Virus record (IMG/VR): IMGVR_UViG_3300044825_001403
Span: 107,665-127,664 of that record
Reading direction: 5' to 3' (one strand)
Source: an uncultured virus (IMG/VR IMGVR_UViG_3300044825_001403)
Taxonomy: Duplodnaviria > Heunggongvirae > Uroviricota > Caudoviricetes
DNA length: 20,000 nucleotides
Shown here piece after piece: positions 1 to 20,000 of the stretch. Under the pieces are notes generated by a model, which searched no databases, was not told where the DNA came from, and saw nothing but the letters and a program-made list of their open reading frames with translations. Position numbers and translations under genes: made by a program. Positions within the stretch are counted from its first letter, which is position 1. Each line of letters starts with the position of its first letter.

Positions 1-153
1 GTAGCACAAAAAGTTGTAGAGCATTTCATGGCTAGCCGTGAAGTCAAGGAGTTTGTTATTCATCTTCTTGAGCGTTATGCTGCAACAACCGACAATGATG
101 TTGATAACATGGTTGTCGTAATGGTTAAGAAGGCTCTTCTTCGTGAAGAGTGA
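1..153 (+). CDS. 3' end of small conserved cyanophage hypothetical protein (partial)
   Basis: Frame 1 is open from base 1 to TGA 151-153 (...EFVIHLLERYAATTDNDVDNMVVVMVKKALLREE*). The stop overlaps the next ATG (TGATG). Confidence 0.75.
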   Translation, partial: VAQKVVEHFMASREVKEFVIHLLERYAATTDNDVDNMVVVMVKKALLREE

Positions 154-305
154 TGGAATGTTTCTTAGGAAACATTTTAGCTGACATATTACTTTTACTT
201 TTACTTGCCCTTTCCGAATGGATGGGGCACAATAAAAATATAAAAGAAAATAGTATCTACGATTGGATACATACTAAACTTAAAAAAATTGTAAGGGGAG
301 ACTAA
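153..305 (+). CDS. small membrane protein, 50 aa (not in ORF track)
   Basis: MECFLGNILADILLLLLLALSEWMGHNKNIKENSIYDWIHTKLKKIVRGD*. Coupled to the upstream stop; hydrophobic N-terminal helix; ends inside a terminator. Confidence 0.65.
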   Translation: MECFLGNILADILLLLLLALSEWMGHNKNIKENSIYDWIHTKLKKIVRGD

Positions 306-318
306 CTCCCCTTTTTTT
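293..318 (+). terminator. intrinsic terminator
   Basis: AAGGGGAG-actaa-CTCCCCTT followed by a T run. Confidence 0.8.
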
Positions 319-325
319 ATAAATA
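318..325 (+). promoter_or_regulatory. T4-type late promoter
   Basis: Exact TATAAATA directly after the terminator and upstream of a structural gene. Confidence 0.8.
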
Positions 326-363
326 TGTTTTAGATAATAAAAGATAATTAAAAGAGGGAACCG

Positions 364-1464
364 ATGGCAATTCTCGGAAAATTAGATGCTAAAGCATTGG
401 CTAATAATGTAGGTGTTGTTAATGGCGATGCTACTGTAACATTAGCTTCAGGAAGCTTTTTCAACAAAGCAACAGCCAATTACATTGTAGCTGGCGATAT
501 TCTTTCACTAAGCGGTGTCCAGTATGTAGTAAAAGCAGTTACTTCTGCAACTACTCTTGAATTACATAAAGCTTACGCTGGAAGCACTGCAACCATCACT
601 GCAGCAAATGCTATTAGAAGAACTGCACCAAAGCAAGTTGCTCAATATGTTGTTGGTGGTGCTGATACAAATACAGGATCTCTTGTATTTTTAGACTCTG
701 CTGAGGCACTATTAAATGAAAATAAAATTAGAGGTTTGACTGGCCCTGGTTGGTGGGTATATAAAACATATACTGATGCTTCTGGATCAACACGCCATAA
801 GTCAGAGTGTATTGCCCCTCTTTATGTTAGTGCTGCTGTTGCTGGTGACTTTGCAGATAACCCTGCTGCTGACGTTGCTTCTGCTATTAGCATTTCTGTT
901 CAACCTGCCAACCAATCAACAAGAACTCCTGCTGGTGCGTTCTTGACTGTAACTAGTGCGGGAACTGCTGCCACAGGAACAGGAACATATACAATTACTA
1001 ATTCAACTGCTGGGGTAACTGTCACTAATGTTTCTGGTGGTGCTGCCCCAAGCGGAACATGGTCTGTTGGAGTTTCTAGAGCTGGTGGTGTATATACTGT
1101 AACAGTTAATTCTGGTGGTGCTGGATTTGCTGCTACTGACACAATTTTAATTCCTGGAAGTGCATTGGGTGGTGTTGATACTACTAATGATCTTACAATT
1201 ACTGTTGCTACTGTTGCTACCGCTGCAGCTACATTCTCTGTAACTGCTTCCGCAACAACTGGTTCACTCATTTATCAGTGGCAGCGTAGAACAAGCAGCA
1301 CCGCTAAGTGGACTAATGTTTCTGGTGCTACTAGCTCTTCGCTTGCTCTTACAGCACTCACCACAGCTTCTACTGGTTATCAGTATCGTGTTAAGCTCAC
1401 ATCTTCTGCTGGTGCCGAAGAAGTTCTTTCTAATGCTGCAACCTTGACAGTAACTGCTGCATGA
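364..1464 (+). CDS. virion structural protein with C-terminal Ig-like domain
   Basis: 366 aa, Ala/Thr/Gly-rich. PGWWVYKTYTD..RHKSEC block; C-terminal ATFSVTA..YQWQ..WTNVSGAT..YQYRVKL..SNAATLTV is an Ig-like pattern. Late promoter and GAGG RBS upstream. Confidence 0.75.
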   Translation: MAILGKLDAKALANNVGVVNGDATVTLASGSFFNKATANYIVAGDILSLSGVQYVVKAVTSATTLELHKAYAGSTATITAANAIRRTAPKQVAQYVVGGADTNTGSLVFLDSAEALLNENKIRGLTGPGWWVYKTYTDASGSTRHKSECIAPLYVSAAVAGDFADNPAADVASAISISVQPANQSTRTPAGAFLTVTSAGTAATGTGTYTITNSTAGVTVTNVSGGAAPSGTWSVGVSRAGGVYTVTVNSGGAGFAATDTILIPGSALGGVDTTNDLTITVATVATAAATFSVTASATTGSLIYQWQRRTSSTAKWTNVSGATSSSLALTALTTASTGYQYRVKLTSSAGAEEVLSNAATLTVTAA

Positions 1465-1470
1465 TTTTAA

Positions 1471-1827
1471 ATGAAATTTGATGAATTGACCAAAGATAAT
1501 TGGGTTATCTTTGCTATTAAACATTATGATAATCCTTCTTCAGTCACATACGAAGATTTTGAAGAGGATCTAAATCGTTTTAAGTATATCAAAAGATTGC
1601 TTAAAAGATATGAAATGACAGGTGAATTGAAAACTCATTTAATTCTAAACCATATTATTTTAATGTATAATGTTTTTGATGATGCAGCTACTCCTTTATT
1701 ATTTTTTAAAATTGAAGCTATATACTGGCCTATTTTGAAAGCATTTTTGTTATTCCTAAATAGATTACCAGAGTCCCTTAATAAAAATGTTGATCAAGAA
1801 TGTCTAAAACATTTGAACCTTCTATGA
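1471..1827 (+). CDS. conserved T4-like cyanophage hypothetical protein
   Basis: 118 aa, FAIKHYDNP..EDFEEDLNRFKYIKRLL..HLILNHII motif; fits the operon. Confidence 0.8.
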   Translation: MKFDELTKDNWVIFAIKHYDNPSSVTYEDFEEDLNRFKYIKRLLKRYEMTGELKTHLILNHIILMYNVFDDAATPLLFFKIEAIYWPILKAFLLFLNRLPESLNKNVDQECLKHLNLL

Positions 1828-2525
1828 ATGAAATGATTAATTCTGCTGGTGATGGTAGCGGATTACAACTACCTCCATCATTTGTATTAGTCAATCCAAA
1901 ACAACATAGAAAGTATAAGAAAAACAATAGTGAATATATTGATGGTAGAACAAGGGGTGCAAAAAATTTACTCTCTCGCATTTCAAGGCGTAAAAAAATG
2001 AAAGAACAATTAGAATCAATTATTAGTGAGGCGGCTCCCTCCGAGACCGAGAGAGCCCAGAAACAAATTGCTCAACAGAAAAAGCTTACTCGTCAAAAAG
2101 ATCTTCAAAAGAAGAGAGACGAAGCTAAGTCAAAGATGATGAGCAAAACTAAAGAAATGGATATCTTGATGAAGGCAAGATTATCAGACTTTAAAAAAAG
2201 AGCTTCTGAACAACAGAAGAAAGTATCATTGAAAAATTCTTATGAAATGGAAGGCGAAACTATGAATGAAAATACTGCTCAATTAGATACTGTTGAAGTT
2301 GCACTTCAAGTTGCTACATCAGAATTGACTCACGGCGAAACTCAATTCGCAAAAATTCAATTTGAAGATGGATCAGTTCAAAATCTAGATAATTTTTCTG
2401 CTAAGAAAATTGCTGCTACTTACGCTTCTCTTTCACCAGAGAATCAAGAACAATTCAGATATATGTTAAACAAGAGTGCTGCAACATATCAAAGTGCTCT
2501 TGATTTTGCAGTCCGCAATATCTGA
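1824..2525 (+). CDS. hypothetical Lys/Glu-rich coiled-coil protein (possible internal head protein)
   Basis: The ORF track starts at 1800; ATG 1824 overlaps the upstream stop (ATGA) and is the likelier start. Confidence 0.75.
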   Translation: MNEMINSAGDGSGLQLPPSFVLVNPKQHRKYKKNNSEYIDGRTRGAKNLLSRISRRKKMKEQLESIISEAAPSETERAQKQIAQQKKLTRQKDLQKKRDEAKSKMMSKTKEMDILMKARLSDFKKRASEQQKKVSLKNSYEMEGETMNENTAQLDTVEVALQVATSELTHGETQFAKIQFEDGSVQNLDNFSAKKIAATYASLSPENQEQFRYMLNKSAATYQSALDFAVRNI

Positions 2526-2540
2526 TAGAGGATTAAGTAG

Positions 2541-2975
2541 ATGTTTAATAAAGATATCACAAGAGAGCTATCAAAATTAGATGTTTTAGAATCTAAATTA
2601 AACATCTACGAAACTCTATCAAGGGAAATGTTAGACAAGTTAGAAAACGCTGTAGATAAGATCTCAGAATCTAATCAACGAATTGCTAATATACTTGCTA
2701 AGCATGATGAACGTATTGATCAAAGTATTAAAACTGACGAGCTTCTCGTCAAAATGATTGATGAAGTTAAAAGTAAAAACACAGAAGAACATAAAGCAGT
2801 TATCAAAAGATTAGAAACAGTAGAATCTACTATCAACGATCTATCTAAGTTCAAATGGCAGGCGGTTGCCCTTGTGGGGGCCGCCGTTTTGATTGCTGGG
2901 TTCGTCGTCCCGTTTGTTGACAATATGCTGGGGATGTCCTATAATGGGAGGACTGAGCAAACCCAATCTAGATAA
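2541..2975 (+). CDS. coiled-coil protein with C-terminal transmembrane segment
   Basis: 144 aa, GAGGA RBS, heptad-rich, hydrophobic WQAVALVGAAVLIAGFVVPFV. Sits directly upstream of primase. Confidence 0.8.
   Translation: MFNKDITRELSKLDVLESKLNIYETLSREMLDKLENAVDKISESNQRIANILAKHDERIDQSIKTDELLVKMIDEVKSKNTEEHKAVIKRLETVESTINDLSKFKWQAVALVGAAVLIAGFVVPFVDNMLGMSYNGRTEQTQSR
2917..2945 (+). promoter_or_regulatory. sigma70-type early promoter for primase/nrd genes
   Basis: Perfect TTGACA (2917-2922), 17 bp, TATAAT (2940-2945), embedded in the upstream CDS. Confidence 0.85.
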
Positions 2976-3961
2976 TGAGTTACATTGATGTCAAGTACAT
3001 TGGTCTAGTATCCCCCCAACTTCAAAAATTTTCAAAGAAAAAAGATTCCCTCTACAATTTCCGATGCCCTTACTGTGGTGATAGTAAGAAGCATCAGAAT
3101 AAAACTAGAGGGTATCTTTTTAAGGTAAAGAATGATTTTGTATTTAAATGCCACAACTGTGGTGTGGGGAGAACCTTTACCAATTTCCTAAAAGATAACT
3201 GTGCCCATCTGCATAATCAGTATGTGATGGAACGTTATCGTGAAGGACTTACTGGTAAAAATACACAAACTAAAAATCCAGATTTCAATTTCAAGAAACC
3301 AGAATTCCAGAAGAGAAAAACAGGAATTGATCTGGAAAAGATTTCAGAACTAAATATTACACACCCAGCTCGGGTGTACTTAGAAGAAAGAAAAATTAAA
3401 GATCTCGATTATTTTTATTACTGTCCCAAATTTAAAGAATGGACGAACTCACAGCGACAAGTTTTCCCAAACTTAAAGCAAGATGGTCCTAGAATTATCA
3501 TACCTCTCAGGGATAAAGATGGAAACATGTTTGGATATCAAGGTAGGTCAATGGCTCCCAAAGCCAAGATTAGATACATCACAATCATGTTAGATGATTC
3601 TAAGACCAAAATATTTGGGATGGACAGGGTAGACGAAGACAAACCAATTTATGTTACCGAAGGACCATTTGATAGTATGTTCCTTTCTAATAGCATTGCT
3701 ATGTGTGGTAGTGATGTCAACATTAACAATAAAAATTTGGTATATGTTTTTGATAACGAACCTAGAAATAAAGAGATTGTATCCAAATATGATAAAGCAA
3801 TTGACGATGGAGAACGGATAGTTATCTGGCCACAAACCATTGTTGAAAAAGATATCAATGACATGGTATTGGCTGGACATGACGTTCAAAGTGTGGTAGA
3901 ATCAAACACCTACCAAGGCTTAGAAGCAAAACTTAAATTTACAACCTGGAAGAAAGTATGA
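2975..3961 (+). CDS. gp61: DNA primase (T4 gp61-like)
   Basis: N-terminal Zn finger (CPYCGD..FKCHNC), GYQGR, TOPRIM motifs TEGPFD, DNE and KDIND. Confidence 0.95.
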   Translation: MSYIDVKYIGLVSPQLQKFSKKKDSLYNFRCPYCGDSKKHQNKTRGYLFKVKNDFVFKCHNCGVGRTFTNFLKDNCAHLHNQYVMERYREGLTGKNTQTKNPDFNFKKPEFQKRKTGIDLEKISELNITHPARVYLEERKIKDLDYFYYCPKFKEWTNSQRQVFPNLKQDGPRIIIPLRDKDGNMFGYQGRSMAPKAKIRYITIMLDDSKTKIFGMDRVDEDKPIYVTEGPFDSMFLSNSIAMCGSDVNINNKNLVYVFDNEPRNKEIVSKYDKAIDDGERIVIWPQTIVEKDINDMVLAGHDVQSVVESNTYQGLEAKLKFTTWKKV

Positions 3962-6270
3962 GTAACGGCATTAAAGTTCAAAAACGTGATGGCACTATTG
4001 AAGCTTTAAATCTAGATAAGATTCATCGTATGGTCGATGAAGCTTGTGATGGACTTGCTGGAGTTTCTGCGTCTCAAGTAGAAATGAATTCTGGCATTCA
4101 ATTCTATGATGGCATTACAACAGAAGAAATTCAAGAAATTCTAATTCGTTCTGCCAGTGATCTTATTTCACTGGACAATCCTAATTATCAATTTGTTGCG
4201 GCTCGTCTTCTTTTGTTCGCCTTACGCAAGCAAGTTTTCCACAAGAACATTTGGAAAGAAGGTATGCCCAGCATTTATGATGTGGCCCTATATAATTCAA
4301 CTGTGCTGGGAGTATATGATGAAGAAATTCTTGACAAGTATACAGATGAAGATTGGACAAAGATTAACAGTTGGGTAGAGCACGATAGAGATTATCTTTT
4401 CTCCTATGCTGGTCTTCGCCAGGTAGTTGATAAGTATCTTGTTCAAGACAGAAGCAGTGGAGAAATTTTTGAAACTCCACAGTATATGTACATGATGATT
4501 GCTTTGACCCTGTTTGCAGAGTATCCACTTTCAGTACGATTGGATTACGTTCGCCGTTACTACAATGCCATCTCAAAGCACAAGATCAACATCCCCACGC
4601 CAATCATGGCGGGAGTCAGAACAACTCTTAGACAATTCGCTAGTTGTGTTCTTATTGATTCTGATGACACCCTCAATAGCATCTTTAGCAGCGACATGGC
4701 TATTGGTCGCTACGTTGCTCAGAGGGCGGGTATTGGTATCAACGCTGGCAGAATCCGTGGAGTCAACAGTAAGATCCGAGGGGGAGAAGTTGCTCATACA
4801 GGGGTTATCCCATTCCTCAAAAAGTTTGAAGCAACTGTCAGATGCTGTACACAAAACGGGATTCGTGGTGGAAGTGCTACTGTCCACTTTCCAATCTGGC
4901 ACCAAGAAATAGAAGACATTATTGTTCTTAAGAACAATAAAGGCACAGAAGATAATCGAGTGCGTAAGCTTGATTACTCAATTCAAACTAGCAAATTGTT
5001 CTATGAGAGATTCATTCAAAACGGAGATATCACATTATTCTCACCTCACGATGTTCCTGGTCTTAATGATGCTTTTGGTACTCCCGATTTCGATGACCTA
5101 TATAAGCGTTATGAGTCTGATGATTCAATTCCCAAAAAACGAGTTAGTGCCCAGGAATTAACCCTTTCTCTACTCAAAGAACGTGCAGAAACTGGTCGTG
5201 TTTATATTATGAATATCGACCATTGTAATTCACACTCTTCTTTCCTAGATAAAGTTTGGATGAGTAATCTCTGTCAAGAAATCACACTTCCCACAGATCC
5301 TATTCAACACATTGACGGTGATGGTGAAATTGCTCTTTGTATTCTTTCTGCTATCAATGTAGGCAAACTCAAGAATCTTGATGATCTTGAAGAACTATGT
5401 GATCTTTCTGTTCGTGGTCTTGAAGAGTTAATTGATTATCAAAACTATCCCGTGAAAGCAGCTGAGATTTCTACAATTAATCGTCGTTCACTTGGAGTTG
5501 GCTATATTGGCTTAGCTCATTATCTAGCAAAACATGGAGTAAAATATGACGACCCAACCGCTTGGAAACTCGTCCACGACCTTACTGAAGCTTTCCAGTT
5601 CTATCTGCTCAAGTCATCAAACACCATCGCCAAAGAGAAAGGAGCATGTGGATATTTTAATCGAACGAAGTATTCAGACGGTATTCTCCCAATCGACACT
5701 TATAAAAAAGACGTAGACGAAATTGTACCTAATAATTTAAATTATGATTGGGAGACTTTACGTTCCGAGATTCAAACATATGGACTACGACATTCAACGT
5801 TGTCCGCACAAATGCCTTCGGAAAGCAGTTCCGTTGTGTCAAATGCCACAAATGGAATTGAGCCGCCTAGAGATTACTTGTCCGTTAAGAAATCAAAGAA
5901 AGGACCTCTTAAGCAGATTGTCCCCAGTTATCAAACTCTCAAAAATGCTTATACGCTTCTTTGGGATATGCCTAACAATACTGGTTATATCAATATTGTT
6001 GCTGTTATGCAGAAGTTCTTTGATCAAGCGATTTCTGGAAACTGGTCGTATAATCCAGAGAATTATGCCGATAATGAAGTTCCTACTTCGGTAATGGCTC
6101 AAGACTTCCTCAATACTTATAAGTATGGATGGAAAACTTCTTACTATCAAAATACATATGATGCTAAGAAGGATGAAGTTACCGAAGATCGACGCCAGCA
6201 AGATGTCGAAGATATGCTCAATGATTTGTTAAACCTACAGGAGGACGATTGTGACAGTTGTAAAATTTAA
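3958..6270 (+). CDS. nrdA: ribonucleotide reductase class Ia alpha subunit
   Basis: N-terminal ATP cone (VQKRDG), PTPIMAG, SNLCQEI active-site motif, GWKTSYY, C-terminal CDSC. Confidence 0.97.
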   Translation: MSNGIKVQKRDGTIEALNLDKIHRMVDEACDGLAGVSASQVEMNSGIQFYDGITTEEIQEILIRSASDLISLDNPNYQFVAARLLLFALRKQVFHKNIWKEGMPSIYDVALYNSTVLGVYDEEILDKYTDEDWTKINSWVEHDRDYLFSYAGLRQVVDKYLVQDRSSGEIFETPQYMYMMIALTLFAEYPLSVRLDYVRRYYNAISKHKINIPTPIMAGVRTTLRQFASCVLIDSDDTLNSIFSSDMAIGRYVAQRAGIGINAGRIRGVNSKIRGGEVAHTGVIPFLKKFEATVRCCTQNGIRGGSATVHFPIWHQEIEDIIVLKNNKGTEDNRVRKLDYSIQTSKLFYERFIQNGDITLFSPHDVPGLNDAFGTPDFDDLYKRYESDDSIPKKRVSAQELTLSLLKERAETGRVYIMNIDHCNSHSSFLDKVWMSNLCQEITLPTDPIQHIDGDGEIALCILSAINVGKLKNLDDLEELCDLSVRGLEELIDYQNYPVKAAEISTINRRSLGVGYIGLAHYLAKHGVKYDDPTAWKLVHDLTEAFQFYLLKSSNTIAKEKGACGYFNRTKYSDGILPIDTYKKDVDEIVPNNLNYDWETLRSEIQTYGLRHSTLSAQMPSESSSVVSNATNGIEPPRDYLSVKKSKKGPLKQIVPSYQTLKNAYTLLWDMPNNTGYINIVAVMQKFFDQAISGNWSYNPENYADNEVPTSVMAQDFLNTYKYGWKTSYYQNTYDAKKDEVTEDRRQQDVEDMLNDLLNLQEDDCDSCKI

Positions 6271-7435
6271 ACTCAACGAAGAACCCATGAGCCACATTCA
6301 AGGAATGACTGTATTCAATACAGAAGAAGTCAATACTCTAAAACAACCGATGTTCTTTGGTGCCCCCTTGGGGGTCCAAAGATATGATCAATTTAAGTAT
6401 CCTGTCTTTGATAAACTGACTCAACAACAACTTGGTTATTTCTGGAGACCTGAAGAAGTTTCTCTTCAGAAAGATCGTGCTGATTATCAAACTCTTCGTC
6501 CTGAACAAAAACACATTTTCACTTCTAACCTTAAGTACCAGATCCTCTTGGATTCTGTACAGGGGCGTGGTCCTGGGATGGCTTTTCTTCCTTACTGTTC
6601 ACTACCTGAGCTTGAATCTTGTATGACGGCGTGGGAATTTATGGAGATGATTCACTCCCGTTCATACACTTATATCATCAAGAATGTGTATCCAGATCCT
6701 TCAGAAGTTCTTGATACTATTATCAATGATGAGCAAATCCTTCAACGTGCTCAAAGTGTAACTAAGTCATACGACGAATTCATTCAAGCTGCTCAGGATT
6801 ATTCTTCTGGTAATCAATGGCAGCATCAACTTGAAGGTGTTCCTGCTGCTAAAGAAACTCTTTATGAACTCAAAAGAAAACTATACCGTGCCATTGTTAA
6901 CGTTAATATTCTGGAAGGTATACGCTTTTATGTCTCGTTCGCTTGTTCTTTTGCCTTTGGCGAACTCAAACTCATGGAAGGAAACGCCAAAATCATCGGA
7001 CTAATTGCCCGTGATGAATCACAACATCTTGTAATCACACAGAATATTATTAATAAGTGGCATAGTAATGATGACCCAGACATGCTACAGATTGCCAAAG
7101 AAGAAGAGCAAACTGTTTATGATATGTTTAGGCAATGTGTTGAGGAAGAAAAATGTTGGGCAGATTATCTTTTTAAAGATGGTTCTATGATTGGTTTGAA
7201 TGCTAAATTACTTCAAAAGTATGTTGAGTGGACAGCTAATCGTCGCCTCAAAGCAATTGGTCTCAACCCAATCTTTGATGCTCCTTTGAATAACAATCCT
7301 CTTCCCTGGACTGAACATTGGCTATCTTCTAAAGGTCTTCAAGTTGCCCCACAAGAAACAGAAGTTGAATCTTATGTGATCGGTGGTCTTAAACAAGATG
7401 TGAAAGAAGATACTTTCGCTGGATTCCAGCTTTAA
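6251..7435 (+). CDS. nrdB: ribonucleotide reductase class Ia beta subunit
   Basis: FWRPEEV, EMIHSRSY (radical Tyr), LEGIRFY, RDESQH, APQETE tail. GTG start has a GGAGGA RBS; ATG 6287 is an alternative start. Confidence 0.97.
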   Translation: MTVVKFKLNEEPMSHIQGMTVFNTEEVNTLKQPMFFGAPLGVQRYDQFKYPVFDKLTQQQLGYFWRPEEVSLQKDRADYQTLRPEQKHIFTSNLKYQILLDSVQGRGPGMAFLPYCSLPELESCMTAWEFMEMIHSRSYTYIIKNVYPDPSEVLDTIINDEQILQRAQSVTKSYDEFIQAAQDYSSGNQWQHQLEGVPAAKETLYELKRKLYRAIVNVNILEGIRFYVSFACSFAFGELKLMEGNAKIIGLIARDESQHLVITQNIINKWHSNDDPDMLQIAKEEEQTVYDMFRQCVEEEKCWADYLFKDGSMIGLNAKLLQKYVEWTANRRLKAIGLNPIFDAPLNNNPLPWTEHWLSSKGLQVAPQETEVESYVIGGLKQDVKEDTFAGFQL

Positions 7436-7443
7436 ACTGAATA

Positions 7444-7471
7444 GATAAATACCTCCGAAAGGAGGTTTTTT
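7444..7471 (+). promoter_or_regulatory. late promoter overlapping a terminator/RBS-sequestering hairpin
   Basis: GATAAATA 7444-7451, then ACCTCC-GAAA-GGAGGT and a T run. The GGAGG arm is 9 nt before ATG 7475. Confidence 0.7.
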
Positions 7472-7474
7472 ATT

Positions 7475-7813
7475 ATGAAAGTGCAATCAGCAAAAGCGAA
7501 AGGTCGCCGTCTTCAACAATGGGTTCGTGATAAACTTATCGAAATGCTTGATGTCCATCCTGAAGATATTGAAAGTAGATCTATGGGTGCTGGTGGGGAA
7601 GATTTAATTATGGCACGAGCTGCCAGACAAAAGTTTCCTCACAGCATTGAATGTAAAAATGTAGAAAAGTTAAATGTTTGGGAAGCATATGAACAAGCCC
7701 AAGCAAACTCAGGTGATTATGAACCAGTCCTTGTCATGAAAAAGAATGGCAAAAAGCCATTGGTTGTAGTAGATGCCGAGTATTACATTCAACTTCACGG
7801 AGAAAAACAATGA
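7475..7813 (+). CDS. PD-(D/E)XK nuclease, Holliday-junction-resolvase-like
   Basis: SAKAKGRRLQQ..GAGGEDL..SIECKN pattern (D..ExK), 112 aa. Confidence 0.7.
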   Translation: MKVQSAKAKGRRLQQWVRDKLIEMLDVHPEDIESRSMGAGGEDLIMARAARQKFPHSIECKNVEKLNVWEAYEQAQANSGDYEPVLVMKKNGKKPLVVVDAEYYIQLHGEKQ

Positions 7814-8514
7814 AAATTACTTTACAAAATTTCTTTGAACACTTTGATAAGAATAATCCGAATCATGTAAAAGCAGTACAAATGTTTCTACATGCCCTAG
7901 AAAAAGCAGCACCAGAAGAACTAGAAGATACTTCTGGCTGGGTCAAAACATTCAGAACACCTGTTCAAAAACAAGCAACAAATATTTTAGAAAACTTTCC
8001 TTGGTTTCCTCAGACAGACAACTACAGGGATGCACAAAGAACTTGTAATAGTTCTGCCTGTGCTATGTGCTTAGAATATTTAAAGCCAGGTACACTCAAA
8101 GGACCTAAAGGTGATGATGCTTATGTTCAAAAAGTATTTGCTATAGGTGATACCACTGACCACACGGTTCAAACTCGTGTGTTGATGTCTTATGGTATTA
8201 ATTCTGCTTTTAGATATAACTTAACATTTGATGAACTCGATAAGCAACTTGCAGCCAAGCGTCCAGTTGTTATTGGAATCCTTCACAGGGGAACCCTAGC
8301 AGCCCCTACAGGAGGCCATATGGTTGTTGTGATTGGGAAGACGCCCGCAGGCGATTACATCGTTCACGACCCTTATGGCAGCCTTAACGACGGTTATACA
8401 GGACCTGTTACAAATGGCAGGGGTGCGGTGTATAAGCGTAGCGATCTTGTGCGTAGATGGTGTCCTGCAGGAAATGATGGTTGGGGTAGAGTTTTTGATG
8501 CTGTAAAAAAGTAG
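7810..8514 (+). CDS. C39-like (papain-fold) peptidase, putative endolysin; N-terminal part of a frameshift fusion
   Basis: QTDN..RTCNSSACAM (Gln/Cys), GGHMVVVIG (His), VHDPYG (Asp). ATGA-coupled start; ends GTA AAA AAG TAG. Confidence 0.85.
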   Translation: MKITLQNFFEHFDKNNPNHVKAVQMFLHALEKAAPEELEDTSGWVKTFRTPVQKQATNILENFPWFPQTDNYRDAQRTCNSSACAMCLEYLKPGTLKGPKGDDAYVQKVFAIGDTTDHTVQTRVLMSYGINSAFRYNLTFDELDKQLAAKRPVVIGILHRGTLAAPTGGHMVVVIGKTPAGDYIVHDPYGSLNDGYTGPVTNGRGAVYKRSDLVRRWCPAGNDGWGRVFDAVKK

Positions 8515-8546
8515 AAAGTTCTATCCCTCAAGCTGGGATAGAACTT
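8505..8546 (+). promoter_or_regulatory. -1 programmed ribosomal frameshift signal
   Basis: A_AAA_AAG at 8505-8511 in the correct phase, TAG immediately after, hairpin AAGTTCTATCCC-tcaagct-GGGATAGAACTT at 8516-8546. Confidence 0.82.
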
Positions 8547-8987
8547 ATACGTGAGTTTGAAGGATGTCATTTACATGCCTATCCAGACCCAAAAACTGGC
8601 GGACCTCCTATTACAATTGGATGGGGAAGTACTAAAGATTTTAATGGTCAATCATTTAAAATGGGAAGGACAATAACACGAGAATATGCTGATAAACTTT
8701 TAGAATTTGATATTAAAAACAGATTCCTTCCTTATCTAGAAAAAATTCCTTATTGGGGAGAAATGAATGACAATCAACGGGGAGCACTTCTCAGCTTTGC
8801 TTATAATCTCGGTGCTGGCTTTTATGGCGGAGTTGGTTTTAATACTATCTCTCGCAATTTACGTGAGAAAGATTGGTTATCAATCCCAAAAACATTAGAA
8901 TTGTATCGTGATCCTGGCACTAACGTAGAAGCAGGATTACTGAGGAGAAGGAGAAGAGAAGGTTCTTTGTGGTTAGGAATAGGGTAA
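8511..8987 (+). CDS. GH24 phage lysozyme domain, in the -1 frame relative to the peptidase
   Basis: The frame opens after TGA 8496-8498 and reads VESSIPQAGIELIREFEGCHLHAYPDPKTGGPPITIGWGST..ALLSFAYNLG..GLLRRRRREG. The catalytic E/D/T region lies upstream of the first ATG (8661), with no ATG/GTG/TTG before it. Confidence 0.88.
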   Translation, partial: VESSIPQAGIELIREFEGCHLHAYPDPKTGGPPITIGWGSTKDFNGQSFKMGRTITREYADKLLEFDIKNRFLPYLEKIPYWGEMNDNQRGALLSFAYNLGAGFYGGVGFNTISRNLREKDWLSIPKTLELYRDPGTNVEAGLLRRRRREGSLWLGIG

Positions 8988-9311
8988 AGCAATACCTTCG
9001 CTTAACATTTTTTCATTTAATGTGACAGGATCGCCAACAAGATAAAGAGTGCCAAGTATTCTTCCATACTTGTCCTCTTTTGTTGTTTCAATAATCCACT
9101 CTCCTTCACGGGAGAGTTCTTTTTTTAGCCATTCTTTTGCCGATAGACCTTTTTCTTTCTCTGCTAGGTCTTTGGTTCTAGTTTCGGCAGCATTAATATC
9201 TTTTAGTCTTATTCTTTGAGAGAGTGTGATACCAAAACCTAAATCAATATCAACATCAATAGTGTCGCCATCAATGATTCTCTTGATCTTCTTGATCTTG
9301 TATTGATACAT
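8973..9311 (-). CDS. thermonuclease (SNase-like) family nuclease
   Basis: IIDGDTIDV, RIRLKDINAAE and DKYGRILG are staphylococcal-nuclease motifs. Confidence 0.9.
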   Translation of the reverse strand: MYQYKIKKIKRIIDGDTIDVDIDLGFGITLSQRIRLKDINAAETRTKDLAEKEKGLSAKEWLKKELSREGEWIIETTKEDKYGRILGTLYLVGDPVTLNEKMLSEGIALPYS

Positions 9312-9420
9312 CTTTCATCTCCAAATATGCTAACCTTAATATGTAGTAAATTATCCAAGCAGTGAATACCAATCCACTGCCAAGTATAATAACTACTCCC
9401 CAAGGAAAATCGTGAATCAT
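9271..9420 (-). CDS. small membrane protein, 49 aa (not in ORF track)
   Basis: MIHDFPWGVVIILGSGLVFTAWIIYYILRLAYLEMKDVSIQDQEDQENH*. ATGA-coupled to the upstream gene; one TM helix. Confidence 0.7.
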   Translation of the reverse strand: MIHDFPWGVVIILGSGLVFTAWIIYYILRLAYLEMKDVSIQDQEDQENH

Positions 9421-9623
9421 TTTTTAACTTCTCTCAAAATCTCCATCATTAAATCTTGTTGTTTTTCAGAATCATTCTTCATTTCTTGAAGAGTTTTTTC
9501 CATCTGAATAATTTTTTGCTCTTGAACTACAGTCTTTTGTTGAAGACCCCAAAAACTTGTTACACCACCAATGATGGCAGCTCCTATTAGAGATGTTGCT
9601 ATCGTGCCCATATTGAGTTCCAT
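9417..9623 (-). CDS. small protein, N-terminal TM helix plus coiled coil
   Basis: 68 aa; IATSLIGAAIIGGVTSFWGL then a Gln/Glu/Lys-rich helix; AGGT RBS. Confidence 0.75.
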   Translation of the reverse strand: MELNMGTIATSLIGAAIIGGVTSFWGLQQKTVVQEQKIIQMEKTLQEMKNDSEKQQDLMMEILREVKK

Positions 9624-9624
9624 T

Positions 9625-9819
9625 TTAATATCTACCTTCCTGTTTATGTATCCAAGTTTTTAATTCGTGAAGATATTGTCTAAGTTGATCTGCTTTTTCT
9701 AGATGCCATTTATCACCACTCTTGAAATACTCTTGAGTGTGGTTGTCTATTGCTTTGAGAATATTATGTATTGGTGCGTTCCAAGGCTCACGTTTGGGAG
9801 TATTCCATTCTCTTGGCAT
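9625..9819 (-). CDS. hypothetical protein, 64 aa
   Basis: MPREWNTPKREPWNAPIH..; tightly packed in the minus-strand operon. Confidence 0.75.
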   Translation of the reverse strand: MPREWNTPKREPWNAPIHNILKAIDNHTQEYFKSGDKWHLEKADQLRQYLHELKTWIHKQEGRY

Positions 9820-9926
9820 ACTTCACTTTTTTTACCTCCATTCTTTGCCTTCTTCGCAGTAGCATTACCTTGATTTTGCTTTGGTTTCTTGGCAGCTTTG
9901 CTACCTTTGTTCTTTTCCTTAGACAT
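9747..9926 (-). CDS. small Lys-rich basic protein (3' end uncertain)
   Basis: MSKEKNKGSKAAKKPKQNQGNATAKKAKNGGKK.. from ATG 9926, downstream of a late promoter. As sequenced it runs 73 nt into the next gene. Confidence 0.55.
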   Translation of the reverse strand: MSKEKNKGSKAAKKPKQNQGNATAKKAKNGGKKSEVCQENGILPNVSLGTHQYIIFSKQ

Positions 9927-9949
9927 GATTCGGTATACCGATACACTAA

Positions 9950-9957
9950 TATTTATG
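9950..9957 (-). promoter_or_regulatory. late promoter for the minus-strand operon
   Basis: CATAAATA on the minus strand, 23 nt upstream of ATG 9926. Confidence 0.6.
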
Positions 9958-9964
9958 TGGGGGG

Positions 9965-9993
9965 TTGACAAGAGGCTAAATAGATGCTATATT
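9965..9993 (+). promoter_or_regulatory. sigma70-type promoter
   Basis: TTGACA, 17 bp, TGc-TATATT (extended -10). Confidence 0.75.
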
Positions 9994-9999
9994 ATGAAT

Positions 10000-10110
10000 T
10001 CCTCACATGTGGGGATCACATCATGAGAGAGTGAGTGACAATTAGAGCCCAGGAAGGTGCCCCCCGAGAGGGGCGGTGTACCCCCCTTCTATTGGGATGT
10101 AGAGTTCTAT
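10000..10110 (+). ncRNA. candidate structured 5' leader RNA of the RlpA-like gene
   Basis: GC-rich non-coding stretch with nested pairings: TAGAGC/GTTCTA, CCA/TGG, GGAAGG/CCTTCT and CCCC-GAGA-GGGG. Confidence 0.5.
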
Positions 10111-10118
10111 TCAATTAA

Positions 10119-10481
10119 ATGCTTTTTAAAACCCTGTCTATTCTCGCCATTGCTACTGTAGGACTGGCACCCCTTCAAGCAAAGGCATCGAGCGGATGTT
10201 CCCTCGCATCACATTATGGAGTTGGTGACGGATATCACGGTCGCACCACCGCTAACGGTGAAAGATATAATGCTTACGGTCATTCCACAGCCCACAGATA
10301 CCTTCCTTTTGGAACACGTCTCAGGGTAACTAACCAAGCGAATGGCAGATCTGTAATTGTTCGTGTGAATGATCGGGGTCCTTTTGTGGGCGGACGATCA
10401 CTTGACCTTTCTTATGGAGCATTCACTACTATTGCTTCTCCTGGTCAAGGCGTTGCCCGAGTCTGTTATTCCCGAGTATAA
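10119..10481 (+). CDS. rlpA: RlpA-like double-psi beta-barrel lytic transglycosylase with signal peptide
   Basis: ASHYG..YHGRTTANGERY..TAHRYLPFGT.LRVTN..VRVNDRGPF..RSLDLSYGAF; signal peptide ending AKA. Confidence 0.9.
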   Translation: MLFKTLSILAIATVGLAPLQAKASSGCSLASHYGVGDGYHGRTTANGERYNAYGHSTAHRYLPFGTRLRVTNQANGRSVIVRVNDRGPFVGGRSLDLSYGAFTTIASPGQGVARVCYSRV

Positions 10482-10484
10482 CAG

Positions 10485-10517
10485 CATAAATATGGGGGAG
10501 GTATCTCCCCCTTTTTT
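10485..10517 (+). terminator. late promoter followed by intrinsic terminator
   Basis: CATAAATA 10485-10492, then GGGGGAG-gtat-CTCCCCC and T6. Confidence 0.7.
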
Positions 10518-10518
10518 A

Positions 10519-10815
10519 ATGTCTATTCAAGATTTACCAGATGATGAAAAAGATGCTATTGATATTTTAGCAAAAGCTGGATACCTCAAAGCTTCCAATG
10601 ATAAAATTGAAGTATCTTTAGAATCATCAAATACTTTAAATATTCAACCAAAGGGAAATGTTTTTGGAGCAAAAGTAAAAGTAGAAAATGATGGAAGCAT
10701 CACACCTACTCTCACTTTCGACACAAAAAAATTAAGAGATTCTAAAAGAATAGATGCTAAATCTGCTGTAGATCAAGCACTAGAAGATTATCTGAATGGT
10801 GGAGGCAATGTTTAA
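10519..10815 (+). CDS. hypothetical protein, 98 aa
   Basis: MSIQDLPDDEKDAIDILAKAG... The ORF-track start at 10369 overlaps rlpA and the terminator, so ATG 10519 is preferred. Confidence 0.7.
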   Translation: MSIQDLPDDEKDAIDILAKAGYLKASNDKIEVSLESSNTLNIQPKGNVFGAKVKVENDGSITPTLTFDTKKLRDSKRIDAKSAVDQALEDYLNGGGNV

Positions 10816-11281
10816 ATTATTTGAAGTTAAGGAAGGAAAATTAAAAATTTTACCTTCATTAAGGTTTAAAAATATTGGTGGGTTTATTATAATTTCAATT
10901 GTTGCAATTATAATTGCTAACTTATCAGGAGCATTGAAAGTAAATGAAAGAGATCTTTGGAAATTTTATAATCTTTTAATTAATAGACTTGGTTTACAAC
11001 AGGAACTACCTGACATAAGAGATCATGAAAAACAACTTGACGCTCAAATTGAATTGGAAGTTGATAAAGCAATTCGTGATTACGAACGCTTGACAGGAGA
11101 CGATGGAACTGTTAGAATACCACCACCACGACGTTCCGAGAAACCAGTAGACACCTCGGTGTGCTACACTCCTGAATGTCAAGCACTTGGAGGAGAAATC
11201 CGAATCTGTGCTCCATGGGTTCCAGATTGCCCCTTGACAAACCAAGAACAATCTGGTACAATAAACAAGTTGTCTCAGTAG
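10808..11281 (+). CDS. membrane-anchored protein with Pro/Cys-rich C-terminus
   Basis: TM GGFIIISIVAIIIANL, helical middle, PPP..CYTPECQALGGEIRICAPWVPDCP. The stop lies inside the first bases of the tRNA; start could be 10796 or 10808. Confidence 0.75.
   Translation: MFKLFEVKEGKLKILPSLRFKNIGGFIIISIVAIIIANLSGALKVNERDLWKFYNLLINRLGLQQELPDIRDHEKQLDAQIELEVDKAIRDYERLTGDDGTVRIPPPRRSEKPVDTSVCYTPECQALGGEIRICAPWVPDCPLTNQEQSGTINKLSQ
11234..11262 (+). promoter_or_regulatory. sigma70-type promoter for tRNA genes
   Basis: TTGACA, 17 bp, TGg-TACAAT, 9 nt before the tRNA. Confidence 0.8.
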
Positions 11282-11394
11282 CTCAGTGGAATAGAGCAAC
11301 CGCCTTCGGGAGTTCCGAGTGGACTTAATGGGGAGCATTACCCTATACTCTCATAAGCGGTCGGTCGCTGGTTCAAATCCAGCCTGAGACGCCA
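11272..11394 (+). tRNA. tRNA-Arg (TCT or TCG) with a 46-nt anticodon-loop insertion, CCA encoded
   Basis: Acceptor GTCTCAG/CTGAGAC, D arm GCTC/GAGC with A20, anticodon stem ACCGC/GCGGT enclosing 53 nt instead of 7, T arm GCTGG-TTCAAAT-CCAGC, GCCA end. Confidence 0.85.
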
Positions 11395-11466
11395 GGGCGA
11401 TTAACTCAGCGGTAGAGTAATTCCCTTACAAGGAATGAGTCACTGGTTCGATTCCAGTATCGCCCA
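11395..11466 (+). tRNA. tRNA-Val(TAC)
   Basis: GGGCGAT/ATCGCCC, anticodon arm ATTCC-CTTACAA-GGAAT, TTCGATT loop; abuts the previous CCA with no spacer. Confidence 0.93.
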
Positions 11467-11473
11467 TTACATC

Positions 11474-11481
11474 TATAAATA
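11474..11481 (+). promoter_or_regulatory. T4-type late promoter
   Basis: Exact TATAAATA. Confidence 0.7.
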
Positions 11482-11483
11482 TT

Positions 11484-11771
11484 ATGGACAAAGAACGATA
11501 TTTAAAACTTAGAAAAGAACTTGACGATATAAAAGGAATGTTGAGAGATGTTAGTTATCAGATGCAAGAATTGCGGGAAAGTATTAGAGGAGCATCCTTC
11601 CCAACTACGATGCTGTCAGTGCCCCAACCTTACCAGCATCCGTGGTGGACATATCAGCGGTATGGATCTGTCGTTGGTGGAAATAATCTCGGGAGCCAAG
11701 TCCAAGCGTCAGGATCAATCGATCTTGACGAAACAAGATCTAGAATTTCAGGAACAACGAAAGCAGCGTAG
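11484..11771 (+). CDS. possible overlapping hypothetical protein
   Basis: 95-aa ORF with an amphipathic N-terminal helix, overlapping the Cys-rich ORF by 224 nt in another frame. Confidence 0.35.
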   Translation: MDKERYLKLRKELDDIKGMLRDVSYQMQELRESIRGASFPTTMLSVPQPYQHPWWTYQRYGSVVGGNNLGSQVQASGSIDLDETRSRISGTTKAA

Positions 11772-11802
11772 AGTTCGTAGACTTGACTTTGAAGTAAGAT
11801 AG
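11548..11802 (+). CDS. small Cys-rich (Zn-ribbon-like) protein
   Basis: RCKNCG..CCQCPN..RRVRRLDFEVR, 84 aa. Confidence 0.75.
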   Translation: MLVIRCKNCGKVLEEHPSQLRCCQCPNLTSIRGGHISGMDLSLVEIISGAKSKRQDQSILTKQDLEFQEQRKQRRVRRLDFEVR

Positions 11803-11811
11803 CCCTATAAT
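11783..11811 (+). promoter_or_regulatory. sigma70-type promoter for tRNA-Pro
   Basis: TTGACT, 17 bp, TATAAT; the -10 box is flanked by the inverted repeat AGCCC/GGGCT. Confidence 0.8.
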
Positions 11812-11821
11812 GGGCTCATAA

Positions 11822-11893
11822 CGGGGTGTAAGTCAGCGGTAGACGGCTTGCTTTGGGAGCAAGAAGACACTGGTTCGATCCCAGTCACCCCGA
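11822..11893 (+). tRNA. tRNA-Pro(TGG)
   Basis: CGGGGTG/CACCCCG, anticodon arm CTTGC-TTTGGGA-GCAAG, TTCGATC loop, A73. Confidence 0.93.
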
Positions 11894-11911
11894 TTGTCAT
11901 TACGACATACC

Positions 11912-12106
11912 ATGATTGAAATTACACAAGATGAATTTGAAAGCAACTTTGATGCCTACATGGATCGAGTTGAACAAAACCAAGAAATGTTTCTAATCAG
12001 ACTACCTGATGGTAGAGGTGTTGTGATGGCACCTGTTGATGAAGAAACTAAAGAAGTTTTTGACAACGTTATTCAAAAAAATTATGTCCCTGAACTCACA
12101 GATTGA
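11912..12106 (+). CDS. small protein resembling the Phd/YefM antitoxin N-terminal fold
   Basis: MIEITQDEFESNFDAYMDRVEQNQEMFLIRLPDGRGVVMAPV resembles the Phd/YefM pattern (E+..+...++.V....E.+.I...G..VV++). Confidence 0.6.
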   Translation: MIEITQDEFESNFDAYMDRVEQNQEMFLIRLPDGRGVVMAPVDEETKEVFDNVIQKNYVPELTD

Positions 12107-12341
12107 AACTGCGAAAGATGCTGTAAGTAAAGCACTTATCACAGCACTTGAAAATAAAAATGAACTTGTTGTTAGCAAGTTAATGAATTGCTATACAAGT
12201 TTGAGTACGATTACTGTTGCCGATACGTTTGCATCGTCATCGAAATATAAAATTGATTTTGGCGGTGGAATTTATACAAACAATTATAACATTCCTTGTT
12301 CTATGAACGATGATGTAATTTCATTCACTGGTCTGGGTTAG
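12084..12341 (+). CDS. hypothetical protein, 85 aa
   Basis: MSLNSQIETAKDAVSKALITALE..DDVISFTGLG; ATG 12084 preferred to 12036. Confidence 0.65.
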   Translation: MSLNSQIETAKDAVSKALITALENKNELVVSKLMNCYTSLSTITVADTFASSSKYKIDFGGGIYTNNYNIPCSMNDDVISFTGLG

Positions 12342-12382
12342 ACTTTAAACTTACCCTGGTGGAGCCAATTACCCTAAATGCT

Positions 12383-12583
12383 ATGTCAGAAGTTAACATG
12401 AGGTTTGTCGAAGAACTCGACACAGGTGACAAAGTAATCACGTATTACAGCGTGAAAGAGATTGACAATCGATTCTACTACGTGTATAATGATGTCAATC
12501 ACGGTCCTTACGAGGACTTTGACGATGCTGTGGAAGCAGCTTATGAAGATTTGATTCTTCAAACAGTCACGGATGGACTATAA
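12383..12583 (+). CDS. small acidic hypothetical protein
   Basis: MSEVNMRFVEELDTGDK..HGPYEDFDDAVEAAYEDL; start uncertain (12359 GTG, 12383 or 12398 ATG). Confidence 0.65.
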   Translation: MSEVNMRFVEELDTGDKVITYYSVKEIDNRFYYVYNDVNHGPYEDFDDAVEAAYEDLILQTVTDGL

Positions 12584-12735
12584 CAGCACTGGTCGGGACC
12601 CCCTCGATTGTCCTCGTCGGATTGGACATTAAATATGCCGACTGGTGCGGATGGGGTTTTTAACTCCCGCCGAGTTTCCAATTTTCTCGTAATCAAAATT
12701 GGTGGCGAGCCTGCTCACGGGGATTGACCGTCCCC
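12565..12735 (+). ncRNA. manA-like structured RNA (tandem pseudoknot modules each followed by UGGYG)
   Basis: H-type pseudoknots TGTCC/GGACA + GTCGG/CCGAC then TGGTG, and CGAG/CTCG + CCAATTTT/AAAATTGG then TGGCG; next to a tRNA. The family name is from recollection and was not searched. Confidence 0.65.
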
Positions 12736-12740
12736 ACCCT

Positions 12741-12812
12741 GCGAGATTAATTCAGTGGTAGAATGTCAGCCTTCCAAGCTGAACGTCAGGGGTTCAAATC
12801 CCCTATCTCGCT
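12741..12812 (+). tRNA. tRNA-Gly(TCC)
   Basis: GCGAGAT/ATCTCGC, anticodon arm TCAGC-CTTCCAA-GCTGA, TTCAAAT loop, U73. Confidence 0.93.
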
Positions 12813-12858
12813 TGCCCACTATGGGCTAAATAAACCTTGTAGTTAATTATACAATACT

Positions 12859-13740
12859 ATGATGATTCGTTCGTTTATTGCCGCTGGTGTTGCTGCCGCT
12901 TCTATGGCTGCTCCTGCTATGGCACAAGTTACCAGTGTTAAGCAACTGAGTGATGTTCAACCTACCCAGTGGTCGTATCAAGCGATTACTAATCTTGTTG
13001 AGCGTTATGGTTGTGTTGCTGGTTATCCCAATGGCACTTTCCAGCCTGGTCAACCTGCTACCCGTGCTGAGCTTGCTGCTCTCACGAATGCTTGCCTCGA
13101 CCGTATCACTGAGTTCTACAGTGCTGCTGATGCCGCTCTGGCTGCTGCTCTCCGTGCTGAGTTCGCTAAAGAAATCGGTGCTACCAATGCCCGTGTGAGT
13201 GCTCTGGAACTCGCTGCTGCCCGTAAGGCACAAGGAGTTGGTAACTACCTTGGTGCTGGTGTACTTCTTAACAAGCAAGGTGTTGCTGGCAACGGTTACA
13301 CCGAGAACCGTACTATCTCTGGTGCTACCATTCAAGGTCGTTATGCTGTGAAGACTTTCAGCAATCAGAATGCTGTTGCTGTTCGTCCTTATGCTAACCT
13401 TGTCGGTACTCCTGCTGGTCAGATCGGTGCTGGTGGTGGTGCTCTCCTCTCTTATGATTGGAGCATTTCCCGTGCTGCTTCTGGTGTGAGCCGTGCTAAC
13501 ATCTACACTGGTGTTGGTTATCAAATTCCTTTCGTGAACGATACTGCTGCTAACTATCAGTCTGCTGTTGGCGAGAAGGGTCAAGTTGTGCTTGCTCTGG
13601 GTATCGAAGGTCGTCTGACCAACTCTCTCGTTGGTTTTGCTGATCTGAAGTTCCCCACCACCAACGCTGCTAATAGCTATGGTGCTACCAATGGGACTTA
13701 TTCTCCTGTGTTCACCACGGGTCTCGGCTTCAAGTTCTGA
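12859..13740 (+). CDS. SLH-domain outer-membrane beta-barrel protein (cyanobacterial porin-type N-terminus)
   Basis: Signal peptide (..APAMA), VTSVKQLSDVQPTQWSYQAITNLVERYGCVAGYPNGTF..TRAE SLH motif as in SomA/SomB porins, amphipathic beta strands, C-terminal GLGFKF. Confidence 0.85.
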   Translation: MMIRSFIAAGVAAASMAAPAMAQVTSVKQLSDVQPTQWSYQAITNLVERYGCVAGYPNGTFQPGQPATRAELAALTNACLDRITEFYSAADAALAAALRAEFAKEIGATNARVSALELAAARKAQGVGNYLGAGVLLNKQGVAGNGYTENRTISGATIQGRYAVKTFSNQNAVAVRPYANLVGTPAGQIGAGGGALLSYDWSISRAASGVSRANIYTGVGYQIPFVNDTAANYQSAVGEKGQVVLALGIEGRLTNSLVGFADLKFPTTNAANSYGATNGTYSPVFTTGLGFKF

Positions 13741-13752
13741 TTTGCTGACACT

Positions 13753-13787
13753 GGGGGGTTGACAAACCCCCCTTTCCCATATATACT
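13753..13787 (+). promoter_or_regulatory. terminator-like hairpin carrying the -35 box of the hli promoter
   Basis: GGGGGGTT-gaca-AACCCCCC-TTT; TTGACA 13759-13764, 17 bp, TATACT 13782-13787. Confidence 0.8.
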
Positions 13788-13814
13788 AGTGTAACAATTC
13801 TTAATAAATCTACA

Positions 13815-14018
13815 ATGACTGTAACGACTAATGAATTTGGCCAACAAAATATGTGGGCTAAGGAACCTGAGATGGTCTATCAAGAATACAATCGTAAGGG
13901 TCTTTTGACCCCTATGCAAACTACGGAGATGTACAATGGACGCTGGGCTATGGTCGGTATTATTGCTGGGGCTATTTCTTATATTAGCACTGGCAAACTA
14001 TTCTTCGGGATCTTCTGA
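13815..14018 (+). CDS. hli: high-light-inducible protein
   Basis: EMYNGRWAMVG (ExxNGRxAMxG) chlorophyll-binding motif; 67 aa. Confidence 0.93.
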   Translation: MTVTTNEFGQQNMWAKEPEMVYQEYNRKGLLTPMQTTEMYNGRWAMVGIIAGAISYISTGKLFFGIF

Positions 14019-14031
14019 CAATTGATTGACA

Positions 14032-14118
14032 ATGACTGAAATTTTGTTTACAATTACAGGAGTCAGCTTTTTAGTTCTGCTGGCATATTCTGTAGAAAAA
14101 CTTTGCGAAACTTACTAA
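14032..14118 (+). CDS. 28-aa single-TM microprotein (not in ORF track)
   Basis: [28 protein letters not shown]; fills the gap, and its TAA overlaps the petF ATG (TAATG). Confidence 0.65.
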
Positions 14119-14411
14119 TGACTACCTATAACGTTACACTCCAATCCCCTGACGGCACTGAACAATCTTTTGAATGTCCTGAAGATCAGTACATTCTTGA
14201 TGCTGCTGAATTTGCAGATATCGATCTTCCTTTTTCTTGTAAGGCAGGTGCTTGCTCTGCCTGTGCTGGTAAAGTGATTTCTGGGGAGATTGACAATGAG
14301 GAACAATCTTTCCTGGATGATGACCAAATGGCAGATGGATTTGCTCTCCTTTGTGTGGCATATCCTAAATCCAATTGTGTAATTCTCACTGAGCAGGAAG
14401 AAAACCTGTGA
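14118..14411 (+). CDS. petF: plant-type [2Fe-2S] ferredoxin
   Basis: [31 protein letters not shown]; 97 aa from ATG 14118. Confidence 0.96.
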
Positions 14412-14572
14412 GTGCTGGAATGCTAGGGCAATTAAGTCTTGCCCTTCAACAACTCGTAGAAGAAGGTGTCTGGTCTAACGATGACGAACTTAAAGTTTGT
14501 ATCGCAGGCACTTTAAAAAAAGACAAATTTATTGTTATTCAGAACACTACTAAAAGAGGAGAAACAAAATGA
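14408..14572 (+). CDS. hypothetical protein, 54 aa (not in ORF track)
   Basis: GTGA-coupled to pet[59 protein letters not shown]-coupled to the next gene. Confidence 0.7.
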
Positions 14573-14688
14573 AATTCGGATTTACCCCTGAGGCTGAGAT
14601 TCTCAACGCACGTCTGGCAATGCTTGGGTTTGTAATTGCTATTGGTACTTACTTCACTACTGGGCAAATTATTCCAAGTGTTTGGTGA
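14569..14688 (+). CDS. hli: high-light-inducible protein, 39 aa (not in ORF track)
   Basis: [39 protein letters not shown]; AExxN.RLAMLG and TGQIIP motifs; GAGGAG RBS. Confidence 0.93.
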   Translation: MKFGFTPEAEILNARLAMLGFVIAIGTYFTTGQIIPSVW

Positions 14689-14708
14689 TTAAAAAATAAA
14701 TAAAAGAT

Positions 14709-14731
14709 GAGGTCGAGAGACCTCTTTTTTT
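14709..14731 (+). terminator. intrinsic terminator
   Basis: GAGGTC-GAGA-GACCTC then T7. Confidence 0.85.
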
Positions 14732-14736
14732 ATGCA

Positions 14737-14744
14737 GATAAATA
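14737..14744 (+). promoter_or_regulatory. late promoter
   Basis: GATAAATA between the terminator and a structural gene. Confidence 0.65.
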
Positions 14745-14768
14745 ATATTTAAACGGGTTATTGTCTCA

Positions 14769-17700
14769 ATGTCTAGACTAAGAGCTGATAGAGTTGTCAA
14801 CAAAAATGCAAATGGTCCTTTTGAAGCAAGTGAAGGTATTAAAATACCATTAAATAAATCAATTACTATTGGAACTGATAGTGGTAGCACTGGGGACTTT
14901 TTAAAAAAATTAGGTAATAGTTTAGAATGGGGTAGTATTCCTCCCGCATCTCAAGCAGAACTTGGATTAGTTTATATTGGATCTGGATTAAATGTAGATG
15001 AAAACGGATTACTTACCACGCAATTTGATGGCACTCTTGGTGATTTGCAAGATGTTGATATAACTACAGATCCTCCAGTTATAGGGCAAGTTTTAAAATG
15101 GAATGGTACTAAATGGGTTCCTAATACAGATGCAGTTTTTTCTGGAGACTATCTAGACTTAATCAATTTACCCGAATTAACTTTAAATGCTATAACTGAA
15201 AATGGTAATGCCACGTTGAATGAAATTCTTATTGGTGGGTTGGGAGTTTATGATCCTACTAATACAGATAGAAATAGTTTTTATGAATGGAGCGGTGATA
15301 CTTATAATCAATATATTGAGACATTAACTAATCTAGGTAAATATAATATTACCATTGATGGTAATACAATTCTTTATGTTCATACCAAATCTGGGGATAA
15401 TAATCCAGGTGTTGGAATCAATAAAGTTCCTGCGTTTAAAGGTCTTGATGTAGCAGGTAATTTTGGATTGAATGGTAGTATTCATATTAATGAAAGTATT
15501 AGATATGTACAATCATTGGTTCCAGAATCTACTGCTACCAATATCGATTTAGGATCAACTACTAGATTGTGGAGATCTGGATATTTTCAAACTAGTGTAT
15601 TGATTGGTTCTGGCACAGATACTGGAACAGCCAATCAAAAACTTCAAGTTACTGGTGGTGCTTATGTTTCTGATAATGTAGGTATAGGATACACAGCACC
15701 AACAGATAAGTTGGCAGTTAATGGCAATGAATATGTTAATGGAAACATTACTTTAACTGGCGAACTTCGTGGTCCTTCTGTATTTGTAATTGATCCAGCG
15801 GTAGTTGGAAACAATACAGGAACAGTTCAAATTAAAGGTGATCTTCAAGTTGATGGAACGACCACCACAATTAATTCTACGATTACAAGTATTGCTGACC
15901 CTATCGTAGAACTAAGAAGAGGCAATTCTTTATTAGGTGCTGATGGTGGCATTCAAGTTAACTTAACGACCAATGGCACTGGCACTGTTACTTCATACCA
16001 GAGAGTACAATGGAACAATAGCAATACTCGCTGGGAAACAACTGACGGCACTACACCAAAACCAATTGTTAATACTGTAGATAACTTTACTGTTGGTGGT
16101 ACATTTACTTTTAACAATAACGTCACTTTTGGTGACGTAGTAACTGACACTATTACAGTAAACTCACAGTTTGTAAATGGAACTAAGCTTAGAACTGCAC
16201 AAAATATAAGCAACACTCTTGCATTGGCAGCATATGATGTTGATGGAACATCCTATACAGATTTAATTACATTAACTGCATCTAATACACCAACACTAAC
16301 ACTGGTTTCTACTGGAGTTGGTTCTATTAACAACATGAACATCGGTGCTACTACAAGAGCTACTGGTGCGTTCACAACTCTAGATGCTAATAGCACAACA
16401 ACGATCAATCCAGCAAACGCTAACGTATCTATTACTCCTTCTGGAACTGGAGTTTTAACAATTTCTTCTGGTGCAGTTGGTTCAATTAATAATGTAAATA
16501 TCGGTGCCACCACTAGAGGCACTGGTGCTTTCACAACTCTAGATGCTAACGGTACTGTTATTCTGGGAGATGCTTCTGCAGATACAGTTACTGTAAATGG
16601 AACTTCTACGTTTAATGCTGATGTTACCTTAAATACTAATCTTACTATAGGAAATGCTGATACTGATACAGTCACTATTTCTTCTCAATTTGCTGCAAGT
16701 ACCCAACTTAAAACTTCCAAGGGAACAAATGAAACATTAAATATTGCAGCTTATGATGTAGATGGAACTGCGTATACTAATTTAATTACTTTAACTGCAG
16801 CGAATAATCCTTTACTAACAATTAGTTCTGTTGCTACAGGTACAATTAATAACATGAGCATCGGTGCATCTACTAGAAGCACTGGTGCTTTTACTACATT
16901 GCAAGCAAATAGCACCACCACAATTAACCCAGCAAACGCTAACGTATCTATTACTCCTTCAGGAACTGGGGTTTTAACTATTTCTTCTGGTGCTGTAGGT
17001 GCTATTGACAATGTAAATATCGGTGCCAGCACTAGAGGTACTGGTGCATTTACAACATTAAATGCTAATGGTGATGTTACTCTCGGTGATGCATCAACTG
17101 ATAACGTAACAGTAAATGCAACTTCCACATTCAATTCTAGCGTTACTTTATCTGGTGTAACTTCTAATTTAATTGTTGGAGGTGAACTTCGTGGTCCTTC
17201 TGTATTTGTAATTGATCCTGCTGTTGTTGGTGATGATACAGGTCTTGTCAGAATTAAAGGTAATCTTGAAGTTCTTGGTACAACCACAACTATTAACTCA
17301 ACAGTAACTACAATTGCAGATCCTTTCCTTGAACTTCGTAGAGGTAATTCTTTAACCGCTGCGGATGGTGGTATTCAAGTTAATTTAACTACAGACGGTT
17401 CGGGAAATGTTACTTCATCTCAAACTATTCAATGGAATAATTCTTCATTGAGATGGGAAACTACCGATGGTACTACTGCAAAACCAATCGTTAATACAGT
17501 AGATAGTTTTACATTTGCGAGTTCTATTTCTTTTGATGCAAACGTAACATTAGGCAATGCTGTATCTGATACGATTACTGTAAACTCACAGTTTGTAAAT
17601 GGAACTCAATTTAGATCTTCGCAATCAAATGGCAACACACTTGCAATTGCTGCATATGATTTAGATGGAACTACTTATACTAATTTAATTACATTAACTG

Positions 17701-19283
17701 CATCTAATACTCCAACATTAACATTAGTTTCTACTGGTGTTGGTAGTATTGATAACATGAATATTGGTGCTACTACTAGAGGCACTGGTGCTTTTACAAC
17801 ATTAAGTGCCAACAATACCGTTAGCTTGTCTCCTGTTAATAATAATGTAACTATTTCTCCTACAGGCACAGGAGTTTTGACGTTATCTTCTGGTGCTGTA
17901 GGAACTCTTGACAACGTAAACATTGGTACTACCACAAGAGGTACTGGTGCATTTACTACTCTTAGTGCTAATGGTAATGTAATTCTAGGTGATGCTTCTG
18001 CGGATACTGTAACTATTAATGGAACAACAACCATCAATGCCCCACTAACATTTACAGGTGCTACATCACACTTAACATTAACTGGAGAATTACGTGGTCC
18101 AGCCACGTTTATTATTGACCCAGCAACTGTTGGTGATGACACTGGAATAGTTCAAATTAAAGGAAATCTTGAAGTTCTTGGAACTACTACAACAATTAAT
18201 TCTACAATCACTACTATTGCAGATCCAATTGTTGAACTTAGAAGAGGAAACTCTTTAACCGCTGCTGATGGTGGCATTCAAGTTAACTTAACAACAACTG
18301 GTGGCGGAGTAGTATCAACATATCAAAGAATTCAGTGGAACAATACAAACACTCGTTGGGAAACTACTGATGGCACTACTGTAAAACCAATCGTCAACAC
18401 AGTAGATAGCTTTACTTTTGCTAATACAATTAATTTTAACTCTAATGTAACTATTGGAGATGCTGTTTCTGATGTTATTACTATCAATTCTCAATTTGCA
18501 AATGGTTCAGAATTAAGAACAGGAACTTCTAGTGGCAATAATTATTCTCTTGCAGCATATGACGTAGATGGTGCCGCTTATGCAGATTTAATTACCTTAA
18601 CTGCATCTAATACACCAACTGTTAATATTATTTCTACTGGTGTTGGTACTATCGATAATATGAATATAGGTGCTACCACAAGAGGAACTGGGGCATTTAC
18701 AACTTTAGATGCGAATAGTACAGTTGTATTATCTCCAGCAAATGCTAATGTAACTATTTCGCCATCAGGAACTGGAACTGTTACAATTTCTCCAGCGGGT
18801 GGATTGACAATTGCTCCAGCTACATCACTATCTATCTCTCCTACAGTGGTGGGAACTATCAACAATGTAAACATTGGTGCCACTACTAGAGGTACTGGTG
18901 CATTTACAACTTTAGATGCTAATGGTAATGTAACATTAGGAGATGCTTCTGGTGATGCTATTAATATTAATGGTACTACTTTAGTAAATGCCCCTATGTC
19001 ATTTACTGGGGCTGCTTCGCATCTTACTTTAACTGGAGAACTTCGTGGTCCAGCTTCATTTATCATTGATCCAGCTACAGTAGGAGATGATACAGGAACT
19101 GTTACAATTAGGGGTAGTTTAACAGTTAATGGTGTTAATACTGCAGATAGACTAAAAAATACTGCTGCTCCTGCAACTGCATCGTCTACAGGAACTGCTG
19201 GCGACATTAGATATGCTAGTGGATTCCTGTATGTTTGTGTTGCTACAAATACCTGGCAGAGAGTGGCGATTGCTACTTGGTAA
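14769..19283 (+). CDS. large repetitive virion protein, tail-fibre-like
   Basis: 1504 aa, Thr/Gly/Asn-rich beta repeats, GQVLKWNGTKWVP motif, C-terminal PATASSTGTAGDIRY..YVCVATNTWQR..W; late promoter. Confidence 0.85.
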   Translation: MSRLRADRVVNKNANGPFEASEGIKIPLNKSITIGTDSGSTGDFLKKLGNSLEWGSIPPASQAELGLVYIGSGLNVDENGLLTTQFDGTLGDLQDVDITTDPPVIGQVLKWNGTKWVPNTDAVFSGDYLDLINLPELTLNAITENGNATLNEILIGGLGVYDPTNTDRNSFYEWSGDTYNQYIETLTNLGKYNITIDGNTILYVHTKSGDNNPGVGINKVPAFKGLDVAGNFGLNGSIHINESIRYVQSLVPESTATNIDLGSTTRLWRSGYFQTSVLIGSGTDTGTANQKLQVTGGAYVSDNVGIGYTAPTDKLAVNGNEYVNGNITLTGELRGPSVFVIDPAVVGNNTGTVQIKGDLQVDGTTTTINSTITSIADPIVELRRGNSLLGADGGIQVNLTTNGTGTVTSYQRVQWNNSNTRWETTDGTTPKPIVNTVDNFTVGGTFTFNNNVTFGDVVTDTITVNSQFVNGTKLRTAQNISNTLALAAYDVDGTSYTDLITLTASNTPTLTLVSTGVGSINNMNIGATTRATGAFTTLDANSTTTINPANANVSITPSGTGVLTISSGAVGSINNVNIGATTRGTGAFTTLDANGTVILGDASADTVTVNGTSTFNADVTLNTNLTIGNADTDTVTISSQFAASTQLKTSKGTNETLNIAAYDVDGTAYTNLITLTAANNPLLTISSVATGTINNMSIGASTRSTGAFTTLQANSTTTINPANANVSITPSGTGVLTISSGAVGAIDNVNIGASTRGTGAFTTLNANGDVTLGDASTDNVTVNATSTFNSSVTLSGVTSNLIVGGELRGPSVFVIDPAVVGDDTGLVRIKGNLEVLGTTTTINSTVTTIADPFLELRRGNSLTAADGGIQVNLTTDGSGNVTSSQTIQWNNSSLRWETTDGTTAKPIVNTVDSFTFASSISFDANVTLGNAVSDTITVNSQFVNGTQFRSSQSNGNTLAIAAYDLDGTTYTNLITLTASNTPTLTLVSTGVGSIDNMNIGATTRGTGAFTTLSANNTVSLSPVNNNVTISPTGTGVLTLSSGAVGTLDNVNIGTTTRGTGAFTTLSANGNVILGDASADTVTINGTTTINAPLTFTGATSHLTLTGELRGPATFIIDPATVGDDTGIVQIKGNLEVLGTTTTINSTITTIADPIVELRRGNSLTAADGGIQVNLTTTGGGVVSTYQRIQWNNTNTRWETTDGTTVKPIVNTVDSFTFANTINFNSNVTIGDAVSDVITINSQFANGSELRTGTSSGNNYSLAAYDVDGAAYADLITLTASNTPTVNIISTGVGTIDNMNIGATTRGTGAFTTLDANSTVVLSPANANVTISPSGTGTVTISPAGGLTIAPATSLSISPTVVGTINNVNIGATTRGTGAFTTLDANGNVTLGDASGDAININGTTLVNAPMSFTGAASHLTLTGELRGPASFIIDPATVGDDTGTVTIRGSLTVNGVNTADRLKNTAAPATASSTGTAGDIRYASGFLYVCVATNTWQRVAIATW
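15755..19135 (+). repeat. nested intragenic repeats in the fibre gene
   Basis: GELRGP..IDPA module x4 (about 15762, 17184, 18087, 19038), AAYD.DG module x4, IG..TR.TGAFTTL.AN module x8. Confidence 0.9.
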
Positions 19284-19306
19284 CAAAAGGACAGTTGATC
19301 GACTGA

Positions 19307-19344
19307 CCCCTTGACAGGGGAGGGAACCCGTGCTATTATAAATA
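19307..19344 (+). promoter_or_regulatory. composite psbA promoter (sigma70 plus late)
   Basis: CCCC-TTGACA-GGGG, 17-bp spacer, TGc-TATTAT 19334-19339 overlapping TATAAATA 19337-19344. Confidence 0.85.
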
Positions 19345-19345
19345 T

Positions 19346-19373
19346 TGTTAGGAAATGGAAACATTTCTTAACA
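19346..19373 (+). promoter_or_regulatory. 5'-terminal hairpin of the psbA leader
   Basis: TGTTAGGAAATG-GAAA-CATTTCTTAACA, 12 bp with one G-U pair and a GNRA loop. Confidence 0.65.
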
Positions 19374-19403
19374 TACTTTTTAAACCTTACTGTCTTAATA
19401 ACT

Positions 19404-20000
19404 ATGACTGCTACTCTCGCTCAAAAGCGTGAAAGCAACACTTGGGAACAGTTCTGTGAGTGGGTGACTTCTACCAACAATCGTCTTTACGTTGGTTGGT
19501 TTGGAACTCTAATGATTCCTACCCTGCTCGCTGCTACTATCTGTTTCATCGTTGCCTTCATTGCTGCACCTCCCGTTGACATCGACGGTATTCGTGAACC
19601 TGTTGCTGGTTCACTTCTTTATGGAAATAACATCATCTCTGGTGCTGTTGTTCCTTCTAGCAATGCTATCGGACTTCACTTCTATCCTATTTGGGAAGCT
19701 GCTTCTCTCGATGAGTGGCTATATAATGGTGGACCATTTCAACTGGTCGTCTTCCACTTTCTGATTGGTATCTATGCCTACATGGGTCGTGAATGGGAAC
19801 TATCTTACCGACTGGGTATGCGTCCTTGGATTTGTGTTGCCTACTCTGCACCCGTTGCTGCTGCTTCTGCAGTGTTCCTGGTCTATCCCTTTGGTCAAGG
19901 ATCCTTCAGTGACGCAATGCCTCTTGGGATTTCGGGAACTTTCAACTACATGCTTGTTTTCCAGGCAGAACACAACATTCTTATGCATCCTTTCCACATG
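19404..20000 (+). CDS. psbA: photosystem II D1 protein (5' part, 199 codons, runs off window)
   Basis: [77 protein letters not shown]. Confidence 0.98.

Follow-up and report, generated by a model that had tools for sequence, protein, structure and literature searches.

A papain-like cysteine peptidase and a GH24 lysozyme, encoded in overlapping frames of a freshwater T4-like cyanophage, are very probably joined into one lysin by a classical tandem-slippage −1 programmed ribosomal frameshift. The same arrangement is found in about 70 distinct relatives, including the laboratory phages S-PM2 and S-CAM7, and this putative frameshift layout is the commonest among the relatives, though not the sole one. 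The locus lies in the window, that is the whole stretch of 20,000 nucleotides that was analysed, and comprises the following features.

7810..8514, plus strand: 0-frame ORF for a 234-aa papain-like (C39-like) cysteine peptidase, the predicted short product (ORF list, translation, PF13529)
7810..7965, plus strand: N-terminal module, residues 1-52, a small helical domain (structure model, predicted dimer interface)
8505..8511, plus strand: slippery heptamer A_AAA_AAG in the X_XXY_YYZ phase of the peptidase frame (sequence)
8512..8514, plus strand: 0-frame stop TAG, directly 3' of the heptamer (sequence)
8516..8546, plus strand: 3' hairpin, putative stimulator, with arms 8516-8527 and 8535-8546 and loop 8528-8534 (fold, covariation in relatives)
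8511..8987, plus strand: −1-frame continuation of 158 codons and a stop, a complete GH24 lysozyme (translation, PF00959)

In the proposed mechanism most ribosomes would end at the TAG at 8512 and release a 234-aa protein consisting of the N-terminal module and the peptidase, while some, stalled by the hairpin at 8516-8546 as tRNA-Lys occupies AAA and AAG, would slip by −1 on A_AAA_AAG, read on through GTA GAA AGT and yield a 392-aa protein containing the N-terminal module, the peptidase and the GH24 lysozyme. Having no initiation site of its own, the lysozyme would be made only as a fusion. We infer that slippage occurs, and at an efficiency that would give both products in a set ratio; both would attack the cyanobacterial wall during lysis (or entry).

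Layout of the junction and the two enzyme domains

The earlier note on this DNA, made from its letters, had described a peptidase ORF ending GTA AAA AAG TAG, with A_AAA_AAG in phase at 8505-8511 and a perfect 12-bp hairpin with a 7-nt loop beginning 4 nt past the heptamer, and the sequence and translations bear out each of these elements. The two product lengths that it gave, 234 and 392 aa, agree with the coordinates (234 + 158), both products being predicted.

The peptidase matches PF13529 (Peptidase_C39_2) with E 2e-10 and 41.8 bits (cut-off 24) over residues 62-189, as well as positions 1-234 of phrog_3617 and also phrog_10051, an 'endolysin', and residues C79, C84, H170 and D187 are invariant in 27 sequences. 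Its AF2 model (pLDDT 80.7) finds papain-like structures with Foldseek, namely Alr0975, staphopain, the C39-like 3erv and PCAT1 (E 1e-5 to 1e-3 for these four) and the pseudomurein endoisopeptidase PeiR, at TM values of just 0.41-0.50, and a sequence search against the PDB gave nothing below E 0.26. The designation 'C39 peptidase' of the earlier note thus holds as C39-like with a papain-like fold, on the basis of PF13529 and Foldseek, but not as proven membership of C39.

The −1 frame from 8499 to 8987 reads ..KKVESSIPQAGIELIREFEG.. and, as had been claimed, encodes a complete GH24 lysozyme with no ATG, GTG or TTG ahead of the catalytic motif. The catalytic Glu codon lies at 8559-8561 and the first ATG at 8661; EFEG, YPD and ITIGWG are all upstream of this ATG, in agreement with the earlier statement that the frame opens at 8499 and offers its first ATG only past the active site. 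The match to PF00959 (Phage_lysozyme; E 2e-21, 77 bits, cut-off 22.3) covers residues 15-150 and profile positions 2-125 of 125, the lysozyme aligns to positions 243-403 of phrog_3617, and PDB lysozymes match down to E 9e-14 with an alignment running through EFEG, YPD and ITIGWG, positions which we take, from T4 lysozyme, to be the catalytic Glu/Asp/Thr triad. The median dN/dS of the lysozyme is 0.16 (127 pairs, start-less relatives), and its ORF is intact in 53 of the 56 loci where the end is present; judged by these measures, the start-less lysozyme ORF is under purifying selection.

These values also bear on the reading that the junction is a sequencing or assembly error (true seven A's), or that it marks a recently broken gene or a decaying lysozyme pseudogene. 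Errors in homopolymer length are common and relatives with seven A's are known. The check for six versus seven A's that the earlier note had called for gave six A's without an indel, however, in Logan contigs from three runs and three studies (X1, X4, X11), of which X1 may be the source sample while X4 and X11 belong to other studies, and dozens of assemblies made independently, as well as two isolate genomes, likewise have six A's. Together with the low dN/dS and the intact ORFs, which speak against a pseudogene, this leaves the error or decay reading a negligible probability. No RNA run was among those listed as carrying the stretch.

Elsewhere in the window, an apparent second split gene (2541-2975 and 2975-3961, both phrog_451) proved to be an ordinary TAATG stop-start overlap with its own ATG. 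The T4-type late promoter TATAAATA has three matches in the window (318, 11474 and 19337), all away from the lysin genes; as many are found in 45 of 200 shuffles.

The slippery heptamer and alternative layouts among relatives

A census of 273 sequences gave 125 distinct junctions, the loci being metagenome relatives rather than independent samples. An in-phase slippery heptamer occurs in 69/69 distinct junctions that have a −1-frame lysozyme and no overlapping start (hereafter the frameshift class), 67 of them with A_AAA_AAG and two, S-CAM7 and L089, with T_TTT_TTT, and in all 69 it lies within 0-2 codons of the stop. Among the first 56 junctions of this class the distance is 0 codons in 48, one in six and two in two, and the 0-frame stop is TAG in 46, TAA in eight and TGA in two. 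Conversely, the heptamer is absent from 17/17 peptidase-only junctions and from 12 of 18 in-frame fusions, in which the lysines are coded AAG AAG, GAG AAG and similar. The background is low: across the peptidase bodies of 97 loci, 23,325 codon positions in all, in-phase A_AAA_AAG was found once, and of 48 other Lys-Lys pairs in these genes 3 use AAA-AAG. The presence of A_AAA_AAG at this junction is thus more than chance. The heptamer is retained at 9 of 18 own-start junctions and is also carried by the in-frame ACG-2014f lineage, so that selection on the protein (A/V-K-K) could account for part of its conservation.

The other layouts seen among the relatives are an own start of the ATGA/GTGA type, an in-frame fusion through seven A's, a true in-frame fusion, a reversed domain order and loss of the lysozyme. 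An own ATGA/GTGA or ATG start of the lysozyme is present at 18 distinct junctions. Fused single-ORF forms are represented by phrog_3617, whose 405-position profile spans both halves, by the ACG-2014f CDS and by the seven-A variants. The latter (the L077 group and L170) are in-frame peptidase-lysozyme fusions that read ..DVKKVENSTP.., which equals the predicted trans-frame sequence, and L407 has six A's in a sequence otherwise nearly identical to theirs. The layout of the window is shared by the isolate genomes S-PM2 and S-CAM7, in which the lysins are annotated as stubs of 72 and 90 aa respectively; the slippery run of S-CAM7 consists of eight consecutive T's. The earlier note had named as a contrary outcome that homologues would all be in frame or self-starting; most relatives are neither.

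The own-start layout raises the question of whether the lysozyme is made everywhere as a separate protein, from a non-canonical or nearby start (ATA or ATC here, GTG or TTG in relatives) or by re-initiation after the adjacent stop, with the heptamer as mere Lys-Lys coding. The real starts at 18 junctions and the nine own-start junctions that keep the heptamer fit this reading, as do 28 of the first 56 frameshift-class junctions which have some GTG, TTG or (in three) ATG upstream of the catalytic Glu, where separate initiation may take place. The remaining 28, the window and 27 others, lack any ATG, GTG or TTG before the catalytic motif, however, and candidate start codons sit within the 12-bp stem. 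Mere Lys-Lys coding is also at odds with the rarity of AAA-AAG elsewhere in these genes, with the choice of other codons by in-frame relatives and with the loss of the heptamer wherever the lysozyme is lacking, while the natural in-frame and seven-A fusions indicate that the fusion is a functional form. We consider a separately initiated lysozyme highly improbable, and the −1 frameshift remains the preferred reading.

The 3' hairpin and the supply of tRNA-Lys

The hairpin of the window has the arms AAGTTCTATCCC and GGGATAGAACTT, forming 12 perfect pairs. The fold of 8495-8570 has a free energy of −23.5 kcal/mol (z = −3.9), whereas 200 shuffles give −12.1 +/- 2.9 and none of them is as stable. 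Among the frameshift-class junctions the MFE is ≤ −12 kcal/mol in 64/69 and z is below −2 in 60/69, whereas folds are weak at the 18 junctions where the lysozyme has an ATG/GTG start of its own (Mann-Whitney p = 6e-7, first 56 vs 13). Arm sequences are wholly different between clades, with compensatory changes. In the hairpin type A1, five of eight pairs are changed on both sides, 89% of cells are paired against 33-41% when slid, and 0/500 shuffles reach the covariation score; type A2 has 14 pairs with three double changes, 98.6% of cells paired against 30-49% when slid, and 5/500 shuffles reach the score. The third type, A5, shows too little variation, and 435/500 shuffles reach its score. 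In an independent contig, A8538G changes a U-A pair to U-G. The check proposed earlier for a conserved heptamer, −1 offset and covarying hairpin was therefore positive in the 125-junction census and the covariation counts, and the comparison as a whole (census, hairpins, covariation and six A's) strongly supports the interpretation of the junction as a probable −1 programmed frameshift.

The predicted spacer between heptamer and hairpin is 4 nt in the window and 0-8 nt in the relatives (mostly 2-8); model cassettes have spacers of 5-9 nt, and those of the cyanophages are shorter on average. An Rfam covariance-model search gave at best 21.3 bits, against a gathering score of 50, for an unrelated family (E 0.59). 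Inspection of the upstream stretch by eye revealed no Shine-Dalgarno-like 5' stimulator at a dnaX-like distance, the sole G-rich stretch being Trp-Gly codons about 18 nt upstream.

The conserved hairpin is central to weighing transcriptional slippage, in which RNA polymerase would add an A on the A6 run (or a U on the T8 run of S-CAM7) and so produce some in-frame mRNAs with no ribosomal shift. The seven-A DNA variants show that one added A gives a working fusion, the run length of S-CAM7 makes polymerase slippage plausible there, and Thermus dnaX uses this route, according to the available text of PMC5009743. Yet a hairpin that forms after the polymerase has passed cannot promote slippage on the run, and this hairpin is nonetheless conserved, covarying and weaker exactly where an own start codon is present; the exact phase of the heptamer and its final G would likewise be irrelevant to a polymerase. 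Six A's are short for polymerase slippage, the run in the Thermus example being longer. The host types have, moreover, a single tRNA-Lys, a condition that the available text of PMC5009743 ties to the ribosomal route. Polymerase slippage is on balance highly unlikely compared with slippage by the ribosome.

A second possible role for the hairpin is that, with the minus-strand T-run, it forms the intrinsic terminator of a convergent minus-strand nuclease gene (8973-9311) and stands at the domain junction by coincidence. A consensus scan does give a terminator-like call on the minus strand, a 12-pair stem followed by TCTACTTTTT, and convergent genes lie downstream in S-PM2 and S-SRM01 too. The structure is, however, about 430 nt past the end of the nuclease gene and within the lysozyme ORF, the gap from stem to T-run, 4 nt in the window, ranges from 0 to 8 nt in relatives, and in S-CAM7 both the homopolymer T-run and the following gene are on the plus strand, so that no minus-strand terminator can be read. 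A terminator also leaves the phase, the adjoining stop and the link to the missing start codon unexplained, and can be given almost no weight.

The tRNA complement of plausible host types is in keeping with ribosomal slippage. In Synechococcus WH7803, which S-PM2 infects, the only tRNA-Lys among 43 tRNA genes has the anticodon UUU, and the freshwater Cyanobium N.Huapi 1H5 has one tRNA-Lys (UUU) among 30 genes called by ARAGORN (28 regions of a draft genome, 9 of 10 long hits of class II length left out), both being plausible host types rather than the proven host of the window phage. In E. coli the sole tRNA-Lys makes A_AAA_AAG highly shift-prone, as described in the available text of PMC5009743. 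No tRNA-Lys of the phage itself was found among six tRNA genes called by ARAGORN in three parts of its record (the window, L195 and L197), this 127,664-bp record being 67% complete.

The N-terminal module and comparison with known systems

The module at residues 1-52 is modelled with helices at 5-8, 17-33, 35-38 and 43-49; a linker modelled with low confidence comes next, at 53-73. It has no family in Pfam at E up to 10, no usable match in the protein atlas and, in a wide VIA-align search of 48,161 chains, a best Z of 3.3 with none at 5 or above. In the predicted homodimer the entire interface lies in residues 1-52, with a score of 0.65 against 0.27 for the best control, the mark for a dimer being reached by 20/30 proteins solved as one-chain pairs and 1/23 solved as single chains; the three dimer runs share 79% of contacts or more, with a partner pLDDT of 83 or above. 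The 50-residue N-terminal module of the peptidase is thus predicted to be a dimerisation module. A copy of it heads the stand-alone lysozymes of DSL-LC02 and DSL-LC03 (45% identity, E 9e-10), the only isolates with a free-standing lysozyme gene apart from the peptidase, and two module copies occur in 2/57 phage records, these same two. For the L367-type lysozymes, which have their own ATG and a 45-residue extension, a profile comparison with the module aligned the equivalent region at a probability of 5% and E 0.008, and BLASTP gave no match.

A tentative reading, which we regard as possible but doubtful, is that the frameshift builds a mixed two-enzyme lysin in which short and long forms pair via residues 1-52 and the shift rate sets the number of lysozyme heads per particle. 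It fits the location of the predicted dimer interface, the module copy in DSL-LC02 and DSL-LC03, and signs that a need for two products has been met repeatedly, since the T_TTT_TTT site of the S-CAM7 lineage, nested within an in-frame clade, would be a second slippery site and the seven-A and ACG-2014f variants have reversed polarity.

Little is known of how T4-like cyanophages breach the Synechococcus wall, and most known phage frameshifts are in genes for tail chaperones, for capsid and tail proteins or for replication. The mechanism is already known, while its gene class, a lysin, is new: a search of the main text of openly available articles gave no account of ribosomal frameshifting in lysin genes and no proteomic study, and the available parts of PMC3483164, PMC2908710, PMC10885494, 10.1101/2025.10.02.679949 and PMC5009743 do not describe this frameshift. 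Recoding would be extended to lysis by a conserved frameshift that determines which domains a wall-degrading enzyme contains. It also matters for annotation, in which the lysozyme of many T4-like cyanophages is either overlooked or entered as a shortened form without catalytic function, as in the long-studied S-PM2 (a 'putative lysin' of 72 aa) and in S-CAM7 (a 'lysin' of 90 aa); a rule based on the cassette would correct this. The own-start, in-frame, seven-A, reversed and lost layouts on one tree provide natural controls, and the cassette, the sole host tRNA-Lys and the predicted dimerising module lead to hypotheses testable in existing laboratory systems.

The tau and gamma products of E. 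coli dnaX have a common N-terminal part, and their frameshift is stimulated by a 3' stem-loop. The cyanophage cassette has a 3' stem-loop too, and its two predicted products would likewise share an N-terminal part. It has the heptamer A_AAA_AAG in common with dnaX and would similarly depend on a sole tRNA-Lys(UUU), as far as the available text of PMC5009743 describes that system. The dnaX shift truncates the protein, however, whereas the cyanophage shift would add a whole catalytic domain, and the gene class is unrelated; among cyanophage lysins the polarity of dnaX is found only in the ACG-2014f lineage and the seven-A variants. A −1 shift close to the end of the upstream ORF, yielding a minor fusion at a fixed ratio from overlapping frames, is also known from orfA-orfB of the IS3 family. 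The tail assembly chaperone G/GT of phage lambda is another example (PMC5009743, available text). The G/GT and IS3 products are structural or assembly proteins and transposition proteins, whereas the cyanophage case would join two cell-wall hydrolase domains.

Comparison can also be made with lysins that need no recoding. The in-frame cyanophage lysins (phrog_3617, ACG-2014f gp211 and S-CREM1) have the same N-terminal module, peptidase and GH24 domains at 60-77% identity, but are single ORFs, most of them without heptamer or hairpin, and in the lysozyme-peptidase of S-CREM1 the domain order is reversed. Known long and short lysins made from one locus arise via internal initiation, have the C-terminal part in common and may assemble into one enzyme; the short and long products of the cyanophages would instead have a common N-terminal part and arise via frameshifting.

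The junction and its genomic setting

The window forms the final 20 kb of a 127,664-bp record rated 67% complete. Among public phages the nearest, at ~70% nucleotide identity, are without exception Synechococcus myoviruses belonging to the Kyanoviridae. By its genes the window is that of a T4-like cyanophage, the markers being:

Ribonucleotide reductase, large and small subunits
Primase gene
RusA-like resolvase gene
tRNA genes
Virion protein of 1504 aa
psbA, at the window end

The psbA fragment (19311–20000), which runs past the window end and includes the T4-type late promoter motif TATAAATA at 19337, encodes a protein 98% identical to the psbA products of Synechococcus and Cyanobium genomes from fresh water and the sea. 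An ORF of 293 aa (12859–13740) without a PHROG match has an S-layer homology domain (E 1.9e-11), an unusual thing for a cyanophage to carry. A 120-nt match to the tRNA model RF00005 (11272–11391, record positions 118936–119055; 55 bits) adjoins tRNA-Val on the upstream side; ARAGORN calls no gene there, and the match may represent a degenerate tRNA copy or a tRNA interrupted by an insertion. The ORFs 2541–2975 and 2975–3961 both match phrog_451 (the first a DUF7201 coiled coil, the second a primase-like protein), but frameshifting between them was rejected, their TAATG stop–start overlap being ordinary coupling.

Plus-strand terminator-like hairpins with T-tails lie at 7451–7466, directly after nrdB, and at 9098–9117, about 110 nt past the lysozyme stop. 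The resolvase, peptidase and lysozyme genes (7475–8987) may be transcribed together, and no T4-type late promoter motif was found in front of them.

The earlier note had proposed that a programmed −1 frameshift joins the last two of these genes, and its description of the site proved accurate. The peptidase ORF (7810–8514, 234 aa; C39-like, PF13529, E 2e-10) ends GTA AAA AAG TAG, with A_AAA_AAG (8505–8511) in X_XXY_YYZ phase, and a perfect 12-bp hairpin with a 7-nt loop (arms 8516–8527 and 8535–8546) begins 4 nt 3′ of the heptamer; its fold has z = −3.9, and none of 200 shuffles was as stable. The −1 frame is open from 8499 and holds a complete GH24 lysozyme (PF00959, E 2e-21) with no ATG, GTG or TTG upstream of the catalytic EFEG motif, the earliest ATG (8661) lying past EFEG, YPD and ITIGWG. 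Separate translation of the lysozyme by its own initiation, real in 18 junctions of relatives, is impossible by ATG, GTG or TTG in the window and we consider it improbable here. Contigs from two other studies (X4, 8462–8698; X11, 8383–8533) carry six A's, not seven, and no indel; a third contig over the run (X1) may come from the source sample. Among the sequencing runs found to contain the stretch, none is of RNA. Sequencing error as the cause of the split is excluded by the independent contigs together with the isolate genomes.

Conservation of the slippery site and hairpin

Both domains are found in relatives in several arrangements. The PHROG profile phrog_3617 (405 positions) is matched by the peptidase at 1–234 and by the lysozyme at 243–403, ACG-2014f encodes both domains in a single 405-aa CDS, and S-CREM1 has them fused in reversed order; to judge from these genomes, fusions of the two domains exist in nature. 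In S-PM2 the junction reads GCA AAA AAG TAA; next come a hairpin of other sequence and, in the −1 frame, a lysozyme lacking a start, of which only a 72-aa stub is annotated (‘putative lysin’). S-CAM7 has the same layout with the in-phase slippery run T_TTT_TTT, then a hairpin, and its annotated ‘lysin’ is a 90-aa stub. S-SRM01 keeps GCA AAA AAG, yet an ATGA overlap supplies its lysozyme with an ATG.

Four IMG/VR scans (queried with the peptidases of the window, S-CAM7, S-PM2 and ACG-2014f) and seven GenBank loci gave 273 sequences, reduced to 125 distinct junctions once duplicates and incomplete loci were removed.

Layouts of the distinct junctions
Lysozyme in the −1 frame, without an overlapping start: 69
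Lysozyme with its own ATGA/GTGA or ATG start: 18
Separate genes (DSL-LC02 and DSL-LC03): 2
In frame: 18
Reversed order: 1
No lysozyme downstream: 17

Every one of the 69 start-less −1 junctions has a slippery heptamer in phase within the short overlap (67 A_AAA_AAG, two T_TTT_TTT), the conservation of heptamer and offset that the earlier note asked to be tested. Among the first 56 such junctions the heptamer directly adjoins the stop (0 codons) in 48 and lies one codon away in six and two in two; the stop is TAG in 46, and 28 have no ATG, GTG or TTG at all upstream of the catalytic motif. The heptamer occurs in none of the 17 peptidase-only junctions; its background in peptidase bodies, where AAA-AAG is the least used Lys-Lys codon pair (3/48), is one in-phase A_AAA_AAG per 23,325 codon positions. 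Among the in-frame fusions, 12/18 have no heptamer and encode the lysines by other codons, while two junction types have seven A's and retain the hairpin. With a median dN/dS of 0.16 (maximum 0.35, 127 pairs), the start-less lysozyme ORF is, on this measure, under purifying selection.

The seven-A loci (the seven of the L077 group, and L170) and their six-A near-copy L407 represent a natural switch between in-frame fusion and frameshift dependence. The peptidase stands alone in L012, L016, L018–L022, L025–L029 and others (17 distinct junctions), with no lysozyme within about 1.2–1.5 kb; many of these relatives have the TATAAATA motif and apparent tRNA genes 3′ of the peptidase stop.

Over the 62 nt after the heptamer, the minimum free energy is −12 kcal/mol or lower in 64/69 frameshift-class junctions, and z is below −2 in 60/69, whereas own-start junctions fold weakly (medians −6 to −10; Mann–Whitney p = 6e-7, first set). 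The arm sequences differ wholly from clade to clade (AAGTTCTATCCC/GGGATAGAACTT, AATCAACACCACA/TGTGGTGTTGATT, ACGCCAACTAA/TTAGTTGGC.T, AACTCTACTCC/GGAGTAGAGTT), the 5′ arm encoding the linker and the 3′ arm the residues with which the lysozyme domain begins. Covariation was borne out in two hairpin alignments: A1 has two-sided changes in 5/8 pairs (e.g. C-G 7, U-A 7) with 89% of cells paired against 33–41% for slid partners, and A2 has three double changes with 98.6% paired against 30–49%; a third, A5, is 92% paired and varies too little to inform on covariation. An independent contig of the same phage type carries A8538G, turning a U-A pair into U-G. On this comparative evidence the hairpin behaves like a stimulator.

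Polymerase slippage on the homopolymer run could also yield a fusion, but it leaves both the covarying downstream hairpin and the phase of the heptamer unexplained, and we give it little credence. The hairpin (8516–8546) and T-run (8505–8510) do resemble a minus-strand terminator in a consensus scan; such a role fails for S-CAM7, leaves the link between hairpin and missing start unexplained, and is very unlikely. Ribosomal frameshifting is very probably the source of the fusion, and as far as sequence comparison can tell the locus is a real, conserved, unannotated −1 frameshift cassette.

A tree of the peptidases (97 rows; IQ-TREE quick search, rooted at the midpoint for drawing only) places the window, freshwater metagenome loci and S-PM2 in a large clade with the frameshift layout in 54/87 rows, inside which own-start, lysozyme-loss and seven-A forms are scattered. 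Overall the layout changes state 18 times, against a mean of 38.7 in shuffles. The S-CAM7 pair, whose site is the T-run, is nested in a well-supported clade of in-frame marine fusions, and a slippery site was therefore gained at the junction at least twice.

Protein domains and the N-terminal module

The lysozyme aligns over its full length with solved GH24 enzymes. The peptidase has no relative in the PDB by sequence; its model (pLDDT 80.7) resembles papain-like enzymes with a TM of only 0.41–0.50, the matches being Alr0975, staphopains, a C39-like protein of B. anthracis, PCAT1 peptidase domains and the pseudomurein endoisopeptidase PeiR, and C79, C84, H170 and D187 are invariant. Residues 1–52 (the N-module) are modelled as a small helical unit on a low-confidence linker to the peptidase core, with no Pfam family, atlas hit or convincing fold match.

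In DSL-LC03 (L087, 1294–1962) and DSL-LC02 (L086, 1297–1968) the lysozyme has a gene to itself, started by an ATG, and begins with its own N-module copy (45% identity to window peptidase residues 2–49, BLASTP E 9e-10) followed by an Ala/Pro-rich linker; among 57 module-holding phage records only these two have the module twice. Homodimer prediction for the 234-aa protein scored 0.65 (best control 0.27), a mark reached by 20/30 proteins solved as one-chain pairs and 1/23 solved as single chains, although the run used our own alignment and the calibration is only rough. At least 79% of contacts agree between runs, partner pLDDT is at least 83 and all confident contacts lie in residues 1–52, a prediction that supports binding, short of showing it. 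Together these models and the duplicated module suggest that the lysozyme needs the N-module in cis and that lysin subunits pair through it, a lead rather than a finding because the DSL pair represents one evolutionary event.

Seven further lysozymes with their own ATG in an ATGA overlap (L042, L367, L368, L372, L377, L391, L412) carry a conserved 45-residue N-terminal extension (MSIKFIDAVKNHKDLPHQNDAW..) that aligns weakly with the N-module region of the peptidase (hhalign E 0.008, probability 5%).

Host decoding and comparison with known frameshift systems

A review of recoding (PMC5009743) describes A_AAA_AAG as the heptamer most prone to shifting in E. coli, a property put down to weak pairing of the sole tRNA-Lys with AAG; it places this sole-tRNA-Lys arrangement in about half of bacteria, and contrasts Thermus, with two tRNA-Lys species, where polymerase slippage is used instead. 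Synechococcus WH7803, the S-PM2 host, has one tRNA-Lys, with anticodon UUU (all 43 tRNA hits typed), as does the freshwater Cyanobium sp. N.Huapi 1H5, with none of anticodon CUU among 30 ARAGORN genes (28 regions; 29 of class I length plus one tRNA-Tyr, nine class II-length hits left out). No tRNA-Lys was found among the phage's own tRNAs in the examined parts of the record.

Full-text searches brought up no account of frameshifting in any lysin gene, whether of cyanophages or of others. A passage of the PRFect paper counts ‘lysins’ with the genes ‘known to contain a frameshift’. The mechanism is a textbook one; the gene class is new. The ACG-2014f lineage (L004, 2013–2046; L347, L348, L349; 4/18 in-frame fusions) keeps A_AAA_AAG with a small GGAGGG..CCCTCC hairpin of 6–8 bp and an immediate −1 stop; since more distant in-frame relatives have no heptamer, this one may be peculiar to the lineage or a matter of chance. 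A −1 shift at that site would end after one codon and give a peptidase-only product, which is the polarity of dnaX.

Follow-up and report, generated by a model that had tools for sequence, protein, structure and literature searches.

A 46-nt insert shaped like a miniature tRNA splits the anticodon of a cyanophage tRNA-Arg gene and may be an enzyme-excised intron

How could a functional tRNA be made from a phage gene whose anticodon is split by 46 nt? Textbook tRNA introns are either group I introns, which splice themselves and occur in bacteria and organelles, or bulge-helix-bulge introns that are spliced by proteins in archaea and eukaryotes. The insert considered here lies in a tRNA-Arg gene at positions 11272–11394 of a 20,000 nt stretch of viral DNA (the window, positions 107,665 to 127,664 of IMG/VR record IMGVR_UViG_3300044825_001403). 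A sequence-only reading had described this gene as a tRNA-Arg with intact arms and encoded CCA, whose anticodon stem encloses 53 nt, and this description holds. The Rfam tRNA model matched 11272–11391 with 55.1 bits (gathering threshold 29), leaving 49 nt unaligned in the anticodon loop; all arms are intact, the discriminator G and CCA are encoded in the DNA (11391–11394), and 53 nt are enclosed by the anticodon stem ACCGC/GCGGT. The upstream promoter noticed in the same reading is a near-consensus candidate: TTGACA-17-TACAAT at 11234–11262 (plus strand, as are all features of the window given below), TG-extended and sigma-70-like, lies 10 nt upstream of the tRNA, and its identification consists of 11 of 12 consensus matches. 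A tRNA-Val(UAC) gene (11395–11466) follows directly in the same direction, and this Arg-Val pair is kept in relatives. ARAGORN with default settings made no call for the interrupted tRNA-Arg. When introns were allowed, as the sequence-only reading had proposed, the gene was found, though the canonical intron site was forced and the anticodon was miscalled as tcg.

The register of the insert determines the anticodon. The 5′ exon (11272–11307) comprises the acceptor 5′ strand, the D-arm, the 5′ strand of the anticodon stem and C32 U33 U34 C35, and is identical at 36 of 36 positions in four intron-less relatives (L172, L153, L133, L151). Alignment with these relatives shows a clean indel of 46 nt (11308–11353), located between anticodon nucleotides 35 and 36. 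The 3′ exon (11354–11394) starts with U36 A37 A38, followed by the 3′ strand of the anticodon stem, variable loop, T-arm, acceptor 3′ strand, G73 and CCA. Because intron-less homologues with identical 5′ exon agree on it, deletion of 11308–11353 is the correct register, and it restores the loop CUUCUAA with the anticodon UCU. Of the three removal registers proposed earlier, the one giving CT-TCT-AA, Arg(UCU), therefore stands, while the other two are at odds with the intron-less homologues. These alleles also rule out the canonical intron position 37/38.

The insert is real as DNA. A contig from an independent DNA run spans 11150–11466 with 0 differences, and an independent IMG/VR record (G001) is 100.0% identical to the record of the window (G000) over 110,131 bp; both represent the same phage. 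The suspicion that the insert might be unique to one assembly, lack read support or be unconserved in structure is thus dispelled by the independent run, the second record, 16 variants and their covariation. Three RNA runs left the insert without cover, two of them covering the tRNA halves only. RNA contigs reading straight through the junction have another anticodon stem (AACTGCCTTC) and therefore derive from intron-less alleles of other phages.

Sixteen distinct variants of 43–47 nt were found, distributed over about 20 contigs from phages or metagenomes. The insert of the window scores 64.7–68 bits with three intron models (R1, R2, R3), being a member of their training sets. Variants L199 and L200 come from metagenome contigs of 53 and 166 kb. 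The interrupted genes encode tRNA-Arg(UCU), tRNA-Thr(UGU) or tRNA-Ile(UAU), the site is 35|36 in all 16, and every variant has the loop context CUUN|UAA. The split anticodon is conserved although the tRNA bodies have diverged. Presence or absence of the insert is polymorphic: close relatives carry intron-less alleles with identical exons, and in one case two very different insert types reside in identical exons (L159 versus L170). The family belongs to T4-like freshwater cyanophages, the phage of the window being a lake cyanophage, and no match was obtained in 596 Gb of cellular genomes. It was also absent from the cultured Rnl1-positive cyanophages B23 and BUCT-ZZ01, whose over-length tRNA matches are of a different, anticodon-less kind. 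Several candidates were discarded: weak matches of the intron model (L299–L302, 17–18 bits) lie within coding sequence, 54 of 61 pattern-search matches (and likewise L180) are uninterrupted tRNA-Arg genes with a chance match downstream, and L196 and L198 are chance matches without a tRNA. A looser pattern search returned only noise among the matches listed and no further family member.

In order to derive a secondary structure, helices were parsed by script and model-based alignments were used, since MAFFT misaligned the shorter type-B inserts. The first helix, P1, is formed by the acceptor-stem-like 5′ strand GGGAGT (11308–11313) and ACTCTC (11347–11352); five of its six pairs show two-sided changes, and 99% of the cells are paired. 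It encloses two hairpins. P2 (TCC-GAGT-GGA, 11314–11323) has double changes in 3/3 pairs and a D-loop-like loop N-R-G-U, and is followed by the linker CTTA (11324–11327), which varies in the family with 3–5 nt. P3 (ATGGGG-AGCATTA-CCCTAT, 11328–11346) is T-arm-like, with strands 11328–11333 and 11341–11346 and double changes in three pairs. Its 3′ strand is continuous with that of P1, which gives a 12-nt 3′ strand, and according to the variant table a single unpaired, discriminator-like A (11353) is the last base of the intron. The P1 and P2 pairings had been recognized in the sequence-only reading, and covariation bears out both. Its second hairpin, TAATG-GGGAG-CATTA, is unsupported: covariation backs ATGGGG/CCCTAT with the 7-nt loop AGCATTA, so that what had been noted as possible loop-CCC pairing is the real P3 helix.

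Covariation among homologous inserts, suggested earlier as a check, supports all three helices. Of the 233 cells in alignment A9, which comprises 16 distinct rows, 98.7% are paired, compared to 39.6–50.4% when the partners are slid, and 60 cells have changed on both sides compared to a mean of 18.8 in shuffled alignments. The covariation score was 0.703 versus 0.209, a value reached by 0 of 500 shuffles. An unfitted MAFFT alignment (A5, 8 rows) was 100% paired with double changes in 11 of 15 pairs, again matched by 0 of 500 shuffles. The minimum free energy fold of the whole precursor consists of the cloverleaf, a 4x4 internal loop and P1, P2 and P3.

These data bear on the idea that the insertion is neutral or inactivating and represents a tiny mobile DNA (MITE, REP or IS200/IS605-type hairpin) or an artefact of assembly, placed in a tRNA pseudogene. 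Presence and absence with identical exons, the two insert types at the same place and the same target context in three tRNAs would suit a mobile DNA. The covariation is, however, of the RNA type, including G.U pairs in all three helices across the family, and the tRNA bodies are intact and conserved, with independent assemblies and the DNA run in agreement. A dispersed mobile element was also rejected on its distribution: the intron model matches once in G000 and twice in G001, both times within tRNAs, and in 72 sources of related loci (401 kb in total) only at tRNA-Arg sites, so that each tRNA site has a single copy and unrelated sites are free of it. We regard this explanation as very improbable and already largely refuted.

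The insert also differs from the known classes of tRNA introns. Group I introns of bacteria and phages interrupt anticodon loops, for example in cyanobacterial tRNA-Leu(UAA) and tRNA-fMet (review PMC3984707). The insert shares with them the position in the anticodon loop of a bacterial-type tRNA and its optional occurrence between relatives, but group I introns have about 200 nt or more and a self-splicing catalytic core, whereas the insert has 46 nt without such a core. As had been proposed earlier, Infernal was run against Rfam: among all 4227 families, cmscan of 11250–11420 returned at E≤10 only tRNA and weak matches to Plastid-ycf2 (minus strand) and YrlA, hence neither a group I intron (RF00028) nor a ribozyme family. 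As a positive control, RF00028 gave 53.3 bits at G017:14341-14535, inside an ARAGORN tRNA call. The phage G017 carries both a group I intron and a mini-intron. Archaeal and eukaryal tRNA introns have a bulge-helix-bulge, cut by the EndA/Sen endonuclease and joined by RtcB or Trl1 ligase (review PMC4090602). They are likewise short and placed in the anticodon loop, and removal by enzymes with joining by an RNA ligase is also what we propose here. In their motif a 4-bp helix separates two 3-nt bulges, each of which holds a splice site. A bulge-helix-bulge was rejected for the insert because such a helix is missing: its junctions are placed opposite one another on the two sides of a symmetric 4x4 internal loop, which lies at the foot of P1. 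Further differences are the site (35|36 versus 37/38), the absence of EndA from the phage records and the proposed ends (3′-OH/5′-P versus cyclic phosphate). Five phage records with introns gave no match to the EndA family (PF01974), whose model matched only the 4 archaea among 14 control genomes; RtcB was absent from the 3 records searched.

The earlier statement that the insert has no obvious class had overlooked its tRNA-like shape: covariation and geometry indicate that the insert has the form of a miniature tRNA, with P1 and P3 as acceptor/T-arm minihelix and P2 as D-loop. Fourteen variants were tabulated; the remaining two, L318 and the Ile variant L334, were inspected visually. P1 and P3 form a stack of 12 bp in 16/16 variants, with one A.C and one U.U in two different variants, and the P3 loop has 7 nt in all 16, with the pattern N-K-C-R-N-N-N closed by GG/CC. 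C3 of this loop is invariant and position 4 is R; the type-B P3 reads GG-UUCAAUU-CC. P2 is variable with 2–3 bp. G3 of the P2 loop and the C of the P3 loop are an invariant pair, position 2 of both loops is A/G in 8 and G/U in 6 of 14 variants (the two variants read by eye agree), and positions 1 and 5 of the P3 loop are U/A in 6, A/U in 6 and exceptions in 2 of 14. This pattern fits the tRNA elbow (analogues of G19-C56, G18-Psi55 and T54-A58), with only about two independent switches behind it: the tertiary covariation stems from the type-B clade and L194, and L201 separates two of the columns. When the intron model was run without filters, its best full-length matches outside the family were genuine tRNAs, aligned end to end. 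At pair 2 of P1 a wobble is conserved (G.U in 10 of 16, one A.C); an identity element of the AlaRS type (G3.U70) was dropped, as the wobble is at pair 2 and not at pair 3.

The boundaries of the insert follow this geometry. In 15 of 16 variants the intron starts at the first nucleotide of P1 and ends one nucleotide after P1. Among the 14 tabulated variants, the unpaired 3′ nucleotide is A ten times and U four times, never G or C; L318 has U. In the Ile variant L334 either the tail is two nucleotides long (AA) or the register is ambiguous, and in L162 the register could be shifted by one nucleotide. With these ends, the intron boundaries coincide with the sites at which RNase P and RNase Z would cut a tRNA, so that host tRNA end-processing enzymes would cut both junctions.

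We infer that the RNA is spliced. Judged from sequence, the best explanation we can offer, tentatively and at slightly less than even confidence, is that host RNase P and RNase Z excise the intron and phage Rnl1 seals the tRNA. The intron RNA would fold as a miniature tRNA inside the split anticodon, P1 (6 bp) stacking on P3 (6 bp and a 7-nt T-loop-like loop) to a 12-bp acceptor/T-arm minihelix. The P2 hairpin would play the D-loop and make a contact with the P3 loop like that of the tRNA elbow, and the unpaired nucleotide after P1 would act like a discriminator base. Host RNase P would then cut the 5′ junction and RNase Z the 3′ junction, which would leave a 3′-OH on the 5′ exon and a 5′-phosphate on the 3′ exon, both held by the outer tRNA body. 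Such a nick in the anticodon loop would be a natural substrate of a T4-type Rnl1, and sealing would yield a functional tRNA. The RNase Z family was matched in the genome of Synechococcus elongatus, used as control. Some features fit less smoothly: in the Ile variant, the loop remaining after simple RNase P and RNase Z cuts would have 8 nt unless one of the cuts shifts by one nucleotide, and N(−1) is C or G in the family, while bacterial RNase P prefers U. In addition, the outer paired tRNA flanks the minihelix on both sides and could hinder access of the nucleases.

Recognition of tRNA mimics by end-processing enzymes is known from tRNA-like elements that are cut by RNase P and RNase Z, such as MALAT1 mascRNA, plant mitochondrial t-elements (compare PMC1920247) and viral tRNA-like structures. 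In these, as proposed for the insert, mimicry of acceptor and T-arm lets tRNA end-processing enzymes define the ends of the flanking RNA. By the standards of such elements, a 12-bp stack with a 7-nt loop is present in 16/16 variants and the expected end positions in 15/16. The known elements mark the ends of mRNAs or lncRNAs whose flanks stay unjoined, whereas here the mimic would lie inside a tRNA anticodon and the flanks would have to be religated.

Genes for such a religation are present. The sequence-only reading had suggested a search of the genome for RNA repair enzymes, and this search was successful: the phage of the window encodes Rnl1 (L216:6610-7794, 395 aa, PF09511 at 105.1 bits, 105–107 across searches of G001), adjoined by Pnkp, and a second RNA ligase. 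Pnkp consists in G001 of two overlapping ORFs in different frames, with an AAA_33 kinase domain (74.5 bits) and a HAD_PNKP domain (96.6 bits). The C-terminal domain of Rnl1 (T4_Rnl1_C) is weak, with 20.5 bits below the cut-off of 27. T4-type repair is thus represented by PF09511 with a weak C-domain and by kinase and 3′-phosphatase domains. In T4, Pnkp and Rnl1 repair tRNA broken by the anticodon nuclease PrrC. Amitsur et al., Schwer et al. in 2004 and Wang et al. in 2007 are said to have reported T4 tRNA repair and that Pnkp and Rnl1 can substitute for yeast tRNA ligase in splicing. The enzyme families are the same as in T4, and in both cases the substrate would be a tRNA broken in its anticodon loop. 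The break in T4 is made by a host defence nuclease at nt 33/34 of the host tRNA-Lys, whereas here it would be programmed by the intron in the phage's own tRNAs, at nt 35/36.

The distribution of the ligase gene is in line with this role, at limited statistical weight. Among records at least 88% complete, model R3 found the insert family in 3 of 8 Rnl1-positive and 0 of 12 Rnl1-negative records, an association that is statistically weak, as G017, G035 and G036 came from records chosen for Rnl1, the training set of R3 includes G001, G035 and G036, and G035 and G036 appear to be near-duplicates with identically scoring copies at mirrored positions. Five of the eight complete Rnl1-positive records have no intron; G008, for example, has Rnl1 and an intron-less tRNA-Arg. 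An over-length tRNA was found in 0 of 10 further Rnl1-positive fragments, and Rnl1 in 0 of 5 small intron-bearing contigs, each only 10–24% complete. G035 and G036 are complete, Rnl1-positive and carry the Ile-type intron, and both lack the PF25109 phosphatase/HAD_PNKP, which fits ends that need no healing.

A nuclease other than RNase P and RNase Z is a less probable but real alternative. RNase III acting on a quasi-continuous helix (anticodon stem, internal loop, P1 and P3), or an anticodon-loop nuclease of phage or host that measures from the mature tRNA body, might cut out the intron, and Pnkp and Rnl1 would then heal and seal the ends. The position of Pnkp next to Rnl1 in the phage of the window favours this, and a nuclease that reads the exons would explain the constant CUUN|UAA context. 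RNase III leaves 3′-OH/5′-P ends with a 2-nt 3′ overhang, and the 2-nt 3′ tail of the Ile variant is an overhang of that type; the tail is, however, 1 nt and not 2 nt in 15 of 16 variants, and the P2 branch breaks the helix. If the ends carried a cyclic phosphate, Rnl1 without the PF25109 phosphatase in G035 and G036 would be difficult to understand, and an enzyme of the EndA type was, as stated above, found in 0 of 5 records. Such a nuclease would also leave unexplained the elbow-like loop-loop covariation, the T-loop-like loop and the fixed geometry of 12 bp and 7 nt.

We consider it rather improbable that the insert acts as a small ribozyme that cleaves or splices itself, leaving 2′,3′-cyclic phosphate and 5′-OH ends for Pnkp and Rnl1 to heal and seal. 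In size and in having a three-way junction it is similar to small ribozymes, and both Pnkp in the phage of the window and the conserved wobble at pair 2 of P1 would be compatible with this. No Rfam ribozyme family matched at E≤10, though (the small self-cleaving classes considered were hammerhead, twister, twister-sister, pistol, hatchet, HDV-like and hairpin), the few conserved unpaired nucleotides are accounted for by the analogy to T-loop and D-loop, two cleavage sites would be needed within 46 nt, and G035 and G036 lack the PNKP phosphatase.

Finally, the 123-nt RNA might be functional as made, as a tRNA body that displays a mini-tRNA and that could, for example, titrate as decoy or sponge a host defence aimed at tRNAs or a factor that binds them. 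We think this unlikely. Spliced RNA was not seen in the RNA runs, whose reads left the insert uncovered, and the same phage group makes anticodon-less tRNA-shaped RNAs with branched inserts (G036, B23, BUCT-ZZ01), both of which would agree with an unspliced RNA. The matches in question are L335:74-193 and 368-479 (G036), L336:59-168 (B23) and L337 (BUCT-ZZ01). Against it, all 16 variants keep the 4+3 loop nucleotides from which the anticodon loop can be rebuilt, these nucleotides agree with the tRNA body in each of the three identities, and intron-less alleles with identical exons in close relatives suit an optional intron and not a dedicated decoy gene. Moreover, G001 (88% complete) yielded 20 tRNA genes, of which the interrupted ones are the sole genes for Arg(UCU) and Thr(UGU). 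AGA makes up 50% of the Arg codons of the phage and is its main Arg codon, and ACA 35% of the Thr codons, which favours a need for functional tRNAs. Of the options named in the sequence-only reading (protein-spliced mini-intron, small ribozyme, unspliced decoy), the first is thus favoured, in the form of an intron excised by enzymes, and the other two are disfavoured.

Inserts of a comparable kind have been described in Lak megaphages, whose tRNA genes carry "enigmatic" introns (Devoto et al. 2019, PMC6784885; preprint 10.1101/356790). The passages of PMC6784885 on these gut Prevotella megaphages list 15 predicted introns of 23–141 nt, about 79–114 nt in the A1 genome. As described there, the Lak introns are also anticodon-loop inserts, optional between relatives and outside the known intron classes, and their excision point is likewise set by intron-less copies and offset from the canonical prediction. 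A grouping on these features is descriptive and no defined family. They differ in length and origin from the inserts studied here (43–47 nt, T4-like cyanophages), and the same passages propose no structure, covariation, boundary rule, mechanism or link to a ligase. In the one Tyr(GTA) example shown there, inspection by eye suggests a 7-bp closing helix around a hairpin, GGTTCGAATCC, that resembles a T-arm.

Our literature search, with subscription journals outside its scope, found no description of tRNA-intron excision by RNase P and RNase Z or of this family, which suggests that the splicing route is undescribed. On sequence grounds we put it forward as possible, with some reserve, that phages and their bacterial hosts use a new route of tRNA splicing, with a nested mini-tRNA, excision by RNase P and RNase Z and joining by Rnl1, including a housekeeping role of Rnl1 and selfish mobility of the intron between CUUN|UAA tRNAs. 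The released mini-tRNA may be a stable product, possibly with a CCA tail. Since ARAGORN skips such genes by default and gives wrong anticodons in intron mode, phage tRNA repertoires would be undercounted. T4-type Rnl1 has so far been known for repair after attack by host anticodon nucleases; if the proposed route is true, the intron would provide it with a natural, programmed substrate. A 46-nt intron outside both textbook classes would then be a third solution to tRNA splicing and a compact natural module that releases a small RNA from a tRNA scaffold, and the same mechanism may explain the "enigmatic" tRNA introns of megaphages.

The window is the final 20 kb of a 127,664-bp IMG/VR virus record (G000). 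A Pfam scan of 146 of its 147 ORFs (a 2701-aa ORF was left out) detected T4-like cyanomyovirus genes, among them gp23, gp20, gp18, RegA, UvsW/X/Y, RNR and ferredoxin. Judged by these genes the phage is a T4-like cyanomyovirus, in agreement with its tRNA cluster, a wcaG RNA and blastn matches to Synechococcus phages. The public runs containing the window sequence are freshwater metagenomes. Within the tRNA cluster, the wcaG RNA (window 12608–12716; RF01761, 58.6 bits against a gathering score of 42) sits immediately upstream of tRNA-Gly(UCC) (12741–12812). Unusual cargo for a cyanomyovirus are a staphylococcal-nuclease-like ORF (SNase, E 3.7e-12; window 8976–9311, minus strand), an SLH-domain protein (E 1.9e-11; window 12859–13737) and a 1332-aa protein in which a short stretch resembles phycobilisome proteins (E 1.1e-9; G000:43599–47597).

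The Rfam tRNA model matched window 11272–11391 with 55.1 bits, leaving 49 bases unaligned in the anticodon loop. All four arms, G73 and CCA are present, as a sequence-only reading had noted together with the interrupted loop, and the gene directly adjoins tRNA-Val. Default ARAGORN did not call the gene at 11272; with introns allowed it was found as tRNA-Arg, with the canonical site forced and the anticodon called 'tcg'. The strong promoter claimed upstream is promoter-like by sequence (TTGACA-17-TACAAT, 10 nt from the gene). A 161-aa ORF without Pfam match (window 10796–11281) runs across this site and 10 nt into the tRNA-Arg gene; its start or reality is doubtful.

Three removal registers had been considered for the insert. 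Insert-less copies of the same tRNA-Arg occur in the isolates S-SZBM1 and Sf-CH11 and in four metagenomic relatives. Compared to the latter, the window shows a clean 46-nt indel, all 36 positions of the 5′ exon agree, and the 3′ exon differs only at one T-loop base and at one T-stem pair, where the change is compensated. Among the three registers, only deletion of 11308–11353 restores the relatives' loop CTTCTAA. This identifies the gene as tRNA-Arg(UCU) with the insert between C35 and U36, and the registers giving TCG or CAT, neither of which restores this loop, were rejected. Over 110,131 bp the 171-kb record G001 matches G000 at 100.0% identity; both records are therefore overlapping pieces of one phage.

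Further members were sought by pattern scans of IMG/VR and JGI metagenomes and by covariance-model searches, and chance matches were removed. This yielded 16 distinct inserts of 43–47 nt in about 20 contigs. The insert is thus neither unique to one assembly nor an artefact, and in an independent DNA run one contig spans 11150–11466 with 0 differences. Besides the window's own, 13 variants reside in tRNA-Arg(UCU) genes whose bodies have diverged, one in tRNA-Thr(UGU) of the window's phage (G001:137685–137729, loop CTTG–45 nt–TAA), and one divergent member in tRNA-Ile(UAU) of two complete 224–258-kb phage genomes. Insertion is between nucleotides 35 and 36 in every member. A search of bacterial and archaeal genomes (596 Gb) with the same geometry pattern gave no match. 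At two loci, L159 and L170, exons and 3′ flank are identical and the inserts very different; the same exons occur without any insert in L127 and L136. The element is thus optional and can be exchanged. Each site carries a single copy, and model searches of G000, G001 and related loci found no copies outside tRNAs, which rules out a dispersed repeat.

Two other features of these tRNA regions were observed. In the second tRNA cluster of the G001 phage, an abiF RNA motif (L221:1844–1880, i.e., G001:138028–138064; RF03085, 55.8 bits, gathering 37) separates tRNA-Leu(CAA) from tRNA-Leu(UAG). ARAGORN also called a 'tRNA-Arg(gcg)' of 91–93 nt (G001:139017–139109 and L159:1281–1371), unusually long for class I; it may have a long variable arm or be a miscall.

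The 16 variants support three helices. P1 pairs 11308–11313 with 11347–11352, P2 pairs 11314–11316 with 11321–11323 (loop GAGU), and P3 pairs 11328–11333 with 11341–11346 (loop AGCAUUA). The covariation-supported P3 displaces the TAATG/CATTA hairpin of the sequence-only reading, which is not the conserved one. In an end-anchored parse of 11 variants, 131 of 132 P1+P3 cells were paired, compared to 56–65 of 132 with the 3′ strand slid. A MAFFT alignment of eight type-A inserts (one of two insert types), not fitted to structure, had 100% of cells paired and 11 of 15 pairs changed on both sides, values reached by 0 of 500 shuffles. In the 16-row alignment, which is model-fitted and thereby favours the structure, 98.7% of 233 cells were paired (39.6–50.4% slid), double changes occurred in 60 cells (shuffled mean 18.8), and the covariation score was 0.703 versus 0.209 (0/500 shuffles). 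At minimum free energy (MFE; −43.5 kcal/mol, z −2.08) the 123-nt precursor is predicted to fold into the cloverleaf, P1/P2/P3 and a 4x4 internal loop formed by the halves of the split anticodon loop. P1 pair 2 (11309 with 11351) was G.U in 10 of the 16 variants, U.G in 1, A.C in 1 and G-C in 4, while neighbouring pairs covary freely; this conserved wobble may be a recognition or metal-binding feature beside the 5′ junction.

Comparison of the variants shows that the insert has the predicted shape of a miniature tRNA, with a boundary rule. The P3 3′ strand is continuous with that of P1, and in the 16 variants (14 in the shape table; L318 and the Ile variant added by eye) P1+P3 always has 12 levels (one A.C, one U.U) and the P3 loop 7 nt, like the tRNA acceptor/T-arm stack of 12 bp with a 7-nt loop. 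P2 (2–3 bp) and the linker (3–5 nt) vary. The P3 loop reads N-K-C-R-N-N-N with closing pairs GG/CC, and the type-B hairpin (GG-UUCAAUU-CC or GG-UUCAAGU-CC) matches the textbook T-arm. In the P2 loop (N-R-G-U) the G is invariant, as is the P3-loop C, a pair likened to G19-C56. Base 2 of the P2 loop with base 2 of the P3 loop was A/G in 8 and G/U in 6 of 14 variants with no exception, resembling G18-Psi55; linkage of this pattern with the type A/B split is broken by L194 and L201. P3-loop positions 1 and 5, comparable to T54-A58, were U/A in 6 and A/U in 6, with two exceptions among the 14. P1 is followed by a single unpaired base, which in the 14 tabulated variants was A ten times and U four times; a G, which would pair with C35, did not occur. 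When the intron model was run with its filters off, the full-length matches ranking highest outside the family were genuine tRNAs, tRNA-Ile and tRNA-Ala, aligned from end to end (E 0.14–6.7); this is a hint only of tRNA likeness.

RNase P and RNase Z cut pre-tRNAs 5′ of the first nucleotide and after the discriminator base, and their products carry 3′-OH and 5′-phosphate. In 15 of 16 variants the intron spans P1 nt 1 through the discriminator-like base (one register is ambiguous by one), and both junctions lie within unpaired 4-nt strands of the internal loop in the MFE fold. RNase P and RNase Z would cut at the exon-intron junctions, leaving the outer tRNA nicked in the anticodon loop with ligatable ends. 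A tRNA nicked in this loop is the substrate of T4 RNA ligase 1, and T4 Pnkp+Rnl1 can reportedly replace yeast tRNA ligase in splicing; a T4-type Rnl1 of the phage would seal the exons. We infer this pathway tentatively, at slightly below even chances. The Ile variant, with its AA tail or ambiguous register, would require one cut to shift by one. Excision by RNase III would give the same end chemistry but leave the elbow mimicry, the 1-nt tail and the P2 branch unexplained, and we consider it unlikely.

We think that the insert is spliced out, because all 16 variants retain the 4+3 loop bases that rebuild the correct anticodon loop, and these bases suit the tRNA body in each of three identities. 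Moreover, of the 20 tRNA genes found in G001 (88% complete), the interrupted ones are the only genes for Arg(UCU) and Thr(UGU), and AGA makes up 50% of Arg codons and ACA 35% of Thr codons in this phage (37% GC), which also argues for splicing. An unspliced decoy is a possible alternative, as these phages also make anticodon-less tRNA-shaped RNAs. Contigs reading straight across the junction in RNA runs, which did not cover the insert, are other alleles. Of the mini-intron, ribozyme and decoy offered by the sequence-only reading, an enzyme-spliced mini-intron is favoured, with ligase genes present; no Rfam ribozyme matched at the insert. A BHB intron does not fit in geometry and position, and the search for a splicing endonuclease gene in the phage found no EndA. 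A group I intron was rejected, with no RF00028 match at the insert. One such match lies elsewhere, in G017 (L312:14341–14535, minus strand; 53.3 bits), inside a putative tRNA (ARAGORN call Gln(ttg), 199-nt intron); this record also bears the mini-tRNA intron in tRNA-Arg.

As anticipated, RNA repair genes were found in the phage. A single G001 cluster holds genes for a ligase of the Rnl1 type (395 aa; PF09511 with 105 bits, T4_Rnl1_C weak), for a kinase (AAA_33) and a phosphatase (HAD_PNKP) on two overlapping ORFs, and for a second ligase (PF09414, 97 bits; PHA02142 OB fold). RtcB was absent from the 3 records searched. The two Pnkp ORFs (L216:7785–8291 and L216:8230–8694) are in different frames and share about 60 nt, which could reflect an assembly error, a frameshift or a split gene; the 158-aa phosphatase frame recurs in G008.

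In a 42-record sample chosen solely by the tRNA-Arg pattern, Rnl1 was above cut-off in 3 records (G001, G008 with intron-less Arg, and G062), and none of the 12 intron-less records with at least 90% completeness exceeded it. Among 20 records at least 88% complete, the inclusive model R3 detected the family in 3 of 8 Rnl1-positive and 0 of 12 Rnl1-negative ones (by hand arithmetic, Fisher p about 0.05, or about 0.12 with the apparent near-duplicates G035/G036 counted once), several positives having been found via Rnl1 and belonging to the R3 training set. Rnl1 is present in each of the four large records bearing the intron (G001, G017, G035, G036). The PF25109 phosphatase is absent from G035 and G036, which fits ends needing no healing. 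The only isolated cyanophages with Rnl1 of G001's kind, B3, B23 and BUCT-ZZ01, lack the mini-tRNA intron. Rnl1 may be necessary for the intron and is clearly not sufficient, because 5 of 8 complete Rnl1-positive records and 10 of 10 further fragments lack the intron.

Rnl1-positive cyanophages also contain a distinct family of over-length tRNA-model matches (112–120 nt), with an A/T-rich branched insert in place of the anticodon arm, a shared CTGCAAT-like motif and no obvious anticodon. They were seen in G036 (L335:74–193 and L335:368–479), Synechococcus phage B23 (L336:59–168, annotated 'tRNA-Undet') and BUCT-ZZ01 (L337:55–168, minus strand, unannotated; second copy at about 111335–111447 of ON615601.1).

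The nearest published observation is that of 'enigmatic' introns in Lak megaphage tRNAs, one of which 'may itself encode a tRNA'; the publication's intron passages offer no mechanism (PMC6784885). No description of tRNA intron removal by RNase P and RNase Z was found in the literature searched. The insert, of a kind absent from Rfam and this literature, is a real, conserved, structured and optional intron-like element.
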